DNA of 64,000 nucleotides, from positions 645,283 through 709,282 of the forward strand of contig CAZQHP010000001.1 of assembly GCA_964593805.1 (NCBI GenBank), read 5' to 3'. Positions 1 through 64,000 of the stretch are shown piece after piece (within the stretch, counting starts at the first letter, position 1; each line of letters opens with the position of its first letter). The DNA comes from an uncultured Candidatus Saccharibacteria bacterium. Lineage in GTDB: Bacteria; Patescibacteriota; Saccharimonadia; Saccharimonadales; JBBQAJ01. The position numbers and the translations under genes are program-made. A model generated the notes under the pieces. That model saw only the letters and a list, made by a program, of their open reading frames with translations. It made no database searches and was not told where the DNA came from.

Positions 1-3000
1 CAAATAGCGAATTTGCCATGGCGTTAGCGCCAGACGAAATAGACTATCTGTACAAAGAATACACAGCGCTGAAGCGCAACCCGACCGACGCCGAACTGAT
101 GATGTTTGCTTCAATAAACAGCGAACATTGCCGCCATAAAGTATTTAACGCCAGCTGGACGGTGGATGGCAAAAGCCGTCCCAAGTCATTGTTTGGCATG
201 ATTAAAAACACCTATGAAAAAGCCAGCCAGGATGTATTGTCAGCCTATTCAGACAATGCAGCCGTGCTAGCCGGAGCCGAAACAGACCGCTTTTTTGCCG
301 AAAGCGCCGGCGGCGACTACGGCTTCAAAAAAGAGCCGGTAGACATTGTTATCAAAGTTGAAACGCACAACCACCCCACAGCCATAGCGCCGTTTCCCGG
401 TGCGGCCACTGGTTCGGGCGGGGAAATACGCGACGAAGGCGCCACCGGTCGCGGCGGCAAACCAAAAATGGGCTTGAGCGGTTTTAGCGTTTCCAACCTA
501 CAAATCCCGGGCCTGCTACAGCCGTGGGAGAAAAACTACGGCAAACCAGAGCGGATTGTTTCGCCGCTGGAAATCATGATCGAAGCGCCGGTGGGTGCGG
601 CTTCGTTTAATAACGAATTTGGACGGCCAAACTTAGGCGGTTATTTCCGCACCTTTGAAGCCGAGGTAAATGGCGAAGTCCGCGGCTACCACAAACCAAT
701 CATGGTTGCCGGCGGGCTGGGGAATATCCGCCGCCAGCATATAGAAAAACACGCACTGCCGGTAGGCGCGCACTTAATTGTACTGGGCGGACCGGCCATG
801 CTAATTGGCCTGGGCGGCAACACCTCCGCCAGCATGCAAGCCGGGCAGTCAGGCGCCGAACTGGACTTTGCTAGCGTGCAGCGGGCCAATGCCGAAATGC
901 AGCGGCGGGTACAGGAAGTAATAGACCGTTGCTGGGCCATGGACGCAGACAACCCCATCATAAGCATCCACGATGTTGGCGCCGGCGGGCTGTCAAACGC
1001 TTTACCGGAGCTAATCCACGACAGCGGCCGCGGCGGAGAAATTGAACTGCGCCTCGTCCCAAATGCCGAACCCGGCATGTCGCCGCGGGAAATCTGGTGC
1101 AACGAAGCCCAGGAACGCTATGTGCTGGGCATTGACCCCAAAGACCTTGAGGCTTTTAAGGCCATCTGCCAGCGCGAACACTGTCTGTTTGCGGTGGTGG
1201 GCAAAACGACCAAAAAACAACAACTGCTGGTAACCGACCGAGAGCTGGGCGAACCAGCCATTGACCTGCCCATGAGCGTGCTGTTTGGCAAACCACCCAA
1301 AATGGAACGTTCGTTCGAACACCAAAGCATCGCAACTGCAGCCCTCAAAACAGCCGGCATAAAGCTGGACGAAGCCGTCAAGCGCGTGCTCCAGATGCCC
1401 AGCGTGGGCAGCAAGCAGTTTCTGATTACCATTGGCGACCGCAATGTTGGCGGTCTGATTGCTCGAGACCAAATGGTGGGGCCCTGGCAGGTTCCAGTCA
1501 GCGATGTAGCCGTGTCTGCCAGCGGTTTCCATGGCTACAGCGGCGAAGCCATGGCCATGGGCGAACGTACGCCGCTGGCCGTTGTAAATAGTCCAGCCTC
1601 GGCGCGCATGGCGGTGGGCGAAGCCCTGACAAACATTGCGGCCGCGCCAATTGGCAAGCTGTCCGACGTAAAGCTTTCCGCCAACTGGATGGTGGCAATC
1701 GGCACGGGCCACGAAGACCAAGCCTTATACGATGCCGTTCAGGCGCTTGGCGAAGATTTTTGCCCCAGCCTTGGTCTCACCATCCCAGTGGGCAAAGATT
1801 CGCTCAGCATGCGCACCACTTGGGAAGAAAATGGCAAAGACAAAAGCGTCACCGCGCCCATGTCGGTCATCATTAGTTCTTTCGCGCCCGTGACAGACCT
1901 CCGCCGCACCCTGACACCGCAGCTGCAACTGGGCGACACTTCGCTATTGCTGATTGACCTAGGGCAGGGCAAAAACCGTTTGGCTGGTTCGGCGCTCGCT
2001 CAAGCCTATTCTCAAATGGGCGAAGAAACGCCCGACGCCGACGGCGACATGCTCAAAGCGTTTTTCAGCACCGTCCAAAAGCTTAATGCCAGCGGAAAAT
2101 TACTGGCATACCACGACCGTTCCGACGGCGGCCTGTTCGCCGCCTTGGCAGAAATGGCTTTTGCGGCTCGTTGCGGGCTGGATATAGAAATCCCAGAGCG
2201 CGCGGACCCGCTGGCAGAACTTTTCAACGAAGAATTAGGAGCAGTTATACAAATAAATACTTCAGATACTGAAGCAATTTTAACGTCGCTGAATGCCGCT
2301 ATGCCGGACAGCTCGCGTTTAATCGGCAAACCAACCCGTGATGAAAAAATTACCATTAGTCATGCGGGCAGATCGGTGTACCAAAATACTAGGGCGCAGC
2401 TGCAATCGTGGTGGAGCGAAACCAGCTATCGCATCCAGGCCCTGCGCGACAACCCGGCTTGCGCCGAGCAAGAATACAAAAACATTGGGCTTAAAGACCC
2501 CGGCATTACACCCAAAGTATCTTTCGACTACCCAGCAAACCCCAAGAAATACACTGCGAGGCCCAAAGTCGCAGTCTTCCGCGTCCAGGGCGTAAACGGC
2601 CACGTAGAAATGGCGGCGGCTTTTGACCAAGCTGGGTTCACTAGCGTGGACGTGACGCTTACCGACATCGCCAGCGGCGCGGTAAGCCTCAAGGACTTTG
2701 CCGGCCTAGTGGCCTGCGGCGGCTTTTCTTACGGCGACGTGCTGGGAGCGGGCGAAGGCTGGGCCAAATCCATCCTGTTTACTCCCGAACTGCGCGAGCA
2801 GTTCAAGCAGTTTTTCAAGCGAACAGACACCTTCAGCCTTGGCGTTTGCAACGGCTGCCAGATGCTCTCCGCGCTAAAAGAGCTCATCCCCGGAGCGGAG
2901 CAGTGGCCACGCTTTTTGCGCAACGAATCAGAACAGTTCGAAGCCCGCCTGGCGCAAGTGAAAATCCAAGCCAGCCCCTCAATCTTTTTCAAAGGCATGG

Positions 3001-3323
3001 AGGGGTCAATTTTGCCCGTTCCGGTAGCCCACGGCGAGGGCAGGGCAGAACAAACTGTGCCAGCCAATTTAGTGGCCGGCACATTTGTAGACAACGCCGG
3101 CAAAACCACCCAAACCTACCCATTCAACCCCAACGGCTCGCCGGGCGGCATTACAGCGCTAACCACCCCAGACGGCCGAGCCACAATCATGATGCCGCAC
3201 CCAGAGCGAGCCTTTCTAACCCAGCAACTGTCCTGGCATCCCGCCGACTGGCAAAAAGAATCCCCCTGGTTTCAAATGTTCCTAAACGCCCGCGAATGGG
3301 CAAGTGATAAATCCCAGCCTTAA
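1..3323 (+). CDS. purL: phosphoribosylformylglycinamidine (FGAM) synthase, single-chain large PurL; 5' end cut by window
   Basis: The frame of ORF 18..3323 stays open to nt 1. It has the [10 protein letters not shown] linker motif, duplicated AIR-synthase-like domains and a C-terminal glutamine amidotransferase ([14 protein letters not shown]). Confidence 0.93.
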
Positions 3324-3338
3324 GCGCGGCAGGTTAAA

Positions 3339-3590
3339 CTATTTTTCCTGATTACCCTGAAGTGGTCTATTTAGTTTGGCCAGTGCTGATGCCAGTAGGG
3401 CGGCTTGTGCGTCGCGTCCCTCTAAAAAAGACACTAACTGACCCATTTTGGCGTCTCTGCGAGCAAAACCAATGGGGATGCCAATTGACCCGAATAGATC
3501 GGCTAAAGGGTCAGCCATGTCGGTAGATTCTTTGGGACTGGCTGGCCGTTCAAACTGAGATTTGGGCTCTATCATCAGGCTATTATACAA
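3339..3590 (-). CDS. hypothetical small protein (83 aa)
   Basis: ORF only; no recognisable motif. Confidence 0.4.
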   Translation of the reverse strand: MYNSLMIEPKSQFERPASPKESTDMADPLADLFGSIGIPIGFARRDAKMGQLVSFLEGRDAQAALLASALAKLNRPLQGNQEK

Positions 3591-3743
3591 TGTTCCAGCT
3601 TGTCGGACGATTATTGATTGATTTCTGGTGTTTTCATCTCTGTTATGGTAGTATTTGGCGGCAAAACGGTCTCATACGTTGTATAAGACCCATCGCTCGC
3701 CAGATGAATCTGTGCCAGCACAGATTGCACCTTTTTCGCTCAA

Positions 3744-3818
3744 GGTCTTATCGTCTAACGGTTAGGACACTAGGTTCTCATCCTAGAAATCCGGGTTCGA
3801 TTCCCGGTGAGATCACCA
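3744..3818 (+). tRNA. tRNA-Glu (anticodon CUC), CCA encoded
   Basis: Hand-folded 75-nt cloverleaf. Acceptor GGTCTTA/TGAGATC; D arm GTCT..GGAC; anticodon stem CTAGG/CCTAG with loop TTCTCAT; T arm CCGGG-TTCGATT-CCCGG; discriminator A plus CCA. Confidence 0.9.
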
Positions 3819-3827
3819 AAGAAAGTG

Positions 3828-3854
3828 CCCAAGCAAGTCTTGGGTGTTTTCTTT
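3828..3854 (+). terminator. intrinsic terminator after tRNA-Glu
   Basis: CCCAAG-caagt-CTTGGG followed by TGTTTTCTTT. Confidence 0.6.
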
Positions 3855-3968
3855 GGCGATTGCCAGAGAAGCGAAACCGAGGAGCGCAAAGCGCGGGTTC
3901 GAAGACAAACCCCACGCACAGAAACTTGCTTCGAGCATGGGGTGCAGGCGCATTGAGCATTGCTCAAT

Positions 3969-3989
3969 ATTCCCGGTGAGATCACCAAA
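3969..3989 (+). repeat. 21-nt direct repeat of the tRNA-Glu 3' end (att-like)
   Basis: ATTCCCGGTGAGATCACCAAA at 3800-3820 recurs exactly at 3969-3989. The second copy has no 5' tRNA half. Confidence 0.75.
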
Positions 3990-4096
3990 AAGCTTTCGCC
4001 TGCAATTCTAGCGGGCTTTTTCTTTGTCTTACAGATAGATTTTGGCGTATACTAAGCCTAAACGTAAGCATTTCAGAAGGTGGGGCTGACCGGTAG

Positions 4097-5821
4097 ATGC
4101 AATTTGTAAGCGATAAATGGTACGACTGGTATAGCCGGGCGATGTTGGCGCTTTCAGGCGCGCTCTTTACGGCCAGCGCGCTGCGCCTGTCCGTTTTCCA
4201 ATCCCAATCAGCTTTGGATGGCTGGAGCTTATCATACGTCACCATGGTTTTGGCGGCGGTGAATTTAGTATATTCATTTTTTATACACCGGCTTGTCCGG
4301 CAGAGAAGCGGCGCCTTTGCAGCCACGCTTACCGGCAGTCTTATATTCGTAGCCAACATTGTTAATTTGCTACAAACCACCGGCCAACTGCATTCTTGGT
4401 ATGAAATACTTTGGGCGTTTATAGTGTTTTTTGCTGGTATTTTTGGCCCCTATTCTATATTGGCATTTTGCTTTTTGTCATTACTCTACCTAGTGGTGCT
4501 AATCACCAACGTGCCTGGCCAAATAATAATTGATCCGTTTAACGTAATAGTCACGGGGCTGATTTTTACCGTAGGCGCTCTGAGCTATTTTTTTTGGCGG
4601 GGAAAATATATAGACACGGAAAGTCAAAAAATCGCCCAGTTATCGGGCCAGCTAAAAAGCAGCAAACTGCAAACCGAAACCCTTTTTAACTCACTTGCCG
4701 ATGGAGTTATTCTAATCGGGACGGATGGCAAAATTAACCTCTTAAACCCGGCAGCCGCCAAAATGACAGACTGGCCAGAAGACGAAGCGATAGGCATTAG
4801 CGTGACAACCGTGGTCAATTTGAAGTCCGAAAACGGTAAAAATTTACCTGGCGAAGCCAATCCGCTGGCTCAAGTTTTAACCAAGAAAACACCGGCCGTT
4901 CAGGAGCTTCAGCTTATTGGCCGCAACGACAAAGCCATGATTATCTCAATCGTTGTTTCCCCTGTAATTTTGCCCAAATCGCAAGAAATCGCCGGCGCGG
5001 TTGCCGTTATGCGCGACATCACTGCCAGCCGAGCGGAAGAGCATCGCCGAGCCGACTTCATAAGCACTGCCAGCCACGAAATGCGCACGCCAGTGGCGGC
5101 GATTGAAGGCTACTTAGCCCTGGCCCTAAATGAAAAAGTCTCCAAAATTGACACTAAAGCCCGCGACTTTTTAACCAAAGCCCACGAAAGCACCCAGCAC
5201 CTCGGCAAACTGTTCCAAGACCTGCTAACTAGCGCCAAAGCAGAGGATGGCCGACTGGTGAGCCACCCCGTTGTTACAGAAATGGGAGCTTATTTGGAGC
5301 AAATCGTGGGAGGCCTTCGTTTCGCCGCCGCAAAAAAGAGCTTGCTGATGGATTTTACAATCGGCGCTGCTGCAGACGCAGCACCCAGCGTTACCGGCGG
5401 CGGGGTCATAAAACCGCTGTATTACGCCAACATAGACCCAGACCGCATGCGAGAGGTCATAACCAATCTGTTTGACAACGCAGTCAAATACACCGAAACT
5501 GGGAAAATTTCCGTGGGCCTCACCGGCAACAACGACGTTATGCAGATTTTCATTCGCGACACCGGGCATGGCATACCACCAGAAGACATTCCGCACTTAT
5601 TCCAAAAATTCTACCGGGTGGATAACTCCAGCACCCGGACCATAGGCGGTACCGGCTTGGGGCTTTTCATAAGCCGTAAAATCGTAGAACTGTATAACGG
5701 CCGTATCTGGGTGGAAAGTGCGCTCAACAAAGGCAGTACTTTCTACATAAACTTGCCACGGCTAAGCGCCCAAAAGGCCGTGGAATTGCAAACCAAACAA
5801 AATCAAGCGGGAGACCTGTAG
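4097..5821 (+). CDS. membrane sensor histidine kinase (multi-TM, PAS-like, HisKA, HATPase_c)
   Basis: Hydrophobic N-terminal third; H-box SHEMRTP; N box DNAVKYT; G boxes DTGHGIP and GGTGLGL. Confidence 0.85.
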   Translation: MQFVSDKWYDWYSRAMLALSGALFTASALRLSVFQSQSALDGWSLSYVTMVLAAVNLVYSFFIHRLVRQRSGAFAATLTGSLIFVANIVNLLQTTGQLHSWYEILWAFIVFFAGIFGPYSILAFCFLSLLYLVVLITNVPGQIIIDPFNVIVTGLIFTVGALSYFFWRGKYIDTESQKIAQLSGQLKSSKLQTETLFNSLADGVILIGTDGKINLLNPAAAKMTDWPEDEAIGISVTTVVNLKSENGKNLPGEANPLAQVLTKKTPAVQELQLIGRNDKAMIISIVVSPVILPKSQEIAGAVAVMRDITASRAEEHRRADFISTASHEMRTPVAAIEGYLALALNEKVSKIDTKARDFLTKAHESTQHLGKLFQDLLTSAKAEDGRLVSHPVVTEMGAYLEQIVGGLRFAAAKKSLLMDFTIGAAADAAPSVTGGGVIKPLYYANIDPDRMREVITNLFDNAVKYTETGKISVGLTGNNDVMQIFIRDTGHGIPPEDIPHLFQKFYRVDNSSTRTIGGTGLGLFISRKIVELYNGRIWVESALNKGSTFYINLPRLSAQKAVELQTKQNQAGDL

Positions 5822-5902
5822 CGGGCGGAGTGTTTACCAGGCAAAATTATGGTACACTAGCGATTAGTAAAAGCATTAGAATTTAGCAGCAGAGGGCAAT
5901 AG

Positions 5903-7072
5903 ATGACAAAAATCATGCTCGTCGAAGACGACAACAACTTGCGAGAAATTTACGAAGCCAGGTTACTGGCAGAAGGCTATGAAATTGTCAGTGCCAAAGA
6001 CGGCGAAGAAGCACTGGCTATGGCTGTCAAAGAAAAGCCGGATTTGATTATTGCAGACGTTATGATGCCCAAAATCAGCGGCTTTGACATGCTGGACATC
6101 TTGCGCAGTACTCCAGAGACCAAAAGCACCAAAGTCATCATGATGACGGCTCTGTCTCAAGCCGAAGACAAGACCAGAGCCGACAAATTGGGAGCTGACC
6201 GCTACTTGGTAAAATCTCAAGTTACCCTGGAAGACGTCGCAAAAGTTGCCCGCGAAGTATTGGGCGGAGAAGAAAGTGCCGATTCCAACGGAGCTTCAAG
6301 CACGCCAACCCCAGGTCCTACGAAAGACGATGTTTCAACCAAACCCGTTTCCGCAACAGCATCAGCCCCCGCGCCTGACCCTTCGTCATCAACCCAAATT
6401 GACCCTGCCTTGGCAGCAACTTTGCAAGAAGAAGAGGCGACTATAGACTCCCAGATTAATGAATTTGCCAGCCAAGGTTCCGCGTCTGCAGGACCATCCG
6501 ACCCAACTGTAGTTAGTGCGGTGTCCGATGACGAAAGCGGCGCGTTGGACGAACCGGCCGCTTCTGACACCAGCTTGGCCACAGCCCCGCCAGCAGTGCA
6601 GATTAGCGTAAAGGATGCACCTGGATCCAGTAGCGACGAAGCTTCAGCAAAGGAGGAATCCAGCGACGACGAAGCTGGCGCCAAAGAAGACAAATTAGCC
6701 GATGCGGTCAATGGCATAGTCAAAAGCACAGAACCAGCGCCCGAAGAAGCCAAAGCGGACGAGTCTGGCAGCGGCGACAACGTTCCCATTGCCCACAAAA
6801 AGGTAATTGAGCCCATAAATGACATGTCTCAAAAAAGCCCAGATTTAAATGAGCTTGCGGCCAAAGAAGACCAGAAAGAAGCCGTTTCCCCAGTTGTCCA
6901 AGCCGATACAACACTTCCAGCCGAAGCCGTCATCCAGCCAGGCGGAGCCACCACCACGCCTAAGAGCGAGGATGAAGGGCCCAAACTCCACAAACCCGGC
7001 AATGTCATTATCCCTGGCGGCGGTACAGTCAGTGATGCTGGCAGTGAACAGCCCTCTGACATCGCCCTCTAA
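5903..7072 (+). CDS. response regulator receiver domain with ~260-aa acidic S/P/A-rich tail and no recognisable output domain
   Basis: The N-terminal ~120 aa are CheY-like (VEDD, DLIIADVMMP, MMTA, KS). The remainder is low complexity. Confidence 0.85.
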   Translation: MTKIMLVEDDNNLREIYEARLLAEGYEIVSAKDGEEALAMAVKEKPDLIIADVMMPKISGFDMLDILRSTPETKSTKVIMMTALSQAEDKTRADKLGADRYLVKSQVTLEDVAKVAREVLGGEESADSNGASSTPTPGPTKDDVSTKPVSATASAPAPDPSSSTQIDPALAATLQEEEATIDSQINEFASQGSASAGPSDPTVVSAVSDDESGALDEPAASDTSLATAPPAVQISVKDAPGSSSDEASAKEESSDDEAGAKEDKLADAVNGIVKSTEPAPEEAKADESGSGDNVPIAHKKVIEPINDMSQKSPDLNELAAKEDQKEAVSPVVQADTTLPAEAVIQPGGATTTPKSEDEGPKLHKPGNVIIPGGGTVSDAGSEQPSDIAL

Positions 7073-7113
7073 AAGTACAGCGTACTGAGTCCAGAGTACT
7101 TAGCCGCAGCTCT

Positions 7114-7141
7114 GTACTTCGTACTCTGTACTCTGTACTCT
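7114..7141 (+). repeat. heptamer tandem repeat GTACTYT x4
   Basis: gtacttc gtactct gtactct gtactct, ending 6 nt before the rluB ATG. Confidence 0.8.
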
Positions 7142-7147
7142 ATCTTT

Positions 7148-7813
7148 ATGCGTTTGAATAAATACATCGCGGTGGCAACGGGCCTGAGCCGCCGGGCCGC
7201 CGATGCAGCTATTGAAGATGGCCGCGTTCTGGTAAATGACATACCCCCTTCAGTCGGGCAACAGATAAAACCTAATGACACCGTCAAACTTGATAATTCC
7301 AAGCTCACGACTCACAACTCACGACTCACGACTATTTTGCTCAACAAACCCGTTGGTTATGTCTGCTCAAGGGATGGGCAGGGCAACAAAACCATCTACG
7401 ATCTTCTGCCGCCGGAACTGCACGGCCTAAAGCCGGTAGGACGCCTAGACAAAAACTCTTCCGGTTTGCTGCTGCTCACCAGCGACGGCCAGCTGGCCTA
7501 TGAACTCACTCATCCCAAGTTCCAAAAAACCAAAATATACAAAATTGCCCTAAACAGTCCGCTTCAGCCATTGCACCGGCAAATGATTAGCGACCATGGC
7601 TTAGTGCTGGATGACGGTCCTAGCAAACTCCAGCTGGAACGAATAAATGACACTGACGATACTAACTGGAAAGTCGTGATGTCCGAGGGTCGCAACCGCC
7701 AAATCCGCCGCACGTTTGAAGTCCTAGGCTATAACGTGGTCAAACTCCACCGCACCCATTTTGGAAATTATAAATTGGATAATTTGGGACAAGGGAAATA
7801 TAGAAATGAATAA
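7148..7813 (+). CDS. rluB: RsuA/RluB-family pseudouridine synthase (S4 domain plus catalytic domain)
   Basis: S4-like N-terminus; catalytic Asp motif GRLDKNSSGLLLLTSDG; GRNRQIRR. Confidence 0.85.
   Translation: MRLNKYIAVATGLSRRAADAAIEDGRVLVNDIPPSVGQQIKPNDTVKLDNSKLTTHNSRLTTILLNKPVGYVCSRDGQGNKTIYDLLPPELHGLKPVGRLDKNSSGLLLLTSDGQLAYELTHPKFQKTKIYKIALNSPLQPLHRQMISDHGLVLDDGPSKLQLERINDTDDTNWKVVMSEGRNRQIRRTFEVLGYNVVKLHRTHFGNYKLDNLGQGKYRNE
7304..7331 (+). repeat. heptamer tandem repeat CTCACRA x4 inside the rluB linker
   Basis: ctcacga ctcacaa ctcacga ctcacga (28 nt) encodes LTTHNSRLTT. Confidence 0.8.
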
Positions 7814-8567
7814 ACCGCAGCTAGTTGGGATACTCAATATTACGCCGGATAGTTTTAGTGACGGCGGGGACTTCGCTTCTCCTGAAGCGGCACTGGCTCA
7901 GGCCGAGAAATTGTTTGCGGATGGCGCGTCAATCGTGGACGTGGGCGGGGAATCCACCAATCCGCGCTCCAGACCAATCACGCCGGATGAAGAATGGCAG
8001 CGAATCAAAGACGTTCTAGAAGTTTTAATCAAAAAATATCCCGGCAAAATCTCATTGGATAGCCATCACCCGGAAACACTTCGCAAAGCCGCGGAGCTTG
8101 GGCCATTTATTATCAACGACGTGACAGGCTTCAACAACCCCGAAATGGTTAAAGTAGCGACTGAACTGCAACTACCGGTGATTGTCAGTCATTTGCCAGC
8201 AAAGTTTGGCACAGACATCGCCGCCGCCCACGCCAGTACCGAGCCGATAGCACGAATTGAAGATGTCAAAGCCGAGTTGCTGGACAGGGAAGCCGCCCTG
8301 ATTGCCGCCGGTGTGAAACCAGAAAACATCATCCTAGACCCCGGCATTGGCTTCGGTAAATCCATGGAACTAAACGCCAAGCTAGTAGAATTTGCCCGCG
8401 AACTACCTGGCAAGCCCGTCATGATAGGCCACTCGCGCAAGCGTTTCCTGGGAGATAACCGGATGGAACCAGCTCCAAACCTGGGAGCAGGCAAACGAGC
8501 CATAACCGCCGGCGCCACCTATCTCCGCGTCCACGAAGTAAAAATTTATGACAATCCAGCGAGCTAA
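7806..8567 (+). CDS. folP: dihydropteroate synthase
   Basis: GILNITPDSFSDGG, DVGGESTNP and GFGK motifs. I chose ATG 7806, which overlaps the rluB stop by 8 nt, rather than the track start 7761. Confidence 0.85.
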   Translation: MNKPQLVGILNITPDSFSDGGDFASPEAALAQAEKLFADGASIVDVGGESTNPRSRPITPDEEWQRIKDVLEVLIKKYPGKISLDSHHPETLRKAAELGPFIINDVTGFNNPEMVKVATELQLPVIVSHLPAKFGTDIAAAHASTEPIARIEDVKAELLDREAALIAAGVKPENIILDPGIGFGKSMELNAKLVEFARELPGKPVMIGHSRKRFLGDNRMEPAPNLGAGKRAITAGATYLRVHEVKIYDNPAS

Positions 8568-8608
8568 AGTATTGTTATTTGCAAAGATTTATGACATAAT
8601 CTACCTCT

Positions 8609-8908
8609 ATGTCTTACGAATTTTACCAAGGCTATGATCATACAATACCTACTGATGTAGATCAGCGGATTGCCAACGCTTGTGATCTGAAGTTACTTGG
8701 CGGGAAAGTAATTCTTGGAGTAGCCGTAAGTACCGCGGCAAAAGAAAGTGCACATGCCTCGTTGCAGTCTGAAATTAACATGAAGCAAAAGGGAAAATTT
8801 GAGGGAAACTTTTTGATCGGCCCATACGTGCTTTTCGGTACTGGACAAGACGAACCGTTTGCCCCATATGGATTAGCAGTTTGGGAACTTCCCGAGCATC
8901 AAGCATAA
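8609..8908 (+). CDS. hypothetical protein (99 aa)
   Basis: ORF only; AT-richer than its flanks by eye. Confidence 0.45.
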   Translation: MSYEFYQGYDHTIPTDVDQRIANACDLKLLGGKVILGVAVSTAAKESAHASLQSEINMKQKGKFEGNFLIGPYVLFGTGQDEPFAPYGLAVWELPEHQA

Positions 8909-8921
8909 TAATCAGTAAGAT

Positions 8922-10265
8922 ATGAAGAAATTACCAATTGTAGCTATTGTGGGGCGGGCCAACGTGGGGAAATCCAGTCTGTTCAACGCGGTTTTGGATA
9001 GGCGTGAAGCCATTGTGGCCAGGGAAGCCGGAACCACGCGCGACAGCATTATGGCCAAGGCTGATTATCGCGGGCAGAACTTTTGGATAGTTGATACTGC
9101 CGGTATAAAAGACGCCGAAGACGACTTTGAATTTACCATCCAAGAACAGATCCAGCAGGCCGCCGACAGCGCCGACGTGATTTGGGTGGTTATCGAAGCA
9201 GACGTAGCAATCACAGAAGAAGACCGCCGCGTAGCCAAAATGGCACTCAAGTCTAAAAAACCCGTGTTTTTGGTGGTCAACAAAGTAGACAAAGCACCTA
9301 AAGCAATAGAGACGGACTATGACCGCTTAGGCATAAAGCCAATCATGCTGACCAGCAGCACTCAGACTAGGGGCATAGAAGAACTTTTGGACGAACTAGT
9401 CATACAAATACCTCGAGCAACTCTTACTGAAGACACAGACACCATACACGTCGCACTACTGGGGCGGCCAAACGTAGGCAAATCGGCTCTGTTTAACAGT
9501 CTAGCCAAAAAACAGCAAGCCGTGGTGTCTGATAGGGCAGGTACTACGCGGGACATAAACCGCGCCACCGTAAGATACGAGAGCAAGACTATTGAACTAA
9601 TGGATACGGCCGGGATTCGCCGCAGTGGCAAAATAGAAAAGGGGATTGAACGCTTTAGCGTCATCCGTACTCTTGCAGCCATAGAGCAAGCAGACATCTG
9701 CCTAATGCTCATGGACGCCAACGAGCTAAACGTATCTTTGGATCAAAAAATAGCCGGTATGGTCAAAGAGTCCGGCAAGGGCCTAGTGCTGGTAGTTAGC
9801 AAATGGGATAGCTTAGAAAAAGACGCCTTCACGCGGGACACCATAGCCCCGCAGATAAAGCACAATTATGACTTTGTGCCGTGGGCGCCGCTCATCCTAA
9901 CCAGCAGCATCACTGGCCAAAACGTAACTAAGCTGTTTGATTTGATTTTAGAAATCGCCAAAGCCCGCGAAACACTGGTCAAAACGACTGAACTCAACCG
10001 CTGGCTCAGAGAAATTGCAGACAAACACCCGCCAGCCGGGCTAAAAAACCGCACCCCAAAACTCAACTACATGGTGCAGGAAAAAGACAACCCCACTAAC
10101 TTCAAAGTTTACGGCGCCAGCACCAAGTTCCTGCACTGGAGCTACAAACGCTACATGGACCGCACGCTGCGTGAAAAATTCGGCTTCGAGGGCACGCCAG
10201 TAAAATTCTGGTTCTTTGAAAAGCACGAAACCCACAAACACGGTACCAAACCAGAAAAAGATTAG
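8922..10265 (+). CDS. der: ribosome-associated GTPase Der/EngA
   Basis: Two tandem G domains (GRANVGKSS and GRPNVGKSA, DTAG twice, NKVD and SKWD) plus a KH-like C-terminus. Confidence 0.93.
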   Translation: MKKLPIVAIVGRANVGKSSLFNAVLDRREAIVAREAGTTRDSIMAKADYRGQNFWIVDTAGIKDAEDDFEFTIQEQIQQAADSADVIWVVIEADVAITEEDRRVAKMALKSKKPVFLVVNKVDKAPKAIETDYDRLGIKPIMLTSSTQTRGIEELLDELVIQIPRATLTEDTDTIHVALLGRPNVGKSALFNSLAKKQQAVVSDRAGTTRDINRATVRYESKTIELMDTAGIRRSGKIEKGIERFSVIRTLAAIEQADICLMLMDANELNVSLDQKIAGMVKESGKGLVLVVSKWDSLEKDAFTRDTIAPQIKHNYDFVPWAPLILTSSITGQNVTKLFDLILEIAKARETLVKTTELNRWLREIADKHPPAGLKNRTPKLNYMVQEKDNPTNFKVYGASTKFLHWSYKRYMDRTLREKFGFEGTPVKFWFFEKHETHKHGTKPEKD

Positions 10266-10792
10266 ACCTTGGGGCGGTCGTGAGTAAATTCGAGCGACTG
10301 CCGGTTTCTACTTAAACTGTCGAAGCGATGGATCATGGGCAAAGCGTGATACGCACCATTGAAGACGAGCAAATCATTTTCTTCTACGTCTACCTGTAGT
10401 GAATTACGCATAAGTCCTCGTACAAAATGTCTGCCTTCTATGCGATAGGGTAGGGCACGTTTATTGCCATCAATCACGGCACCCATGAATCGAGCGCGAC
10501 ACCTACCTTTGACGGTCAGATGTAGTTGCACGTACTGAGGATCTGTATGCCATACACCTTTTCTAAAACTAAACGGTATAGGCGAAAGCGGGTTACGGAT
10601 AGCTAGTTCGCCTATCTTTCCGCTACGCATAGTATCTAATTCAACTCCGTGGGCAAGCAAAATCTCATCATCCTCAGGGTACCTTATGTCTTCTTGAGCG
10701 ACAGGCGTAAGTCTCGGGGTAATCAAGGTAAGATTCTCTGCATTAATTTCTGGTGCGACACTCATGCAGTTGATTGTACCAAACACATTCAC
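10262..10792 (-). CDS. hypothetical protein (176 aa; alternative start at 10765)
   Basis: ORF antisense to its neighbours. A weak WHTD...H pattern is not enough to assign a family. Confidence 0.45.
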   Translation of the reverse strand: MNVFGTINCMSVAPEINAENLTLITPRLTPVAQEDIRYPEDDEILLAHGVELDTMRSGKIGELAIRNPLSPIPFSFRKGVWHTDPQYVQLHLTVKGRCRARFMGAVIDGNKRALPYRIEGRHFVRGLMRNSLQVDVEENDLLVFNGAYHALPMIHRFDSLSRNRQSLEFTHDRPKV

Positions 10793-10836
10793 ATTTCACT
10801 TTTCTCATTTTGCCATTCTGGGGCATAATATGCCCT

Positions 10837-11475
10837 ATGGCTTTGTTTCAGAAAAAACCGGATGTTCAAAACTCCAAACCTATTTATACATTGGGGCTGC
10901 AGAAGCATGTGCTGCTAGTGGGGCTGGGAAACGTGGGCAGGGAATATGATGGCACTCGGCACAACATTGGTTTTGAGGTAGTTGACGCGCTAGCGTCTAG
11001 CCAGGGGATTGACAGCTGGGCGGATAAAAAAGACCTGAAAGCCGTTGTGGCTACGGGCAATGTGGGCGATACTCGCGTGATTTTATGCAAACCAACCACT
11101 TTTATGAATCTCAGCGGCGAGGCAGTGCAAGCAGTTAGCCATTTTTATAAAATTGAATTGCCGCAAATAGTCGTGATTCACGATGAGTTAGACATAGACT
11201 TTGGCCAAATTAGAACTCGCATGGGCGGTTCAGACGCCGGCCACAACGGCGTGAAATCACTTATTCAGCACTTAGGAGCAGATTTTGGCCGCGTTCGCGT
11301 AGGAGTAGGTCCTAAAACTCCTGCCGAAATGGATAGCGCCGACTTTGTACTAGCCAAGTTTTCTATTGAAGAGCAGGCGCAGATCAAGAACTTACTACAA
11401 GAATCCACCGCCATCCTAACCGAATTCATACACAGCCAAACCCTCCCTGCAGAAACCCGCAATTTCTTGGTATAA
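10837..11475 (+). CDS. pth: peptidyl-tRNA hydrolase
   Basis: GLGNVGREYDGTRHNIGF and GHNGVKS motifs. I chose ATG 10837. CATAAT at 10824-10829 lies 7 nt upstream, so the mRNA is probably leaderless. Confidence 0.9.
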   Translation: MALFQKKPDVQNSKPIYTLGLQKHVLLVGLGNVGREYDGTRHNIGFEVVDALASSQGIDSWADKKDLKAVVATGNVGDTRVILCKPTTFMNLSGEAVQAVSHFYKIELPQIVVIHDELDIDFGQIRTRMGGSDAGHNGVKSLIQHLGADFGRVRVGVGPKTPAEMDSADFVLAKFSIEEQAQIKNLLQESTAILTEFIHSQTLPAETRNFLV

Positions 11476-11478
11476 AAA

Positions 11479-11860
11479 AGAGCCTGCAGAGGGTGAGTTC
11501 CGCCCGATGGCGGAACGCAAGGAAATCTTCCGATGAAAACTTGTTTTCAATCGCGAAGTTTCGGGGTCGCGGAACGCGACTGGGCACCGAACGTCAAAAG
11601 ACAAACAAAAAGGACTTCCAGAGGGGGTGGGCACCGCTGGAAGTCCTTTTTAGGCTCAAGACTTGCTTGAGCCAAAATTACACCCTTCAACCCACCCAGC
11701 GAAGCATCGATGTCTACGAGAGTGCCTACGGACACGTGCTTCCCGTCCAGGACGGAAATCTTGCGGACTCGCTTTGAATCACCACAGTGGCCACAAGGAC
11801 CACCATAGGGGTTAGTTAAAGGGGTTAGTTTGTCTTAGAGCCTGCTCACCCTAGAGTGAA
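11479..11860. ncRNA. hairpin-dense non-coding locus between pth and dprA; candidate small RNA(s), identity and strand unresolved
   Basis: The 572-nt gap has no credible ORF. It contains hairpins TTCCGCC-cgat-GGCGGAA, GTCGCG-gaa-CGCGAC and GGCTCAAG-acttg-CTTGAGCC, end-to-end complementarity AGGGTGAG (11490-11497) / CTCACCCT (11845-11852), and an internal bidirectional terminator. Confidence 0.3.
11612..11651. terminator. bidirectional intrinsic terminator
   Basis: GGACTTCCAG-15 nt-CTGGAAGTCC has TTTTT downstream on + and an A-run upstream, which reads as a U-run on -. Confidence 0.6.
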
Positions 11861-12047
11861 CACAAGATAAAAGTGGAGGGTAACAACTTTGTTTCTCAAG
11901 ACTCTAAAACAATCTAACAGTTCACTCCGACTGTAATGTCGGAGGTGTTAGAATAGGGTATAAGGTGCATAAATCCGCCTGGGCGGACTTAGGATTGCTA
12001 TTTTAGCAAAAACATTACATTATGTCAATACATAGAAATAACATTGT

Positions 12048-12905
12048 ATGAAAATCAATAAGATTACACAAAAAGACAAATCCTTTCCTGAGTCTCTTAG
12101 GCATATCCCAAGCCCGCCCAAACTTCTATACGTACTCGGAGATCTAGAGCCGCTAAAACACACCAAAGTGGTCGGTATAGTAGGCAGCCGAGCCATAACT
12201 CCTTACGGTCAACAGGTAACTAGCCGGCTATCGGGCGAGCTGGCCCAGCGCGGGGTCGCCATAGTGAGCGGCCTGGCGCTAGGCGTGGACGCCGTTGCGC
12301 ATAAAGCCGCCTTGGATGCAGACGGCTACACCGTGGCCGTACTTGCCAACGGGCTAGACACCATACAACCCAGCACTAACCGCAACCTGGCTCTCCAAAT
12401 ACTCAAACAGGGCGGGGCAATCATCAGCGAATATGCCGAAGGCACTCCGGGGCTCAAACAGAATTTTGTGGCCCGCAACAGACTAGTTTCGGGCCTGAGC
12501 GACGGATTACTGATTACCGAAGCCACTGAACGCAGCGGCAGCCTGCACACTGCCAACTTTGCGCTAGAGCAAGGCAAGGTTGTGATGGCCGTACCGGGGA
12601 ACATTACCAGCGGCAATAGCGCCGGCACCAACAACCTGATAAAAAACGGCGCCGTGCCAGTAACTAGCATCCAAGACATCTTGGCGGCGCTGGATTTGGA
12701 AAGTGAAACTACTAACGTATCCGTTATGGGCGCCAACGCCGAAGAAGCAATTATATTGGAACTCATCAAGCGCGGTATGACAGATATAAACGAACTTCAG
12801 CAAGCCAGCGAACTGCCCCCAGAACTATTCAGCCAGACCATGACCATGCTGGAAATCACCGCCAAAGTCCGCCCTTTGGGGGCTGGACAATGGGGGCTAA
12901 AATAA
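12048..12905 (+). CDS. dprA: DNA processing protein DprA/Smf
   Basis: DprA Rossmann core (GSRAITPYG, GLALGVDAVAHKAAL, TEATERSGSLHTA) plus a C-terminal winged-helix-like tail. Confidence 0.9.
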   Translation: MKINKITQKDKSFPESLRHIPSPPKLLYVLGDLEPLKHTKVVGIVGSRAITPYGQQVTSRLSGELAQRGVAIVSGLALGVDAVAHKAALDADGYTVAVLANGLDTIQPSTNRNLALQILKQGGAIISEYAEGTPGLKQNFVARNRLVSGLSDGLLITEATERSGSLHTANFALEQGKVVMAVPGNITSGNSAGTNNLIKNGAVPVTSIQDILAALDLESETTNVSVMGANAEEAIILELIKRGMTDINELQQASELPPELFSQTMTMLEITAKVRPLGAGQWGLK

Positions 12906-12909
12906 CAAG

Positions 12910-13080
12910 ATGGAAACAAAAACATACATTTGGATTGGCATAATCGTCGGCGGAATAGTCGGTGGCGCGCTAGGCGGGGCGTTAGACCACGGTAATGTTA
13001 TTGGCCTATGGGGAATACTAATGAGCGGTATTGGCTCCATAGCCGGCATATTCATAGCCTACAAACTCAGCAACTATTAA
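12910..13080 (+). CDS. small glycine-zipper membrane protein (56 aa; below the ORF-track threshold)
   Basis: Hand translation gives METKTYIWIGIIVGGIVGGALGGALDHGNVIGLWGILMSGIGSIAGIFIAYKLSNY. The ATG is 4 nt after the dprA stop, and a strong hairpin follows. Confidence 0.5.
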   Translation: METKTYIWIGIIVGGIVGGALGGALDHGNVIGLWGILMSGIGSIAGIFIAYKLSNY

Positions 13081-13139
13081 ATTCACAAAATCTCCCCCTG
13101 AAAAAGGACGGACCTTTTGCGGAGGGAGATTTTGTGAAT
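13081..13139. terminator. long perfect inverted repeat (16-bp stem with inner AAAAGG/CCTTTT stem)
   Basis: ATTCACAAAATCTCCC ... GGGAGATTTTGTGAAT lies immediately after the small membrane ORF. There is no clean U-tract. Confidence 0.45.
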
Positions 13140-13372
13140 TTGCAATTGGGAGTGTTTTGATTTAGTCTACCCATTTGCATATATAAGAATAAAGGTATAC
13201 TTAAGCGATATGGTAGGCACCCACACTATAAATATCTTTCGAGTGCGAGCCGCACAAGTGAGCAAACAAACAGAGGTACCAGGCGAACAAAGCGTATCTG
13301 TAGATACGTTGCGGAGCGGCATGCGTCTGTTTGTTGATCAGTTTGTGGCGCAGCAGAAAGGATGTTTGTAGC

Positions 13373-15664
13373 ATGGGTGCCCGAAACTTGGTAATTGTAG
13401 AAAGTCCGGCTAAAGCTAGAACTATTGAGAAGTTTTTGGGCAAAGACTACTCTGTTAAAAGCAGTTTTGGGCACATTCGCGACCTGCCAAAAAAGGGGCT
13501 AAACATTGACATTGCTAACAAATTTGCCCCTACCTACGCCGTACCGGCAGACAAAACCAAGATTGTGCGGGAGCTAAAAGCAGCCGCCAAAGGCGCCACC
13601 GTCTGGCTGGCTAGCGATGAAGACCGAGAAGGCGAGGCCATAGCCTGGCACCTCTGTGAAGCCCTGGGTTTAAAACCGAGTGAGACCAAACGCATTGTAT
13701 TCCACGAAATTACCAAGACGGCCATAGAAGAAGCTGTCAAAAACCCCCGAACCGTAGATATCAAACTGGTAGATGCCCAGCAAGCCCGCCGTATTTTGGA
13801 CCGTTTGGTAGGCTACGAACTCAGCCCCGTGTTATGGAAAAAGGTCAGGGCTGGGCTTTCCGCCGGACGCGTGCAGTCCGTAGCGGTGCGCTTGATTGTA
13901 GAACGCGAACGCGAAATCAAAGCCTTTGACGCCACCAGCAACTACAAAGTAACCGCCGTATTCGACAGTGGCAAAGGCGAACTGCCCGCCGAACTAACCA
14001 CCCGGCTCAAAACCCAAAAAGACGCCGAAGCGTTTCTAGAAGCCTGCAAACAGGCTGCCTATAAAGTTGAATCTATAGATAAAAAACCAGGCAGCCGTAG
14101 CCCGAGCGCACCATTTACCACCAGCACCTTGCAGCAAGAAGCCGCCCGCCGGCTAGGCTTTGGGGTTCGCCAAACCATGACACTAGCCCAGCGATTGTAT
14201 GAAAATGGCGACATCACCTACATGCGTACCGACAGTACCGTTTTGTCCGGCCAAGCAATCAAGGCCGCCGAGTCATATATCAAAAAAGAATATGGCGACA
14301 AATACTGGCAAGTCCGCCAGTACAAAACCAAAAACTCCAGCGCCCAGGAAGCCCACGAAGCCATTCGACCCACCAGTTTTAGCAAGCTAGCCGCTGGCGC
14401 CGACGAACAACAGAAAAAGCTCTACGGCCTTATTTGGCGCCGAGCCTTGGCCAGCCAAATGACATCTGCTGTTATTGACCGCGACGAAATCATAGTAAGT
14501 ATCAGCACTCGGGCAGAGCAGTTTTTGGCCAAAGGCGAAGTGCTCAAATTTGACGGTTACCTGAAAGTCTACGGCGGAGGCAAGGACGACGTCATTTTGC
14601 CAGAAGTCAAACTGGGGCAGACGCTCACGGCAGACGTGATTACGGCCACGCAGGCCTTCAATAAACCGTTGGCGCGATACAGTGAAGCCAGCTTGGTGCG
14701 CAAACTTGAAGAACTTGGGATTGGGCGGCCCAGCACCTACGCTCCAACCATCAGCACCATACAGACGCGCGGCTACGTGGAAAAAACCCACATCGAAGGC
14801 AAAGAACGTGAAATTACCATACTGAAACTTCAAAAGGGCAGCATCAAATCCGAACAATCCATGGAAAACTACGGGGCAGACCGCAGCAAGCTCGTGCCAA
14901 CTTCTGTAGCGGACGTCACTACCGATTTTCTGGTTAAACATTTTGGCACGGTCCTTGACTACGACTTTACAGCCAAAGTAGAGCAAGAATTTGATGATAT
15001 TGCCGAAGGCCGTGAGTCATGGGTGAAAATGCTGGAGGATTTCTATAAAGACTTCCATCCGCTGGTAGAAAAGTCAGCCAACGTCAGCCGCGAAGAAACC
15101 AGCCAAGCCCGCCAGCTGGGAGATGACCCCAAATCTGGCAAACCTATCATGGCGCGTTATGGTCGTTACGGCCCCATGCTCCAGCGCGGTGCTACCGAAT
15201 CCGAAGAAAAGCCGGACTTTGCACCCATGCCAGAGGGCGTGGCCTTAGAAGACGTGACTTTTGATCAGGCACTAGAAATGTTTAAATTGCCACGGTTGGT
15301 AGGCAAGACAGACGACGGGCAAGACATCAAGTCCAACATTGGTCGTTTCGGTCCATATATTGTAATAGGTAAATTATTTGTATCCATAAAACCGCACGAC
15401 CCAATGAAAATAACAGAGGCCGAAGCCAAAGAACTTTACGCCGAAAAGCTCCAAAAAGAAAAAGAAAAGAACATTCAAATATTTGACAGCGGAATCAAGG
15501 TGTTAAACGGGCAGTACGGCCCATACATTTCCGACGGCAAAAAGAATGCCAAAATACCAAAAGACACCGACCCCAAGAAGATAACTGAAAAAGAAGCCCA
15601 AAAAATCCTAGCCGAAGCCCCGGCCAAAGGCAAAAAACGCTTCACCCGCCGCCCCAAGAAATAA
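13373..15664 (+). CDS. topA: DNA topoisomerase I
   Basis: Toprim start LVIVESPAKA; DEDREGE; active-site Tyr region ITYMRTDS; lysine-rich C-terminus. I chose ATG 13373. Confidence 0.93.
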   Translation: MGARNLVIVESPAKARTIEKFLGKDYSVKSSFGHIRDLPKKGLNIDIANKFAPTYAVPADKTKIVRELKAAAKGATVWLASDEDREGEAIAWHLCEALGLKPSETKRIVFHEITKTAIEEAVKNPRTVDIKLVDAQQARRILDRLVGYELSPVLWKKVRAGLSAGRVQSVAVRLIVEREREIKAFDATSNYKVTAVFDSGKGELPAELTTRLKTQKDAEAFLEACKQAAYKVESIDKKPGSRSPSAPFTTSTLQQEAARRLGFGVRQTMTLAQRLYENGDITYMRTDSTVLSGQAIKAAESYIKKEYGDKYWQVRQYKTKNSSAQEAHEAIRPTSFSKLAAGADEQQKKLYGLIWRRALASQMTSAVIDRDEIIVSISTRAEQFLAKGEVLKFDGYLKVYGGGKDDVILPEVKLGQTLTADVITATQAFNKPLARYSEASLVRKLEELGIGRPSTYAPTISTIQTRGYVEKTHIEGKEREITILKLQKGSIKSEQSMENYGADRSKLVPTSVADVTTDFLVKHFGTVLDYDFTAKVEQEFDDIAEGRESWVKMLEDFYKDFHPLVEKSANVSREETSQARQLGDDPKSGKPIMARYGRYGPMLQRGATESEEKPDFAPMPEGVALEDVTFDQALEMFKLPRLVGKTDDGQDIKSNIGRFGPYIVIGKLFVSIKPHDPMKITEAEAKELYAEKLQKEKEKNIQIFDSGIKVLNGQYGPYISDGKKNAKIPKDTDPKKITEKEAQKILAEAPAKGKKRFTRRPKK

Positions 15665-15767
15665 CCCTGGTTCCCTGGGTTTCGCACTTGAGTGCTGAGT
15701 GCCAAGAACGGCTTGCAAAGGTGGGCTTTGCCCAACTTCGCAAGCTGTGGTACGTAATCCAGGGTGT

Positions 15768-15776
15768 TTATCCACA
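15768..15776 (+). promoter_or_regulatory. perfect DnaA-box consensus TTATCCACA
   Basis: Exact 9-mer in the topA / sigma-4 gene spacer. Confidence 0.35.
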
Positions 15777-15877
15777 ATTTTGTCTCTAAGCAAGTTGTTT
15801 TATAGTGATATTTGCACAACACATACTTAGTTAAAGCGTCTATTTCATGATAAAATAGTAATTAGATAGAAAAAGTA

Positions 15878-15905
15878 TTGACTTTTTGTACATTTGTTTT
15901 ACAAT
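15878..15905 (+). promoter_or_regulatory. sigma-70-type promoter of the sigma-4/Wbl operon
   Basis: TTGACT, a 16-nt spacer, then TACAAT, about 35 nt upstream of ATG 15940. A GGGAAGAG Shine-Dalgarno-like element is present. Confidence 0.45.
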
Positions 15906-15939
15906 TATAGTATTCTTACATAAAGGACAGGGAAGAGCA

Positions 15940-16971
15940 ATGCCAGAAGCAGCCAAACTACAGATTGAAAAGATTGTAACCGACGTGCTCGGTACAATAG
16001 AGCGCGAACGCGAAAGAGAAATCATCGCACGCCGTTTTGGTTTGTTTGACCGCAAAGAAACTCTGGAACAGATTGGGGAATTGCTGGGGATCACCCGTGA
16101 ACGCGTCCGTCAGCTAGAAAAGGCCGTTGTAGCCCGCCTGAAAGCTCAAGCCGACGCCGGCCAGCTACCGCACATTGCTATGGTCCAAGACGCTTTTATA
16201 GAACTGTTAGGTGACATGGGCAGCATTGCCCGCGTCAGCAACCTTAGCGCCCAGCTGAACAAAGAAAATACTCGAATAGACCAGTCCCGCGTCTCTTATT
16301 TGGCACAACTGTGCCCTAAAATAGTGGTAGTTGACGACAATGACAACTACTACCACGCCGTCGCGCTTAAATCCGTACATGACGAAAAGAAAGTCAAAAA
16401 GCTGGTAGAACAGATTTTGGCCACCGTAAAACAGATTGGCGAACCAGCTACAATTGAAGAAGTTGCCAAGACGTCCAGCCTGGAAAACGTCAAACACGTA
16501 GCAGCTCTGGCCAGCACCAGCAAAGCTTTGGCAACCCTGAACGGCCGCTGGGGACTTATCAAATGGCCAATGGTCAACCCCAAAAACATCCGTGACAAAA
16601 TCTACGTCATCCTAAAAGAACACGGCAAGCACATGCACTTCAACGAAATCGCCGCCGCTATCAAAGACAGCGACTTCAAGCGCAAAGACGTCACCACCCA
16701 GGCAATCCACAACGAACTGATCAAAGACAAGCGTTTCGTGCTGATAGGGCGGGGGATTTACGCGCTTAAAGAATGGGGTTATGAAAAGGGCACTGTAGCC
16801 GACATAATCACCCAGGTGCTCAAAAAGGCCAAAGAACCGCTGCACCGCGACGAAATCGTCAAACAGGTCCTAAAAAGCCGCTATGTCAAAGAAACTACAA
16901 TCCTACTGAACCTGCAAGGCAAACCACAGTTCAAGCGAGTAGCCAAAGCCACCTACTCTTTAGCTGAATAA
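15940..16971 (+). CDS. sigma-70 region-4-only protein fused to HARE-HTH / winged-helix domains
   Basis: REIIARRFGLFDRKETLEQIGELLGITRERVRQLEKAVVARLK is a textbook region 4.2. There is no region 2. The C-terminal HARE-HTH-like segment is KIYVILKEHGKHMHFNEIAAAI ... RFVLIGRGIYALKEW. Confidence 0.75.
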   Translation: MPEAAKLQIEKIVTDVLGTIEREREREIIARRFGLFDRKETLEQIGELLGITRERVRQLEKAVVARLKAQADAGQLPHIAMVQDAFIELLGDMGSIARVSNLSAQLNKENTRIDQSRVSYLAQLCPKIVVVDDNDNYYHAVALKSVHDEKKVKKLVEQILATVKQIGEPATIEEVAKTSSLENVKHVAALASTSKALATLNGRWGLIKWPMVNPKNIRDKIYVILKEHGKHMHFNEIAAAIKDSDFKRKDVTTQAIHNELIKDKRFVLIGRGIYALKEWGYEKGTVADIITQVLKKAKEPLHRDEIVKQVLKSRYVKETTILLNLQGKPQFKRVAKATYSLAE

Positions 16972-17294
16972 TGAAACCATTGTATGAATTAACGCTCGCG
17001 GAGTTGAGTGACAGGGTGGTTGCTTTTGGCTCTTGTCACAATGGCTCCGTAGTAAATTCAGATCTTTTTACAGCGAGAAGTGATTTTGAATTTCCGTCAG
17101 ACTTAGCTTCCAGGCAACAAATCGCAGCAGAATATTGCGGCGACTGCAGTGCTCAGATTGCATGTGTTCAGTTAGCTAAATCCCTGGGAGCTAGCTCTGT
17201 AAAAGGATCAATTATGGGTGGGTTTTATTTTGGTGGTAATTTTGTTTTGAACATAAAGACTAACACCAAAATACCAAAAAGCAAATTTTTTTAA
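16971..17294 (+). CDS. WhiB-like (Wbl) Fe-S protein homologue
   Basis: Cys pattern C22...C56-x2-C59-x5-C65; SDLF after the first Cys; turn motif SIMGG in place of GVWGG; basic tail. The ATG overlaps the upstream TAA (TAATG). Confidence 0.6.
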   Translation: MKPLYELTLAELSDRVVAFGSCHNGSVVNSDLFTARSDFEFPSDLASRQQIAAEYCGDCSAQIACVQLAKSLGASSVKGSIMGGFYFGGNFVLNIKTNTKIPKSKFF

Positions 17295-17500
17295 TTGATA
17301 GCACGTCAATTTTTAAATATGTACAAAATGCGAACAGCGGGTGGTTGGTGTGGTGGCGGGATAGAAACATAAGCTTTCAATAATTTGGGCAGTGTGTGGA
17401 AGGAGCAGTGCAACAAACAAAAATGCGAAATGCAAAATGAAACCGTGGGAAATACTGCGACAGAACACGGTGCAGAGCAACGTATCCACACATAGACACG

Positions 17501-17528
17501 ACGTCGCACAATGTATATTTTGCGACTC
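17501..17528. other. dif-like 11-6-11 recombination-site candidate
   Basis: ACGTCGCACAA-TGTATA-TTTTGCGACTC has palindromic inner arms GTCGCA/TGCGAC. It is identical to E. coli dif at 16 of the 18 inner-arm plus central positions. Confidence 0.3.
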
Positions 17529-17712
17529 GGTTGTAGCGAACATAGTTGATCAGCATTACCCCTTCTACAGGGAAGGATTAACAAGTTTCATGTTACAAGT
17601 ACCAAGTCACAAGACTTATCCCTCTGCCATAACTACGTTGTGTCGTATTCTTGATACTTGCTCCTTGTCATCACTTGCTACTTGTACTGTTGTGATGTTT
17701 GGCACATTTGAC

Positions 17713-17721
17713 TTATCCACA
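17713..17721 (+). promoter_or_regulatory. perfect DnaA-box consensus TTATCCACA (8/9 copy GTATCCACA at 17482-17490)
   Basis: Exact 9-mer in the gene-free convergence zone. Confidence 0.3.
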
Positions 17722-17908
17722 GTTATGTCGTGAAATCATTTGCTTTTTCACGCTTTTGCTTTTGAAATTTGTTTTCCCCTTTCCTACCACCAAATTGCAT
17801 AATTTTGACTTTTGCTTGTTTTGAATGTTTGGTATTGTTTTTGCCTGCTTAGCAAACATACCAATATATGAACAAATTACGAACTAGAGCAGTGCGGTGG
17901 AAGTACCG

Positions 17909-18820
17909 CTATTTGTAAAACACTTTTTCGTCCACGCGTACGTCTAGATATTCGGCGGGAACTACGCCCTCGGCGTCCAGTTTGGCTTTGGCGGCTAGAT
18001 ACGTCCCTACTGCCTGCCGTGGGTCGCTATCTATAGAAAACTTTATATAATACCGTTGGCCGTTTACCCGCACGTCGGCCTCGTTGGCGCCGCGCGGCGG
18101 CAAAGTGATTGACGTTACAGCTACCGCGTCAGTCTGTAATTGCGCGTATAGCTTTCTCAGAAAACTGGCTTCCGTTGCGGGGATAACGACTTTGCCTGGT
18201 TCGGCGGATATGCCCGTTTCATCATGTACTACCGGCACGTTTTGCAGTTCATTCGCCAATAAATCGGTTGTGCGTGCCATCACTTTGCCACCGGCGTCTA
18301 CATAGAACGACCCATTGGCGCTCATCAGCTGCAAAGCTGGCTTTGTGGGTGTCAAAACCACGGTTGGCCGACGGCCCAGCAGTGGCAGCTCTATCCGAAC
18401 GGTAGCCAATTCGGTAAACTGGCCGGCTATATCACGGCGGATTGTAGCTGTAGATATAGTTAGTTTGGTTCGGCTAAACACCGACTTTTTCCAGATAGCT
18501 TGTACGGCTTCCTGGTAGACCTTGGGGTCGCGATGAACTGTATCTGGGGTGTTTACTAGAATTATCTTGGGATTAGGCTGCAGCAGGCAGGCATTCCCCA
18601 GGGCAATCAATATTGCCGCCAGCGCGATATAGCTTGGTATGTGACCAAGACGCAATCGATAGCGTTTGAGGGCGCTTACGCCAGCATTTTCATTTCTACC
18701 AGTGTTTTGATCGCTGGGGGAGGCACCGCGAGCATAATACGAAAAAACAGCCGGGTTCACGCCATTCGGCCGCTGCCGCTGATTTTTGTCTTGTTTTTTC
18801 TGTTTTTGAAGCCATACCAT
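17909..18820 (-). CDS. ftsQ: cell division protein FtsQ/DivIB-like
   Basis: N-terminal basic region plus one TM, POTRA-like and FtsQ-like beta domain. It occupies the last position of the dcw cluster, after murG. Confidence 0.75.
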   Translation of the reverse strand: MVWLQKQKKQDKNQRQRPNGVNPAVFSYYARGASPSDQNTGRNENAGVSALKRYRLRLGHIPSYIALAAILIALGNACLLQPNPKIILVNTPDTVHRDPKVYQEAVQAIWKKSVFSRTKLTISTATIRRDIAGQFTELATVRIELPLLGRRPTVVLTPTKPALQLMSANGSFYVDAGGKVMARTTDLLANELQNVPVVHDETGISAEPGKVVIPATEASFLRKLYAQLQTDAVAVTSITLPPRGANEADVRVNGQRYYIKFSIDSDPRQAVGTYLAAKAKLDAEGVVPAEYLDVRVDEKVFYK

Positions 18821-18822
18821 GC

Positions 18823-18848
18823 TGCTTACTGCTTACTGCTTACTGCTT
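18823..18848 (-). repeat. heptamer tandem repeat (GCAGTAA on the - strand) x3.7 spanning the murG stop
   Basis: tgcttac tgcttac tgcttac tgctt on +. It encodes the murG C-terminus AVSSKQ plus the stop, and it places TAA in all three - frames just before the ftsQ ATG. Confidence 0.8.
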
Positions 18849-19992
18849 TTTTATTGGCTTGCTCTAATAATATAACCGCCAGTTTCTGCGCGGCATCAGG
18901 AATGGTTGCCCGCTGCAACTTGGCGCCCAGTTCTCTGCGTTTTGCCTCGTCAGCCAGCAAGGTTTCAATACTCGCCAATAATCCATGTTGTAAATCGTAC
19001 AATTCGCCTTCTTCCAGCACCACCGCTGTCCCCTGCTCTTTCAAATATTCAGCGTTTTTAGTCTGATGTCCACCGGTCAGATCGGGGTTCGGCACCACTA
19101 GGCACGCCTTTCCTTGTACCCCAAACTCCGCCAAAGCATTGGCGCCAGCCCGCGTTACTATCAAATCAGCGGCGCCGGTATAGACATGCATTGGCGTCAT
19201 AAACTCCAAAACTCGCAGCCTCTCATGGCTATATTCCCCATATATCCCCGCTTTGCCCTGCCCTACTTGATGTATAACCTGCAGTTGCGGCTTTTTTTGT
19301 AGCAGTTCAGCCACTATGCTCACAAACTCTTTATTGATACGCTGCGCTCCTGAACTACCCCCGGTGATAAGTAAAAGCGGCTGGGCGCTTGGCAAATTCA
19401 GCTGTTCTTTATACTCTCGCTGCAACCGGCTATCTACCGGCCGATAACTAGGCTCCACCAGCACACCTACGGGCCTGACTTTTTCAGCCAAATACGGATA
19501 GTATTCCGCCGGCAAGGCCGTAGCATGTATCCGTGCCCAGCGGCTGATAAGCCGGTTTGCCAGCCCTGGCAGAGCGTCTGAATCATGGGTAACTATCGGG
19601 ATACGCCGGACAGCCGCGGCCAGCCCGATTGGCACGCCGGCGTAGCCGCCTTTTAGAAACACCAGATCCGGCTTGACCCTGCCGAGCAAACGCATACTCT
19701 GCAAAAAACCAATGGCTACGAACAGGGCGTCGCGCGCGTTCTTCAGATTGGTCTTCACGTCCAGAAGCCGGCGCGGCCACGCTTCGCCATGATAACGGCG
19801 AAATTTGCCAGCAAATACCGCGAATTGCTCATCAATCACTGCGCTATCGGCCGTGAGCTGGCTGAATTTGCCATGGCGCTCGCCTACATATACAGTTTTA
19901 CAAGCCGGTTGCAGTTGCTTGAGTTCATGGGCTAGCGCCAAAATGGGCGTGATGTGGCCGCCGGTTCCGCCGCCGCTCAACAGTATTTTCAT
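18826..19992 (-). CDS. murG: UDP-N-acetylglucosamine:lipid I GlcNAc transferase
   Basis: GGGTGGHITP N-terminus, GT28 fold motifs, dcw context. Confidence 0.92.
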   Translation of the reverse strand: MKILLSGGGTGGHITPILALAHELKQLQPACKTVYVGERHGKFSQLTADSAVIDEQFAVFAGKFRRYHGEAWPRRLLDVKTNLKNARDALFVAIGFLQSMRLLGRVKPDLVFLKGGYAGVPIGLAAAVRRIPIVTHDSDALPGLANRLISRWARIHATALPAEYYPYLAEKVRPVGVLVEPSYRPVDSRLQREYKEQLNLPSAQPLLLITGGSSGAQRINKEFVSIVAELLQKKPQLQVIHQVGQGKAGIYGEYSHERLRVLEFMTPMHVYTGAADLIVTRAGANALAEFGVQGKACLVVPNPDLTGGHQTKNAEYLKEQGTAVVLEEGELYDLQHGLLASIETLLADEAKRRELGAKLQRATIPDAAQKLAVILLEQANKKAVSSKQ

Positions 19993-21212
19993 CTGGGCCG
20001 CCTATCCCGCCGCCAATCAATTGTGTTTTCTTGGGCGGGTTCACTTTCTATGCCAGTGTTTACGCTAAAAGTCGTATAACGCGAGACTTGAAAAACTAAG
20101 CCGATTGCCGCGGTTACGAACAGTACGCTGGTACCCCCGGCGCTAATAAATGGCAAGGTTATGCCTTTTAGCGGCAGCAGGCCAATCATGGCGCCAATGT
20201 TTATGAGAGTTTGAGTACTCAGCCAAGCTAAAACGCCAGCCACCAAAAGCCGGGAGAAGTTATCCGGCGCCCGCTCCAAAATGTTCTTAATACGGGTGAA
20301 AAGGCCCGTATATAGCGCTAGCAGCAGCGCCGTGCCAATAAACCCGAACTTTTCAGCCATAATAGCAAAGATTGAGTCGTTTGATGCCTCTGGCAGGTAG
20401 CCGTAGGCTTGGGCGCCATGCCCTAGTCCTTTGCCGGAAATACCGCCGGAACCAACCGCAATCAACGCTTGGCAAGCTTGGTAGCCGGCATTTTGACAGT
20501 CTTGTTCGGGATGCAAAAACGTCAATACCCGATCCCGCCGGTATCCGGTTGAGACTATGGCCAAAGTAGTGCCCACCAAAATAATCGCGCCAACCTGAAA
20601 TACCCGTTTCATGGGCAACCCGGCCACATAAGCCATGGCCGCCATCATGACGACCAAAACGCCCGTAGAGCCTAAATCTTGCTGCGCGCCGGCTACAACC
20701 ACCCCAATGACACCCAGAATAATCAAAAGCGGCTTCAGTGTTTTTTGGCCGTCGGCTATCAAACCTTGTTTTATTTTGTCCGCCAGAAATCCCGCCAGAC
20801 AGATAACCAACGCAAACTTAATCAGTTCAACCGATTGAAGTGACTGGCCGCCTAGCCTTATCCACCTGTGGGCAGGATAATCCACACTGGCGGGCAGCAG
20901 TAGTGCCGCCAGGGTTGTCAGGCTGGCCAAGACTACCAAAGGCACGCCAACACCCCGCCAAAATCGTAACGGAACCTGAGAAACTGCCATAAACGATACG
21001 ACACCCAGAAAAATAGTCACCAGCTGTTTGGTCACGTAGTAGTTTTCGCTGACGTTTTTCTGAGCTGCCAAACCGGGGCTAATGGCATAAACCACGATTA
21101 GGCCGACCACCATAAGCAGCACGGACAAAAGCAGCAATATGTAGTCCGGCCGATGACGGCGTTGCCCCGAACTATCCACGAACGCCGTCCGGCGGGCTTC
21201 ACGCGGGCGCAT
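19989..21212 (-). CDS. ftsW: SEDS-family cell division protein FtsW
   Basis: Ten-TM SEDS pattern, dcw context. I chose ATG 21212 (GGGAG Shine-Dalgarno) rather than the track TTG 21254. Confidence 0.9.
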   Translation of the reverse strand: MRPREARRTAFVDSSGQRRHRPDYILLLLSVLLMVVGLIVVYAISPGLAAQKNVSENYYVTKQLVTIFLGVVSFMAVSQVPLRFWRGVGVPLVVLASLTTLAALLLPASVDYPAHRWIRLGGQSLQSVELIKFALVICLAGFLADKIKQGLIADGQKTLKPLLIILGVIGVVVAGAQQDLGSTGVLVVMMAAMAYVAGLPMKRVFQVGAIILVGTTLAIVSTGYRRDRVLTFLHPEQDCQNAGYQACQALIAVGSGGISGKGLGHGAQAYGYLPEASNDSIFAIMAEKFGFIGTALLLALYTGLFTRIKNILERAPDNFSRLLVAGVLAWLSTQTLINIGAMIGLLPLKGITLPFISAGGTSVLFVTAAIGLVFQVSRYTTFSVNTGIESEPAQENTIDWRRDRRPR

Positions 21213-21232
21213 CACCAAACTCCCAGTTTGGA

Positions 21233-21260
21233 AACTCCAAATCTCAAACTCCAAATCTCA
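21233..21260. repeat. 14-mer tandem repeat AACTCCAAATCTCA x2 in the ftsW 5' region
   Basis: Exact duplication, embedded in a 150-nt spacer rich in TTTGGA(A/G) words on both strands. Confidence 0.8.
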
Positions 21261-21363
21261 AATAACAGCCAAATATTCAACCTTAAAAATGTCAAAATAG
21301 ACCATAGAGAGTTTAGAAATTGGAATTTGTTTGGAACTTGATGTTTGGAATTTGTCATTTAAG

Positions 21364-22407
21364 TCAGAACTTCCTTCCGAGCAGGAATAAAACCAATCCT
21401 AAAATGCCAGCCACTTGGCCGATAACCCAAAACCGCATGGTGACTTTGGTCTCCGGCCAGCCGATTGCTTCAAAATGATGGTGCACAGGAGAAATTCGGA
21501 ATATTTTTTTGCCGTTACGCAGTTTTTTGGATGTAATCTGCAATATTACCGAACCGGCTTCGGCCACAAATACCGCGCCAATAATTGGCAGTAAAACCAC
21601 AGTATCCGTCAGCATTGCCACCACGCCAAGCGCCGTACCGAGCGCAAACGACCCCACGTCCCCCATAAAAAAGCGCGCTGGATAGATATTGAACCACGTA
21701 TAGCTCAACAAAGCTCCCACTATACTCATACAAAAACCAGCTACGCCGTAGCGGTGCTCTATAAACGCAATGACGGCATAAATGCCAAACGCAATCGCGG
21801 CCAGCCCGCCGGCCAAGCCATCTAGCCCATCGCTTATATTAACCGCATTGGCGGTAGCCACCACCACCAAAACAAACAGCGGGATTACCAGCCAGCCGAT
21901 ACCCAGCTGGCCAAACCACGGTATGTGGATGCTAGTAACCTCCAGCTTGAAGTAAAAAAACCAGCCGCCTATCAAAGCTATTAGCGTAGTTAGCAAGAGT
22001 TTAAATTTGGATGGCAAGCCAGCAGTGCCTTTACCGCTGCCGCGAATATTTATTGCGTCATCAAGCAACCCGACTAAACCAGCCCCTGCAAAAGCCGCCA
22101 GCGGCAGCCAGGTTTCAGAACGGCTCAAGTTGAAAAGCAGCGTTGTCAGGCCAGCCGAAAGTACAAAGACAATCCCCGCCATGGTGGGAATTAGGCGTTT
22201 GTGTTTGCCGGCGTGGAGTTTTGTAAAAACCTTGGCGACCTCTCCGGTGAGCGTCGTTTCTCTAGGCTTTTTCCACCACTGCCCGCGGTACGCCATAGCG
22301 GTATAGATGGGTGTGATGAGCATGCTCAGCACAAAACTCAGGCCGCCCAGCAGCAAAATCCGAGCTACGGTATTAGTTTGAACTACGATATTGAGTGTCT
22401 GTTCCAT
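21364..22407 (-). CDS. mraY: phospho-N-acetylmuramoyl-pentapeptide transferase
   Basis: NAVNISDGLDGLA, HHHFE, multi-TM. Confidence 0.93.
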   Translation of the reverse strand: MEQTLNIVVQTNTVARILLLGGLSFVLSMLITPIYTAMAYRGQWWKKPRETTLTGEVAKVFTKLHAGKHKRLIPTMAGIVFVLSAGLTTLLFNLSRSETWLPLAAFAGAGLVGLLDDAINIRGSGKGTAGLPSKFKLLLTTLIALIGGWFFYFKLEVTSIHIPWFGQLGIGWLVIPLFVLVVVATANAVNISDGLDGLAGGLAAIAFGIYAVIAFIEHRYGVAGFCMSIVGALLSYTWFNIYPARFFMGDVGSFALGTALGVVAMLTDTVVLLPIIGAVFVAEAGSVILQITSKKLRNGKKIFRISPVHHHFEAIGWPETKVTMRFWVIGQVAGILGLVLFLLGRKF

Positions 22408-22429
22408 AAAATTACCTCTTAATTATACC

Positions 22430-24202
22430 TTAGGATTTTGGTTTTACGCCAAAGTTATTGATAAGCATATCTGCCAGCTTGAAATAGATAGGCGCGGCAG
22501 CTTTGGCGCCAGCGTAACCGGATATATTGCGCGGCTCGCGAACACGGACTACAATCACGTACTCTGGTTCATTACCGCCGATAAACCCCAAGAACGTGCC
22601 TTCAAACCGGTCGTCATAGTAGCCGCCCCCGGGCTTGGAAATCTGAGCTGTACCGGTTTTGCCGCCATAGACGTATTCCGGGCGCAAATCCCGCGTACCG
22701 TACGTCAATTTATTCTTTTCCAAGACGTAGGCCATAAACTCCTGCATATCTTTGCTTACCGCCGGGCTGACCACGTTCTGCTTGACGGCTTTTGGTGTTT
22801 GCTTTTCCAGGCTGCCGTCGCCGCGAACGTAGGCATCCACCAAATGCGGCTGGTAATACGTCCCGCCATTTACGACCGCCGCAATCGCTGCTCCCATTTG
22901 CAAAATTGTCTCCGTCTGCCCCTGCCCGAACGCCGTATTGGCAAACTGTATATTCAGACCAAAGCCATTGACCGGATCGGGCACAATTCCACTGCCTTCG
23001 TTGCTCTGTTCAATCCCGGTAAGTTTGCCAAACTGGTAGTGGTTGACCAGATAATCGTGCCAAGCCACGCGCGCTTTCTGATTGATTTGCCCGCCGCCCA
23101 TTTGCATAAGCAGCCAAGTCGCGCCAGTGTTGAGCGAAAGCTGCAAAATATCAGCGACGCTTTTTGTCCCCGCTCCGCCATCTTCTTCAATATTGCGGAT
23201 CGTAGCGTCATCCACTTTGAAATAACTAGGGTCGTAGTAGCTGGTGTTTTTGTTCACCACGCCTTGGTCAAGCGCTGCCGCGGCTGTCAATGTTTTCATA
23301 ATTGAGCCGACTTCAAAGGCATCGCTGGTGGTAGCATTACGAAAAACTGACTGGTCTGTAACTTTGGAAAACTCTGCCGGATTAAACGTCGGATAGTTGC
23401 CCATGGCCTTGACTGCGCCGGTATGCGTTTCCAGAATCAACGCGCTGGCCAAACTGGCTTTGGTTTCTTCCAGCTGCTGCTTCAATATATCTTCCAGCTG
23501 CTGCTGCATACCCAGGTCAATCGTCAAAAGTATTTGCTTGCCCGACACAGGACTTACAATTATGTTATCTTTATTAGCTGCCAGAGGCACTCCTTGGGCA
23601 TCAGTAATGGCTTTGAGCTTGCCGGCTGTGCCCTTCAGCTCATCGTTTAGAGCTTGCTCCAGTCCATATTGGCCATCGCCTTCGTCGTTTACAAACCCCA
23701 GCACCTGCGCCGCCAGCTGGCCTTGCGGATAGGTGCGGTAATTGGTTTGCTGGGTTCCCACGCCCTTGAGTTTAAGCGCCCGGATAGTTTCGTGCTGATT
23801 TTTGCTAAGTTTTTTGGCCAGTATTTCATACCGGCTGTTGGCTTTCATTTTTGCGACGTAGGCGCCCGCGTCGCCGCCAATCACTTTCTGAATCGCCACG
23901 GCCGTCGCCGGGCCGTCTTTCACGAATTTTGGGTCGGCATACAGCGTGTAGAGTGCTTGGTTCAGTACAATCGGAGTTATTTCAGCCCCGTTATGAGCCA
24001 CAATCGTGCCCCGTTCTGGTTCAATCTCATACTGTTTTAGCTGGCCGCGCAAAGCGGCTTGTTGGTAATAATTATGCTTAATAACTTGCAGATAAAACAG
24101 GCGTATTAAAAAAACGCCGGCTACAACCAGCAAAAACGCGTACCAAATTCTGACGCGCGTAATGGGATTTATAACTGATTGGCTGGTTTGCCTGGGGCGC
24201 AC
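22430..24202 (-). CDS. ftsI: class B penicillin-binding protein (FtsI-type transpeptidase)
   Basis: N-terminal TM and dimerisation domain; SxxK (SIMK), SxN (SLN), KTG (KTGTA). Confidence 0.9.
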   Translation of the reverse strand: MRPRQTSQSVINPITRVRIWYAFLLVVAGVFLIRLFYLQVIKHNYYQQAALRGQLKQYEIEPERGTIVAHNGAEITPIVLNQALYTLYADPKFVKDGPATAVAIQKVIGGDAGAYVAKMKANSRYEILAKKLSKNQHETIRALKLKGVGTQQTNYRTYPQGQLAAQVLGFVNDEGDGQYGLEQALNDELKGTAGKLKAITDAQGVPLAANKDNIIVSPVSGKQILLTIDLGMQQQLEDILKQQLEETKASLASALILETHTGAVKAMGNYPTFNPAEFSKVTDQSVFRNATTSDAFEVGSIMKTLTAAAALDQGVVNKNTSYYDPSYFKVDDATIRNIEEDGGAGTKSVADILQLSLNTGATWLLMQMGGGQINQKARVAWHDYLVNHYQFGKLTGIEQSNEGSGIVPDPVNGFGLNIQFANTAFGQGQTETILQMGAAIAAVVNGGTYYQPHLVDAYVRGDGSLEKQTPKAVKQNVVSPAVSKDMQEFMAYVLEKNKLTYGTRDLRPEYVYGGKTGTAQISKPGGGYYDDRFEGTFLGFIGGNEPEYVIVVRVREPRNISGYAGAKAAAPIYFKLADMLINNFGVKPKS

Positions 24203-24223
24203 GCTAAAATCCTTCGGATTAAT

Positions 24224-24571
24224 CTAATTTTGGACGGTTGAAGAAGACGAAAGCGATACCAGGTTTTTGGCAGTATCACTGTTTTTAACGCGTTCCAGCG
24301 ACTGCAAGCGCGCCGCGGCGACTGCTAAATCATCGTGTTCGCTTTTAAGTTGCGTTTGCTGAGTTTTTAAGTCGTTAATCTTATAACTCAGCGCGTTTGT
24401 TTTGGTTACCTGCGTTAAATACAGCAGTCCGAGCAAACAGGCCAGCACGATTAGCATAATTGTATTGCTGACTGGGCCAAGCGTGCGCTCGCCTACATCA
24501 TGCCTGGTAGTATTTTGCTGGCCAGCAGCAAAGCGTTGGCGGCCCATAGCTAGAGAACTTGAATAAGTCAT
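24224..24571 (-). CDS. ftsL: FtsL/DivIC-like septum formation protein
   Basis: 115 aa with a single TM followed by a coiled coil. It lies between rsmH and ftsI. Confidence 0.55.
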   Translation of the reverse strand: MTYSSSLAMGRQRFAAGQQNTTRHDVGERTLGPVSNTIMLIVLACLLGLLYLTQVTKTNALSYKINDLKTQQTQLKSEHDDLAVAAARLQSLERVKNSDTAKNLVSLSSSSTVQN

Positions 24572-24625
24572 GAGGTTTTTTGTCCTGTTTTTGTTTTTGT
24601 ATTTTTGATTGTTATTTTTTGAACC

Positions 24626-24651
24626 CTCTCACCCGCCTAGACGGGTGAGAG
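24626..24651. other. perfect 10-bp hairpin in the rsmH-ftsL spacer
   Basis: CTCTCACCCG-cctaga-CGGGTGAGAG; no U-tract on either strand. Confidence 0.5.
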
Positions 24652-24726
24652 AGCCTCGCGCACACGTTTACATCACTTTGACGCGAACCTTGTACGCTCG
24701 GGAGAGGTTTTTGACCTGTATAGGCA

Positions 24727-25548
24727 TTACTGCCCCTTCCTGTTTGTGTTTATTTTTACGGCGGCACGCAGTTTTGCGCTGCGCGCTCGCGGATTGGAAA
24801 CTAATTCTTGCGCTTCCGCTGTCACCGGCTTTTTAGTGAGCAGCCTGAGGGGAGCGTCGTAGCGGTCACCAGCGTATTCACGAAAGAATTCTTTCGTGAG
24901 CCTGTCTTCCAAACTATGGAAGCTGATGATCGCTATTCGTCCTCCTGGAGCCAGCAGTTCCAGCCAAAGCGGCATGGCTCGCTTGAGCAGGCCCAGTTCA
25001 TCGTTTACGGCTATCCGAAGCGCCTGAAAACTCTTGGTTGCCGGATGAATCCGCCGGCCGGCAGACTGTGGCTTATAGGCGCGAGCAATTATAGCTGCGA
25101 GCTCGCGGGTTGTGGCAATCGGCCTATTGGCGGCGATCATACGCGCGATGGTTCGTGCTTTTGGCTCTTCACCGTATTCACGCAGCAGTTTCACTAGTTC
25201 CGCTTCCCCGTAGGTATTAACTATGGTTTTGGCGGTAAGTACTTGGCGGCTGTCCATGCGCATATCGAGCGGCCCGTCGGCCCGGATACTAAATCCGCGG
25301 CTCGCATTGTCAAGGTGCGGTGACGAAACCCCTAAATCAGCCAAAATAAGGTTGTAGCTGCGACCTTGTGCCAATAATTCCCGCGCGGCGGTGAAAAAAT
25401 CCTCGTGGATAATCTCGGCCCCGGCAAGTTTTTGTTGGCTCTTGAGCGCGTCCACAGCCTGTTGATCGCGATCGACAAGAGTTGCCTTTTGGGCTTGTAA
25501 GGTGCGTTCCAGTATTTTCTGGGCGTGTCCGCCGTATCCGGCCGTCAA
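24727..25548 (-). CDS. rsmH: 16S rRNA (cytosine1402-N4)-methyltransferase; true start lies upstream of the track start
   Basis: GGHA, DLGVSSPHLD and SFHSLEDR motifs. The conserved N-terminal HIPVLL...YLD continues in frame to 25617. Confidence 0.9.
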   Translation of the reverse strand: MTAGYGGHAQKILERTLQAQKATLVDRDQQAVDALKSQQKLAGAEIIHEDFFTAARELLAQGRSYNLILADLGVSSPHLDNASRGFSIRADGPLDMRMDSRQVLTAKTIVNTYGEAELVKLLREYGEEPKARTIARMIAANRPIATTRELAAIIARAYKPQSAGRRIHPATKSFQALRIAVNDELGLLKRAMPLWLELLAPGGRIAIISFHSLEDRLTKEFFREYAGDRYDAPLRLLTKKPVTAEAQELVSNPRARSAKLRAAVKINTNRKGQ

Positions 25549-25920
25549 GTCGAGGTATTGCTCCCCTTCCTGCGGGTCGAGATACGTCAGTACTTGCCTA
25601 AGAAGAACTGGAATGTGTGTGTTTGTATTTTGGTTTTTGATTTTGGTGTTTCTTTCTTGTTGTTACAAGGTCACCTATCCAGCAGCCAACTTTTTGTTTT
25701 TTTGGTGTTTTTGTTTTTGGTGTCCTATGAGCATATGTAGAGATTATTTTTTGCGTCTGCCGCAAGGGCCGATGCGAAATCTTTACTGCTTATACGACGT
25801 TTTGAGAGACTTATGTGTGAGGTGGAGTTTTGGGAGGTGTTTTAATGGAATGTACAAGGGAGTTTTTAGCGTGGTGCCCTATTTCCCACGTGTTGTCTGC
25901 CAGATAGCTGAACTCGTTAT

Positions 25921-25988
25921 GAGACATACGCCAAGGCGTATTTCTCATCGCGTCCGCCGCGGCGGAGCGCACTTTTCCCTTTCGGGAA
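25921..25988. other. three consecutive hairpins in the mraZ-rsmH spacer
   Basis: GAGACATACGCC-aa-GGCGTATTTCTC; TCCGCC-gc-GGCGGA; TTCCC-tttc-GGGAA. Confidence 0.5.
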
Positions 25989-26049
25989 TAAAGCTACTTT
26001 GTGTCTTCTATCTGTTGGTTGAATTGTTAAAGAACATGAACCACTGGTA

Positions 26050-26403
26050 TTACTTGGCCAAAATACGCCAGTACCGTTTGCCCACGCTAACGGCAGAAAT
26101 ATCCCGTGTAATACCCGCGTAATCCAGTAGATGCTGCTCCAAGGTGATCCGTCCTTGCCTGTCGTCGGGCTTCATGTCTGTCTTGCCCATCCGAAATTGG
26201 ATGTTCAGGTCAGCAATCCGCTCGTCAAGGATATCGCCTTCCAGCCGCGGCTCTACCAGATGTTCCCAAACATCTTTGGGATACAAGTGCAGGTATTGGC
26301 CAAAGCCTCGTGTCACAACAGCACCGCTTGCAAACGTATCTCGAAGTTCGGGCGGGAGCGTTAGCCTCCGCTTTTCATCGAGCTTTCGTTCGAAGTAGTC
26401 CAT
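26050..26403 (-). CDS. mraZ: transcriptional regulator MraZ (short, 117 aa)
   Basis: Two half-domains with DEKRR and DDRQGR (DxxxR-type) motifs. It is the first gene of the dcw cluster. Confidence 0.85.
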   Translation of the reverse strand: MDYFERKLDEKRRLTLPPELRDTFASGAVVTRGFGQYLHLYPKDVWEHLVEPRLEGDILDERIADLNIQFRMGKTDMKPDDRQGRITLEQHLLDYAGITRDISAVSVGKRYWRILAK

Positions 26404-26525
26404 TGGTACACCTTTAGTGGTTAATATGCAGTGGTTTTTATTTTGCTTCGTAAGTTTCGCTGCACATCGCGGGTAAAACTATTTTGGTTTTACACTGAGC
26501 GCAGTCGAAGTGCTACCTACGACAA

Positions 26526-26561
26526 CCCACTAACAGGAGTTTACTCCCCACCATTACCCAC
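26526..26561 (-). promoter_or_regulatory. candidate MraZ operator: GTGGG direct repeats
   Basis: The - strand reads GTGGGtaatgGTGGGgagtaaactcctgttaGTGGG. The repeats start 10 and 21 nt apart, about 125-160 nt upstream of the mraZ ATG. Confidence 0.4.
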
Positions 26562-26604
26562 AAGCAAGCACTTTATACATAAAAACTGCCCCTTTTAGGG
26601 ACAG

Positions 26605-26641
26605 TTATCCACAGTTTTTCAACTTTTACGATTTATCCACA
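26605..26641 (+). promoter_or_regulatory. pair of perfect DnaA-box consensus sites (TTATCCACA x2)
   Basis: Exact 9-mers at 26605-26613 and 26633-26641, same orientation, upstream of the mraZ operator candidate. Confidence 0.35.
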
Positions 26642-26680
26642 ATATATGGTGTGTCGAGCTGGTTTTAAGACGCTAGAGCA

Positions 26681-27454
26681 CTATTTCATTGTATGGTCAA
26701 ACTGCACGACTGCGTAGGGCGTTTGGCTGGCATGGCCAAGTAGTTGACCGCCTGCAAAATCAATAGCATCGGCGCCAAAGCCGCCAGCTCCTGTTGCGGG
26801 TATTTCTGTCACCGTAGCCCCGCTATATTTGCCATCTGCTGTAATCTGACCGATAGCACTCCATCCGGTGTGGTCTATAACATCGTCCAGGGTCTCTAGT
26901 TTAGGCACGTTGCCTTCGCTGTCGGGCAATATGCCGCCTACATACATATCGCCATTTGCTCTTTTGATAATTAAGCCATTCGTAAAGGTAACCTGGTTCG
27001 CCTTTGCCAGCTGTTCATTTTTATCACCCGGCTTTCCAACGTCCAGCGCAATATTACTTTCAAGATACGGGCGTATTGAGTCATCAAGTTGTTTTGGGGT
27101 TTCACGAAGATGTATAGGCACTACTTTTTGGCTATTGGTCAGTGGCGGCAACTGTGTAACTAAAATGTCACCCGTGAAGCTGGATATTGTTGTATCACCA
27201 ATCGTAAATTCGGTTTGCCCGCTATTTATCAATCCTTCAATCAATGCTTTTTCTTGGTTTTGGGCTTCATCAATGCGCTCATCGGTTGGACCTTTCGGGA
27301 TGCTATCCAAACCACGATTAATAGCACCCGCGCCCAGAGCCAAAGCAAGGGCGCCGCTAAGCCCAGCCGCTATTAATCGGCGTTTCCTGAATGTTTCAGG
27401 AGTTGGCTTTGGCCGAGCGGCGTGACTTGGATGAGCATCGAATGTTTTTGCCAT
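26681..27454 (-). CDS. secreted/anchored hypothetical protein (257 aa)
   Basis: N-terminal FRKRRLIAAGLSGALALALGAGA (signal- or Tat-like), then a beta-rich domain with no recognisable family. Confidence 0.6.
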   Translation of the reverse strand: MAKTFDAHPSHAARPKPTPETFRKRRLIAAGLSGALALALGAGAINRGLDSIPKGPTDERIDEAQNQEKALIEGLINSGQTEFTIGDTTISSFTGDILVTQLPPLTNSQKVVPIHLRETPKQLDDSIRPYLESNIALDVGKPGDKNEQLAKANQVTFTNGLIIKRANGDMYVGGILPDSEGNVPKLETLDDVIDHTGWSAIGQITADGKYSGATVTEIPATGAGGFGADAIDFAGGQLLGHASQTPYAVVQFDHTMK

Positions 27455-27463
27455 AACAGGGGC

Positions 27464-27492
27464 ATTATAGCATAAGCTTCTTTTCGTGTCAA
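27464..27492 (-). promoter_or_regulatory. promoter giving an essentially leaderless mRNA
   Basis: The - strand reads TTGACA, 17 nt, TATAAT (as GCTTATGCTATAAT), then 9 nt, then the ATG at 27454. Confidence 0.55.
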
Positions 27493-27583
27493 TTATGTCG
27501 CTTTAGTAGTCGCGGCAACTAGTCAATACGTCACAACCCGCCGGTTATTTTTGAAGGTTTACGTTTTATAAATAGTTTGCCAA

Positions 27584-28585
27584 TCAAACAATCAGTTCCA
27601 TCAATTTTTTACAGACTGGCTCGACGTTGTGCCGAATCAGAGAACGTTTTAACAGCGTATCGTTCGGGTCGCGGCGGCGTGCTTCATGAGACAAAAAAGC
27701 GCCGCCGATCGTGCCGTATGGTTCAGCTTGAAGCTCCCGCTCATTTACTATAACTGGATATTCCCCTTCCAAGGCATAGGCTTTAAGCAGCTCTTTGCTT
27801 GGCTTGTCGGTATTGTAGAGCACGGTGTCTATGGTTTGCGCGCCAATAAATCTCACCAGCTCCGCCACGTAATCCTGCACTGTAAAATCTTTGGTTTGGT
27901 GCTGTTTATTAACCAGGTTGCAAACGTAGACCACTTTGGCCGGCGTGTTTTGCAAAGCGTCTGCCACGCCGTCTACCAGCAGTGCCGGCAATAGCGACCC
28001 ATACAGGTCGCCGGGCGCGATTACTACTAAATCTGCTGCTTCAATAGCACGGCTGGCGGCTGGATTGAGCTTTGCTTTTGGCACTAGCCACAATTTAGGT
28101 TGCTCCCCAGGCAAAAGCGGCATGCCTGTTATCAAATGCTGGCCAACCACTTCGCCGCCGTCGCTGGCTAGATGAAGTTTGGTTTTTACAAGTGTTATAG
28201 GAATCACCCGGCCGGTTATTTTCAGTATTTCGCTGGCTAGCGCCACGCCGTCGGCAAAGTCATGGCTCATCATTTCCACGGCACTCAAAAAAAGATTGCC
28301 GAACGAATGGCCCGCCAAGCTGGTTTTGGCTGGGAAGCGATAATTAAAAAGGTCGCGCAAAGCTTGGGGTGATTGGCTCAGAGCCACTAAACATTGGCGA
28401 ACGTCCCCCGGGGGCAGCACCCCCAGCTCATCGCGCAGCGCGCCGGTAGAACCGCCGTCGTCGGCCATATTTACCAAGGCGGTGATATTTTTGGTATGGG
28501 CTTTTAGTCCGGACAAAAGCGTAAAACTGCCGGTACCGCCGCCAATCACAACAATCTTGGGTTCAACGCGCTTCATGGTTTTCAT
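27584..28585 (-). CDS. YvcK/CofD-family protein (gluconeogenesis factor / cell-shape associated)
   Basis: VVIGGGTGSFTLLSGLK and NMADDGGSTGALRDELGVLPPGDVRQC. Confidence 0.85.
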   Translation of the reverse strand: MKTMKRVEPKIVVIGGGTGSFTLLSGLKAHTKNITALVNMADDGGSTGALRDELGVLPPGDVRQCLVALSQSPQALRDLFNYRFPAKTSLAGHSFGNLFLSAVEMMSHDFADGVALASEILKITGRVIPITLVKTKLHLASDGGEVVGQHLITGMPLLPGEQPKLWLVPKAKLNPAASRAIEAADLVVIAPGDLYGSLLPALLVDGVADALQNTPAKVVYVCNLVNKQHQTKDFTVQDYVAELVRFIGAQTIDTVLYNTDKPSKELLKAYALEGEYPVIVNERELQAEPYGTIGGAFLSHEARRRDPNDTLLKRSLIRHNVEPVCKKLMELIV

Positions 28586-28679
28586 AATAAACTATTCACC
28601 GGCATTAACGCCAAGGACTTTCGCAAAATAGCGCAAGTTTTGGGCCAAAATGTGCTGTTTTTTCGGAAGTCCTTACTGC

Positions 28680-29951
28680 TCAGGAGTCTTGGATGTCTTT
28701 GATGCGTCCAGCAAACCACTTGGCACTGGGTCGGATGGTGCGCTTCATGTCGTTTTCCCGGTCAACGGCAACCAAGCCGAACTTTGGCCACCAGCCGTCC
28801 TGCCATTCAAAATTATCCAGCAAACTCCAGTGAAAGTACCCGCGCAAGTCCACGCCTTCACTGATAGCACGCTCCATAGCCACGACTGTCTCTTCTATCC
28901 ACCAGCGCCGGTGCTGGTCGTGGGCGTCCGCCAAGCCGTTTTCGGTGATAAAAATCGGCTTCTTAAACCGCTGCCATGCCCTGAGCATTAGCGGGTACAA
29001 GCCTTCGGGTTCCATGTACCACCCCATGTCGTTTAGCGGCACGGTTGGGTTTTTGCGCTTCAACATGCCGGTATAATAATCAGAAAAATAGTAGTTGATG
29101 CCCACAAAATCCTGCTGGTTGCGAATCCGCCGTAAAAACCACCAATTCCAGAAATACCGCATCCACTTGGTGGAAAGTTCATCAAAAAAACTGTGCGGTT
29201 TTTTGGCTTGGATGTTAGACAGCTGCTGGGCAATGCCAATCTGCAAACCGGGTTTTTTGGCTTTCAGAATTTTATACGCCGACCGGTGTGCTTGCATAAG
29301 GTTCCAGTAGACTTTGGCAAACAACCATAGATTGTGCTGGTTTGGCGGGTGTAGCCCCAGCAGATAGCCAAAGCTGGCCTCCACGTTCGGTTCGTTGATG
29401 GTGATGACGTAGTTTAGGTCTTCTGCGAATTCGTTGGCAACTTTTTTTACAAAGCGGTCAAAGTATTTGCGGTTAGCGGCTTTTTCAAACCCGCCTTTGT
29501 CCGTAAACCAGGTCGGCGACGTCCAGTGCCAAATATTCATGAATGGTTCTATGTGCCGGCTACGCAATTCGGCAATGTAGCGGCGGTAATGCGCAATCGC
29601 CGCCGGGTCCCATTTGCCTTCTTCCGGTTCTATGCGCGACCACTCAATCCCAAATCGGAACGCGTTGAAGTTTAATTTTTCCACCAAATCAAAATCTTCT
29701 TTGTATCGTTTGTAATGTTCCACGCCGCGGCCGGAAACGTAGTTCTCCGGTTCTTCGGCTTGGTCTTTAATCTCCGGCCAGTTGGGCAGCCAGTTAAGCC
29801 GCTGATGGGCGGTTTGGGCCATCTCTTTGGCGTGGGCCAGTTCCCAAACAGTCCATTGGTTTACCGTGCCGCCTTCTACCTGATGGCTGGCCGTGCTGGC
29901 GCCCCAGAAAAAGTGTTTGGGGAAAATTTCATCGTTGCTGCTTTCGTTCAC
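28680..29951 (-). CDS. GH1 beta-glucosidase
   Basis: FFWGASTASHQVEGG, acid/base NEP (TINEPN), nucleophile ITENG. GTG start 8 nt after TATAAT. Confidence 0.9.
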   Translation of the reverse strand: MNESSNDEIFPKHFFWGASTASHQVEGGTVNQWTVWELAHAKEMAQTAHQRLNWLPNWPEIKDQAEEPENYVSGRGVEHYKRYKEDFDLVEKLNFNAFRFGIEWSRIEPEEGKWDPAAIAHYRRYIAELRSRHIEPFMNIWHWTSPTWFTDKGGFEKAANRKYFDRFVKKVANEFAEDLNYVITINEPNVEASFGYLLGLHPPNQHNLWLFAKVYWNLMQAHRSAYKILKAKKPGLQIGIAQQLSNIQAKKPHSFFDELSTKWMRYFWNWWFLRRIRNQQDFVGINYYFSDYYTGMLKRKNPTVPLNDMGWYMEPEGLYPLMLRAWQRFKKPIFITENGLADAHDQHRRWWIEETVVAMERAISEGVDLRGYFHWSLLDNFEWQDGWWPKFGLVAVDRENDMKRTIRPSAKWFAGRIKDIQDS

Positions 29952-29982
29952 TGGTAAAGATTATAACAGCTACCGCGTCAGC

Positions 29983-30552
29983 TTATAATCCGTCTGCTTT
30001 GCCGGCCACAAAACTCACGTCTTTAAAAATTTGCTCCTTTTCCAAATCCAGCAATTTGTCAAAATCCGCTTCCCACGCAAAATCCACCCAACCATCGTAT
30101 TGTTCTACGAAAAAGTCGGGCTTTATATCTACCTTGCTCTTGCCTGGTTTGTAGTACAGGCAGGCGGATTTTACTGAATTGGCGCCTTGTCGATACAGAT
30201 CGTCGGTTAGCTCTTTGACTGTCTGGCCAGTATCAAATACGTCATCCACAATCAGCCAATCAGTTCCCCGAACATGTACATCCAACGGCACTTGGCCTTT
30301 TTTGAATGACCCGGACGACATTTTGTTGTCTTTGGAGTATGAAGTTATGGATGCGCTGATTATGGCTGGCGCTTCCAGATGAAACATTTGCGCCAAAGCC
30401 ATCGCCGGATAAAAACCACCACGTGGGATTACTACTAACCCGTCAAATTTATTCCCGGTTTTGCTAGACCACTGCGCAATTTTTTTACCCAGCAAAACTG
30501 ATTTTTCTAGCAGCGAATCAAAAGATTCATAGCGCCTATCCTCTGTGCTCAT
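29983..30552 (-). CDS. type I phosphoribosyltransferase, Gpt (xanthine-guanine PRT)-like
   Basis: PRPP loop WLIVDDVFDTGQT. The layout parallels E. coli Gpt (VIPRGG...ITSY...GWVDFAWE). Confidence 0.7.
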   Translation of the reverse strand: MSTEDRRYESFDSLLEKSVLLGKKIAQWSSKTGNKFDGLVVIPRGGFYPAMALAQMFHLEAPAIISASITSYSKDNKMSSGSFKKGQVPLDVHVRGTDWLIVDDVFDTGQTVKELTDDLYRQGANSVKSACLYYKPGKSKVDIKPDFFVEQYDGWVDFAWEADFDKLLDLEKEQIFKDVSFVAGKADGL

Positions 30553-31157
30553 GCAGGCAGTATATCAGACGGGTCACGCTGGAATTTTTTACCAAACTTG
30601 AATTTGATAAGTGCGTACAAAAATGCACATATGACTAGGATGTAAACTGGGAATCCGCTGTACTCGAAACTCCAATTATCTAATGTCAGCAACGTGATTC
30701 CCGCACTAATAGCAGCAAACAAATATATGTTTGCATTTTCTGTTTCTGGAGCTTTGTAAGATTTAACGACCGTGGGTATTGCGGCTAGCGTATCTGCGGC
30801 AATTGCCAGAGCTATAGCAACGTTGCCTTCTTTGGTAACCGTCCAGAGAATTAAACCAACTACAGATAATCCGCCACAGATAAAATCAAAAGTTGTCAGC
30901 TTCCAGACAGATTTACGATTTACGAATGATGCTATCAAAACCATCAGTGGCCCGAAGCCCACCATAAATGTCATTAGTGATTGAATCCCCACGCCCTTTG
31001 CTATTTGAGCGCTAAAAGCGATCAATGGGGCTAGCGCCCAAAGAGACCACGTAATTCTGTTTGGCGATGTTTTGCCTTTTAGGGTTGAGATTACATAGCT
31101 CACACTGCCGAAAAGATTAAGCACCGCTCCGAAAATAACAAAGTTTGCATTTAACAT
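30549..31157 (-). CDS. multi-pass membrane protein, unknown function
   Basis: About 6-7 hydrophobic helices; 4-nt overlap with the downstream PRTase gene. Confidence 0.55.
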   Translation of the reverse strand: MLNANFVIFGAVLNLFGSVSYVISTLKGKTSPNRITWSLWALAPLIAFSAQIAKGVGIQSLMTFMVGFGPLMVLIASFVNRKSVWKLTTFDFICGGLSVVGLILWTVTKEGNVAIALAIAADTLAAIPTVVKSYKAPETENANIYLFAAISAGITLLTLDNWSFEYSGFPVYILVICAFLYALIKFKFGKKFQRDPSDILPA

Positions 31158-31158
31158 G

Positions 31159-31995
31159 CTAATTACCTAGGGTTTGGGCGAGCATGTAGTCGTTAGCCTC
31201 AACCCAGCCTTCTAGGTTGCCGCAGTCCAGATATTTGCCTTTGGCTTCATGGACTGTGATGGTGTGGTTGGCGGCTACAAAATCATTAAGCGCGTCGGTA
31301 ATTTTGTACTCATCGGTGTGCGGTCGCTCCATGTCAGCAACAACGAACTGCCAGAACGAACTGGGAACCAAGTAGATGCTGGCATTGTTGAGGTTTGATG
31401 GCGCGTCTTCAAGCTTAGGCTTGTCCACTATGTGTGAAAAGTGTTTGGACTCATTAAACGCCACAATCCCGTAGTAGTGCACTTGGTCTTCCGGTACCGG
31501 CACGGCCACCATGCCCGCGTCCGTACTTTGGGATTCTACCGCCGCAACTAGGTCGGCCACATCCGAACCGCCGTCTTGGCGGTACAGGCATTGGTCGCCC
31601 ATGATTATCAAAACTGACTCATCCGGTTCAACTATGTCTCGGCAAGCCCAGACCGGCACGGTTGTGCCGTAGGCGCCATCTGGCTGTTTTTGCTCTACGT
31701 AGTGAAAATTCACGCCTTCTGGCGGTTTTATGAGCTCGATTTCATTTGCCGCACCTTTTTTTGATAGATATTCTTCCAGTTCCTGGTTGCGTTCATAGTA
31801 GCTTCTTAGCTGTGGCGAACCGTTATTTACCACAAAATATATTTCTGTCACGCCGGCTTTTATACAATCTTCTACTATGTAGTCCACGATTGGACGGTTC
31901 AGCAGCGGCATCATGCACTTTTCAATAGATTTGGACACGGGCAAACGGCGGGTGCCGTAGCCTGCCACAGGGATAATAGCTTTGGTTGGTTTCAT
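31159..31995 (-). CDS. galU: UTP-glucose-1-phosphate uridylyltransferase-like nucleotidyltransferase
   Basis: KAIIPVAGYGTRRLPVSKSIEKCMMPL N-terminal signature. Confidence 0.8.
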   Translation of the reverse strand: MKPTKAIIPVAGYGTRRLPVSKSIEKCMMPLLNRPIVDYIVEDCIKAGVTEIYFVVNNGSPQLRSYYERNQELEEYLSKKGAANEIELIKPPEGVNFHYVEQKQPDGAYGTTVPVWACRDIVEPDESVLIIMGDQCLYRQDGGSDVADLVAAVESQSTDAGMVAVPVPEDQVHYYGIVAFNESKHFSHIVDKPKLEDAPSNLNNASIYLVPSSFWQFVVADMERPHTDEYKITDALNDFVAANHTITVHEAKGKYLDCGNLEGWVEANDYMLAQTLGN

Positions 31996-32023
31996 AGAAT
32001 CCCACCTAGTATATCAAACACTC

Positions 32024-32605
32024 CTAGCTGCGTGCCGTTTTGTGGGCAATATGTTTTAAGTACTCGTGGTAAGTCATGTAGGTTTTGGTGTCTTTGACTC
32101 TGTCTACAAACAATATGCCGTTTAGGTGGTCTGCTTCATGCTGGATTACCTGCGCGGGCAAATCTTTGTAGATTTGGTGGTGTTGAGTCCCCTTTTTATC
32201 CAGAAACTTTACTTTTATTTTTGAGTACCTCGGCACTTTAGCAAACAGTCCCGCTTTGCCCGGCCCGGTACTTATACAGCCTTCCCACATCTGTTTTTTG
32301 CGGCCAAAGGTCTCTGTTATTTCCGGATTTATAAGTACCAGGCTGAAAGGTTCGGCCTTTGGCCGGTGTTTGGTAGGCTGGATGGCAATCACGGCCAGCG
32401 CAATAGTTTCTCCAACCTGAGGCGCCGCCAACCCGATACCTAGCTTGAGCGTAGACAGCGTACTGCCCATGTCTTTTATGAGCTGTTGGATTTTGGACGA
32501 CAGCGCCGCTTGCTTGGTAAGCGGTTTGGCTACTTGTCTAAGTATCGGATCTCCAAACTGCGTTCGCCTGAGCGTCTTATTTTTTAACGCGTTTTTTGTG
32601 GTCAT
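32024..32605 (-). CDS. def: peptide deformylase
   Basis: GIGLAAPQVG, EGCIS, HEADHLNG. Confidence 0.9.
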   Translation of the reverse strand: MTTKNALKNKTLRRTQFGDPILRQVAKPLTKQAALSSKIQQLIKDMGSTLSTLKLGIGLAAPQVGETIALAVIAIQPTKHRPKAEPFSLVLINPEITETFGRKKQMWEGCISTGPGKAGLFAKVPRYSKIKVKFLDKKGTQHHQIYKDLPAQVIQHEADHLNGILFVDRVKDTKTYMTYHEYLKHIAHKTARS

Positions 32606-33167
32606 AGTAGGCCAGTTCTTGGCGGGATTTGTCTAGTCGTTCCACGTAGCTTTCATAACGGTTGAACAGGCCGGAATACTGGGCGTTGGGAGCCAGAATT
32701 TTTAGCAGTTTGCCTTGCTCGTCCAGGTATTCGACCAGGCTGTAAAAATCACCATCGCCAGATACAACTACCGCTTTTTCATAATTGGGCAACTCTTTCA
32801 TGACCCACAGCACCAGATCGGCGTCTACATTGCCCTTCACCGGCCGCTTTTCCTCCTCGTTCTTTTTGTCTTCGCCCTCACTTTTCACATTTCCCGTTTC
32901 AATTTTTTCCTGTTCCGGGCGTGGACGCGTCATATCATAAGTCGGCTTGAGCACAATCATGTAGCCGGCTTCGTGCAGCTGCTGGTACATGTTTTCAAAC
33001 TCCGGTACGTAGCCAATAAACATAAAGGCTTTGGTCACGCCGTATTTATCCTGGAGAAACTTGCGGAACTTTACCCAGTCCATTTTCCAGCCGTATTTCT
33101 GGACGCCAACATTTAGGTTCTGGCTGTCAATAAACGCGTAGTTTGGCTTTTTAGCCCGCCGTCTCAT
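32577..33167 (-). CDS. NYN/LabA-like (PIN-related) domain protein with charged insert
   Basis: AFIDSQNL ... VVVSGDGDF pattern with a 40-aa K/E-rich insertion. Its 3' end overlaps def by 29 nt. Confidence 0.7.
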   Translation of the reverse strand: MRRRAKKPNYAFIDSQNLNVGVQKYGWKMDWVKFRKFLQDKYGVTKAFMFIGYVPEFENMYQQLHEAGYMIVLKPTYDMTRPRPEQEKIETGNVKSEGEDKKNEEEKRPVKGNVDADLVLWVMKELPNYEKAVVVSGDGDFYSLVEYLDEQGKLLKILAPNAQYSGLFNRYESYVERLDKSRQELAYYDHKKRVKK

Positions 33168-33197
33168 GAATCAATCATAACAGCAAATGAGCCAATC

Positions 33198-33572
33198 TTA
33201 CATGTCGCCGCAAGAAAGAATGTTGCCGTCAGGATCTTTGAACCAAACAGCTTTCATGGGTCCCATGGTATGAATATCGCCGTCGCGGGTAGTTTCGGGC
33301 AGGTCGTCATAGTGCTCAAACACTACGCCTTTGGCCTTGAGTTCAGCCACCACCGCCTCCACGTTGTCAACGGTCCAGCTAGCGTAGGTGGCCTGATTAG
33401 TACCTGCCACTTGCGATGGATAAACAAATAACTTGCCAGAACCGCTTTGGTAAGTTACACCCCAGGGCTGATCGTCAACTGCTTTCAGGCCGAGCTTACC
33501 GCCATAAAATTCTTTTGCTGCGTTTATGTCTTTGACCGCAACTGTTGGATAAATTGTTGCTTCTCCTAACAT
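33198..33572 (-). CDS. VOC/glyoxalase-family protein
   Basis: 124-aa paired beta-alpha-beta-beta-beta pattern; strong AGGAGG Shine-Dalgarno. Confidence 0.8.
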   Translation of the reverse strand: MLGEATIYPTVAVKDINAAKEFYGGKLGLKAVDDQPWGVTYQSGSGKLFVYPSQVAGTNQATYASWTVDNVEAVVAELKAKGVVFEHYDDLPETTRDGDIHTMGPMKAVWFKDPDGNILSCGDM

Positions 33573-33646
33573 ATCACCCCTCCTAATTTAAAAACTTACA
33601 TATACATTATACGCCCATAAATAATCCTTCAGTCCATGGTCTTAAG

Positions 33647-33798
33647 CCCCTTCTGAAAAACTGATTAGTATTGGCTGAGCGAAAACCTATGCGCGAGGAG
33701 TATTTACACCACAGCCAGTTTGAGCCAGACAATGCTAGTCAGGTTTTTTCAGCTGGGGTCGGTTCTTTTGCTTCTTTTCTGCCGACTCAGAAAAGAAG
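33647..33798. ncRNA. structured intergenic module resembling the 3' domain of elements A and B (copy C, weak)
   Basis: Long-range inverted repeat 33647-33668 / 33735-33758. GCGAGGAGT (33693), then GACAATG (33728), then CTTTTG plus hairpin CTTCTTTTCTG-ccgact-CAGAAAAGAAG (33771-33798), in the same order and similar spacing as in elements A and B. Confidence 0.3.
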
Positions 33799-33831
33799 TT
33801 TATAGAGCGAGCGAAGCGAGCGCAAAATGGT

Positions 33832-34254
33832 CTATTTTTTAAGAATCTGCTGCTTGCGAGCTTTGTTGGCCCACTCATCGGCCAGCTCATTCCCCGGGTC
33901 ATCATTGTGCCCGCGTACCCACACCAGCACCGCCTGGGATTTGCGGTACAGCGGGCAGACTTCTTGCACTATATCCAAATTCTTGATTGCCCCGCCCTTT
34001 TTCTTCCAGCCGTTAGCTTCCCACGCGACCGACCATTTGGTTATGACGTTTATCCAAAACTCGCTATCAGTAAATATTTCACACATCTCGCCGCCAGAGT
34101 CTTTTAGGGCGGCAATTATGGCCAGGCCTTCCATGCGAATGTTGGTGGTCTCATGTTCTCCGCCCAGTACACCCGGTTTCATATCTTTTATAACAGCAAA
34201 ACCACCCACCCCCGGGTTAGGTTCGCAACTGCCATCGGTATAATAAACAATCAC
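33832..34254 (-). CDS. rnhA: ribonuclease HI
   Basis: YTDGSCEPNPG, TNIRMEGLA, DSEF, HNDDPGNELAD. Confidence 0.88.
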   Translation of the reverse strand: MIVYYTDGSCEPNPGVGGFAVIKDMKPGVLGGEHETTNIRMEGLAIIAALKDSGGEMCEIFTDSEFWINVITKWSVAWEANGWKKKGGAIKNLDIVQEVCPLYRKSQAVLVWVRGHNDDPGNELADEWANKARKQQILKK

Positions 34255-35120
34255 GTAAGACTACTCACGAAGTCACCAACAGACGCGGCAAGCTCATCTT
34301 CATGCTCGGCATAACTATGCGTGGCATCTTTTATTAACTGTATGGCTGTGTTTTGGTTTTTAATTTTACTGACTCTGTCCACGAATTTCTCTACCGAACC
34401 GTCAACGTCCAGGATGCCTATGTCTTCTGTTCCATAGGCTATGATCGTTGGAATCTGAAGTTTGCCTAATATCACACCGCCCTTTCGTTCGCTATAAATA
34501 TCAGCGCTTGAACCTTCTTCGCAAATGGTTGGGTAAGTTTGGGCTGAGATTGGGGTTTTGTCTTTCCAGCACTTGACGCCAACTAGCTCTTCGTTTTTGC
34601 CAGCTGCCATAAGTTGTTTGGCTTTTTGTAAATATTTATGGTGGCTAGAATCAGTATTTGCCCAACCCGTCATATCTGTAGGAGCCAGAAGCACCGAGGC
34701 TATAATTTCCGGATTATTTTTGCTAACAACGTAGTTTACAACCTTGCTTCCGCCCAAGCTGTGGCCTTGCAAAATGAATTTTGTTTTACCTAAGCCTTTC
34801 AAGTAATCAATAGCGCCCTGTATGTCGTAGATGCTTTCGTCGAAGATTTCAAAGCAGCTGCCGCCATGTTTCGTCCCGTTGCCTTGTTTAAAATCGCTGG
34901 CAATGCCCCGTCCTCGAGTATCTATGGTAAAAAAGGTGATGCCTTTTTGTTCGTACATTTTCCGCAAATTATCCAGAAAATAGTTTTCATAGCCATTGCC
35001 AGACATGCCGTGTATATGCACTGCTGCCGTATCACCCGCTTCATGATTCATCCAGCCTTGCAACTCGACTCCATCACTCGCCTCAAAGCGAACAAAATCT
35101 ATCTTCATAACTTTAGCCAT
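34251..35120 (-). CDS. alpha/beta hydrolase
   Basis: Nucleophile elbow GHSLGG; C-terminal D and H candidates. Confidence 0.75.
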   Translation of the reverse strand: MAKVMKIDFVRFEASDGVELQGWMNHEAGDTAAVHIHGMSGNGYENYFLDNLRKMYEQKGITFFTIDTRGRGIASDFKQGNGTKHGGSCFEIFDESIYDIQGAIDYLKGLGKTKFILQGHSLGGSKVVNYVVSKNNPEIIASVLLAPTDMTGWANTDSSHHKYLQKAKQLMAAGKNEELVGVKCWKDKTPISAQTYPTICEEGSSADIYSERKGGVILGKLQIPTIIAYGTEDIGILDVDGSVEKFVDRVSKIKNQNTAIQLIKDATHSYAEHEDELAASVGDFVSSLT

Positions 35121-35148
35121 CCTCCCTCAATCATACCAGTTCTGTGCC

Positions 35149-35374
35149 TCAAGTTTTTAGTATTTCTATGATTTTATTGCGGGAAGTCAGGCCCCCAGTA
35201 ATTTTTACTTGTGATTTCGAAACTTCAAAATAATCAGCCAGCAGCGCAATCACAGCTTTGTTTGCTTTGCCGTCCACGGCCGGTTCACGCATACACCAGC
35301 AACTCGCCAGTCAGGCTAGTCTGCACAAAAGACCCCTTTTTACTCCCCGGCTTTACCCGCACTCCCTGTTTCAT
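35149..35374 (-). pseudogene. DUF167/YggU-family gene interrupted by a 1-nt frameshift
   Basis: Hand translation gives MKQGVRVKPGSKKGSFVQTSLTGELLVYA then a stop (TGA at 35287-35285). Shifting the frame by one nucleotide continues REPAVDGKANKAVIALLADYFEVSKSQVKITGGLTSRNKIIEILKT, which carries the family hallmarks (P..DGKAN, SQV.I..G.TSR.K). Confidence 0.6.
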
Positions 35375-35378
35375 AACA

Positions 35379-36245
35379 TTACCTGGTGTTCAAAATAATA
35401 AGACCGCTTGAACCCACTATAGCCGCACTCACCTTTAACCAAAGATGCTCATTTTCTTTAAGTATGAAATAAGCGGAAATCACAACCAACACCGCCATAA
35501 AACTGCTGGAAGCGCCAACCAACGAAGCGTTGCCACTTACCTTCAGGGCGCTGACAAAAGTCAGACCTTTAAATGCATTTGTAATCCCATAGCCAATAAC
35601 TTTATTGCGGTTTTCCTTTGTTCTTAGCAAGTGTATATATTTGCGCTCCGGCCAAGCCATAATAACCATCCACATAGTCTGCGAACCCCAACCCAAAACC
35701 AGATACGCGCCGTAATCTATACGAGTTAGCATCCATCTTTCATAAACAATAGCCAGCCCCAGTAACGAAACGCTGGCAAGCGCAAACAAAAGTCCGCTTG
35801 AAGGGTTTTTGCGATGATGATTGAGCTTGGGAAGAGTTGCTAGAAATGCTGACGAGATTATAACGGCCGCGCCTACCATTTGCCGCCCATTGAGTGTTTC
35901 GTGTATTAGCAAAGACGCCGCCACAATGGTGATGATAGGCGTTAAATTGTTCAAAATCGTGTACAAACCAGCGTCAACGTCTTTGCTAGCGCGAAACGCC
36001 ATGACCATAATTAACGGAAACACTCCGCTGCCAGCTAACAAGAAAAACATATTTAACCAGCCAACACTTAAATCAGGTGAAGAAAAAGCAGCCACAATTA
36101 AACCCAGAGGATACAGCACGCACAAAAAGAAAAAGCCATTTATTAGTTTATTATGTTCGGAAATACGCTTAGCCAGTGAACGCCGCAGCAAATATGCCGC
36201 GGTTCCCAGCACTAAATAAATCGAAATCAGTATCTGCCAAGTCAT
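35379..36245 (-). CDS. EamA/DMT-family transporter
   Basis: Ten-TM duplicated EamA pattern. Confidence 0.8.
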   Translation of the reverse strand: MTWQILISIYLVLGTAAYLLRRSLAKRISEHNKLINGFFFLCVLYPLGLIVAAFSSPDLSVGWLNMFFLLAGSGVFPLIMVMAFRASKDVDAGLYTILNNLTPIITIVAASLLIHETLNGRQMVGAAVIISSAFLATLPKLNHHRKNPSSGLLFALASVSLLGLAIVYERWMLTRIDYGAYLVLGWGSQTMWMVIMAWPERKYIHLLRTKENRNKVIGYGITNAFKGLTFVSALKVSGNASLVGASSSFMAVLVVISAYFILKENEHLWLKVSAAIVGSSGLIILNTR

Positions 36246-36255
36246 CTTGCCCCAA

Positions 36256-36849
36256 TCATACTTTGATTATTACAAATTCTTGCTCGCGAATTGTTATGGT
36301 TTCTTTTCTGCCGCTCTTATTTATTAATTTTGTTTCTATTTGTTTAACACGATTATCAGGTAGCCAAAACTCAGTTCCTTTGGCTGGGTGATAATGTGTA
36401 AATACATTTACCGGTAGTAACCCTAGGCCTTTTTTAACATTCTTTTCACCATGGCCGTAGTACCATTCGGAAATCATATGTGCTCCGGCGGATGAACCAG
36501 AAATTATTTTTCCTTCAAAAAGTTTCAAAAGATTCAAATTCATCTTGCTGATACTGCTGATTAATTTTCTGCTGTTCCCGCCAGCAAACAGCAACACATC
36601 GTGAACCCTAGCCTGATCTGCAAATTTGTCTTTATTGGCAATGGTGAAGTCAAATTTTTTGCCCGGGCTTGCCCATTTAAAATTTGCTTCATCCCTTTCA
36701 TGCAAATAATCATATTCACTATTTTCCCTAGCAAAATACACGAGTAATATTTTTGGCTTCTCAAGACCCCCAACCATACTTTGGTAATACGTTTTATTGG
36801 CCTTAGTCTGCGGCCCCATCATCCCACCATGCAAAATATATGTAGTCAT
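36256..36849 (-). CDS. peptidase S51 (peptidase E)-like / class I glutamine amidotransferase-like protein
   Basis: FAGGNSRKL and GSSAGAHM motifs. Confidence 0.65.
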   Translation of the reverse strand: MTTYILHGGMMGPQTKANKTYYQSMVGGLEKPKILLVYFARENSEYDYLHERDEANFKWASPGKKFDFTIANKDKFADQARVHDVLLFAGGNSRKLISSISKMNLNLLKLFEGKIISGSSAGAHMISEWYYGHGEKNVKKGLGLLPVNVFTHYHPAKGTEFWLPDNRVKQIETKLINKSGRKETITIREQEFVIIKV

Positions 36850-36867
36850 CTTATTTCAATCATAGCA

Positions 36868-37581
36868 CTACGACTTGTAAAACCTATCCAGCTCGCCGAC
36901 CTTCAACATGTGTTTTGCGCCGGCACCATAATGTCCCAGGTATTTACTTTCGGTGTACTTGAAATTCTTTATATTAGCTTCAAACGTCTCTTTTGTCTTA
37001 ACGGTAATTGTGTAGTCCAGAATTTTATCTCGCCGCGCCAAATGCAGCCAAACTTTTTTATTTTTCAGTCCAGCCACGTTGGCGATTGGGTCGTATGGTT
37101 TTACCGCAGCACGCAAGTCATCAACCGTTAGTCCTCTAGCCTGCATGGTTTTACGAGTTTTTTCAGTAGCCGGCGAAGTCATCATGTTGGATGTAATATC
37201 TCCATAAGTCATACACATAACTACATGTTGTATCTCCGGTGTTTCGCGCGTGAGCCTGCCCGCCAATACCGTGCCCATACTCATACCATACGTATAAATG
37301 TGCCCTGGATTTAGCCTTTTAATCCGCTCGTATGCGTCCGCTTTAACACCGTCATACATTTTGTCGTATTCCTCAAACTCCGCCTCTAGCACTAGTTCCG
37401 TAGGGTAATCATATATCACGACCGAATATCCTTTTTTATTGAGTTGCCGTATAAACAAAGAATACTGCTCCAGCCGCGTCCCCATCGCCGTAAATACAAA
37501 GACTAGCCTGTCTGAATCAACCAGCGCCTCCCTCGCCCGGAAATTTTCCCTTTGTTTAATTTCAGTCATCGCCTCAATCAT
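36868..37581 (-). CDS. alpha/beta hydrolase
   Basis: GMSMG nucleophile elbow. TGCTATGAT lies 7 nt upstream of the ATG. Confidence 0.7.
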   Translation of the reverse strand: MIEAMTEIKQRENFRAREALVDSDRLVFVFTAMGTRLEQYSLFIRQLNKKGYSVVIYDYPTELVLEAEFEEYDKMYDGVKADAYERIKRLNPGHIYTYGMSMGTVLAGRLTRETPEIQHVVMCMTYGDITSNMMTSPATEKTRKTMQARGLTVDDLRAAVKPYDPIANVAGLKNKKVWLHLARRDKILDYTITVKTKETFEANIKNFKYTESKYLGHYGAGAKHMLKVGELDRFYKS

Positions 37582-37655
37582 AGCATCTGAATTGCTAAAA
37601 ACTTGCCATTTTGTGTGTTGCAGGTTATTATTTTGCCAAGATTTAAGGAGTTCGT

Positions 37656-38183
37656 ATGAATAAAACTCAAGTGCCAGGATATATTCCTGAGGTTAGGCCA
37701 GAAATTTTGGTTGCGCAAGTTGACCAATGCTGGGCAGAACGCGAACAACAAGCAGCTGCATTTGCCGAGCTGGACGATTTACTGGCAGTAAGCGGCCTCG
37801 ACTGCGCAGCTGGGCTACGTTTGCCGCGGCATAGTTTAGACCATGCCACACACAAGGCCGAACCATTTCCCCCTAAGGTTTTACACGAAGCAGCTGACGA
37901 GCGGGATGAAGTCCTACCTGTCAGAGCAGACGAAGAAGAAATCGATCCCGACGACCAGGAAGATTGGCAACAGGAATGGCAAAAAGAAAAGCGGGAACGT
38001 GAAGCAGAGGAAGCACGAGTGCGCGACTGTCGCGTACGTCCATACATGAAAGGCTTTGCCACTAAACCTACTGCCGAAGAACTAGAACGAGCTGTCCGGA
38101 CAATGAAGTGGCGCAAGCAATCTGTAAAAGCTGCTAGCGCTCGGCGTACAACAAGCCACCTTCCATATCCTTGGCTCTCCTAA
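37656..38183 (+). CDS. hypothetical highly charged protein (175 aa)
   Basis: AAGGAG Shine-Dalgarno 6 nt upstream of the ATG; E/D/R-rich centre; no recognisable family. The antisense ORF 37667..38116 is treated as a shadow. Confidence 0.55.
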   Translation: MNKTQVPGYIPEVRPEILVAQVDQCWAEREQQAAAFAELDDLLAVSGLDCAAGLRLPRHSLDHATHKAEPFPPKVLHEAADERDEVLPVRADEEEIDPDDQEDWQQEWQKEKREREAEEARVRDCRVRPYMKGFATKPTAEELERAVRTMKWRKQSVKAASARRTTSHLPYPWLS

Positions 38184-38212
38184 AAATACTTCAGGCTATT
38201 AAGTAATTCTAA

Positions 38213-39541
38213 TTATTTTATTTCTGCGGTTAAGCTATCCAACTTCACTCGCTTTTGTTTTGTGGTGTCGCGGTGGCGGATGGTTACTGTGTTGTCTTTT
38301 AGCGTGTCAAAGTCCACGACTACGCAGTATGGCGTGCCGATTTCGTCTTGGCGGCGGTAGCGTTTGCCGATGTTGCCGTTGTCATCGTACATGACGTTTC
38401 CAAACTCTTTTTTCAACATTGCGTAAACTTCCTGGGCCTTTTTCACGAGTTCCGGCTTGTTTTTGAGCAACGGGCTCACAGCTACTTTTACAGGGGCCAG
38501 GTGGGCTGGCAGCTTCAGGTACACCCGCTTTTCGCCATTCACTTCATCTTCTGTATACGCAGAAACGAGCACGGCCATGATAGCGCGTTCGACGCCAAAA
38601 CTTGGCTCTATCACGTGCGGTACATACGGTTTGCTCCCATCCTTGGGCCGATACTCCATGCTCTTGCCACTGTGTTTTTCTATGTTGTCCAGGTCAAAGC
38701 TGGTGCGGTAGGCCAGCCCCAGCAGTTCATCCCGTTTGTGCGGGAAGTCAAATTCAAAGTCTATGGTGCGCTTGCTGTAGTGGGCACGGTCGGCCGCAGG
38801 CACAGGCAGTTCATGTACTGAAGTTTTTGGTATGCCGATTGCGTCTAAAAATTCATAGACATTTTTTACCCATTTATCAAATTCTTTTTCCCAGTTTTCT
38901 TCCTGAACAAAATACTCTATCTCCATCTGTTCAAACTCTCTACTGCGGAACACAAAATCCCGGGGGGAGATTTCGTTCCTAAACGCTTTGCCCTGCTGAG
39001 CTATGCCAAACGGCACATCCGGATAGAAAGTATCAACTACGTTTTTGTAATTGGTAAATATCCCCTGTGCCGTCTCCGGCCGCAGATAACTGGTAGAACT
39101 TTCATCATCTACCGGGCCAACGTTCGTCTTGAACATCATGTTGAATTGACGAGGCTCCGAAAGCACCCCCCGCTTGCCACAATTCGGACATCTTGTTTGA
39201 GCATCTTGAGAGCCTTGCGCCACAACATCTGGTACTTGATCGAGTCTGAACCTCTCCTTACAATTCGTACATTCCACTAATGGATCTGTGAAAGTGTCCA
39301 CGTGGCCGCTGGCCTGCCAGACTTTTTGGTTCATCAGGATTGCAGCGTCTACGCCATACATGTCGTCGCGGTCTTCTACAAACATCTTCCACCATAAGTT
39401 GCTTATATTCCGCTTCAGCGCTACGCCCAGCGGGCCGTAGTCCCACGTGCCAGCCAAACCGCCATAAATTTCAGACCCCTGAAATATAAACCCCCGGCGC
39501 TTGCACAAACTAACAATATCTTCCATTTTCACATCGCTCAT
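38213..39541 (-). CDS. glyQS: glycine-tRNA ligase (dimeric class II type)
   Basis: RRGFIFQGSEIYGG, class II motifs, anticodon-binding C-terminus. I chose ATG 39541. Confidence 0.92.
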   Translation of the reverse strand: MSDVKMEDIVSLCKRRGFIFQGSEIYGGLAGTWDYGPLGVALKRNISNLWWKMFVEDRDDMYGVDAAILMNQKVWQASGHVDTFTDPLVECTNCKERFRLDQVPDVVAQGSQDAQTRCPNCGKRGVLSEPRQFNMMFKTNVGPVDDESSTSYLRPETAQGIFTNYKNVVDTFYPDVPFGIAQQGKAFRNEISPRDFVFRSREFEQMEIEYFVQEENWEKEFDKWVKNVYEFLDAIGIPKTSVHELPVPAADRAHYSKRTIDFEFDFPHKRDELLGLAYRTSFDLDNIEKHSGKSMEYRPKDGSKPYVPHVIEPSFGVERAIMAVLVSAYTEDEVNGEKRVYLKLPAHLAPVKVAVSPLLKNKPELVKKAQEVYAMLKKEFGNVMYDDNGNIGKRYRRQDEIGTPYCVVVDFDTLKDNTVTIRHRDTTKQKRVKLDSLTAEIK

Positions 39542-39632
39542 CTTATCCGTAAGTATACCCCATCCCCCCTTTTTCCTCCACAAACCGTTCCACTTTTTCA
39601 TGCCTTAGCATCAAATACTGGAATAGTTTAAA

Positions 39633-40325
39633 TTAGGTGCGTATGTGGTTGGGGAGAATGGTTTGGATGAGTTGTAGGGATGGTTTGATTAGGGCTTCTA
39701 CGCCTTTAACTTGCTGAAGCACGTTTGGTTTGTTGCCGCTGAAGGCGAGGCGCAGGAATTTGATGTGGTCGGCGCGGTACGAGCCTTCGGGGTGCGGGCT
39801 GAACGCCATGTCGTCATAAGAAAACAGATAATTACCGTCTTGTGCGAGCGTTTTTCCGGCAGAATCTGTCCGCAAACTGGGTGTGTGGCCGGCGATTCTA
39901 AGCAACTGAGCGCCAAACCACAGTCTTATCAGGTCTTGGTCTATTTTGGCGCTGTCCAGCGCTTCAAATGCGTTTGTCAGCAACTCAAAATATTCGGGTT
40001 CTGGGTGGTCTTCGGTAACTTTATTGAGCAGTTTTATAAGCTCATAGCCCAGCATGGTGCGGTTTATATCTTGGACTATGGTTTGGTAGTATTTGATCAG
40101 CCTGGAAGACGTCAGCGTGCACAGTTCGCCCTTGCCTTTTATATAACCGATTTCAGACACGCTAAACAGTTCTATGCCGCCGGCCATTTTGGATTTACTT
40201 TTGCGCACGCCTTTGGCCAGTGCCCGAACCTTGCCTTGGTCTGGGGTCAGTAAAGTCAGGATGCGGTCGGCTTCTTGGTAATTAGTCCGAGCCAGCACAA
40301 TCGCCGGCGTTATGGTTTGTTTCAT
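39633..40325 (-). CDS. recO: DNA repair protein RecO
   Basis: OB-fold N-terminus (AIVLARTNYQEADRILTLLT) plus a helical C-terminus. I chose ATG 40325. Confidence 0.85.
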   Translation of the reverse strand: MKQTITPAIVLARTNYQEADRILTLLTPDQGKVRALAKGVRKSKSKMAGGIELFSVSEIGYIKGKGELCTLTSSRLIKYYQTIVQDINRTMLGYELIKLLNKVTEDHPEPEYFELLTNAFEALDSAKIDQDLIRLWFGAQLLRIAGHTPSLRTDSAGKTLAQDGNYLFSYDDMAFSPHPEGSYRADHIKFLRLAFSGNKPNVLQQVKGVEALIKPSLQLIQTILPNHIRT

Positions 40326-40431
40326 CCCGTTACAACCCACTTAACTGTCTTATGTTGATCGGCGTTTGATAATGCGTACTGCTTTCCAATCGTCAAATGA
40401 TGTTCGTGAGTTTTTTGGGTTGTAACGGGAT
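40324..40431 (-). promoter_or_regulatory. 16-bp perfect inverted repeat bracketing the whole RR-recO spacer
   Basis: ATCCCGTTACAACCCA (40324-40339) pairs with TGGGTTGTAACGGGAT (40416-40431). One arm abuts the response-regulator stop; the other covers the recO start codon. Confidence 0.4.
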
Positions 40432-40809
40432 TCATACTATCGGCACAAGCTGTTTTACGGTTTTGACCAGCTGAGCGGTGCTGGTACGCGGTTTGTACAG
40501 CACGGCCTGGACTTTGAGCTGGGCAAATGACTGGGCAAAAATTTCGTCCTGAGCTTTGGCGTTGATGGTATGCACTATCACCGGTATGTGCTGCCATTCG
40601 GGGTAAGACGCCAGTTCGTATAGGAGCTCTATGCCGTTATGCACGCCCAGCTGAAGTTCCAAAACAATCATGTCCGGTACGGTGTCATCAAGCGAATCCA
40701 GCGCGCTTTGGGCACTGCGTTTCCAGACCACGCCGTAACCAGACGCTTCCAACCCCGTTTTTATGGCCTGGCCCAAAATCCTATCCGGTTCTACGAGTAA
40801 TATATTCAC
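40432..40809 (-). CDS. single-domain response regulator (receiver only)
   Basis: CheY-like: LLVEPD, DMIVLEL, VHT, K near the C-terminus. Confidence 0.85.
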   Translation of the reverse strand: MNILLVEPDRILGQAIKTGLEASGYGVVWKRSAQSALDSLDDTVPDMIVLELQLGVHNGIELLYELASYPEWQHIPVIVHTINAKAQDEIFAQSFAQLKVQAVLYKPRTSTAQLVKTVKQLVPIV

Positions 40810-41492
40810 TAAACTAATTGTAGTTGATGGCTAGGCACTAACAAAGAGCCTATGCCTGTAAGCGAGCGGTGGCGATAAGCCCGTAGGGGCGCGTGCATCT
40901 GTTCGCTGAGACGGTCGGCAATGGCCAAACCCGCTCCGCCAGCCAGGCCAAGCGATGGCACGGCCTGGGCTGCCCGCCCATGCAGTTCACGGGTCAGCTG
41001 AAGCGCGCGCTGAGACAACGCCAGATGACTGCTAAAGGCGCCGACCACAATCCCGCGTGCCGAACGGTGCGTGCCCAGCACCAGATGATGCGGTATTTCT
41101 GCGTCATCGGCGCTAGCTTCTATTAGGCTGGCGCCCAGCAAAGTTAGCATGGTCCGCAGGCTCTCACGGTGCGCCATAATTGGCACGCCTTTGCCCTGCT
41201 GGTCAATTTCTATGGTGTAATCCCACTGCCGCGCAAACGGCTGCAGCTGTATAGCCACGTCGTACAAAACCGCGCTGGTAGTTAGCGGTTCCAGTAGCAG
41301 CTTGGTCTGGTTCTGGGCATGTGTTTGGGCGTAGGCATCTACTAGCCTCAGGGCGTGTTCGCTGACTATGGAGATGCGCGGCAAAGCGGATTCCCCGGAA
41401 ATTTCACTTAAACGAGCGATTTGCAGCAGCGGCACTTTTAGCTGATCCGCTAATGCCGTAAAAAGCTGATCTGACTGGTCTCCATACACCAA
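40809..41492 (-). CDS. degenerate histidine-kinase-like protein (no phospho-acceptor His, no TM)
   Basis: The HisKA-like helix reads ADQLKVPLLQIARLSE where sHELRTPL is expected. The HATPase-like part is eroded (GLAGGAGLAIADRL). 1-nt overlap with the RR gene. Confidence 0.5.
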   Translation of the reverse strand: MVYGDQSDQLFTALADQLKVPLLQIARLSEISGESALPRISIVSEHALRLVDAYAQTHAQNQTKLLLEPLTTSAVLYDVAIQLQPFARQWDYTIEIDQQGKGVPIMAHRESLRTMLTLLGASLIEASADDAEIPHHLVLGTHRSARGIVVGAFSSHLALSQRALQLTRELHGRAAQAVPSLGLAGGAGLAIADRLSEQMHAPLRAYRHRSLTGIGSLLVPSHQLQLV

Positions 41493-41549
41493 GGCACGTA
41501 CCCTCGCCTTACTTACTGGAAATTATACCACTACTGAACAACAAACTTG

Positions 41550-42314
41550 CTACGGTACGAATTTTAGATTGGCTAATATTATATTGTTAAAATCACCTAT
41601 AAATTGCTGCGATTCGGTCGAGATTTTGATGGTTTTGTCTCTGATGGGCAGTAAAATCATGCTGTTTTTTTGGCCTTGGTTGATTTCGCCGTCCACCCTA
41701 GCACCGGTTACTCCCGGAACGTTTTTTGCTACAAACGGCGTTACTGTGACCTTGCCGGATTTTACTTTGCCGTCAAACTGTTTCATTTCTTGCTCGTATG
41801 ACTGGCTGCTCACCTGCACGCGCAGCGCAAAAGCTGTCTGGCTCTGCACGCCCGGTACGAAATTGGGATGGAAATAGCCGTCGACCGGCATCGCAGCGCG
41901 GTCTGCTTCTACCACGTAGGCACCCCACGTCTTCGGATAGTTTATACTCAGACTGCCGTAAGCCGCCGGGCCTTGGTAAGTTTTGAGCGGATTTTTTTCT
42001 TTTTCTAAGAACTCGTTATCTTTTCTGGTAGATTCTTGTTGGATGGCTATTTCTACCGCTTTGGCCGATTTTTGATCTGAATTGGCTTTATAATCTTGCC
42101 GGCTGGCGTAGGCCCATAGTCCAAAACTTGCCGCGCCTAGAAATAACAATATAAAAAGCACCAGCGCCACTATTAGTCCGAGAGAACCGGCTTTTTTGTG
42201 CTTAGCCGGCATCTGCGCCGGGTGTCCGGCTGGTGTGGGATACGGTTGAAACGGCTGATTGGTTTGGGAAGGAGGCATAATGCTAATGGTAACGGAGTCG
42301 GCGGCAATTTTCAA
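41550..42314 (-). CDS. membrane-anchored hypothetical protein (Pro-rich N-terminus, one TM, beta-rich ectodomain)
   Basis: ORF plus TM LGLIVALVLFILLFLGAASFGLWAY. The alternative ATG at 42278 begins MPPSQ. Confidence 0.6.
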   Translation of the reverse strand: MKIAADSVTISIMPPSQTNQPFQPYPTPAGHPAQMPAKHKKAGSLGLIVALVLFILLFLGAASFGLWAYASRQDYKANSDQKSAKAVEIAIQQESTRKDNEFLEKEKNPLKTYQGPAAYGSLSINYPKTWGAYVVEADRAAMPVDGYFHPNFVPGVQSQTAFALRVQVSSQSYEQEMKQFDGKVKSGKVTVTPFVAKNVPGVTGARVDGEINQGQKNSMILLPIRDKTIKISTESQQFIGDFNNIILANLKFVP

Positions 42315-42349
42315 CCTGCCTGCCGGCCGGCAGGCGTCTTTTACACGTA

Positions 42350-42838
42350 TCAGTTGTAAATATAGAGGAAAAGCCCGTTCATTTCGTTGGCTGGTTGTTT
42401 GTCTGGAATCTCAAAAGCAAAGCTTACCAGTTTGACTTTGGCGGTAATGTCTTGGGTAATTTTTGTATCCAATTTTTTCATATAGGGATTTAGTAAAAAC
42501 ACATAGATTCCATCTGTTACGGGCAATTTGTGGCGCCAGTAATTCGCCCAATGAACGGTTATATATTTGCGGTATTTCCAGTTGGTTAGCTTGCTCCATA
42601 CAACCAGCACTGGGTTAAGCTCGTAGCCTATGGCGTAGATTCCCCGCTCTGCCGCCGCCCGCAGTATCCGTCCGTCGCCGCTACCCAGTTCCAAAAGCGT
42701 CTGCCCTGGCCTAAGGTCAAGTAAATCCAGCGCATCAACTGTCCTGGCTTTGAGCGTGGGTAAAAAAGGCGCTCCAAACACAACCACAAAGCTAAATATC
42801 AAAACAAAAAACACCCCTATCAGTAATAACCAGGTCAT
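42350..42838 (-). CDS. class I SAM-dependent methyltransferase with N-terminal TM
   Basis: Motif I LLELGSGDGRI. Confidence 0.8.
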   Translation of the reverse strand: MTWLLLIGVFFVLIFSFVVVFGAPFLPTLKARTVDALDLLDLRPGQTLLELGSGDGRILRAAAERGIYAIGYELNPVLVVWSKLTNWKYRKYITVHWANYWRHKLPVTDGIYVFLLNPYMKKLDTKITQDITAKVKLVSFAFEIPDKQPANEMNGLFLYIYN

Positions 42839-43020
42839 TTTTTAATAGACTCAATCTCATTTTTGGCGTTTTGCAGGTAATCTTCCAGCTGTGCAATCAG
42901 TTTTTGGCCTCGCTTGTACAAATCTAGCGCTTTGTCTATGTCCAGTTCGGCCGATTGCAGTTCTGACAATACGCCGTCTAATTCCGCTTGGAGTTCGCGA
43001 TATGGTTTTTTGGCTGTCAT
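42835..43020 (-). CDS. xseB: exodeoxyribonuclease VII small subunit
   Basis: 61-aa helical hairpin, directly downstream of xseA. Confidence 0.85.
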   Translation of the reverse strand: MTAKKPYRELQAELDGVLSELQSAELDIDKALDLYKRGQKLIAQLEDYLQNAKNEIESIKK

Positions 43021-43022
43021 AA

Positions 43023-44135
43023 CTATAAGTTTACCTTATTTACCGTCGCCCGCGCCGAACCGTCATGCATCTGAATAGAAACTTCCGACCCGGGCTTTAT
43101 AAACTTGATGGATTTTATGACTTTCCCGCCAGCCCGAAGCACCGCGTAACCCCGTCTTAGCGCCGCTTCTGGATTTAACGCCTCCAGCAAATCAGCCTGT
43201 CGGGCAACGGTTTGGGCGGCCGCCAAATAAGCCTGTTCCAAAAAGTGCCTGAGTGCTTTTTTGGTTTCTTTCAAATTCCGCGAGTCAACTTCTAGATTCT
43301 GCCGCACAATCTGTACCATAGATTTACCAACTTCACTCAGACGCTGTAACTCGTCTCTCTTATCGGGTACAAGCAATTGTGCGGCATTGCTGGGCGTGCT
43401 GGCTCGCAGGTCTGCCGCCAGTTCTGCCAGGCTTGTGTCTACTTCGTGCCCGATTGCCACCAGCGTTGGTATACGGCTGGCCGCAATAGCTCGTACGACC
43501 TGTTCGGCCCCGAACGCCGCCAAATCATCGGCGCTGCCGCCGCCGCGCGTTATTACCAGCACTTCTGGCGGCTGAGACAGCTGGTTTATGGCGTCTATGG
43601 CTCGTACAATGTCCGCCACAGCTGGTTCGCCCTGCACTTGCACATCATAATGCAGAACCTGCACGCCGCCCCAGCGTTCATTTAGTATTTTTACAAAGTC
43701 AGCGTAGGCCGCCGATTCTTTGGACGTGATCAGGCCAACCGATTGCGGTGCGAATGGCACAGGCCGCTTGCGGGATGATTCAAACAAACCTTCTTTTGTA
43801 AGCTTTGCCATCAGTAAATCTGCCGCCCGCTTCAAACTGCCCTTGCCCACCGGTGTAAGTGATTGCAAGTTCAAACTAAAGTTGTATAGGGGGTGCATGC
43901 GTGGACTGGCCACAATCCGCACCATCATGCCTTCTTCAATCGGTCCCGGCAGCATATACACGCTGCCAAAACACTTCACGCTGGCCGTTTCATCTTTTAT
44001 ATCAAAATACACCCATTTGCCGCGACTAACCCGCACATTTGCCAGTTCGCCCTCTATGGTTACCAGCGGATAGGCGAACTCTAGCGTCTGGTTCAGCACC
44101 GCCACAAAGTCAGAGGGAGTAAAAACAAGTTCCAT
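43023..44135 (-). CDS. xseA: exodeoxyribonuclease VII large subunit
   Basis: OB-fold start MELVFTPSDFVAVLNQTLE, catalytic core and coiled-coil C-terminus. I chose ATG 44135 rather than the track start 44294. Confidence 0.9.
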   Translation of the reverse strand: MELVFTPSDFVAVLNQTLEFAYPLVTIEGELANVRVSRGKWVYFDIKDETASVKCFGSVYMLPGPIEEGMMVRIVASPRMHPLYNFSLNLQSLTPVGKGSLKRAADLLMAKLTKEGLFESSRKRPVPFAPQSVGLITSKESAAYADFVKILNERWGGVQVLHYDVQVQGEPAVADIVRAIDAINQLSQPPEVLVITRGGGSADDLAAFGAEQVVRAIAASRIPTLVAIGHEVDTSLAELAADLRASTPSNAAQLLVPDKRDELQRLSEVGKSMVQIVRQNLEVDSRNLKETKKALRHFLEQAYLAAAQTVARQADLLEALNPEAALRRGYAVLRAGGKVIKSIKFIKPGSEVSIQMHDGSARATVNKVNL

Positions 44136-44189
44136 TGCAATAACTTTAACACCGAAAACAATGCGGCGCACGCCTGTGGCTTGCTTTCG

Positions 44190-44628
44190 CCCATACTTTC
44201 TTGTGTTGACAAGAAAGTAGGCAAAGAAACAACGCCATGGGCCGCGAAACATGATTGTCCCCATAACCAGCCAACTACCGCGCCGGGACGACAAGGCCCC
44301 CGACTTTAACTTGGGATGGTCGGGGACAAGTCCCAGCTCTATTCGGCAGTTGTCTGAAGGCGTGCATCAGTTTCTTGAATGGCGGGAACAAGCAGAGTCC
44401 CGCATATGCGGGGCGGTATTATATAATCCGCCTATGGCGGATACCTTGGTCTTGTCCGGGCTCTGGAGGTTCCTGATGATGGAGTTGTCAAAGCCACAAT
44501 TAGAGAGAGGAGTTACTGCGTAAGCAATAACGACGAGCATTGTGGTGTTTGACAATGGAGGCATCAAGAACTGGAAGTGGCTGTCGCTCTTTTTGCATAC
44601 TTTTTCTTCGATAAGAAAAAGTATGGCG
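44190..44628. ncRNA. repeated structured intergenic element, copy A (candidate novel ncRNA; strand unresolved)
   Basis: Collinear with 61252-61673. 63 of the last 64 nt are identical. It is bounded by A/U-rich hairpins at 44194-44219 and 44596-44625. Indels rule out coding. Confidence 0.5.
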
Positions 44629-44654
44629 TACAGCGGGCGAAGCGCGCGCGGAAA

Positions 44655-45725
44655 TTATTCTTCTATTTTTATAGATTCTTTGATTTCTTCGGCGGGCGTG
44701 TCGGCATGCAAGTTTTTTTGGTAGAAATAATAGCCTGGAGGCAGTTGCACGCTCATATTTACCACGCGGTACATAATAGTTACCGGCAAACTCAGCGCGG
44801 CCGGTACGCCGCCAGCGGCCAGCACGGCTGTCATCAGGCCTTCGTAGATGCCAATACCGCCGGGGAGTATGGAAATCAGCCCGGCAAAGTTGGCGACGGC
44901 ATAGGCCAATATAACCGCTCCGGGGTTTACTAAGTGCCCAAACCCCAAATAGACCACGTAAATAGCGCCCATTTCTGTTAGGTTTGCCACTAAAGCATAC
45001 AAAAGCGGCATCCTGAGCACGTGCAGGTTGCGGCGGATATGCATGTAGTTTTCGTGCAGTTCATGAAACGTATTGCGGGCGGTTTCTATGTTGAATGTCT
45101 CCGGATGGCCGCGGCGCACAACGTGAATTATCCGGTTCAAAATCTTAGTAATACTAGTAAAAAAACTATCTATGCGCCTTTTACTCCCAACCACAAACAC
45201 CAAAGCGGAGGTACCAATAAATAAAAGTGTTGCCAGCGAGCCAGCCACCAAAAGTATTAGGTCATTGGCCTGACCGCCCAGCGCCAAAGCCAGCAGCCCC
45301 ACAAACAACATCACCTGAAATGATATAAAAATCAGAATAAAGCGCATCAGCTGTACCAGCGTGGCTTGCGCCGTAGAAATCTTTTCGCTTTTCAGCCTTA
45401 GGCTCAAATATGAAAAACCGCTGACTCCGCCGCTTGGGAAAACACTGTTTACAAAGTTTAATTCCAAACTTAGCCGTACCATAGACCGGGTCCTAAAACG
45501 TTCGCCCAAAACCCTGAACAAACCTTGGTACAGCTTTCCCTGTGCCAGATGATTGAACAGTTCCAGCGGGATTACCAAAAGCACTGCAAACATGTTTACG
45601 TTGCCAAAGTTTTCCAACGTATCGCTTAACTGATGCCTAACCGCGTACGCCAAAAACCCCAGCGCTCCCAAAGTCAGGATAGTTAACGCTATTTTCCAGC
45701 GGCGCTGCCGCTCTTTATCGCTCAT
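44655..45725 (-). CDS. LPG-synthase-TM / UPF0104 flippase-like membrane protein
   Basis: Eight-TM pattern with ILPGGIGIYEGLMTAVL. Confidence 0.7.
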   Translation of the reverse strand: MSDKERQRRWKIALTILTLGALGFLAYAVRHQLSDTLENFGNVNMFAVLLVIPLELFNHLAQGKLYQGLFRVLGERFRTRSMVRLSLELNFVNSVFPSGGVSGFSYLSLRLKSEKISTAQATLVQLMRFILIFISFQVMLFVGLLALALGGQANDLILLVAGSLATLLFIGTSALVFVVGSKRRIDSFFTSITKILNRIIHVVRRGHPETFNIETARNTFHELHENYMHIRRNLHVLRMPLLYALVANLTEMGAIYVVYLGFGHLVNPGAVILAYAVANFAGLISILPGGIGIYEGLMTAVLAAGGVPAALSLPVTIMYRVVNMSVQLPPGYYFYQKNLHADTPAEEIKESIKIEE

Positions 45726-45733
45726 TAGAGCCT

Positions 45734-45747
45734 ATTATAGTTATACT
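45734..45747. promoter_or_regulatory. back-to-back -10 boxes in a 28-bp divergent spacer
   Basis: TATAAT (- strand, 45739-45734) lies 8 nt before the ATG at 45725. TATACT (+ strand, 45742-45747) lies 6 nt before the ATG at 45754. Confidence 0.5.
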
Positions 45748-45753
45748 AGTGTC

Positions 45754-46977
45754 ATGACACAATCCATCGCGATTTTAGGCCGCCAGCCTGCGCTTGGTTT
45801 GGCTGAACTGGAAAGCCTATATGGCGCAAACAAAATCACCCCCCTCGGACTTCAGGCCGCGCTGATTGACGTTGACCCTTGCCTGCTGGCTTTTGACCGT
45901 CTCGGCGGCTCTGTGAAGTTCGGCAAGCTACTTACTACTCTGGATACAACTGACTGGCGCGAGATTGAAAAATTCCTAGTCAGCGTATCACCCGGACATT
46001 CCGAAAGTATGCCAGAGGGTAAAATGCAGCTGGGTCTGAGTGTAATTGGACTGGAAGTAACCCTCAAACAACTGCAAATCACCGGCCTGACGCTCAAAAA
46101 AGCCATCCGGCAAACCGGACGCTCGGTGAGGCTCATCCCAAACAAGGCACTGGAACTAAACACCGCCCAAGTTCTGCACAACCACCTGACCGGCCCAACC
46201 GGCTGGGAACTATACTTCATACGTGATGGCCAGCGAACAGTTGTGGCTCAAACCATAAAAATCCAAGACATCGAAGCCTATGCTGCCCGCGATCAAGCCA
46301 GACCAAAGCGTGACGCCCGCGTAGGCATGCTGCCGCCTAAACTAGCCCAGATAATCATTAACCTAGCGGTGGGACAATTACCCGAAGACAAACTGGCTTC
46401 AATCTGTGAAATCCCGGCCGACCAGACAATCCCGCGCCCCCAATTAGACCAAACCATACTAGACCCTTTCTGCGGCACCGGCGTGGTACTCCAGGAAGCG
46501 CTGCTGATGGGCTATGAGGCACAAGGCAGCGATTTGGAGCCTCGAATGGTCGAATACACAGACGCAAATTTGTCATGGCTACAACTACAAAATGCTCGTT
46601 GGCAGGTGAAAACCGGCGACGCCACAAATCACGCCTGGGAAGGCTTTGACTTCGTAGCCTGCGAGACATATCTGGGCCGTCCATTTTCGGCTCTGCCTGC
46701 CCCAGCTGAACTACAAAAAGTTATTCAAGACGTTGATACGATTCACAAAAAATTCCTGCGAAACCTTGCCCGCCAGACCAAACCAGGTTTTCGGGCTTGT
46801 ATTGCCATACCGGCTTGGAAAACGCCACACGGGTTCAAACACCTCAAAGTACTTGATTCTCTCGAGGAACTAGGGTATACTCGTACGAGTTTTGTTCACG
46901 TGGACAACCGGGACTTGATTTATCACAGACCTGAACAAATTGTCGCCCGTGAACTAGTAGTATTAACCAGGAAATAA
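45754..46977 (+). CDS. putative RNA methyltransferase (UPF0020/Trm11-RlmL-like catalytic domain)
   Basis: DPFCGTGVVLQEA motif I and a C-terminal Rossmann fold; the N-terminal domain is unassigned. Confidence 0.65.
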   Translation: MTQSIAILGRQPALGLAELESLYGANKITPLGLQAALIDVDPCLLAFDRLGGSVKFGKLLTTLDTTDWREIEKFLVSVSPGHSESMPEGKMQLGLSVIGLEVTLKQLQITGLTLKKAIRQTGRSVRLIPNKALELNTAQVLHNHLTGPTGWELYFIRDGQRTVVAQTIKIQDIEAYAARDQARPKRDARVGMLPPKLAQIIINLAVGQLPEDKLASICEIPADQTIPRPQLDQTILDPFCGTGVVLQEALLMGYEAQGSDLEPRMVEYTDANLSWLQLQNARWQVKTGDATNHAWEGFDFVACETYLGRPFSALPAPAELQKVIQDVDTIHKKFLRNLARQTKPGFRACIAIPAWKTPHGFKHLKVLDSLEELGYTRTSFVHVDNRDLIYHRPEQIVARELVVLTRK

Positions 46978-46978
46978 C

Positions 46979-47251
46979 ATGTCACACGTCAAAGCTGGTG
47001 GAACCAGCAAAAATAATCACGATAGCCCCGGCCAGCGCCTAGGCGTCAAGCTGTTTGGCGGCCAGAGCGTCAAAACTGGCCAGGTCATTGTACGCCAAAC
47101 CGGCTCAACCAAACGCGCCGGCAACGGAACCTTTCTGGCTCGTAACTTCACCATACACGCCGCCAAAGACGGAATCGTAAAGTTTTCTCAACGAAGAGTC
47201 CGCCACTTCACTGGCCGAACCACCTACCGCACCGAAGTCACCGTCGAATAA
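46979..47251 (+). CDS. rpmA: 50S ribosomal protein L27
   Basis: HVKAGGTSKNNHDSPGQRLGVKLFGGQ ... IVRQTG. Confidence 0.9.
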   Translation: MSHVKAGGTSKNNHDSPGQRLGVKLFGGQSVKTGQVIVRQTGSTKRAGNGTFLARNFTIHAAKDGIVKFSQRRVRHFTGRTTYRTEVTVE

Positions 47252-47258
47252 AGTTTGA

Positions 47259-47510
47259 TTACTGTTCGTAAGGCTTAGATTTTGGGCCAGGTATTGGACC
47301 ATCCATAGTGTTCAGGTCACCTAGCTTTTGCATACGCTCAACTTCTGCGCGTGTTCTGGAAATGGCGCCTTCGTCTACTGGACGCACAGCCGCATCTTCA
47401 ACTTTAAGGTGTTGTTCAGGTCCCCTGCCAAGCAAATGGTCAAATTCACCCGACTGTACTGCTGGGATTTCTGGTTGTTCTGGTTGTGGAGCTTGATTTG
47501 GGTTTGGCAT
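47259..47510 (-). CDS. small proline-rich hypothetical protein (83 aa)
   Basis: ORF with its own promoter; probably disordered. Confidence 0.5.
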   Translation of the reverse strand: MPNPNQAPQPEQPEIPAVQSGEFDHLLGRGPEQHLKVEDAAVRPVDEGAISRTRAEVERMQKLGDLNTMDGPIPGPKSKPYEQ

Positions 47511-47543
47511 TTTTTTGTTTCCAATATTACTTTTACGATATTA

Positions 47544-47572
47544 ATAATAGCATAAGCGCGTTAATTAGTCAA
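47544..47572 (-). promoter_or_regulatory. promoter TTGACT-17-TATTAT (GCTTATGCTATTAT type)
   Basis: The -35 box overlaps the TGA stop of the upstream gene. A 33-nt A-rich leader without a Shine-Dalgarno follows. Confidence 0.5.
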
Positions 47573-48744
47573 CTTGATGTGTCAGTTTTGTGTGTATCAA
47601 ACAAACCCTCGTCGAATAATTTTACCAGTGCTTTTGCACGCTCAACTATGGCTTTGCTGGTTTTTTCCCTATCCCGTAATCCCATAGGCGTTTTGGGGTC
47701 AATAATTCGGCTGGCTGTTGATTCGTCAAGCCCCCGAAGCTTTTCAAAATACTCTGCTACTTGTTCTCGATTTTCATCCGTAATAAAGGGTTTGAGACCA
47801 TATCCATAACCAAGTTCGGTATCTTCCGACAAACTTGCCCGCATAGCTTGTTCATGAGTATCAAATTGGCCTTTTCCAGATACTTTATATGGAACGAATG
47901 TTGACATCCCGAGGTCCTGCGCATAATGCATGCCGGACTGCTGATCAACGATGCCTTGGTGGCTGCCATCACCAAAACTGCCGATGACCCAGTTAAATAC
48001 ATTCCGAAAGTCCAAGTCAGCCTGGTTACTAATTGCCCGCCGAGCAGTCTTTATGTCCTCCGGCATGGGCAGGCTTTCAACTCGTTTTTGAGCGTATAAA
48101 GGGTCTCGGGCATGCTCATACAAATGATACGAAAGAGCGTGCGGAATAAATCTATACGCCAATCGTGCCTCGCCAACAGCAACCCCTAAACCCTCCCCCT
48201 GGGGTATAACAAGCTTTGTCTCCGGAACTGGGTATCCGAGATATCTGGCTATCTGGTAAGCTATGACTTCATGCTCATCAGTTTGTTTGTTATGTGTCAT
48301 TTGAATCACGTCGTTAAGACCCTTTGGCGCCTTTAGAAGCCAGTCATCGCCAATTTCATCTTGTACAACGTGAAATTCAGAGCCTGTTTGACGCGACAAG
48401 TCAGGGTCATTTTCTTTTACAAAGTGTTCTTGCTTCGGGCTTGGCGAAAAACTTGTTGGCTCAAAACCAAGTTTTTCATCAAGCTGCGGGTCATTTTCAA
48501 GTAATTCAATTGCGGACTTAAGCTCGCTATCTGTTTTTGTGAATGGAGTTCCCGCCCAGTGAATGTATTTATCTATATCCTGCGCAATGTCAATTACAGG
48601 ATCATGTGGTGCAACCTCAGCCCCTTCATGTTTAATGCGACCTACAACTGCCCCTACTATACGAGCAACACGACCACGTTGTATGGCAGGGTCGACACTT
48701 TGTTCAACAGTAGGCTGAATTGTTAACTGATTGGGTTCCGTCAT
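47569..48744 (-). CDS. hypothetical protein with atypical protein/lipid-kinase-like core (391 aa)
   Basis: WLLKAPKG (beta3 Lys?), EHEVIAYQIARYLG (alphaC Glu?), catalytic-loop-like FGDGSHQG, and an Asp of DLG exactly 18 residues later, matching the D-to-DFG spacing of ePK and PI3/4K. Confidence 0.6.
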   Translation of the reverse strand: MTEPNQLTIQPTVEQSVDPAIQRGRVARIVGAVVGRIKHEGAEVAPHDPVIDIAQDIDKYIHWAGTPFTKTDSELKSAIELLENDPQLDEKLGFEPTSFSPSPKQEHFVKENDPDLSRQTGSEFHVVQDEIGDDWLLKAPKGLNDVIQMTHNKQTDEHEVIAYQIARYLGYPVPETKLVIPQGEGLGVAVGEARLAYRFIPHALSYHLYEHARDPLYAQKRVESLPMPEDIKTARRAISNQADLDFRNVFNWVIGSFGDGSHQGIVDQQSGMHYAQDLGMSTFVPYKVSGKGQFDTHEQAMRASLSEDTELGYGYGLKPFITDENREQVAEYFEKLRGLDESTASRIIDPKTPMGLRDREKTSKAIVERAKALVKLFDEGLFDTHKTDTSS

Positions 48745-48768
48745 TTTTGTGTGTGTTTAACAGATATA

Positions 48769-48797
48769 ATAATAGCATAAGCTTTGTATTAAGTCAA
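48769..48797 (-). promoter_or_regulatory. promoter TTGACT-17-TATTAT (GCTTATGCTATTAT type)
   Basis: Near-identical to the promoter at 47544-47572, with a 24-nt A/C-rich leader. Confidence 0.5.
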
Positions 48798-48804
48798 CTC
48801 GGTG

Positions 48805-49077
48805 TTAGCGTAATTTTCTGAGCGGAGGGGTGCTGGTGTTTTCTATTATGCTACGTAATGTATTTGCCAGCATTACAGAAGCCGAAAACTTCTTTGCCAG
48901 GTGCGCTGGCGGCCTCTGTGCGTCTAGGTCCGAAACTGCATGCAGAACAGGTGCGGAGCTTTCAACAGGCTGCGCTTCGACTGGAGGCACTAAATACAAA
49001 ACCGGCTTTTCGGGGGGCACTTGCTGCGGTATACCCGTCCACTTAAAGTAATGCGAACCATCAATGTTACTAGCCAT
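48805..49077 (-). CDS. small proline-rich hypothetical protein (90 aa)
   Basis: ORF; TAATGT lies 6 nt before the ATG, so the mRNA is leaderless. Confidence 0.5.
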   Translation of the reverse strand: MASNIDGSHYFKWTGIPQQVPPEKPVLYLVPPVEAQPVESSAPVLHAVSDLDAQRPPAHLAKKFSASVMLANTLRSIIENTSTPPLRKLR

Positions 49078-49127
49078 GCTTTAACATTAACGCACTAGCC
49101 GCGGCTTTGAAAGACTAGAAAGCGTTT

Positions 49128-49400
49128 CTAGTTCAATAATCTGCCCGAACGAGGCGTTTTAGTTCGCCGTGTCCTGCTCATAATATCTAGTATTTCTCTT
49201 GTAGATAGCTCTGGCGGTTGGTTTGCCGCCAGCTTGCCCAGAACTTTGGGGGTTTCTGTAATTTCTGGTGGGACGCCTGCTGATCCGACCGAAGCCTCAA
49301 CGCCCATTGGTTCGCCAACTATTTGCTGAAAAGGAGTTTCAGCTGCTTGAACAGGTATTTGTGGTGAGCCTGGGGCTTTGTCGCCCGTGTTTATTGCCAT
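49128..49400 (-). CDS. small proline-rich hypothetical protein (90 aa)
   Basis: ORF of the same length and layout (MA.N start, Pro-rich middle, basic C-terminus) as the 48805 gene. Confidence 0.5.
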   Translation of the reverse strand: MAINTGDKAPGSPQIPVQAAETPFQQIVGEPMGVEASVGSAGVPPEITETPKVLGKLAANQPPELSTREILDIMSRTRRTKTPRSGRLLN

Positions 49401-49406
49401 AATTAA

Positions 49407-49435
49407 ACATTAGCATATTTGTGGTAAATTTGCAA
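49407..49435 (-). promoter_or_regulatory. promoter TTGCAA-17-TAATGT, leaderless geometry
   Basis: The -10 box ends 6 nt before the ATG at 49400. Confidence 0.5.
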
Positions 49436-49452
49436 TACCCTGCCCCTGTTAG

Positions 49453-49863
49453 CTATAAACCTAGATGGGATTTGATGCGGTCTACTACGTCGGCTATTAC
49501 TACTTGGGATTTGACCAGGTAGTCGTCCACTCCCAGGGATTCGGCGCGCTGTTTGTCACTGTCCTGGCTGAGCGCCGTTAGCATGATAACTTTTACATTG
49601 GTAGTTTCCGGCGTGTTGCGCAGTATGTCCAGCACATCAAAGCCGCTGACTTTAGGCATCATGACGTCAAGCAAAATCAGGTCTGGTTTGTACTCTAGCG
49701 CCGATGCCAGCGCGTCTTCGCCGTTTGGCACCCGCTTAAGGTCAAAGCCCTCGGCTTGCAAACGAGTTTGGTAAACACTTGCCAGCGCGTCATCGTCTTC
49801 TACGAGCAAAATTTTCTTTGGGTGGGCTGGTGGTGATGCTTGTTGTTCGTCCATAGTGCTCAT
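49453..49863 (-). CDS. single-domain response regulator (receiver only)
   Basis: LLVEDDD, DLILLDVMMP, MLTA, KS. Its receiver domain closely resembles that of the 5903 gene. I chose ATG 49863. Confidence 0.85.
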   Translation of the reverse strand: MSTMDEQQASPPAHPKKILLVEDDDALASVYQTRLQAEGFDLKRVPNGEDALASALEYKPDLILLDVMMPKVSGFDVLDILRNTPETTNVKVIMLTALSQDSDKQRAESLGVDDYLVKSQVVIADVVDRIKSHLGL

Positions 49864-49873
49864 GGTACATGAG

Positions 49874-49904
49874 CAATGTTCAATTATCAATGTTCAATTA
49901 TCAA
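49874..49904. repeat. 14-mer tandem repeat CAATGTTCAATTAT x2.2
   Basis: Exact duplication just upstream of the response-regulator start, followed by CATTGA words. Confidence 0.8.
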
Positions 49905-49981
49905 CGTAAAGACACCTATGATTGCATTAAATGACTAAAACATGCCGCATTCATTGATCATTGAAACTTGAGCATTGAGCA

Positions 49982-51589
49982 TTATTTTCCAAGTATGGCT
50001 TGGATAAAGCCGTCAAACATAGGGTGCGGACGGTTGGGGCGGGATTTGAATTCTGGATGAAACTGGCTGGCTAGCAAAAACGGATGGTCAATGCCTTCGA
50101 TGATTTCCACCAAATTATTGGCTGGATTAACACCGGTAGCCCGAATACCCCAGGCTTCGTACTGGCCGCGGTAGCTGTTGTCGCATTCGCCGCGGTGGCG
50201 GTGGCGTTCCACAATCTTTGTCGTGCCATAAACTTTGGCCGCCAAACTGCCTTTTTCTAGCACGCAATCGTAATCGCCCAGGCGCATGGTGCCGCCGGTT
50301 TGCAGCTTGCCTTTCTGGTCTTGCATAGTATTAATCACCAGGTTTTTGCCGTCCGGATTTAGTTCAAAAGTTGTGGCGTCGGCAATGCCGGCGTTACGAG
50401 CCGCGGCAATCACTCCCATCTGCAAGCCCAGGCAGAGTCCTAGGTACGGCGTTTTGGTTTTGAGCACATACTGGGCAGCTTTGATTTTGCCTTCCAGGCC
50501 GCGCTGGCCAAATCCGCCGGGAACCACAATGCCATCGTAGCCTTTGAGCACTGGTGCTATATCCGTGCCTGGGGCGTCATATTTTGAAGCGTCAATCCAG
50601 TGGATGTCTATTTTGGCGCCGTTGTGCCAGGCCGCGGCTTTGAGCGCTTCAAATACCGACATGTAGGTATCCGTATTGTCCATGTATTTGGCTACAAAGC
50701 CAACTTTTATGTCTTGTTTATGATTGGTGGTGGCCTTTTCTACCACCGCTCGCCATTTTTTCAGGTGCGGTTTTTTGGCCTTGAGTCCAAGGTTTTTCAC
50801 CAAAACGTCGGCTATGCCAGTGTCTTCCAACGTCAGTGGTACTTCGTAGATGGAGCGAGCGTTTGGCAATGGCGCGATAGCTTTTACCGGAACCCCGCTG
50901 AACAAACTAAGTTTTCTAATTGCCGACACGCTAGCTGGCTTTTCGCTACGGGCTACCAATATGTCGGGCGCTATTCCCAGACCGCGCAAATCCCGCACCG
51001 AATTTTGCGCCGGTTTGGTTTTGGTTTCATTGCTCGCGCCCAGATATGGCAGGTAAACTACATGCACGTAGGCGCAGTGTTCTAGCCCAACTTTTATACC
51101 TAGTTCACGTATGGCTTCCACAAAAGCCAGCGATTCGTAGTCGCCGACCGTACCGCCGATTTCTACAATGTGTACATCGTAACCTTCACCAGCTTTAATT
51201 ATCCAATCTTGGATAGCCCCGGTTAGGTGCGGGATAATCTGCACGTCGTCGCCGTCAAATTTGCCTGCTCGTTCGTCTTGGATAAGTTTTAGCAGCACCC
51301 GGCCAGCCATGAGGCTGCTGGCGCTGGTCATTTCTTCGTCTACAAAGCGTTCATAATGGCCGAGGTCCAGGTCTGTTTCGGCACCGTCTTTAGTCACAAA
51401 ACATTCGCCGTGTTCGCGCGGATTTAGTAACCCCGCATCTACATTCAAATACGGGTCGCATTTTTGCAGATTAACTTTGAGCCCGCGGGCTTTTAAGAGG
51501 TTTCCAATCGAGGCGGCTGTGATACCCTTGCCGAGTCCGGAAAGCACACCACCTGTAACAAATATAAATTTTGTCTGGCTTTTCGCCAT
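49982..51589 (-). CDS. pyrG: CTP synthase
   Basis: FVTGGVLSGLGKGI, amidotransferase LGLCLGLQ, HPEF. Confidence 0.95.
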   Translation of the reverse strand: MAKSQTKFIFVTGGVLSGLGKGITAASIGNLLKARGLKVNLQKCDPYLNVDAGLLNPREHGECFVTKDGAETDLDLGHYERFVDEEMTSASSLMAGRVLLKLIQDERAGKFDGDDVQIIPHLTGAIQDWIIKAGEGYDVHIVEIGGTVGDYESLAFVEAIRELGIKVGLEHCAYVHVVYLPYLGASNETKTKPAQNSVRDLRGLGIAPDILVARSEKPASVSAIRKLSLFSGVPVKAIAPLPNARSIYEVPLTLEDTGIADVLVKNLGLKAKKPHLKKWRAVVEKATTNHKQDIKVGFVAKYMDNTDTYMSVFEALKAAAWHNGAKIDIHWIDASKYDAPGTDIAPVLKGYDGIVVPGGFGQRGLEGKIKAAQYVLKTKTPYLGLCLGLQMGVIAAARNAGIADATTFELNPDGKNLVINTMQDQKGKLQTGGTMRLGDYDCVLEKGSLAAKVYGTTKIVERHRHRGECDNSYRGQYEAWGIRATGVNPANNLVEIIEGIDHPFLLASQFHPEFKSRPNRPHPMFDGFIQAILGK

Positions 51590-51659
51590 ACCTCTAACCG
51601 CCCTCTTATTTATTACCTGTAGATACTACCTTACTTCTCTCGCTTAAGCAAGAGAAGAA

Positions 51660-52889
51660 TTATTTTGAAAGTTCCGCTTTGGCAGCTTCTAGCTGGGTGT
51701 CGGTGCCGGTTTTGAACTTTTCTTCGTCTAAGTCTACTTCGGTGTCTGGTTTTATGCCGTCTTTATTGATGTTTATGCCGTTTGGCGTAAACCATTTCGC
51801 TATGGTCACCTTCAGTACGCTGCCGTCGCCCAGCTGTTCCAACTGCTGAACGCTGCCTTTGCCAAAGGTTTTGGTACCGAAGAGTTTGGCAACCTTGTGG
51901 TCACGCAGCGCGCCAGCGGTGATTTCACTGGCGGAGGCAGAGCCTTCGTTTATCAGCACTACGGTTGGTATGCCTTTCAAAACAGCGTCGCCTTCGGCTT
52001 TATAGGTGCGGACGACTAAACTGTCGCGCTTTTCTTGTAGTACGGTTTTGCCTGGTTCCAGCCACAAACTACTGACGTCAACCGCGGCGTCCAGCAATCC
52101 GCCGGGATCATTGCGCACGTCCAAAATTACACCTTTGACATTTTTTTGCTTAAATTCGTTTGCCGCTTTTGTAGCCAGCTCTACCGTATCGTCCCCATAA
52201 CGTGAAAGTTTGATGTAGCCTATGTTGCCCTCCAGAATCTTACTCTCCACGCTCGGGATGGTGATGGTGTCGCGGGTAATTTCCAGGTCTATTTGCTGCG
52301 CTTTGTTGCGCACAACCTTAAGCTTCACGTTTGTGTCTTTTTGGCCGCGGATTTTATTTACCGCGTCGCCAATAGATATACCAGCGGTAGACGCGCCGTC
52401 AACTTCTATAATCACGTCTTTTGCCTTCAGCCCCGCCCTTTCGGCGGGGAAACCGGAAATCGGAGCAATCACCACGATGTTTCCCTGTTCATCTTTGCCC
52501 AGCTCAGCACCAATGCCGCTAAAAGTGCCGGTTAATTGGTCGTTGAACTCTCTGGCGGCGTCTTTGTTCATATATTCGGTGTACGGGTCGCCAGTGGCGG
52601 CCGCCAAACCGGCTTTTAGGCCGTCTAGTAGCTTCTGGCCTTCCAGCTGGCCGTCAAAGTCGCGTTTTAGCGTGTCATATACCTGTTCTACTGAGCTGTA
52701 GTCCAAGTTGGCTGGCAAGCCTTTTTGGATGCTTTTGCGAAACAGCTGGTCGCTAGAGAGCATAATCCGGCCGCTGCCAACACCTAACCCGGTTATAAAT
52801 ATAAGCCCGGCAGCGGCAGATACCGCGAGCGTTTTTAAAATCTTGCTTTTTGGCTGCGGTTTTTCAGGTACCGGATTTTGCGGCTCCAC
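51660..52889 (-). CDS. ctpA: S41 carboxy-terminal processing protease
   Basis: N-terminal TM, PDZ domain, GSASASEI catalytic Ser region and a downstream K. Confidence 0.9.
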   Translation of the reverse strand: MEPQNPVPEKPQPKSKILKTLAVSAAAGLIFITGLGVGSGRIMLSSDQLFRKSIQKGLPANLDYSSVEQVYDTLKRDFDGQLEGQKLLDGLKAGLAAATGDPYTEYMNKDAAREFNDQLTGTFSGIGAELGKDEQGNIVVIAPISGFPAERAGLKAKDVIIEVDGASTAGISIGDAVNKIRGQKDTNVKLKVVRNKAQQIDLEITRDTITIPSVESKILEGNIGYIKLSRYGDDTVELATKAANEFKQKNVKGVILDVRNDPGGLLDAAVDVSSLWLEPGKTVLQEKRDSLVVRTYKAEGDAVLKGIPTVVLINEGSASASEITAGALRDHKVAKLFGTKTFGKGSVQQLEQLGDGSVLKVTIAKWFTPNGININKDGIKPDTEVDLDEEKFKTGTDTQLEAAKAELSK

Positions 52890-52998
52890 GTTGTCCCCCC
52901 TCGGTAATTTTCTAAAAATCAGACCATCACATTATACACGACGGCAGCCAGCGGACAGCCAAGAGCTGTCAGCTTTTAATTTTTCTAACCCGCGGTCG

Positions 52999-54138
52999 CT
53001 AGTTGAAGTAGATATAAGTTAGACCGCTGCCGCTGATGGTCATTTCACTGTAATGCCCAGCCAGATCGTAATTGTACTGGCTGACGCGGATGTAGCCGTT
53101 GTCGTAAACCGCTTCCACCCACATGGCGTGTCCATAGTAGCCACTCAGAGATATCGCTACCGAACCGGCTCTTGGCGTGGAACCCGTGGGTATACCATCT
53201 GCCGCCGCGCTAGCGGGCCATTGATTGGCGTTGCCGTGGCCGCCCCAATAAGGCATGTGCCCGTAGGCCTCATAAACTTTCCAGGCGGTATAGCTCACGC
53301 ATTCCCGGTTGTACATACCCCATGGGTCAATCAGGCTGTCTTGAGACGCATTGTCTAGGTAGGCTGGATAGCCGCCGTGGTTTGGATCACCGGCTTCAGC
53401 TGTACCGCCAAGCCGGCGGTTGGCAGCCGCTTGCTGAGCGCGCAAACTCGCAATACTGGCGCTATTGGCTTTGATTTGGGCGTTATACTGGTTTTTCTGG
53501 TCTTGGGTGTAAGCCAGCAGGCCGCTTTGCTGGGCTTGCGCGCTACCAAGCTGCTGGTTCATGGCTTGCTGATCAGCCAGTAGTTTTTCTACTTGGGTCT
53601 TCTGCTCGCGCAACTGAGCTTTGAGAGCATTGACTTTGTCTAGCGTGTTTCTAATCTTTTGTTGGACAGTATCACGGTACTGTTGCTTGTCCAGAAATTC
53701 ACTGAGGTCTTTGCTAGAAGCTAACATTTCTAGCGTACTGATATGGCCTTCTATATAAACTGCTTTGATATTTTCGCTCAAAAAATTCTTCTGCTTGGCC
53801 AGTTCGACTTCAGCCGCGGTAATCTGATTTTGCAAGTCGTCGCGCTTGGCTTCGTTTTCGCGTATTTGCTGCTGGATTGCGTTAATCTGGGCTTGGAGGC
53901 GGTCAATTTCTCCCTGATAGCTGTCTGCCTGGATTTGCAACTGGTTTACGGTAGCTTTTTTCTGGTTGCTATCGGCTTGGATCTGTTTGATTTGCTCGTC
54001 AAACTGGTCGGCAAGTGCCAGTGGTGAAATAACAAAACTAGCGCCTAGCGCCACGGCGGCGGCGAGCATCAAAAGGCGCTGTTTGAATTGTGTTTTTTTA
54101 CTTTTCACTTTTTGTTTGGTTTTAACCATAAACATCAT
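52999..54138 (-). CDS. PcsB-like peptidoglycan hydrolase (coiled coil plus C-terminal CHAP domain)
   Basis: Signal/TM, about 230 aa of Q/A-rich coiled coil, then a CHAP domain (NRECVSYTAWKV ... GHAMWVEAV). The alternative start at 54129 begins MVKTKQ. Confidence 0.8.
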   Translation of the reverse strand: MMFMVKTKQKVKSKKTQFKQRLLMLAAAVALGASFVISPLALADQFDEQIKQIQADSNQKKATVNQLQIQADSYQGEIDRLQAQINAIQQQIRENEAKRDDLQNQITAAEVELAKQKNFLSENIKAVYIEGHISTLEMLASSKDLSEFLDKQQYRDTVQQKIRNTLDKVNALKAQLREQKTQVEKLLADQQAMNQQLGSAQAQQSGLLAYTQDQKNQYNAQIKANSASIASLRAQQAAANRRLGGTAEAGDPNHGGYPAYLDNASQDSLIDPWGMYNRECVSYTAWKVYEAYGHMPYWGGHGNANQWPASAAADGIPTGSTPRAGSVAISLSGYYGHAMWVEAVYDNGYIRVSQYNYDLAGHYSEMTISGSGLTYIYFN

Positions 54139-54222
54139 AGCATATCCCCACTCTTATTTCAATAGTTAGCAAGCCCGCCCAAACTTCTTGAATGGGCCTT
54201 TTTTGGTCTTATCGGTGTACTT

Positions 54223-55167
54223 TTATTTACTGGATTTAAATTTGAGGTAGCGCCGCGTAGCAATGGCAGAAGATACGGCACCTATGAGTATACCAATTCC
54301 CAGCTGAGCTGCCAAAATTACCCAAAAATTCTGACGGAAATAATTATTGGCAAAACCAATATCTAGCAGGCCGAAATTACTAGCCGCAAAAGCCGAAGCC
54401 GACACCAAAAATAACGAGTTCACTAACGTCAGCGAAAACACCGCCGAAACAATACCGTAGATGATAGTCTCTACCACGAACGGGCCGCGAATATAACCCG
54501 TACCAGCGCCAAGCAAGCGCATAATCTGCAGTTCGTCGCGACGATTAAAAATGGTCATGCGGATGGTGTTAAAGATAATCAACATAGAAACTACCGCGAA
54601 AATTAGTACCCCAACCAGCCCGGCTTGGCGCAAAAAATTGGTGCTGCGCGTAATGTTGTCTAGGGCGACTTTTGTTTCGCCAGAGTAAGACGTTTTAGCC
54701 GACTGCAAATCGCGGATTTCTGGTTTGTCCAGATAGGTTTGAATAGTTTGCAGTTTGTTAGGATCCACGGGTTTGACGTGTATGGTAGCCGGAAACGGAT
54801 TGTCAACTTGGCTGATCGCTAGCTGGAAGCTTAGATTGTCGTCGGTGGGTTTCTGCTGCTGGGTAAGCACATCGTCTTTGCTTAAATATTCCACGCTTTT
54901 GACGTTCTCAACGTTTTTTAGGTCGCCAACTAATTTGTCTTTTTGCTGCGCCGTGACCGTGTCTTTGAGAAAAACCGAAACATTAATTCTGTCGGTAATT
55001 TGGTGGATGGTATTTGTAAGCGTGGCATTGGCAATCAGCGAAAACAACACGATAGTAAGTGTAATTACCATGACGGCAATAGCCGCAATAGCCAGCGTGG
55101 CGTTGCGGATAAAGTTCTGCGCGCCGGCTTTTATGATACGGCCGAACGTAATCAAACGGTGGTTCAT
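54223..55167 (-). CDS. ftsX: cell division permease-like protein FtsX
   Basis: Four-TM FtsX topology with a large extracellular loop; overlaps ftsE by 4 nt. Confidence 0.9.
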   Translation of the reverse strand: MNHRLITFGRIIKAGAQNFIRNATLAIAAIAVMVITLTIVLFSLIANATLTNTIHQITDRINVSVFLKDTVTAQQKDKLVGDLKNVENVKSVEYLSKDDVLTQQQKPTDDNLSFQLAISQVDNPFPATIHVKPVDPNKLQTIQTYLDKPEIRDLQSAKTSYSGETKVALDNITRSTNFLRQAGLVGVLIFAVVSMLIIFNTIRMTIFNRRDELQIMRLLGAGTGYIRGPFVVETIIYGIVSAVFSLTLVNSLFLVSASAFAASNFGLLDIGFANNYFRQNFWVILAAQLGIGILIGAVSSAIATRRYLKFKSSK

Positions 55168-55859
55168 TGTTTTGGCGCCTCTTTGTTATAAGCGCCGTTG
55201 GCGCGGTCGCTGATAATTCGGCCGTCTTTTATGGTTATAACGCGCCGCTTGAGCTTGTTTACAATGTCTTGGTTATGGGTAGTCAGCAGGACGGTTGTGC
55301 CGTAACGGTTGATTTTTTCTAGTATTTTTATAATATCCCAGGCGTATTTAGGGTCTAGGTTGCCGGTGGGCTCGTCGGCAATCAAAATCTTTGGCTGGCG
55401 CACGATTGCCCGGGCAATCGCCACCCGCTGGCGTTCGCCGCCAGACAACTCCAACGGCATGCGCTTTTCCTTGCCTTTGAGCCCGACTATGTCCAGCACC
55501 CTGGGAACGGTGTGTTTTATTTCGTTATTACTGTTGCCTACAATTTCTAACGCAAAGGCTACGTTTTCAAACACATTTTTACCCTGCAAAAGTTTAAAAT
55601 CTTGGAAAACTACGCCGATTTTGCGCCTGAGCAATGGGATGTCTTTGTCTTTGAGCTTGTCGTAATCAATCCCGCCAATCACGATTTTGCCGCTGGTTTG
55701 GCGTTCTTCTCTGGTCAAAAGTTTTAAAAGCGTGCTTTTGCCTGCCCCGCTAACACCGATAATGATTACGAATTCTTTGGGCTCCACATGCAAACTGACG
55801 CGGTCAAGCGCCGTGGAATTGCGGTTATAAACTTTTGTTACCCTATCTAATAAAATCAT
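55164..55859 (-). CDS. ftsE: cell division ATP-binding protein FtsE
   Basis: Walker A GVSGAGKST, signature LSGGERQR, Walker B ILIADEPTGNLD. Confidence 0.93.
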   Translation of the reverse strand: MILLDRVTKVYNRNSTALDRVSLHVEPKEFVIIIGVSGAGKSTLLKLLTREERQTSGKIVIGGIDYDKLKDKDIPLLRRKIGVVFQDFKLLQGKNVFENVAFALEIVGNSNNEIKHTVPRVLDIVGLKGKEKRMPLELSGGERQRVAIARAIVRQPKILIADEPTGNLDPKYAWDIIKILEKINRYGTTVLLTTHNQDIVNKLKRRVITIKDGRIISDRANGAYNKEAPKQ

Positions 55860-55877
55860 GCTGGCTCATTAAGTATA

Positions 55878-55907
55878 CCAAAAGCGCCTTGCCTAAAGGC
55901 AAGGCGC
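55878..55907 (-). terminator. intrinsic terminator between the prfB unit and ftsE
   Basis: The - strand reads GCGCCTTGCC-ttta-GGCAAGGCGC followed by TTTTGG. A TATACT -10 for ftsE follows immediately. Confidence 0.6.
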
Positions 55908-55931
55908 TCATAGCTAAGATCTGTTGTCAGC

Positions 55932-56096
55932 TTATAGAGCTCCGTTACCAGCGTCTTCACCTTCAGCGGGGGCTGCTGGTGCGGCTGGATCTTCGGATGG
56001 CTCTGGCTCGGTTGGCGGCTCTACCGGCGGCATCGCCGGGTCAGTTGGTGGTGTTGGCACTACTGCTGGGTCGTCTTGTGGTGCTTGTGGATCCAT
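55932..56096 (-). CDS. small acidic proline-rich protein (54 aa; below the ORF-track threshold)
   Basis: Hand translation gives MDPQAPQDDPAVVPTPPTDPAMPPVEPPTEPEPSEDPAAPAAPAEGEDAGNGAL. GGAGA lies 5 nt upstream of the ATG, and a terminator follows. Confidence 0.4.
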   Translation of the reverse strand: MDPQAPQDDPAVVPTPPTDPAMPPVEPPTEPEPSEDPAAPAAPAEGEDAGNGAL

Positions 56097-56151
56097 AGTT
56101 TCTCCTATTCCTATTTATTTTGACGAACTATTTGTAATGCTAGCAATATAC

Positions 56152-57249
56152 TTATGCTTTGTCAAACTTACCGATAGTATGTTCTAAATAAGCGGTGATG
56201 AAATCGTCTAAATTGCCGTCTAGCACGGCTTCGGCTTCTGTGGTGACATGGTTGGTGCGCAGATCTTTGACTTGCTTGTAGGGATGTAGCACATAGCTGC
56301 GTATCTGATTGCCCCAGGCAGCTTGTTCGTTCGGGCCCTTTAGTTCGCGCAGGTCTTCGGCGTGCTGTTCAATCTGTAGTTGCGCTAATTTGGAACGCAT
56401 GATGGTCATGGCGGTTTCTTTGTTTTGCAACTGTGAACGTTCGTTCTGAATAGCTATGACAATGCCAGTTGGCAAGTGGGTTATACGAACGGCTGAGTCC
56501 GTGGTGTTTACTGATTGGCCGCCCTTGCCGCCGCTGCGATAAACGTCTATTTTCAAATCTTTTTCATCTATGTTTATGTCGTCTGGCTTATCAATTTTGG
56601 GCATTACTTCTACTTTGGCAAAACTGGTTTGGCGCAGATTATCGCTGTTGAACGGACTCAGCCGCACCAGCCGATGCACGCCGTGTTCTCCCTGCAATTT
56701 GCCGTAAGCAAATGGTCCGTCAATCTCAAATGTCACGCTTTTTATACCTGCTTCTTCCCCGTCAGACTGATCCACGGTAGTAACACCGAATTTTTGGGCT
56801 TCACAGTAGCGCACATACATGCGCAGCAGCATTTGCGCCCAGTCCTGAGCATCGGTGCCGCCAGCGCCAGCGTGAATGCTCAATATAGCCGCGTGGTCGT
56901 CAAATTGGCCGCTAAAAAGCAATTCTGTTTTTTGCATATCATACTGTTTTTGCACCTGCTCGAGCTGGTTGCGAAGATCCACCTCCAGAGAGGCATCATT
57001 CATTGCCAGCAATTCCTGGCTTTCTTTGACGGACTTTTCCAGATCACGCCATGGTTTTATGCGCATTTCTAGTACTGACTGTTCTTTCATTAGCGCTTGT
57101 GCCCGACTCTGGTTCTCCCAAAGTTTGGGGTCGCTGGTTTCGCGCTGAAGGCTAAGTAATTCCTGTTCTAAAGCATCTACTTTTAATCTTACTAAAGCAT
57201 CAGCAATAGCTGTAGCCAGTTGGTTCGCTTGTTTTATTAGGTCTTGCAT
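56152..57249 (-). CDS. prfB: peptide chain release factor 2 (uninterrupted ORF)
   Basis: SPF tripeptide and GGQ motif (SGGKGGQSVN). Confidence 0.93.
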   Translation of the reverse strand: MQDLIKQANQLATAIADALVRLKVDALEQELLSLQRETSDPKLWENQSRAQALMKEQSVLEMRIKPWRDLEKSVKESQELLAMNDASLEVDLRNQLEQVQKQYDMQKTELLFSGQFDDHAAILSIHAGAGGTDAQDWAQMLLRMYVRYCEAQKFGVTTVDQSDGEEAGIKSVTFEIDGPFAYGKLQGEHGVHRLVRLSPFNSDNLRQTSFAKVEVMPKIDKPDDINIDEKDLKIDVYRSGGKGGQSVNTTDSAVRITHLPTGIVIAIQNERSQLQNKETAMTIMRSKLAQLQIEQHAEDLRELKGPNEQAAWGNQIRSYVLHPYKQVKDLRTNHVTTEAEAVLDGNLDDFITAYLEHTIGKFDKA

Positions 57250-57265
57250 TGCTACTAGTATATAA

Positions 57266-58555
57266 CTACTTAACCCATAAGGAACGTAGCGTATCGATCA
57301 GCTGCTCGCGGAGTTCTTTGTTGGCGGTACCCAAAAAACCGGCCCCCCAGCGTGGACGAGCAAAAAATTCATTGGTGATATCTACAATTTGCTCCTTGGT
57401 AATCGCTTTTATGCGCTCCGGAACCAGATAATAATCTTCTACGAAGTCGTCAAAGAAATAACGCCCGCTATACCCCGCCGCCGTACCCGAAACGGTTTGG
57501 CCGCTGCGCTGGTAGCGTCCGAGCAGGTATTGCTGGGCGGCGGCAATGTCCGTCTGCGTTATCTCTCCGTTGCAGACTGCACGAATTTCTTTGGCAATGA
57601 TGGCAAAGAGCGCGGGCGCGTTGATGGCGGTGACCTGCGTGCCAAACCACCAGTTGGTTGCGCATTTAGTCTGCAAATAATTGGAGCTCATACTATATAC
57701 AAGTCCCTTTTCACGGGCTTCACCCAAAATCCGCGAGTGTAGGGTTTCCGTCAGCATGGTATTTACTAATCCCAAGGCGTCGGCTTCGTCCTCATTTAGC
57801 CGCCGATCAATAAATGTATCCAGGTAAAAGTGCATGTTTTCTACCGTACGGTTGGCGATATACAGCGGCTCTTTGAGCCCTTTGGGCCGTTCGTTGGGCA
57901 GGGCAATTCGCGCCCTACCCTTTGGTAAAGACAACGTTTCCAGCAGTTCGGTGATTAGTAGTTGGCGAGCGGCTGTCAGCTTGCCGGCTATTACAAAGCG
58001 CATATTCTGGGTAAAATGCGTTTTGGCGTAGTGCTCGCGGATATCTTCTACTGTGACATTTTTCATCTGCTTTACGCGTTCTTGGTCAGTTAAAACTTTG
58101 TAGCCGTACTGCTGCCGGAGCGCCAGGCTCAGATGGCGGAAGTGGTTGTTGGATCGGCCGGTCATTTCTTCACGCACGTTGCCGTATTCAGCTTTGAATT
58201 CATCATCTAGAAACAGCGGCTTGCTGATAGCTACCAGCAACAATTTGGCAATTCGTTCCCACTCAAAATCAGCGCATTCGGCTTCATAGGTTATGTCGTA
58301 ACTGCCGGTGCTGGCGTTGCAGTAGGCGCCGTTTTTTTCAAACTCCGCCTGAAAAGCGCGGGCCCTAGGAATCTGTTCGTTGGCGCCAAGCAAAAGATGC
58401 TCCATCAGGTGGGCGGTTTCCCATTTGTCTGGCGGGCACAGAAAGTCTCCCGCCCGGAAATTGATTTCCAGGCTCATAACGCTGGCGCCAGGCACGTGGA
58501 CAAATAGCCCTTTGGCGCCGTTTTTTAATGTGATTTCACTAGCTGTGTGGCGCAT
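57266..58555 (-). CDS. M16-family (pitrilysin/insulinase-like) peptidase
   Basis: Inverted zinc motif HLMEH. The start overlaps the secA stop (TAATG). Confidence 0.85.
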   Translation of the reverse strand: MRHTASEITLKNGAKGLFVHVPGASVMSLEINFRAGDFLCPPDKWETAHLMEHLLLGANEQIPRARAFQAEFEKNGAYCNASTGSYDITYEAECADFEWERIAKLLLVAISKPLFLDDEFKAEYGNVREEMTGRSNNHFRHLSLALRQQYGYKVLTDQERVKQMKNVTVEDIREHYAKTHFTQNMRFVIAGKLTAARQLLITELLETLSLPKGRARIALPNERPKGLKEPLYIANRTVENMHFYLDTFIDRRLNEDEADALGLVNTMLTETLHSRILGEAREKGLVYSMSSNYLQTKCATNWWFGTQVTAINAPALFAIIAKEIRAVCNGEITQTDIAAAQQYLLGRYQRSGQTVSGTAAGYSGRYFFDDFVEDYYLVPERIKAITKEQIVDITNEFFARPRWGAGFLGTANKELREQLIDTLRSLWVK

Positions 58556-61155
58556 TATTTGCGTTTCTTGTGTTTGGCTTTGGCTTTTCGCTGGCGCTCT
58601 TGCTTGCGGGCCTTCTTTATCTTGTCTTTGTCGCGGCTTTTGGCCGCTGAAGCCACTTTTAGCGGTACGAAATCAGTTTCTTCAAACTCGTCGGCCTCCA
58701 CGATTTGATTGGCGTTGTCTATAGAACGACGAGCCGCTCTAGTAAGCTCTGTTTCTACTGGCCGATCGCTGTCTATAGGCTCAGCGCTAAATAGCGCCCG
58801 CACCACTTCGCGGCGTAGTTGGGCCTGCATTTCCTCAAACATGTGCTGTCCCTGGCGGCGATATTCCACCAGCGGATCGCGCTGGCCGACGCTAATCCAG
58901 TGAATTCCCTCGCGCATATGGTCCATGTTTTCCAAATGCTGCATCCATAAGTTATCCAAAATTTGCAAGTAAATGTCGCGCTCCACTTTGCGCATAACTT
59001 CCGGGGTAAAGGCAGTTTCGCGGCTTACATAAAGCTCCAACGCTTCGCTCTGTAGCAATTTGCCAAACTGGCTGGCTTCCGAATCAAATAGGCGGTCTAA
59101 CGTTGCGTCGTCAAACGGAAAACTTTCCGCTATCAGAGATTCGTACTGGTCAGATAACAGCATTGGTGAAGCTGCCAGGGTTTTGGCTTCATCCTCTATA
59201 AACGCCTTTATTCGTTTTTTGATATCGGCCTGCATCAGAATTTCGCGGCGCATGGCATAGGTTGCCTTGCGGTGGCGGTTCATCACGTCGTCATATTGAA
59301 CCACGTTTTTACGAGTATCAAAGTTGTAGCCTTCCACCTTTTTTTGAGCGCCTTCCAGGCTTTTGCTAATGACGCGGTTTTCAATCGGCGTTTCGTCGTC
59401 CACGCCCAGCCGGTCCATAATAGAACCAATGCGCTCGCCGCCAAAAATGCGCATCAGGTCGTCTTCTGTGCTCACGAAAAACTGCGTGACGCCGGGGTCG
59501 CCCTGGCGGCCAGACCGGCCGCGGAGCTGGTTATCAATGCGGCGGGACTCATGGCGTTCGCTTCCCAGTACAAACAGTCCGCCCAATTTTTTGACGTCTT
59601 CGTCCAGCACAATGTCCGTGCCGCGCCCGGCAATGTTGGTGGCTAGCGTCACCGCGCCCCTCTGCCCGGCTTTGGCCACAATAGCGGCTTCTCTTTCATT
59701 GTTTTTGGCATTCAACATCTGGTGCGGTACTTTGGCCTTTGTCAGCAAGCCGCTCAGAACTTCATTCTTTTCAATCGAAACCGTACCCAGCAAAACCGGC
59801 TGGCCCTTGCGGTGCAGCGCGGCGATTTCCCGCACTATGGCTTTGAACTTGCCGGCTTCGGTGCGGTATATACGGTCCGTTTTGTCGTCGCGGATCAGTT
59901 TGCGGTTAGACGGAACTTGTACTACGTCTAGCTTGTAGACCTGGTGGAATTCTTCGCTTTCGGTTTCAGCCGTACCGGTCATACCAGCCAGTTTGTCATA
60001 CAGGCGGAAATAGTTCTGGAAAGAAATAGTTGCCAGCGTCATGGACTCTTCCTGGACCTCTACGCCTTCTTTGGCCTCAATTGCCTGGTGCAAACCTTCG
60101 TTGTAGCGGCGGCCTTTGAGCAAGCGGCCCGTGAAATCATCCACAATCACAACCTCGCCGTCTGACGTTACGACGTAATCTTTATCACGGTGAAACAAGG
60201 CCTGGGCCTTTAGGGCCTGCTCTAAGTGATAAATTGTTCGGATGTTGTCCGTGCCGTACAAGCTGGTGATGCCCAGGATTTTTTCTACGTGTTCAACACC
60301 TCCGTTAGTGAGCACCACGGCTTTGCGTTTTTCGTCAGTTTCGTAATCTTCGTCTTTTTTAAGCTGGCGTGTGACTTTAGCAAACTGGGCGTAAGCGGTG
60401 CCGCTGGTAACACTTGGGGCGGAGATGATAAGTGGCGTGCGGGCTTCGTCTATCAATATAGAGTCTACTTCATCCACAATTGCATAGTGCAATTCGCGCT
60501 GGCGCAGCTGGTCAGTTTCGCGGACCATGTTGTCGCGCAGATAGTCAAAGCCAAATTCATTGTTTGTCCCGTACGTGATATCCGCGCCGTACGCTTCCTG
60601 GCGCGTGCAAGGTTTCAGGTGCCACAAGCGCGGATCGTCATGGCTTTTGTCTTCAAATTTCGGGTCATATATATAAGATTCTTCGGCGATGATAACGCCT
60701 GTGGTCAAACCCAAGAAACTATAGATTTGGCCCATCCAGCCAGCGTCGCGCCGCGCCAAATAATCGTTCACTGTCACTACGTGCACGCCCTTGCCCGTTA
60801 GTCCGTTCAAATAGACAGCCAGGGTTGCCACTAAAGTCTTGCCCTCGCCCGTTTTCATTTCGGCAACCTTGCCTTCGTGCAAAACCATGCCGCCAATCAG
60901 CTGGACATCAAAGTGCCGCTGGCCCAGCGTACGGCGGGCGGCTTCGCGCGCCACGGCAAATGCGTCGGGTAAAATTTTGTCCAAACTTTCTTTTTCTAAA
61001 CGCTCTTTCAGCTTAGCGGTCTGCTCTTTGAGCTGTTTGTCCGGCATTTTTTTATACTTTGGCTCCAACGCATTGACGTCATGAACTCGCCGCCGCATGC
61101 GCCGCAGGGTTTTAGCTTGCGGGTCACCTAGAACTTTCTTAAATACTTTATTCAC
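58555..61155 (-). CDS. secA: preprotein translocase ATPase SecA
   Basis: DEAD-like motor (MKTGEGKTL, DEVDS), PPXD, HSD/HWD, basic C-terminus. GTG start with GGGAG Shine-Dalgarno and TACAAT -10. Confidence 0.95.
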   Translation of the reverse strand: MNKVFKKVLGDPQAKTLRRMRRRVHDVNALEPKYKKMPDKQLKEQTAKLKERLEKESLDKILPDAFAVAREAARRTLGQRHFDVQLIGGMVLHEGKVAEMKTGEGKTLVATLAVYLNGLTGKGVHVVTVNDYLARRDAGWMGQIYSFLGLTTGVIIAEESYIYDPKFEDKSHDDPRLWHLKPCTRQEAYGADITYGTNNEFGFDYLRDNMVRETDQLRQRELHYAIVDEVDSILIDEARTPLIISAPSVTSGTAYAQFAKVTRQLKKDEDYETDEKRKAVVLTNGGVEHVEKILGITSLYGTDNIRTIYHLEQALKAQALFHRDKDYVVTSDGEVVIVDDFTGRLLKGRRYNEGLHQAIEAKEGVEVQEESMTLATISFQNYFRLYDKLAGMTGTAETESEEFHQVYKLDVVQVPSNRKLIRDDKTDRIYRTEAGKFKAIVREIAALHRKGQPVLLGTVSIEKNEVLSGLLTKAKVPHQMLNAKNNEREAAIVAKAGQRGAVTLATNIAGRGTDIVLDEDVKKLGGLFVLGSERHESRRIDNQLRGRSGRQGDPGVTQFFVSTEDDLMRIFGGERIGSIMDRLGVDDETPIENRVISKSLEGAQKKVEGYNFDTRKNVVQYDDVMNRHRKATYAMRREILMQADIKKRIKAFIEDEAKTLAASPMLLSDQYESLIAESFPFDDATLDRLFDSEASQFGKLLQSEALELYVSRETAFTPEVMRKVERDIYLQILDNLWMQHLENMDHMREGIHWISVGQRDPLVEYRRQGQHMFEEMQAQLRREVVRALFSAEPIDSDRPVETELTRAARRSIDNANQIVEADEFEETDFVPLKVASAAKSRDKDKIKKARKQERQRKAKAKHKKRK

Positions 61156-61251
61156 TAAAAGCTAACTCCCTCTGATACATGGTCAATCAACAATGCTAGA
61201 TATTGTACCCCATCAGAGGTGCTTCACGCCAGGTAATTTTCCCAACAACTG

Positions 61252-61673
61252 CTCCTTTCTTTTCTGGTCAGCAGAAAAGAAACAAAAGAACTGACGGATG
61301 ACATCAAAACACTATTGTCTCCAGAACCAGCACCTGCCCGCGCCGACAGAATAGCGCGTTCCAGTACTTCAGATTTCTCACCGTATGCTGTCGGCTCGAC
61401 TCGGTCAGGAACTGACTGGAGACATCGGTTTTGCTGAATCCGACCAACCGCCATGGTCTGAAGTATTTGTATACAAGTGCTGTGCACTTGACCGTGGAGG
61501 TTAGCCAGGCTCTGGAAGTTCCTGAGGAACGGAATGTCAAAACGACCTTTAGAGCGAGGAGTCCGCCGCGGCGGATGACGAGCATGGTCATTTTGACAAT
61601 GGAGTTCTTCAAGAACTGGAAGTGGCTGTCGCTCTTTTTGCATACTTTTTCTTCGACAAGAAAAAGTATGGCG
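61252..61673. ncRNA. repeated structured intergenic element, copy B (candidate novel ncRNA; strand unresolved)
   Basis: Collinear with 44190-44628. Hairpins at 61256-61282 and 61641-61670; closing helix AGAGCGA (61551) / TCGCTCT (61629). Confidence 0.5.
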
Positions 61674-61725
61674 GGAAATCCGCCATGGCGGATGCCGAAA
61701 CTGTTTTGAACAATAAAATGTCTGG

Positions 61726-62094
61726 TTATGCGTCGTGTTTGGTACGGCGCAGCTTGCTGATTAGGCGGTGACGCAACTGCGGGCTGCCATGTTTCATTTT
61801 GTATTTTTTGATCTGGTTTTTAAGCTTGGCTTCTACAATGTCGACCGCGGCGTACATGTTTATGGTTGCTTCCTTGGTTGTTAGTTTGTCGTGCGGCAAA
61901 TGCAGCACAACTTCACAAACGTTTTCTTTTTTGGCTTTAATTTTCACTTCTTTTAAGAAAACTTCCAGATGCGCTGACCGACGGGCGTGTTTAGGGATGT
62001 ATTTATCAAGTTTTCCGAGTTTTTTGGTTACATACGCCTTCAGTTTGCTGTCAACATCAAAATGAACTCCGTTAATCTCAAGCTTATTTATCAT
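61726..62094 (-). CDS. hpf: ribosome hibernation promoting factor (short HPF/RaiA type)
   Basis: S30AE fold pattern (VTKKLGKLDKY ... LEVFLKE ... DMYAAVD-like). Confidence 0.88.
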   Translation of the reverse strand: MINKLEINGVHFDVDSKLKAYVTKKLGKLDKYIPKHARRSAHLEVFLKEVKIKAKKENVCEVVLHLPHDKLTTKEATINMYAAVDIVEAKLKNQIKKYKMKHGSPQLRHRLISKLRRTKHDA

Positions 62095-63335
62095 ATGACG
62101 CTTCTTCCTCCCATATATTGCTGTAAAACTTCTGGAACTTTTAGTTTTTCATCTGCAGTTTGATAATGCTCAAGGATTGCCACTAAAGAGCGCGCCGAAG
62201 CTACGGCCGTTCCGTTTAAAGTATGTACTATTTCGACTTTGCCGCTGCCTCGCCGTACGCGGATATTCAGGTTGCGAGCCTGGTAGTCCGTGCAGTTTGA
62301 ACAACTTGTCAATTCACGGTACACGCCATCGGCCTTGGACCAATACTCAATATCGTATTTTTTTGCTGGGGGGGCGCCTAGGTCTCCTGAGGCAACATTA
62401 ATTATTCGATATGGGATGTTGATTGCCTGCCAGATTTCCTCTTCAATCCCAAGAATCTGCTCGTGCATTTCCTGGCTTTTTTCTGGCAACGCATAGGCGT
62501 ACAATTCCAGTTTGTTAAACTGGTGGACACGGAACAGCCCGTGGTCATGCTTGCCGTAGGTGCCGGCCTCTTTACGGTAGCAAGGACTCAGACCAGCGTA
62601 CAGCAGAGGCAAGTGAGCTTCATCAATAATTTCATCGGCATGGTAGCCGGTGAGCGGTATTTCTGCTGTGGCGATTAGCGACAAATCTTCGCCCTCCACA
62701 AAATATTCATCGCTTTGCTCGCTAGACCTAGGCGCGAAACCGCTGCCCATTGCTACTCGTGAATTCACCATATGCGGTACCGTTATGAAATTGAAACCTT
62801 TTTTAACTACCATATCCAGCGCGAACTGCGTGAGGGCGTTTTCCAGCAATGCCAGGTCTCCTTTGAGGTAGTAAAATTTGGTGCCGGCTACTTTTGCTCC
62901 ACGCTCAAAATCTATCCAACCCCGTTTTGTAGCAAAGTCCAGATGGTCTTTGGCCCCCGTGGGCTTATCTCCAAAGTGGCGTATTTCTGCGCTTAATTCT
63001 TCTCCACCGACCGGCACGTCATCGAAATGAACGTTTGGAACGCCTTGTATAAGTGTTTCATAGGTTTTTGACACTGGGTCCAGCAAAGCTTCTGCTTGCG
63101 CTATCTGTTCTTTGGCTTCGCGGCCGCGTTTTATTTGTTCCGTGGACGGGTTGCCGCCCTTCAGGGCATCAGAAATTTGATTGCGCTCCGCCCGCAGGGC
63201 TTCGATCTTGCCCATCAGTTCGCGGCGCGATTCGTCGAGCTTTAACAGCGCCGGTATGTCGGTTTTGTAGCCTTTTTGTTTGGATTTTTCCTGGACCAGT
63301 TTGGCATTGTCCCGAATAAACTGAATATCTAACAT
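62091..63335 (-). CDS. serS: serine-tRNA ligase
   Basis: N-terminal coiled-coil arm and class II core (FRVHQFNKLE, TLNGTAVA). Confidence 0.95.
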   Translation of the reverse strand: MLDIQFIRDNAKLVQEKSKQKGYKTDIPALLKLDESRRELMGKIEALRAERNQISDALKGGNPSTEQIKRGREAKEQIAQAEALLDPVSKTYETLIQGVPNVHFDDVPVGGEELSAEIRHFGDKPTGAKDHLDFATKRGWIDFERGAKVAGTKFYYLKGDLALLENALTQFALDMVVKKGFNFITVPHMVNSRVAMGSGFAPRSSEQSDEYFVEGEDLSLIATAEIPLTGYHADEIIDEAHLPLLYAGLSPCYRKEAGTYGKHDHGLFRVHQFNKLELYAYALPEKSQEMHEQILGIEEEIWQAINIPYRIINVASGDLGAPPAKKYDIEYWSKADGVYRELTSCSNCTDYQARNLNIRVRRGSGKVEIVHTLNGTAVASARSLVAILEHYQTADEKLKVPEVLQQYMGGRSVI

Positions 63336-63348
63336 ATACCTATTATAT

Positions 63349-64000
63349 CTATTTCTTCTTGGTTTGCAGAGCTTTTACAGTTAATTCGGTGCGCTGTCGG
63401 GCATAAGTGCAGAAATCGCAGTCGCCGCCCATGGCTGCCGTGCCCACGGCTGGCATATCGCCTTCCATAGTTTCTTTCATCTTGGTAAGTGTAGGCTCAA
63501 CCCACGCATCATCTCCGGTATAAGGAATAACCTTGGTCACAAACTCCACGCGGTCATGAAAGCCGTCCAAATCCACGCGGGCGTTGGTGTAAACAAAATA
63601 ACCTGTGTCACTAACTTCAAAGCCGTTGGCGCGCAGCAGCCACTGGTACACTTCCATTTGGCGCTTGTAGCTAATCTGCCAGTCGGAATCAATGTTTATT
63701 TCCGATGCTTTAGACGTGGCCTTGTAATCCACCACAATCAACTCGCCCGCATCATTGACCCAAATGTCGTCAACCGCGCCAAAAACGTGTAGATTGGTAG
63801 GTTCATGCAGCGTGGACACGCCGGTAAAATTGGCCCGCCATTTATCCAGCTCATCGTGGGCAAATGGGATGGCTTTGATCTGATTGTCGGTCATCATGGG
63901 GTGCGGTTCGCCCTTCAAGCGGTAGGCGTCAAATTCCTTTTTGAACAGTTCGTCAATTGTTTTGTTAATGTTAAACGGCGGCCCGTTTGGGCGCTTGATT
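63349..64000 (-). CDS. PD-(D/E)XK-family nuclease-like protein, N-terminus beyond window
   Basis: The frame stays open to nt 64000. It has a D...VVDYK core, a YQW helix and a C-terminal CDFC pair. Confidence 0.55.
   Translation of the reverse strand, partial: IKRPNGPPFNINKTIDELFKKEFDAYRLKGEPHPMMTDNQIKAIPFAHDELDKWRANFTGVSTLHEPTNLHVFGAVDDIWVNDAGELIVVDYKATSKASEINIDSDWQISYKRQMEVYQWLLRANGFEVSDTGYFVYTNARVDLDGFHDRVEFVTKVIPYTGDDAWVEPTLTKMKETMEGDMPAVGTAAMGGDCDFCTYARQRTELTVKALQTKKK

Follow-up and report, generated by a model that had tools for sequence, protein, structure and literature searches.

The 28-bp element at positions 17501-17528 of the window, by which is meant the whole stretch of 64,000 nucleotides that was analysed, is, to judge from comparative sequence evidence, probably the chromosomal dif site of this Saccharimonadales bacterium, a reading to which a probability of about 0.8 was assigned. 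A dif-like site had been proposed here in the initial annotation, and that call was supported by the top score obtained with a matrix of dif sites, by near-invariance across the phylum and by inovirus prophages that are inserted at the site with hybrid junctions. One or more Xer-family tyrosine recombinases, encoded elsewhere in the genome, would bind both 11-bp arms (half-site GTCGYA[A/C]AA) and, at the borders of the 6-bp centre (TATACA), would carry out strand exchange. At cell division, recombination at the site would resolve dimeric chromosomes, and possibly catenanes, to monomers, and it would take place where two long co-oriented gene blocks converge, the expected location of a replication terminus. 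We infer the identity of the recombinase, its control by FtsK and the location of the terminus at the site.

The spacer and the dif-like site

The site lies in a stretch of 614 bp without genes (17295-17908). No other gap between genes in the window is as long (median, 50 bp), and no other spacer is as AT-rich. On the left the spacer is bordered by the stop of a Wbl-like ORF at 17294, and on the right by the stop at 17909 of an ftsQ-like ORF located on the - strand. The same 614-bp gap was obtained from independent gene calls on the source contig. The GC content of the spacer was 0.404, compared with 0.494 for the whole window and 0.442 for the other spacers, and the 28-bp site itself had a GC content of 0.43. 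The ORF ends, the independent gene calls and the base composition therefore confirmed the initial description of the region as a gene-free, AT-rich spacer. The ORFs inside it had been dismissed as implausible genes, in agreement with the finding that none of them gave a match to Pfam and that tblastx conservation was equal over all six frames, which indicates that the spacer is non-coding. Searches of the spacer with Rfam, at both gathering and permissive thresholds, gave no match, ARAGORN detected no tRNA or tmRNA, and a scan for promoters and terminators gave results at chance level, with no U-tract. Each half of the spacer is A-rich on the strand of the incoming transcript.

Genes are encoded on the + strand for at least 23 kb to the left of the site and, with few exceptions, on the - strand for approximately 46 kb to the right, an arrangement that is convergent over approximately 70 kb and that was kept in all of the relatives examined. 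The coding-strand switch that had been reported at the spacer is therefore present, and is longer than the 27 kb of - strand genes originally given. The + block contains purine-synthesis genes, genes for a sensor kinase and a response regulator, der, pth, dprA, topA and a gene encoding a sigma-r4/HARE-HTH protein. At its far end, purL is cut by the start of the window. The names that had been given to the two bordering genes were found to be weakly founded. The Wbl-like protein scored 14.9 bits against the Pfam Whib family, which is below the cut-off of 23.6, and the ftsQ-like protein had no Pfam match, so that its name rests on its position after murG.

Table 1. Positions of the dif-like site, of the conserved elements around it and of the flanking genes, numbered from the first base of the window.
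Feature	Position	Strand	Description
Dif-like site	17501..17528	. (unassigned)	28 bp; ACGTCGCACAATGTATATTTTGCGACTC; 11-6-11 palindrome
Near-invariant 24-bp core	17503-17526		Within the 28-bp site; GTCGYAAAATATACATTGTRCGAC
Central 6-bp region	17512..17517	.	TGTATA on +, TATACA on -; same as the centre of E. coli dif
Conserved non-coding module around the site	17309..17896	-	~590 bp; geometry fixed across Saccharibacteria
Motif A	17870..17884	-	GTTCGTAATTTGTTC; TAWWWT core with a GTTC unit on each side, the two units 11 bp apart; ~25 nt past the ftsQ stop
Motif E	17321..17335	-	GTTCGCATTTTGTAC; second copy of motif A, in direct orientation
DnaA-box consensus	17713..17721	+	TTATCCACA; TGTGGATAA in ftsQ orientation; inside the module
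Hairpin-forming block	17729..17752	-	CGTGAAA-N10-TTTCACG, from alignments; inside a ~95-nt block nearly identical among closer relatives
Small G+C hairpin	17559..17576	-	CCCTGTAGAAGGG in ftsQ orientation, then AATCAWCT; 30-50 nt before the site
Left flanking gene	16971..17294	+	107-aa Cys-rich protein, possibly Wbl-like; last gene of the + block
Right flanking gene	17909..18820	-	ftsQ-like; last of the mraZ-rsmH-ftsL-ftsI-mraY-ftsW-murG cluster

On the + strand the site is made up of the arm ACGTCGCACAA, the centre TGTATA and the arm TTTTGCGACTC, and on the - strand, which is the orientation of ftsQ, it reads GAGTCGCAAAA, TATACA and TTGTGCGACGT. The centre is presumed to be the zone of strand exchange. 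The two arms (GTCGCAAAA and GTCGCACAA) nearly mirror each other, and five of the six pairs between positions 7-12 and 17-22 agreed, a number sufficient under the palindrome criterion set out by Kono et al. 2011 (PMC3025954). When the 28-mer was aligned with E. coli dif, 17 of 28 positions matched. Consistent with the initial annotation, the central hexamer was identical to that of E. coli, 16 of the 18 inner positions matched when these were framed as positions 5-22, and the outer right arm departed from the conserved XerD arm. The XerD-binding arm (of the TTATGTTAAAT type) matched the E. coli arm at 5-6 of 11 positions; A25 was present and the outer GTTAAAT was absent. Identity was higher, at 20 of 28 positions, to the beta-/gamma-proteobacterial dif sites of Thiobacillus, Methylobacillus and Shewanella. 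In the - strand reading, the TATACA centre together with the arm TTGTGCGACGT resembles the dif sites of Xanthomonas and Magnetospirillum, and this arm matched their XerD arms, TTATGCGAAAT and TTATGCGACAA, at 8 of 11 positions.

Likeness to published sites was also scored with a position weight matrix of the 48 proteobacterial dif sites listed in Table 1 of Carnoy & Roten 2009 (PMC2731167), for which the training sites themselves gave a minimum of 7.3 bits and a median of 33.4 bits. When both strands of the window were scanned (approximately 128,000 positions), the site ranked first, with 15.4 bits on the + strand and 13.5 bits on the - strand. The next match elsewhere, 6.1 bits at 17309, also lay in this spacer and corresponded to motif E; beyond the spacer no match exceeded 5.5 bits, against a background of -41.6 ± 11.1. 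With up to three mismatches allowed, the 28-mer was unique in the 64-kb window, and no match was obtained in shuffles.

Like the XerCD/dif sites of Proteobacteria and Firmicutes, the element is 28 bp in length, has the 11-6-11 layout with palindromic inner arms and a conserved A25, lies in non-coding DNA of lower G+C content at one locus per genome as far as seen, and is exploited by filamentous phages that lack an integrase. It differs from them in that the arms are near-mirror copies and the outer XerD-arm signature GTTAAAT is missing. The symmetric arms would suit a single recombinase acting on both halves, as in the one-recombinase Xer systems (XerH/difH of Helicobacter and Campylobacter, XerS/difSL of streptococci and lactococci, and archaeal XerA/dif). 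However, the genes for XerS and XerH are usually found beside the site, whereas the Saccharibacteria site has no such neighbour in the window or in approximately 150 relatives, and the central region of difSL is 11 bp in length compared with 6 bp here.

Conservation of the site and of the surrounding module

A search with an FtsQ alignment, using one genome per GTDB species, gave 34 loci, 30 of which had enough downstream DNA. Although the FtsQ protein itself was only 31-66% identical in amino-acid sequence across these 30 species, 26 of them had no more than three mismatches in the 28-mer, and in 25 the 24-bp core differed only at positions 5 and 20. The sole multi-base variant was found in one subclade (L025-L027) and was confined to positions 11-17, in the central region. 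In known dif sites, positions 11-17 are the region that drifts between species.

These protein-anchored loci constitute the unbiased conservation set; metagenome contigs, and likewise viral contigs, were chosen by the exact core pattern, and invariance inside that pattern is therefore by construction. The exact-core scan of metagenomes gave at least 120 contigs, each with one copy, and among the matches listed 116 of 120 showed the same synteny and/or the module motifs. Among these matches the site kept one orientation relative to ftsQ and was always located 360-600 nt downstream of that gene, unless an element had been inserted, and on its opposite side the sigma-r4/HARE-HTH gene and topA converged. 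Uniqueness of the 28-mer, which had been proposed as a check, held for the contigs read: in addition to the single copy in the window, one copy per contig was found in approximately 150 contigs, and no second copy with up to five mismatches was present in 1.06 Mb of flanking DNA.

Conservation extended beyond the site to a module with a median length of 593 bp, the geometry of which was fixed in approximately 90% of the loci; conserved blocks were visible in an alignment of the module from 11 species. Distances from the core were -357 for motif A (interquartile range -370 to -345) and +194 for motif E (interquartile range 190-202). The motif A pattern, GTTCGYAWWWTGTTC, was recovered between -650 and -250 in 118 of 131 loci, and motif E, which was also the third-best match to the dif matrix, between +100 and +500 in 113 of 127. 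Elsewhere the A/E pattern occurred at chance level (67 in 1.02 Mb compared with approximately 62 expected). Of 133 distinct modules, 119 had a DnaA-box sequence, TGTGGA(A/T)AA, located at -199 (interquartile range -218 to -184); the background was 0.002 per 60 bp. The window contains four perfect DnaA boxes, all of them intergenic and one of them in the module; when one mismatch was allowed the enrichment was only mild (18 compared with 12). In a conservation profile anchored on the core (132 sequences), the G+C hairpin and AATCAWCT were located at approximately -45. GTCTAT follows at +4 from the core, and the two halves of the module are A-rich and then T-rich.

The module may represent accessory or regulatory DNA. 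A stronger proposal, that it forms an obligatory nucleoprotein assembly, made up of the two direct-repeat GTTCG-N6-GTTC motifs, the DnaA box and the small hairpins, which controls Xer recombination, or which couples chromosome resolution to DnaA and the cell-division operon, is tentative and seems rather unlikely; if true, it would make this a chromosomal dif with a built-in accessory architecture, undescribed for any bacterium. The plasmid Xer sites cer (ColE1) and psi (pSC101) have approximately 180 bp of accessory sequences that are bound by PepA together with ArgR or ArcA. They resemble the present site in that conserved DNA of fixed length flanks the Xer core, but the Saccharibacteria site is chromosomal and has conserved flanks on both sides (357 and 194 bp), and the comparison is an analogy only. 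Motifs A and E matched GTTAATTAAATGTTA, which we take to be the ArcA-box direct repeat, at 11 of 15 positions. The flanks of proteobacterial dif sites vary (PMC2731167), whereas the flanks and synteny of the Saccharibacteria site are fixed throughout the phylum, and this rigidity hints at an additional or different role for the site.

Prophages and phages at the site

Four independent inovirus-type prophages were found exactly at the site in relatives (loci L163, L198, L196 and L201). The prophage in L163 was discovered by scanning IMG/VR for the core, and the other three were identified via homologues of its Zot protein. The L198 prophage is the same phage as in L177, L199 and L200, on contigs of 1.16-1.17 Mb, and the L196 prophage, from GCA_036388415.1 (1.10 Mb), was also present in L197. 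All four had the same order: ftsQ, motif A, the intact 28-mer, 5.4-6.9 kb of phage DNA, a hybrid 28-mer and motif E, which after insertion remained at +196 to +219 from the hybrid copy. In each case the intact copy was on the ftsQ side, and the hybrid copy had a foreign left arm but retained the centre and the right arm. In L163, for example, the intact copy AAGTCGCAAAATATACATTGTGCGACAT was followed by an insert of 5.5 kb, the hybrid copy CAATATCGCAATATACATTGTGCGACAT and a normal right flank, with motif E at +196.

All four prophages had matches above the cut-off to the Pfam families Zot (PF05707) and REP_ORF2-G2P (PF23343). The L163 insert encoded a REP_ORF2-G2P protein (44.5 bits, cut-off 27.8), a Zot/pI-like ATPase (25.9 bits, cut-off 20.3) and small membrane proteins. 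No integrase domain was detected in the called genes of the four prophages, and a host recombinase must therefore cut and rejoin the DNA exactly at the site. These four integrase-less prophages, with their intact and hybrid junctions, provide comparative evidence that the site is a recombination substrate in vivo.

The combination of an intact and a hybrid junction is known from integrative elements that exploit Xer, or IMEX (reviewed in PMC5357621). By their sequences the prophages appear to belong to this class: they are integrated at a dif-like site, have no integrase of their own and have a hybrid junction. In common with CTXphi, VGJphi and TLCphi of Vibrio cholerae and the Neisseria gonococcal island, they are filamentous phages that encode a rolling-circle Rep together with a Zot/pI-like ATPase, and one of their junctions is an intact dif while the other is a hybrid that retains the centre and one arm. 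They differ in that their hosts are Saccharibacteria, members of the Candidate Phyla Radiation, and in that many tailed-phage contigs here also have two-armed dif-like sites, often between the genes for the small and large terminase subunits.

A further 30 phage contigs from IMG/VR carried AATATACATTGTRCGAC, the 17-mer that comprises the centre and the right arm. They were mostly tailed phages with terminase and replication genes, and did not have chromosomal flanks. Their left arms varied but were clearly dif-like: by a hand count, approximately 15 of approximately 25 distinct arms matched GTCGCAC at five or more of its seven positions, compared with approximately 0.3 by chance. No Xer-like ORF was found in the DNA of these 30 contigs that was examined, and a search for attP in circular 5.1-kb phage relatives gave no close or convincing match. 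At E <= 1e-10 there were 2,746 homologues of Zot; the scan of viral contigs for Zot relatives gave only two contigs, both of which were already in the set. In one inovirus, an exact copy of motif E was observed immediately ahead of a ribosome-binding site and small ORF; its placement suggests that the motif may act as a promoter or operator.

The replication terminus, alternative readings and implications

GC skew was approximately -0.015 over the 24 kb to the left of the site and -0.065 over the 30 kb to its right, and was flat beyond approximately 48 kb. The maximum in cumulative GC skew that the initial annotation had anticipated at the site was not found in the window plus 6 kb (70 kb of the 777-kb source contig); the slope changed there, and the sign did not. 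Per-gene GC/third-position skew differed between the + genes on the left and the - genes on the right (p = 0.0016), but the far-right genes resembled the left genes, and gene class therefore confounds this test. A classical skew pattern, with an origin between dnaN and dnaA, has been published for a complete Saccharibacteria genome (PMC6031116).

Xer genes and dnaA were sought with validated probes. The XerD probe detected no Xer-type recombinase ORF in the window or in 204 related loci (1.6 Mb), and no tyrosine recombinase was found in the 23 kb that precede the site or the 46 kb that follow it, or within 4-10 kb on either side of it in approximately 150 relatives. An Xer recombinase gene, which had also been proposed as a check, was thus absent from the 70 kb around the site, and the recombinase gene would be unlinked to it, unlike those of XerS and XerH. 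Similarly, no dnaA gene was present in the window or within 4-10 kb on either side of approximately 200 loci, which places the origin away from the site. The terminus assignment therefore rests on gene orientation together with the known association of dif with the terminus (PMC2731167; PMC3025954). Of the terminus call made initially, the part based on gene convergence fitted the extended data, and the GC skew of the 70 kb, which lacks a cumulative peak at the site, did not decide it; a replication terminus at this locus is plausible but unproven.

The DnaA box at a fixed position in most of the modules, the AT-richness of the spacer and a local switch from A-rich to T-rich sequence, which on either strand resembles an origin, would fit a replication origin, or a DnaA-titrating or regulatory locus, in place of a terminus. 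This reading is very improbable, since there is a single conserved box and no cluster, genes converge on the spacer and do not diverge from it, dnaA was not found nearby in the window or in approximately 200 loci, the published Saccharibacteria origin lies between dnaN and dnaA, and the cumulative skew has no minimum at the spacer. The palindrome might also be bound by some other conserved DNA-binding protein, as an operator or a transcriptional roadblock that the phages merely borrow; examples would be a protein-dependent bidirectional terminator of the convergent operons, or a cell-division regulator tied to the wall/division cluster. The fixed synteny with ftsQ, the rigid module with its promoter- or operator-like direct repeats and DnaA box, the A-richness of both spacer halves on the strand of the incoming transcript, and the lack of an Xer gene in the DNA searched (the window and 1.6 Mb of related loci) are all in keeping with such a protein. 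We nevertheless consider this distinctly unlikely, because the integrase-less prophages require cutting and rejoining by a host recombinase at exactly this position, because an arbitrary operator would be expected neither to have the 11-6-11 layout nor to rank first with a dif matrix that was derived independently, and because the spacer has neither a U-tract nor a terminator-like signal above chance.

The possibility that the spacer is transcribed and that the site belongs to a non-coding RNA or forms an RNA hairpin (with a stem of 6-8 pairs and a loop of 8-12 bases), was evaluated from the variation within the site. The sequence is able to fold, the length of the module is conserved, as can be typical of RNA genes, and where C is replaced by T in one arm, the transcript of one strand would form a G-U pair. 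However, the mirror positions 5 and 20 comprised 69 C/G, 36 T/G, 18 C/A and 9 T/A combinations (Fisher p = 1), the C/A cases being mismatches. The two positions thus vary independently, which indicates that there is no selection for pairing and favours DNA recognised by a protein over a hairpin in RNA. In agreement with this result, RNAalifold analysis of 102 modules on both strands recovered as conserved structure only two helices, the palindrome and a short helix of 3-5 pairs at the G+C hairpin, with an unfavourable covariation term, and the Rfam and tRNA/tmRNA searches were without match. An RNA origin for the conservation is accordingly a very faint prospect. That the palindrome arose by chance in an AT-rich spacer is close to inconceivable, and was refuted by the absence of matches in shuffles, by the phylum-wide conservation and by the phage junctions.

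The literature searched contained no description of a dif site, or of an element that exploits Xer, in Saccharibacteria or in other members of the Candidate Phyla Radiation, and 'TM7' is absent from the text of a 2011 survey of dif sites in 16 phyla (PMC3025954). The 24-bp core, as a marker that occurs once per genome as far as seen and is a candidate landmark of the terminus, could aid the checking of metagenome-assembled genomes and the estimation of replication rates. Through the prophages, the small filamentous phages represented by the Zot homologues counted above, a very large group, can be assigned Saccharibacteria as hosts, and the same applies to the tailed phages that bear matching sites. 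A natural site of integrase-free integration could also serve genetic tools for these epibionts, which are hard to manipulate. Finally, reduced genomes may depend more heavily on unlinking by Xer, which could account for the extreme conservation of the site.

A bounded module around the dif-like site

The dif-like site lies within a phylum-wide, non-coding module with a rigid layout. The module is bounded by motifs A and E, which are direct copies of the pattern GTTCG-N6-GTTC with a -10-like core, TAWWWT; outside the module this pattern occurred at chance frequency. Neither a conserved RNA structure nor a coding signal was found in the module.

Features of the module, its surroundings and tailed-phage contigs (offsets counted from the site core, in ftsQ orientation)
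Feature	Position	Strand	Remarks
Non-coding module with dif-like site	window 17309-17896		~590 bp
Motif A	window 17870-17884	-	copy at -357
Motif E	window 17321-17335	-	copy at +194
Sigma-70 region 4 + HARE-HTH protein gene	window 15886-16971		
Perfect DnaA box	window 17713-17721	+	within module; conserved among relatives (119 of 133)
Perfect DnaA box	window 15768-15776	+	upstream of sigma-70 region 4/HARE-HTH gene
DnaA box cluster	window 26554-26562, 26605-26613, 26633-26641	+ (perfect boxes)	two perfect, one with one mismatch
Tailed-phage dif-like site	L164:759-786		example
Tailed-phage dif-like site	L189:6311-6338		example
Tailed-phage dif-like site	L174		example

The gene for the sigma-70 region 4 and HARE-HTH protein was always part of the block of genes converging on the site. 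Conservation of its product was far above that of its neighbours, with identities mostly of 60-92% in relatives and of 47-54% in four divergent loci; FtsQ was 22-40% identical in the relatives used for this comparison. The gene directly adjacent to the module varied, and the 'Wbl' gene (window 16971-17294) was not retained there in every relative. The product of this gene has a C...CxxCxxxxxC pattern, and its Whib match was sub-threshold (14.9 bits versus a cut-off of 23.6). The first ORF of the window (1-3323) was identified as purL, which is truncated by the window start; the full-length gene on the source contig encodes 1,276 aa, and the purine-synthesis operon extends further upstream on the + strand.

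The window has four perfect DnaA boxes (TTATCCACA), all of them intergenic and on the + strand. The clustered boxes occupy the spacer between mraZ (~26142-26495) and the - strand gene that follows (26681-27454), adjoining the division-and-cell-wall gene cluster, and the cell-division genes may be under DnaA regulation here.

Position of the site and GC skew

In five long contigs (0.78-1.17 Mb) the site was located 85-142 kb from a contig end, a regularity that might stem from an assembly break point shared by these contigs. In the source contig the nearer end was the one on the topA side; in the other four it was on the division-cluster side. A second change in GC-skew slope, from approximately -0.065 to approximately -0.01, was observed near 48 kb (window ~47000-50000); for genes on the - strand, the third-position skew of the sense strand went from around zero or positive to negative beyond ~48 kb.

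Phages and natural variation at the site

A family of inovirus-like prophages of ~5-7 kb was found in Saccharimonadales, in each case lying between two copies of the site (L163, 1353-6833; L198, a 1.17-Mb contig; L196; and L201). These prophages encode Zot, a rolling-circle Rep, small membrane proteins and, in some, an HTH repressor. There were 2,746 Zot homologues at E ≤ 1e-10, many of them from ~5-kb contigs, some of which (L202-L204) were circular, with a terminal overlap of 127 bp. The L198 inovirus carries an exact copy of chromosomal motif E, TGTTCGTATTATGTTCA (reverse complement, 7010-7024), 209 nt past the intact site and directly 5' of the GGAG and ATG of a small CxxC protein.

Approximately 30 tailed-phage contigs (L164-L194) also bore two-armed dif-like sites, which in many cases lay between the gene for the small terminase and that for the large one. 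An integrase was not detected in the DNA examined from these contigs; the phages may use the host Xer, or their sites may resolve phage multimers.

In the subclade comprising L025, L026 and L027, the centre of the site reads AAAAGATATAATGT in place of AAAATATACATTGT, with the outer arms preserved. This variant would be useful natural material for testing the specificity of the central region.

Follow-up and report, generated by a model that had tools for sequence, protein, structure and literature searches.

A ~520-bp non-coding repeat with inverted, hairpin-bearing ends in Saccharibacteria, probably a new non-autonomous family

Two spacers of the window (the whole stretch of Saccharibacteria DNA analysed here, 64,000 nucleotides long) hold full-length copies, A and B, of one ~520-bp element. 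We favour, with modest confidence, the view that this element represents a single new family of non-coding, non-autonomous repeats in Saccharibacteria, of the MITE/ERIC/BIME kind. Inverted terminal units, dispersed and truncated copies, and independence of orientation argue for a non-autonomous, most likely mobile repeat rather than an ordinary RNA gene, as do the filled and empty sites among relatives, the absence of coding capacity and the occurrence of other MITEs in the clade. Status as an ordinary MITE is not proven, since no clear target-site duplications were found. A preliminary description of this DNA had proposed a plain two-copy family of RNA genes. This proposal did not survive the discovery of inverted ends, truncated copies, varied orientation and filled or empty sites, nor the lack of a promoter or terminator. 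That description had also named terminal repeats and clear target-site duplications as the marks of an ordinary MITE; the terminal repeats are there, but the clear duplications are not.

Comparison of copies A and B showed that the similarity between the two stretches is real, but that the element is not limited to two copies, a truncated third copy being present in the window (copy C, Table 1) and further copies in relatives. Stretches 44564-44628 of A and 61609-61673 of B agree in 64 of their 65 nt, and the sole difference falls in a tetraloop (CGAT in A, CGAC in B). This near-identical block includes the perfect 13-bp AT-rich hairpin CATACTTTTTCTT-CGAY-AAGAAAAAGTATG, present in both copies as originally noticed. 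Over the ~110 nt upstream of the block (plus strand), A and B share 70-80% identity interrupted by 1-nt indels, in agreement with an initial estimate of roughly three quarters, and the remainder of the two copies is collinear at 35-65% identity. Alignment recovered the weaker blocks ATTGTCyCCAkAACCAGC and CGCGCCG reported earlier, together with the second AT-rich hairpin at the far end of each copy, and the hairpin following GAGGAG indeed has a sequence in A that bears no relation to the one in B. The 64-nt block is kept at 95% in a homologous locus, L015 (loci of relatives are designated by L numbers), and the hairpin sequence is different in another, L038. The near-identity of A and B is therefore in part homogenisation within the genome.

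Other parts of the preliminary description required correction. The element extends to both sides of the stretch first delimited, and its inverted ends had been missed; comparison with L015 showed that similarity runs on for ~45-55 nt past the 13-bp hairpin. A helix AGAGmGA/TCGCTCT, believed to close the 3' domain in both copies, is perfect in B only: A has a single mismatch and L015 has two, and in L038 the two sides have changed without compensating each other. Finally, the gene next to copy A, taken for a flippase-like gene, is a homologue of PF03706 LPG_synthase_TM, as judged by synteny. The LPG_synthase_TM-family gene, xseA, hpf and secA all lie on the minus strand. The near end of copy A overlaps the stop codon of its upstream gene, and the conserved secA promoter region (..GGGGTACAATAT..) is retained downstream of copy B. 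The window belongs to a metagenomic contig of 776,748 bp (ENA ERZ27284378) from a member of the Saccharibacteria, within the candidate phyla radiation (CPR); homologues of its hpf and GlyRS carry the names Saccharibacteria, Saccharimonadales or Paceibacterota. The genome is tightly packed, with most spacers below 130 nt, and the spacers of A and B are the largest in the window.

Table 1. Copies of the element in the window and their parts (the extents of A and B are approximate)
Feature	Position	Strand	Sequence or structure	Site, evidence or remark
Copy A, full-length, ~520 bp	44146-44665	.		LPG_synthase-like gene (44655-45725, -) / xseA (43023-44135, -); nhmmer match 44150-44679, E=1.4e-139, and alignments
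Copy A, near terminal unit	44575-44665	-	outer GC-rich GCGGGCGAAGCGCGCGCGGAAATTATTC on +; hairpin 44596-44625; inner CAAAAAGAGCGAC	
Copy A, terminal hairpin of the core domain			GTTACTGC/GCAATAAC	
Copy A, core hairpin domain	44479-44572	.	Pa AGUUCUUGAUG/CAUCAGGAAC; Pb UUGUCAAA+CCACAAU/AUUGUGG+UUUGACA	
Copy A, far half	44236-44478	.	chain of long hairpins	poorly conserved
Copy A, far terminal unit	44146-44235	+	hairpin 44192-44221 (CATACTTTCTTGT/ACAAGAAAGTAGG), then CAAAGAAACAAC	near unit inverted
Copy B, full-length	61213-61720	.		hpf (61726-62094, -) / secA promoter and gene (58555-61155, -); far boundary somewhere in 61213-61249
Copy B, near terminal unit	61609-61720	-	outer with hairpin ATCCGCC/GGCGGAT; AT-rich hairpin 61641-61670; inner CAAAAAGAGCGAC	
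Copy B, terminal hairpin of the core domain			TCCGCC/GGCGGA	
Copy B, core hairpin domain	61517-61617	.	Pa AGUUCUUGA.GAAC/GUUC.UCAGGAACU; Pb UUGUCAAAAUGACC/GGUCGUUUUGACA	
Copy B, far terminal unit	61213-61300	+	hairpin 61256-61282 (TTTCTTTTCTGG/GCAGAAAAGAAA), then CAAAAGAACTGAC	
Copy C, far half and one terminal unit	33615-33846	+	hairpin 33771-33798 (CTTCTTTTCTGA/GCAGAAAAGAAG)	glyoxalase-family gene (33198-33572, -) / RNase H gene (33832-34254, -); inverted relative to A and B; nhmmer E=1.5e-3

Full copies are bounded by two imperfect inverted terminal units of ~85-90 nt each, with a chain of hairpins between them. From the outside inwards, each unit has a GC-rich segment (..GCGAAGC.. then ..GAAAyTGT..), an AT-rich hairpin with 11-13 perfectly paired bp, and a CAAAAAG(N2-4)CGAC motif which occurs at all ends and always on the inner side of the hairpin. 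The stems of the end hairpins vary in sequence yet always pair (CATAC../..GTATG, TTTC../..GAAA, CTTC../..GAAG and GTATC../..GATAC). Local alignment of the near end with the far end of the same copy scored 50, 34 and 54 for A, B and L015, respectively, when one end was inverted, versus 35, 26 and 30 in direct orientation, and the inverted scores were not reached by any of 500 shuffles. Inversion was also detected by nhmmer, the far end of copy A (44144-44226, plus strand) matching a model of the near end on the opposite strand (E=2.6e-6). One common unit could be aligned from eight ends of five copies, out of eleven ends known in all; the two ends of the element are unequally conserved. A scan for an AT-rich hairpin followed by CAAA[AG], covering the window and eight Saccharibacteria loci (~203 kb), returned the element ends and one weak chance site only. 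The AT-rich hairpins were considered as intrinsic terminators and rejected, as they have no U-tract. The only intrinsic-terminator-like site in a terminal unit is the GC hairpin in the outer unit of copy B, and two terminator-like sites reported near copy A lie outside its terminal units.

The comparison of copies included four full ones (A, B, L015 and L038) and three partial ones (C, L025 and L037); the preliminary description had reckoned with the possible absence of homologues, and the four L loci provide them. Three copies (A, B and the truncated C) lie within the 64 kb of the window. In L015, a homologue from a JGI metagenome, a full copy lies upstream of infC-rpmI, in the orientation opposite to its neighbours. 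L038 has the complete element in its hpf-secA spacer, the site of copy B (E=1.1e-77), and L037 carries the near end of the element at this site, where the contig stops. A half copy in L025 occupies a CHAP-ctpB spacer of 442 nt; the same spacer measures 109 nt in the window. Both C and L025 have no core and keep a terminal unit. Copies A and B are oriented along their flanking genes, whereas C, L015 and L025 are oriented against them.

Occupancy of orthologous spacers differed among relatives. Between hpf and secA, the window, L038 and L037 carry the element, L020 has a spacer of only 109 nt, and L019 has an unrelated repeat instead of the element. Between the LPG_synthase gene and xseA, the element is present in the window, different MITEs occupy the spacer of L029 and that of L032, and L033 has no spacer at all, its two genes overlapping. 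MITE families of other kinds, with classical TIRs, are present in the same clade, and for one of them L029 and L032 show a polymorphism; three or more further repeat families were noticed in these genomes. Contigs break inside the element in two independent assemblies (L008/L036 and L037). A second assembly of the window's own species ends 73-87 nt into copy B, within the block shared with A, as is usual for repeats. No reproducible target-site duplication was found, and the ends of the element are fuzzy. A, L015 and L038 gave no match; a 4-bp TTGT suits copy B compared with L019 if its boundary is read in one particular way, and does not suit A or L015.

Exact 20-mers used to scan the genome and metagenome collections yielded a single homologue. 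The pattern GTGGCTGTCGCTCTTTTTGC, run against metagenome contigs, matched this true homologue (L015) and nine chance sites in coding sequence, and the pattern GAACTGGAAGTGGCTGTCGC, run against genome contigs, gave six matches, all by chance and in unrelated phyla. A covariance model of the core detected no additional copies in the 224 kb searched, and copy B had no match in phage and plasmid collections by BLAST in distant mode. Five scans of viral contigs, each with a different conserved motif, yielded a single chance match, found twice. A search of a full-text paper library for MITEs or ncRNAs in Saccharibacteria/CPR returned nothing relevant, and no description of MITE-like repeats.

The element is non-coding, as first proposed. 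A search of 5.8 billion proteins with a 139-aa ORF from copy B, at a threshold as loose as E<=10, found the ORF itself and no relative; A and B differ in each of the six frames, with reading frames broken between the copies; gene-caller output for the element had no Pfam match; and no ORF conserved between element copies was found. We rejected a protein-coding gene on either strand. Nor does the element belong to a family represented in Rfam, which upholds another point of the preliminary description. At gathering thresholds, a scan of the whole window returned one tRNA and nothing at the element, and at E<=10 copies A and B matched miRNA models only (15-18 bits, E>1). The families covered by this negative result include RNase P, tmRNA, 6S, SRP, riboswitches, raiA, OLE, ROOL and GOLLD. 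A DGR template/variable repeat pair was also considered and rejected, the differences between copies not being adenine-specific.

Transposase domains were absent from the 64-kb window, and neither the window nor the called genes of the loci examined contained a transposase or autonomous element with matching ends. L038 encodes a RAYT-like Y1 (HUH) transposase (PF01797; its 35-bit match to NF047646 falls short of the curated cut-off). This gene is flanked by CTGACAAGGATnATCCnTGTCAG hairpins, which are unlike those of the element and were found nowhere else in the window or in 11 loci. Its connection with the element is only a lead.

Strong predicted structure characterises the element. Copies A and B fold far more stably than dinucleotide shuffles on both strands (z -4.5 to -8.4), and the near half adopts the same fold in the four full copies, consisting of hairpin P1, a linker, helices Pa and Pb, and a terminal hairpin. 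The linker after P1 is the conserved 23-nt CAAAAAGAGCGACAGCCACUUCC, single-stranded in the predicted fold. Within Pa, AGUUCUUGA/UCAGGAACU is invariant in the four full copies and the extension varies: A has UG/CA, B and L015 share GAAC/GUUC, and L038 has GGCG/CGCC. Pb retains the frame UUGUCAAA../..UUUGACA in all four. Inside this frame, A and L038 both have CCACAAU/AUUGUGG, B has GACC/GGUC, and L015 has CCACC/GGUAG, which includes one mismatch. The terminal hairpin is made of three unrelated sequences among the four copies. In the four-sequence alignment, 93% of cells were paired, versus 38-52% when partners were slid. Five pairs changed on both sides, compared to 2.4 in shuffles (14 of 500 reached five), and the covariation score was 0.146, compared to 0.094 in shuffles (4 of 500), both comparisons being made on four sequences and uncorrected for their kinship. 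Direct reading revealed a small extra hairpin that covaries between B (CAAGTGC/GCACTTG) and L038 (CAAATGC/GCATTTG). Helices are thus kept in differing sequences, confirming the early impression that structure is retained while sequence drifts, and the compensatory changes in the internal helices exceed what is predicted for the neutral decay of a dead MITE.

Conservation between species was evaluated on the window and L038, whose SerRS proteins are 75% identical. In serS, hpf and secA, third codon positions agree at 45-55% and first and second positions at 81-96%. For the element in the hpf-secA spacer, identity was 75-76% in the far half and ends, 88% in the P1 hairpin and linker, and 89% in the core. 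Such conservation above the level of third positions points either to purifying selection or to recent spread between lineages. Competence genes are present, including dprA in the window, so replacement of the element by homologous recombination via conserved flanks is conceivable. The compensatory maintenance of hairpins and the above-neutral conservation leave room for a function of the folded single strand, and we see a limited but appreciable chance that such a form, either RNA or a DNA transposition intermediate, has one.

These observations bear directly on the alternative that the element is a gene family of structured ncRNA, in which a core of ~170-230 nt (P1, CAAAAAGAGCGACAGCCACUUCC, Pa/Pb) would be the functional RNA, spread to several loci, the inverted ends being incidental. 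The architecture common to four full copies despite differences in the Pa extension, the inner part of Pb and the terminal hairpin, the fraction of paired cells, the five double-sided changes with the raised covariation score, the folding z-scores and the 89% identity of the core between species that have diverged at third positions all speak for it. We nevertheless consider it unlikely. A search for a sigma-70-like promoter at the element found none, and no promoter or terminator defining a transcript was found. Orientation relative to neighbouring genes varies, sites are filled or empty among relatives, and C and L025 dispense with the core and retain the terminal unit; in addition, the covariation comes from four sequences and a shuffle control that ignores relatedness. 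Strand signals also conflict. Minimum free energies of the core are better on the plus strand of the window by 3-11 kcal/mol in 4/4 copies, whereas the half copies C and L025, made of far halves, fold better on the opposite strand, by 12 and 20 kcal/mol, and G-U versus C-A substitutions gave indications both ways. The strand evidence for the element is contradictory.

A narrower possibility retains the mobile element and assigns function to its near half (P1, the 23-nt linker and Pa/Pb; ~200 nt), which would constitute a functional RNA or ssDNA module carried in an ultra-small CPR genome. Such a module could be a guide or regulatory RNA borne by a transposon, with its partner protein encoded elsewhere, or a new kind of cis-acting transposition scaffold. 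A functional module of this type would account both for 89% identity in the core next to ~45-55% at third positions and for the compensatory repair of every helix; we regard it as rather doubtful.

It is improbable, in our estimation, that the element is an ORF-less derivative of a guide-RNA transposon of the IS200/IS605 type (TnpB/IscB; HEARO/PATE-like), with the near half serving in trans as an omega-RNA-like scaffold. Hairpins at the ends, a structured and strongly conserved ~200-nt domain adjoining one of them, the existence of several copies and the presence of a REP-associated-type Y1 (HUH) transposase in L038, which bears the element, are all in keeping with this origin. However, the ends of the element are inverted where those of IS200/IS605 are direct, and no shared target or TAM-like motif lies beside them. 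Apart from the miRNA models mentioned above, Rfam gave no match to HEARO, IS605-orfB or any other family even at E<=10; neither tnpB nor iscB was found in the window or among the called genes of the loci examined; and the Y1 gene of L038 has its own unrelated CTGACAAGGATnATCCnTGTCAG hairpins, absent elsewhere.

We give very little credence to a small protein of ~45-60 aa (..KNWKWLSLFLHTFSS.RKSM..) encoded on the plus strand of the window, such as a peptide of the type I toxin kind whose mRNA is structured. A, B and L015 all keep the frame open, two indels in A compensating each other, and GAGGAG lies upstream, but the copies have no start codon in common, and GAGGAG, at a distance of 13-35 nt, is sequestered in a hairpin. 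Furthermore, the ORF leaves the conserved region for unrelated flanking sequence, so that C-termini and lengths differ, its supposed coding part contains the perfect 13-bp hairpin, and it has no hydrophobic stretch of transmembrane length. By direct reading, only 2/5 differences between B and L015 are synonymous. That a single intergenic spacer simply underwent a recent segmental duplication, or gene conversion, is equally implausible. It is suggested by the 64/65 block of A and B within ~55-75% identical sequence, which would indicate local homogenisation, and largely refuted by the copies at other loci and in other species (L015, L025, L038 and L037), by the 95% conservation of the same block in L015 and by unrelated flanks.

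Returning to the non-autonomous repeat as the favoured reading, its terminal units may act as cis sites for a trans-acting enzyme, or for homologous recombination after DNA uptake. Such an enzyme or recombination would insert, delete and homogenise copies in short spacers after stop codons. The element would act, or be handled, as a folded single strand, hence the maintenance of its hairpins, and copies A and B probably ride on read-through transcripts of the upstream gene.

Saccharibacteria/CPR genomes are tiny and tightly packed, and non-coding spacers of 500 bp stand out in them. The element, together with the other repeat families, shows that non-autonomous repeats reside in these genomes and pass between them, and leads one to ask what enzyme is responsible for moving DNA in these episymbionts. 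Practical consequences arise for assembly, contigs breaking in repeats, and for annotation, gene callers making hypothetical proteins of them, as illustrated by the 139-aa ORF. If the conserved core is RNA, it would constitute a new structured RNA associated with mobile elements in a poorly studied phylum.

Among known systems, MITEs, ERIC elements and REP/BIME mosaics offer the closest analogies to the element. It also resembles HEARO/IscB omega-RNA and PATEs, which are mobile, often ORF-less and multi-copy and consist mainly of a big conserved structured RNA beside one transposon end, but differs from them by its inverted ends and by having neither an Rfam match nor an associated nuclease gene in view. 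Like REP/BIME/REPIN sequences, it has a short palindromic unit next to a conserved motif, and such units occur as inverted pairs and in mosaic combinations; as for REP/RAYT systems, a RAYT-like gene exists in one relative bearing the element (L038). Its inverted units are, however, ~400 nt apart, versus tens of nt in REP/BIME, the hairpins beside the sole RAYT-like gene seen are unrelated to its own, and the copies seen amount to three in 64 kb, whereas REPs typically reach high copy number.

Similarity to MITEs (Correia/NEMIS, RUP, Nezha) extends to a non-coding length of <600 bp, terminal inverted repeats, strong predicted structure, dispersal in intergenic regions in either orientation, truncated copies, and filled or empty sites in relatives. 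Unlike in these MITEs, the terminal repeats of the element are unusually long (~85-90 nt), are matched at only ~65-70% and contain a perfect hairpin of their own; one end and the adjacent core are far better conserved than the other end; and no target-site duplication or parent IS was found.

ERIC is an enterobacterial repeat of ~127 bp forming a single long stem, compared to which the element is approximately four times longer, modular, found in an unrelated phylum and without sequence similarity. ERIC is unusually conserved and present or absent among species, and selection at the RNA level has been suspected; neither a transposase nor a duplication is known for ERIC/IRU. The element shares with ERIC/IRU an imperfectly palindromic, intergenic character, occurrence in either orientation, orthologous sites that are occupied or empty, and conservation between species above that of neighbouring neutral sites.

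The preliminary description had counted two copies of the hairpin-rich element, copies A and B. This count proved too low, as a third copy (copy C), truncated and inverted and absent from that listing, was found in the window (see table of coordinates). Contig ends were located within the near terminal unit of the element, which carries an AT-rich hairpin of 11-13 bp, both in L008/L036, a second assembly of the window species (at the equivalent of window position about 61646), and in the Saccharibacteria relative L037. These assemblies are independent and derived from short reads (Logan SRR8863434 and SRR22388172), and the position of their ends is consistent with repeat-induced contig breaks.

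Coordinates of repeats and associated features in the window, its right flank and relatives
Feature	Locus	Positions	Strand	Location and remarks
Copy C of the element	window	33615-33846		between glyoxalase-family gene and RNase H gene
Classical MITE, TATAGCCCCCGCAAAACAAATTC TIRs	L029	4965-5135, 6429-6595, 14303-14349		
Classical MITE, TATAGCCCCCGCAAAACAAATTC TIRs	L032	6476-6642, 14243-14289		
MITE-like element, TATAGGACTTTCGCACTTTCTTACC TIRs	L029; L032	4800-4965; 5012-5177		LPG_synthase-xseA spacer
Second repeat family	L019	10372-10600		fills hpf-secA spacer instead of the element
Second repeat family	L035	4735-4985		GreA-LysRS spacer, window's genome, about 4.4 kb past window's right end
Second repeat family, piece	window	15692-15750		topA-sigma factor spacer; 61 nt, 87% identity
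tRNA-Glu(CUC) gene	window	3744-3818		
Exact 20-nt repeat of tRNA-Glu(CUC) 3' end, ATTCCCGGTGAGATCACCAA	window	3969-3989		169 nt downstream of tRNA gene
Inverted repeat, 29 nt	window	13079-13141		dprA-topA spacer; 90% complementary, 5-nt loop
Heliorhodopsin gene (PF18761)	L007/L035, same contig	about 1.4-2.3 kb past window's right end		near hpf locus
Y1/HUH transposase, REP-associated type, 218 aa	L038	2666-3322	-	PF01797; NF047646; HFHLQ motif
CTGACAAGGATnATCCnTGTCAG hairpins	L038	2630-2652 and 3351-3373		both sides of Y1 transposase gene

Other repeats were observed in the same set of loci. The relatives L029 and L032 harbor a classical MITE, roughly 165 bp long, whose TIRs of 23-24 bp are near-perfect; one L029 copy was missing in L032, where the site is otherwise 97% identical, and the L029 insertion apparently carries a TA/TATA duplication. 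A further MITE-like element, also of about 165 bp, occupies in both relatives the LPG_synthase-xseA spacer, which in the window is the site of copy A. A second intergenic repeat family, unrelated to the element and containing GGCACCaGCACATTTTT...AAAATGCAC..GCAC, was represented in the relative L019, in the window and beyond its right end.

Elsewhere in the window, the duplicated 3' end of tRNA-Glu(CUC) resembles a scar left at this tRNA by integration or excision, and the dprA-topA spacer is unusually long (425 nt). The heliorhodopsin gene beyond the window's right end is conserved in relatives of this Saccharibacterium.

Finally, a transposase gene flanked by hairpins was identified in the relative L038. 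The NF047646 match scored 35 bits, under the cut-off. L038 has both a Y1/HUH transposase gene, of the REP-associated type, and the element.

Follow-up and report, generated by a model that had tools for sequence, protein, structure and literature searches.

A gene for a 391-aa protein in the genome of an uncultured Candidatus Saccharibacteria bacterium is surrounded by small open reading frames (ORFs) for proline-rich proteins, which raises two questions: to what kind of protein does the 391-aa product belong, and does it form a unit together with its small neighbors? In a preliminary description of the window, i.e. the whole stretch of 64,000 nucleotides that was analyzed, the locus had been regarded as an accessory cluster of four genes, comprised of an atypical kinase-fold protein and three proline-rich proteins, each with a strong promoter of its own. 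In addition, a similar 54-aa ORF had been noted at 55932-56096. The coordinates given for these ORFs were found to be exact, and all of them are located on the minus strand (Table 1).

Table 1. Features of the locus, with positions in the window.
Feature	Position	Strand	Remarks
83-aa Pro-rich, acidic small protein gene	47259..47510	-	called by source pipelines; homologue in L004
Promoter-like site of the 83-aa gene, TTGACT-17-TATTAT	47544..47572	-	near-duplicate of the kinase promoter; 10/12, extended -10
391-aa protein-kinase-like gene	47569..48744	-	from the ORF list
Promoter-like site of the kinase gene, TTGACT-17-TATTAT, TG before -10	48769..48797	-	10/12 sigma-70 match, extended -10
w90a, 90-aa Pro-rich orphan ORF	48805..49077	-	unannotated in all sources
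Weak promoter-like site of w90a, TTTCAA-17-TAATGT	49084..49112	-	7/12; ATG 6 nt past -10
w90b, 90-aa Pro-rich orphan ORF	49128..49400	-	unannotated; positional counterpart of an unrelated 106-aa ORF in L004
Promoter-like site of w90b, TTGCAA-17-TAATGT	49407..49435	-	8/12; ATG 6 nt past -10
Receiver-domain-only response regulator, context gene directly upstream	49453..49854	-	syntenic in the four closest genomes
54-aa Pro-rich ORF, prfB-ftsE interval	55932..56096	-	unannotated

A rare protein family with a predicted kinase fold

The 391-aa protein had been described as lacking an obvious family, and searches of Pfam, NCBIfam and PHROG indeed yielded no family at threshold; for the small ORFs, too, no informative match to NCBIfam or PHROGs was obtained. 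The sole recurrent Pfam signal was HipA_C (PF07804), which was detected below threshold in 14 of 37 family members (best E 2e-4) and scored 13.8 bits (E 0.046) with the 391-aa protein, short of the gathering threshold of 30.5 bits. In the members inspected, this match always comprised profile positions 15-70, equivalent to query positions 130-179 (the β3-αC segment), and it was confined to the N-lobe. One family member had a weak match to Act-Frag_cataly, and none of the 37 matched the PI3_PI4_kinase profile at E ≤1, so that the likeness to PI3K/PI4K exists at the fold level only. Searches of PDB sequences with phmmer and with a 37-sequence profile returned noise alone (haemagglutinin, plectin, syntaxin), and with PADLOC the candidate family PDC-M03A alone was matched, and only weakly so (query E 0.002; five of 37 members, best E 1.6e-4). 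Membership in a kinase family was not reached at the sequence level in any of these comparisons. Literature searches did not reveal a description of the family, and Saccharibacteria or TM7 did not occur in a term count of a 2026 preprint on PKL domains in the oral microbiome.

The family turned out to be extremely rare. Six relatives were found among 5.8e9 clusters and at least 38 clusters among 1.84e9 representatives. Of 185,579 species genomes, one was a carrier; this Candidatus Saccharibacteria MAG is the only named one. Entry P0001 of the protein collection is identical to the 391-aa protein, and a third word-index homologue search with the 37-sequence profile added P0036 among the matches listed. 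The genome-contig scan of the family was based on six sequences, and the scans of genomes, metagenomes and viruses, which yielded one, one and zero loci, respectively, made use of two peptide patterns and were therefore of limited sensitivity. No match to the kinase family was obtained by tblastn in phage and plasmid collections. At 0.38, the GC3 of the kinase gene is lower than that of any other among the window's 40 long ORFs. Extreme rarity and lowest GC3 both fit the proposed status of an accessory gene. We conclude that the 391-aa protein represents a new, uncharacterized protein-kinase-like family, which is carried by a few Saccharibacteria and other uncultured bacteria.

The protein is comprised of a disordered segment (residues 1-45), a helical N-terminal extension (about 49-91) and a kinase core (about 95-380). 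The structure was predicted with AF2 from 6 sequences (model 1, pLDDT 72.7) and from 37 sequences (model 2, pLDDT 86.4, pTM 0.84), and Foldseek searches with the two independent models retrieved exclusively kinases among the best 50 PDB matches listed for each, which bears out the kinase-like core proposed previously. The matches of model 2 included PI4KIIα, Fam20A, PI4KIIβ, CtkA, PI4KIIIβ, HipA/HipT and mTOR/Tel1 (E about 1e-4). The best PDB match was PI4KIIα (4hne, E 7.5e-5), Fam20A occupied ranks two and three, and the highest target-normalized TM-scores were obtained with CtkA (0.46-0.48) and HipT. In the viral structure library, several named phage PI3K/PI4K-domain proteins were among the best-scoring matches. 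The Foldseek probability reached 1.00, and the TM-scores of the PDB matches were 0.25-0.48; because they did not exceed 0.48 and the rmsd was large, only the core fold seems to be common with kinases. The predicted structure thus has the bilobal kinase (PKL) fold, and its structural neighborhood is formed by PI4KII, CtkA, Fam20, actin-fragmin kinase, and HipA/HipT. The PI4KIIα structure paper places CtkA in one structural cluster with PI4KII, Fam20 and actin-fragmin kinase and names CtkA, Fam20C and actin-fragmin kinase as the closest structural analogues (PMC3974213), the same set that was recovered here.

A comparison with these systems revealed likenesses and differences. CtkA of Helicobacter pylori (JHP0940; 3akk, 3akl), a stand-alone secreted Ser/Thr kinase of about 300 aa, resembles the 391-aa protein in that it has one PKL domain and no partner gene, and it was matched with a Foldseek probability of 1.0. 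However, the identity in the structural alignment is 10-13% and a sequence-level match is missing. In addition, the 391-aa protein is extended at the N-terminus by about 95 aa (disordered and helical), it has a GDxxxQ loop, and, in contrast to the secreted CtkA, it gives no sign of secretion or host action. PI4KIIα/β (4hne, 4wtv) gave the best E-value and have the β3 Lys as well. The catalytic loop of PI4K2A follows the pattern [IL]-x-[GN]-x-D...N/Q-x-[LI] and is followed by a second Mg-binding Asp, a pattern common with the 391-aa protein. The latter differs by the lack of a palmitoylation-type insertion, an RK-rich insertion, membrane-binding features and any hydrophobic segment, by an Asp-Asp spacing of 18, and by TM-scores of at most 0.43. 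The likeness to HipA/HipT (3dnv, 2wiu, 8ezr, 7ab3) consists of the fold matches and the sub-threshold HipA_C signal; an hhalign comparison with a single E. coli HipA sequence, at 4.8% probability, aligned the αC helix with its G[YL]xVPE segment (GYPVPET) and the FNxLiG..D catalytic loop (HipA FQWLIGATDGHAKN). In contrast to HipA/HipT, the 391-aa protein has no HipB/HipS partner and no HipA N-terminal domains, it has Gln instead of Asn in the loop, and its Asp-Asp spacing is 18 versus 23 in HipA (D309 to D332). Fam20A and Fam20C were among the top fold matches, but Fam20 and actin-fragmin kinase are eukaryotic families, and the rmsd was 11-20 Å at TM-scores of about 0.3.

Conserved residues of the putative active site

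The kinase-like core had been proposed from the motifs WLLK (residues 135-138), FGDGSHQG (257-264) and DLG (277-279), and from a candidate αC segment, EHEVIAYQIARYLG (157-170). The positions of the motifs and the distance of exactly 18 residues from D259 to D277 were verified. The candidate catalytic residues were kept throughout most of the family: the β3 Lys K138 in 35 of 35 aligned representatives, the αC Glu E159 in 33 of 37, D259 of the catalytic loop GDxxxQG in 33 (it is missing from the remaining four), Q263 of the same loop in 35, and D277 of YYAxD, the equivalent of the DFG Asp, in all 37. R247 is also present in 37 of 37 representatives, and N240 is invariant or nearly so. The motifs in their original wording held in part: D259, Q263 and D277 are conserved, whereas only the Asp of DLG is, and His262 is not. 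Judged from the alignment, the family appears to possess the Lys/Glu/Asp/Gln/Asp set of the PKL superfamily, with the Gln as an Asn-like residue. The catalytic loop is non-canonical, with Gln for Asn and an Asp-to-Gln spacing of 4 rather than 5. Because of this loop and of the four representatives without D259, kinase activity is not guaranteed.

If active, the 391-aa protein would be an ATP-dependent phosphotransferase. K138, itself held by E159, would bind the ATP phosphates, Mg2+ would be bound by D277 and by Q263 in place of the usual Asn, and D259 would be the base in catalysis. The probable function of R247 and N240 is to support the catalytic loop or to make contact with the substrate. 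By analogy with CtkA and HipA, protein Ser/Thr would be the most likely substrate class; a lipid or another small molecule would be less likely.

Small proline-rich ORFs and their promoters

The proline contents of the small ORFs are 14.5, 13.3 and 12.2% in the cluster and 29.6% for the 54-aa ORF, whereas the window's 40 long ORFs have a mean of 4.3% and a maximum of 7.9%. Disorder had been suggested for the three small proteins of the cluster; according to the charge-hydropathy rule, only the 83-aa and the 54-aa ORF are on the disordered side, and both 90-mers are not.

The 83-aa gene is a real gene under purifying selection. Its product is 72.5% identical (E 1.6e-38) to that of an 82-aa ORF of L004, the closest relative, its dN/dS is 0.19, and its codon score is higher than that of all 37 shadow ORFs. 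The N-terminus of the 83-aa protein, MPNPNQAPQPEQ, resembles that of the kinase, MTEPNQLTIQP. The 54-aa ORF also has a codon score above all shadow ORFs. It had been called similar to the cluster ORFs; it is present and even richer in proline, but it lacks significant similarity to them, and at its position L006 has a spacer of 74 bp only.

The 83-aa gene has a counterpart in the sister genome; for the two 90-aa ORFs, by contrast, no homologue was detected in any of the loci and sources searched. Neither they nor the 54-aa ORF appear as genes when the same contig is annotated by NCBI, ENA or Logan, and the exact sequences of all three are absent from the protein collection. Their codon scores are ambiguous (84th percentile of the shadow ORFs for w90a, 92nd for w90b), and for each the annotated frame is the best of six. 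When the dinucleotides of the 708-bp spacer were shuffled, two sense ORFs of 90 aa or more that do not overlap arose in 0.02% of the cases, and thus the pair is unlikely to be due to chance (P about 2e-4). The independent assemblies L001 and L002 of the contig are 100% identical to the window and hence offer no polymorphism for a coding test. The suggestion that the 90-mers are paralogues did not gain support from BLASTP, which detected no similarity; nevertheless, weak in-register DNA identity, 25 of 50 matching upstream bases in register and a common -10/start context lend weak support to a putative common origin. w90a is probably a lineage-specific small gene. Neither a split version of the 208-aa protein of L008 nor homology to the 106-aa ORF of L004 could be substantiated, as no significant similarity was found in either case.

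The proposal of four separate strong promoters was confirmed for the kinase and the 83-aa gene, while the sites of the 90-aa ORFs are weaker. In the region as a whole, the number of promoter-like sites, six, is within the 4.4 ± 2.4 expected from shuffles. The kinase promoter is conserved in L004 (at 1031-1067); the leader is about 17-24 nt long and has no clear Shine-Dalgarno sequence. The promoter of the 83-aa gene, the -35 element of which overlaps the kinase stop codon, has the 16-mer GCTTATGCTATTATTA in common with the kinase promoter; positions 47578-47537 cross-match the L004 kinase promoter at 90%, and the site is conserved upstream of the L004 82-aa gene. The close distance of the ATG to the -10 element of w90a and w90b would indicate leaderless transcripts. 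The promoter and the start of w90b are also conserved in L004, but the ORF body there is unrelated.

Variability of the locus and possible roles

The response regulator directly upstream is absent beside distant family members. A comparison with L004 indicated that the kinase gene is a recombination mosaic under purifying selection (dN/dS 0.25): dS is 0.20 for codons 1-215 and above 2.6 for codons 271-391, versus 1.3-1.8 for the flanking genes. DNA homology ends at position 49426 and is resumed at 48799, so that the 626 bp upstream of the kinase gene are non-homologous. Sense ORFs longer than expected by chance lie upstream of the kinase gene in four genomes (P = 2e-4, 0.003, <2e-4 and 0.006), including the 106-aa ORF of L004 (P = 0.003) and a 205-208-aa ORF of L008 (P <2e-4). 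Kinases that are 78% identical have completely unrelated upstream ORFs. In L006, L011 and L012 the kinase gene is present, and none of the small ORFs of the cluster nor comparable small neighbors were found; the 83-aa gene recurs in the closest relative only. The view of the four genes as a set is therefore not tenable: they do not co-occur in more distant relatives, which argues against a conserved module as well as against a HipBA-type toxin-antitoxin pair.

Such a pair, in which the kinase would be a toxin that arrests growth and the small protein(s) encoded upstream would be a fast-evolving antitoxin as in hipBA/hipBST, was nevertheless weighed. HipA and HipT are among the fold matches, HipA_C is the only recurrent Pfam signal, four of seven contexts have a small ORF directly upstream on the same strand, the order 90-90-391 is superficially like that of hipB-hipS-hipT, and the locus is variable and recombining. 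Yet the upstream proteins are mutually unrelated, even next to 78%-identical kinases, and none of them matches HTH, HipB, HipS or another profile. Moreover, each gene has its own promoter instead of being part of a tight operon, a candidate antitoxin is missing in L006 (230-bp spacer with hairpins), L011 and L012, and neither the viral scan nor tblastn revealed relatives on plasmids or phages. Taken together, a toxin-antitoxin system is very improbable. Appreciably more room has to be left for the view that the 90-aa and 54-aa ORFs do not represent genes, and that the 626-bp segment is a non-coding insertion, a long leader or an sRNA region, with only the kinase and the 83-aa gene being real. 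The missing annotation, the missing homologues in the sources searched, the lack of a Shine-Dalgarno sequence and codon scores of the 90-mers within the shadow range are in line with it; the low chance of two such sense ORFs, the best of six frames in both cases, the long ORF in the same slot of L008, and a promoter with an ATG 6 nt past the -10 element that is kept in L004 and followed by a different, 106-aa ORF speak against it, as does the absence of any Rfam match to the 626-bp segment. On balance we regard it as rather unlikely.

The third alternative concerns the kinase-fold protein itself, which could be a PKL-fold enzyme other than a protein kinase, i.e. a kinase of lipids or small molecules, an enzyme that carries out another reaction, for instance AMPylation, or a pseudokinase that acts as an inactive scaffold. 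The best PDB match is a lipid kinase and PI4KIIIβ scores as well, the pseudokinase Fam20A is found at ranks two and three, the loop is atypical and lacks its Asp in four representatives, and the L011 gene lies among metabolic genes (its neighbors encode a phosphoglycerate mutase and a transporter of the EamA type; the L012 gene overlaps a TPR gene). However, the retention of the Lys/Glu/Asp/Gln/Asp set in about 90% of the representatives disfavors a family-wide pseudokinase, the missing membrane-binding, palmitoylation-type and hydrophobic segments disfavor a lipid kinase, and CtkA and HipT, which gave the highest target-normalized TM-scores, are both protein kinases. This alternative is thus unlikely, though less so than the toxin-antitoxin system.

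The reading that we favor, and consider fairly probable, is that the 391-aa protein is a phosphotransferase of the atypical kinase group, encoded by a stand-alone accessory gene in a recombination-prone slot together with small proline-rich genes of fast turnover. The kinase would be an enzyme on its own rather than one half of a conserved two-gene system. Small proline-rich proteins, each with a promoter of its own, would arise, duplicate and be replaced quickly in this slot, which is bordered by the response regulator and rpmA, and w90a and w90b are probably a diverged, young tandem pair with leaderless transcripts. A role in host interaction or regulation, as suggested in the preliminary description, is a speculation. 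It is tempting to carry it further and to assume, although this is a long shot, that the locus serves an episymbiont as a diversifying cassette for interaction with its host. The protein would then be a CtkA-like effector kinase with a substrate-facing C-terminal third that is swapped by recombination, and behind a conserved promoter leaderless proline-rich small proteins would be born, duplicated and replaced in a kind of cradle, as possible kinase substrates or adaptors with a common Pro-basic-Leu C-terminal tail.

The genomes of Saccharibacteria are very small, and the cells live attached to host bacteria. When an enzyme is restricted to one lineage and kept under purifying selection in so small a genome, it makes a reasonable candidate for a function that is specific for this lifestyle. 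The 391-aa protein remains a hypothetical protein that is annotated by its predicted fold; it would extend the atypical kinases, which include PI4KII, CtkA, Fam20 and HipA, by an undescribed family whose catalytic loop contains Gln. The locus also illustrates, within a short stretch, intragenic recombination and a complete turnover of small ORFs behind a conserved, putatively leaderless promoter, and it thereby bears on the origin of new small genes in reduced genomes.

Predicted fold and catalytic residues of the 391-aa protein

All five ORFs of the preliminary description were found on the minus strand at the claimed positions (see the table). The window matches a section of a 776,748-bp metagenomic contig (ENA ERZ27284378) with 100% identity. 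The 391-aa (kinase) and 83-aa genes are present among the gene calls of this source, and w90a, w90b and the 54-aa ORF are missing from them. The exact sequences of these three are also absent from a 15-billion-protein collection; the contig itself is present in NCBI, ENA and Logan.

Features of the kinase locus and of further regions
Feature	Position (strand)	Remark
Kinase gene	47569-48744 (-)	391 aa; compared with L004 1086-2243
Kinase first codons	48712-48744	MTEPNQLTIQP
83-aa gene	47259-47510 (-)
83-aa gene first codons	47478-47510	MPNPNQAPQP
w90a	48805-49077 (-)	90-aa ORF; tail TPPLRKLR
w90b	49128-49400 (-)	90-aa ORF; tail TPRSGRLLN
L004 ORF	699-1019	tail PTRPRRHDLIRL
L008 ORF	2111-2737	tail NPLDRLQRQ
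Conserved promoter and leaderless start	49401-49435	L004 655-701
L006 response regulator-kinase spacer	9771-10000	hairpins ccccatgaaacaggtttcatgggg and aaccagggttacg...cgtaaccctggtt
54-aa ORF	55932-56096 (-)	30% Pro
257-aa ORF	26681-27454 (-)	N-terminal hydrophobic anchor
Third strong-type promoter	27464-27492 (-)	TTGACA-17-TATAAT
Lowest-GC stretch	34000-38000	GC 0.43-0.45

AlphaFold2 models were built from 6 sequences (pLDDT 72.7) and from 37 family representatives (pLDDT 86.4, pTM 0.84). In the predicted structure the residues 1-45 are disordered, followed by a helical N-terminal extension and the kinase core. With both models, the best 50 Foldseek matches listed from the PDB were exclusively kinases, including PI4KIIα (best E 7.5e-5), Fam20A/C, PI4KIIβ, PI4KIIIβ, HipA, HipT, the kinase domains of mTOR and Tel1, and CtkA (target-normalised TM 0.46-0.48). 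In the comparison with predicted viral structures, named phage PI3K/PI4K-domain proteins accounted for several of the best matches. The TM-scores were at most 0.48 with sequence identities of 10-17%, and no close relative was found among solved structures. The fold search thus bore out the proposed kinase-like core, and on the basis of the models it is very probable that the protein has a PKL fold.

The proposed motifs were located exactly as claimed, i.e., WLLK at residues 135-138, the candidate αC Glu segment EHEVIAYQIARYLG at 157-170, FGDGSHQG at 257-264 and DLG at 277-279, with 18 residues from D259 to D277. Across the 37 representatives the proposed catalytic residues were conserved: the β3 Lys K138 (35/35 aligned), the αC Glu E159 (33/37, Asp in two more), the catalytic-loop Asp D259 (33/37), Q263, which replaces the catalytic-loop Asn (35/37), and the DFG-like Asp D277 (37/37). 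Family-specific residues are R247 and Y171 (both 37/37), N240 (34/37), K110 (33/37) and E111 (32/37). The literal strings FGDGSHQG and DLG did not hold, because His262, Leu278 and Gly279 are unconserved; the true family motifs are therefore G-D-x-x-x-Q-G and Y-Y-A-x-D.

Rarity of the family and its variable gene context

Searches of Pfam, NCBIfam, PHROGs and PADLOC did not assign the protein to any family. The only Pfam signal was a sub-threshold match to HipA_C (13.8 bits; cut-off 30.5), NCBIfam and PHROGs yielded nothing useful, and PADLOC gave only weak matches, to the candidate family PDC-M03A. HipA_C was also the only Pfam family matched by many members (14/37, best E 2e-4), and in the members inspected the match always covered the β3-αC segment. 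An hhalign comparison with E. coli HipA had a low probability (4.8%); it aligned the αC/GYPVPET segment and the FNxLiG..D loop, the latter against FQWLIGATDGHAKN of HipA. Homologues are extremely scarce: six were found in a 5.8-billion-cluster index, and HMMER, run exhaustively against 1.84 billion proteins, yielded 38 representatives. One Candidatus Saccharibacteria MAG is the sole named genome with a relative, none was found in the viral contigs, phage genomes or plasmids searched, and no description of the family was found in the searchable literature.

In all four of the closest genomes, CTP synthase is followed by a receiver-only response regulator, a variable slot, the kinase and, on the opposite strand, rpmA. 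The slot content differs in each of them: two 90-aa ORFs in the window (ORF length versus chance P = 2e-4), a 106-aa ORF in the closest relative L004 (P = 0.003), a 205-208-aa ORF in L008 (P < 2e-4), and 230 bp with hairpins only in L006. The L006 hairpins are two perfect ones, and no small ORF is present there. Just past the response regulator gene, a TTGCAA-17-TAAT(G/A)T promoter and the ATG are kept in L004, and the 106-aa ORF that follows there is unrelated. The DNA homology between the window and L004 ends at 49426 and restarts at 48799, and the region behind the conserved promoter looks like a replaceable small-gene slot. More distant members reside in unrelated contexts, e.g., downstream of a 62-aa Pro-rich ORF (L007), between phosphoglycerate mutase and EamA-type transporter genes (L011), or overlapping a TPR gene (L012). 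Because slot content and contexts differ among the relatives, the four genes, which had been regarded as a set, are not a conserved module.

The divergence from L004 shifts sharply along the locus. Kinase codons 1-215 (window ~48700-48100) exhibit 91-95% DNA identity, dS 0.20 and 91% amino acid identity, and codons 271-391 exhibit 57-63% (a figure spanning window 47900-47501, including the 58-bp spacer), saturated dS above 2.6 and 56%; the values for the flanking core genes are ~70-83%, 1.3-1.8 and 77-93%. This pattern marks the kinase gene as a recombination mosaic, in which the promoter and 5′ two-thirds recombined recently, with a probable breakpoint near the catalytic loop. Both halves are under purifying selection (dN/dS 0.09-0.24). 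The GC3 of the kinase gene, 0.38, is the lowest of 40 long ORFs in the window (0.54 ± 0.06). A further possible accessory island is the stretch with the lowest GC of the window, which has genes for α/β-hydrolase-like proteins, an EamA-type transporter and a peptidase-E-like protein.

Small ORFs and their promoters

The 83-aa ORF is a genuine gene. In L004 an 82-aa ORF occupies the equivalent place and encodes a product 72.5% identical to that of the 83-aa ORF (E 1.6e-38); dN/dS is 0.19, and the codon score of the 83-aa ORF exceeded those of all 37 shadow ORFs (spurious ORFs used for comparison). Separate strong promoters had been proposed for all four genes of the cluster. The kinase and 83-aa genes indeed each have a TTGACT-17-TATTAT promoter with an extended -10, share an identical 16-mer therein, and have both promoters kept in L004, but the sites of w90a and w90b are weaker (TTGCAA or TTTCAA, 17-nt spacer, TAATGT), with the ATG 6 nt past the -10, a leaderless layout. 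The shared promoter and the similar first codons suggest that the 83-aa gene may derive from a duplicated part of the 5′ end of the kinase gene. The third strong-type promoter has GCTTATGCTAT in common with the promoters of these two genes; because its end lies 9 nt upstream of the ATG of the 257-aa ORF, the transcript of that ORF is probably also leaderless.

The standing of w90a and w90b as genes is less certain, and the rival view is that they are not genes. Neither had a homologue among the fetched loci or in the rest of the window, and codon scoring gave ambiguous results (84th and 92nd percentile of shadow ORFs). Only 0.02% of shuffles of the 708-bp spacer, however, contained a pair of non-overlapping sense ORFs this long. 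Their proposed paralogy is weakly supported: BLASTP gave no match between them, but in-register comparison showed 34% identity for the two 323-bp units (z ~ 4) and 31.5% for the ORFs alone, where the in-frame null was 25.8 ± 2.8% (p = 0.02), and 25/50 upstream bases match, among them those of the -10 (TAATGTT) and of the ATGGC start. This would fit an old tandem duplication and is not proof of it.

All four small ORFs are Pro-rich, as claimed (12-30% versus 4.3% on average), and none contains a hydrophobic segment; the predicted disorder applied only to the 83-aa and 54-aa ORFs by the charge-hydropathy rule. The 54-aa ORF lies within the 293-bp prfB-ftsE spacer, which is only 74 bp in L006, and its codon usage resembles that of coding sequence, with a score higher than that of every shadow ORF. 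The proteins encoded upstream of the kinase, unrelated in other respects, share a Pro, basic, Leu C-terminal tail (see the table), which may be coincidental or may represent a short linear motif.

Interpretation

The evidence best supports reading the 391-aa protein as a stand-alone atypical PKL phosphotransferase that is probably active and belongs to a new, very rare family; its gene lies within a slot in which small genes turn over rapidly. A rival reading, in which the kinase is the toxin of a toxin-antitoxin system, would agree with the HipA_C signals; the contexts compared revealed no conserved partner gene, and this speaks against a system of the HipBA or HipBST type. The other rival is a non-protein-kinase or a pseudokinase. 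The protein is predicted, with somewhat better than even confidence, to be catalytically active, and protein Ser/Thr is a somewhat more likely substrate than a lipid or small molecule. A host-interaction role of the locus is an idea drawn only from the analogy to CtkA and the episymbiotic lifestyle of the organism. Atypical kinases from fold prediction are now common, and the 391-aa protein is a new family-level variant inside a well-known superfamily; the family stands out for the Gln in its catalytic loop, for its rarity and for the behavior of its locus.
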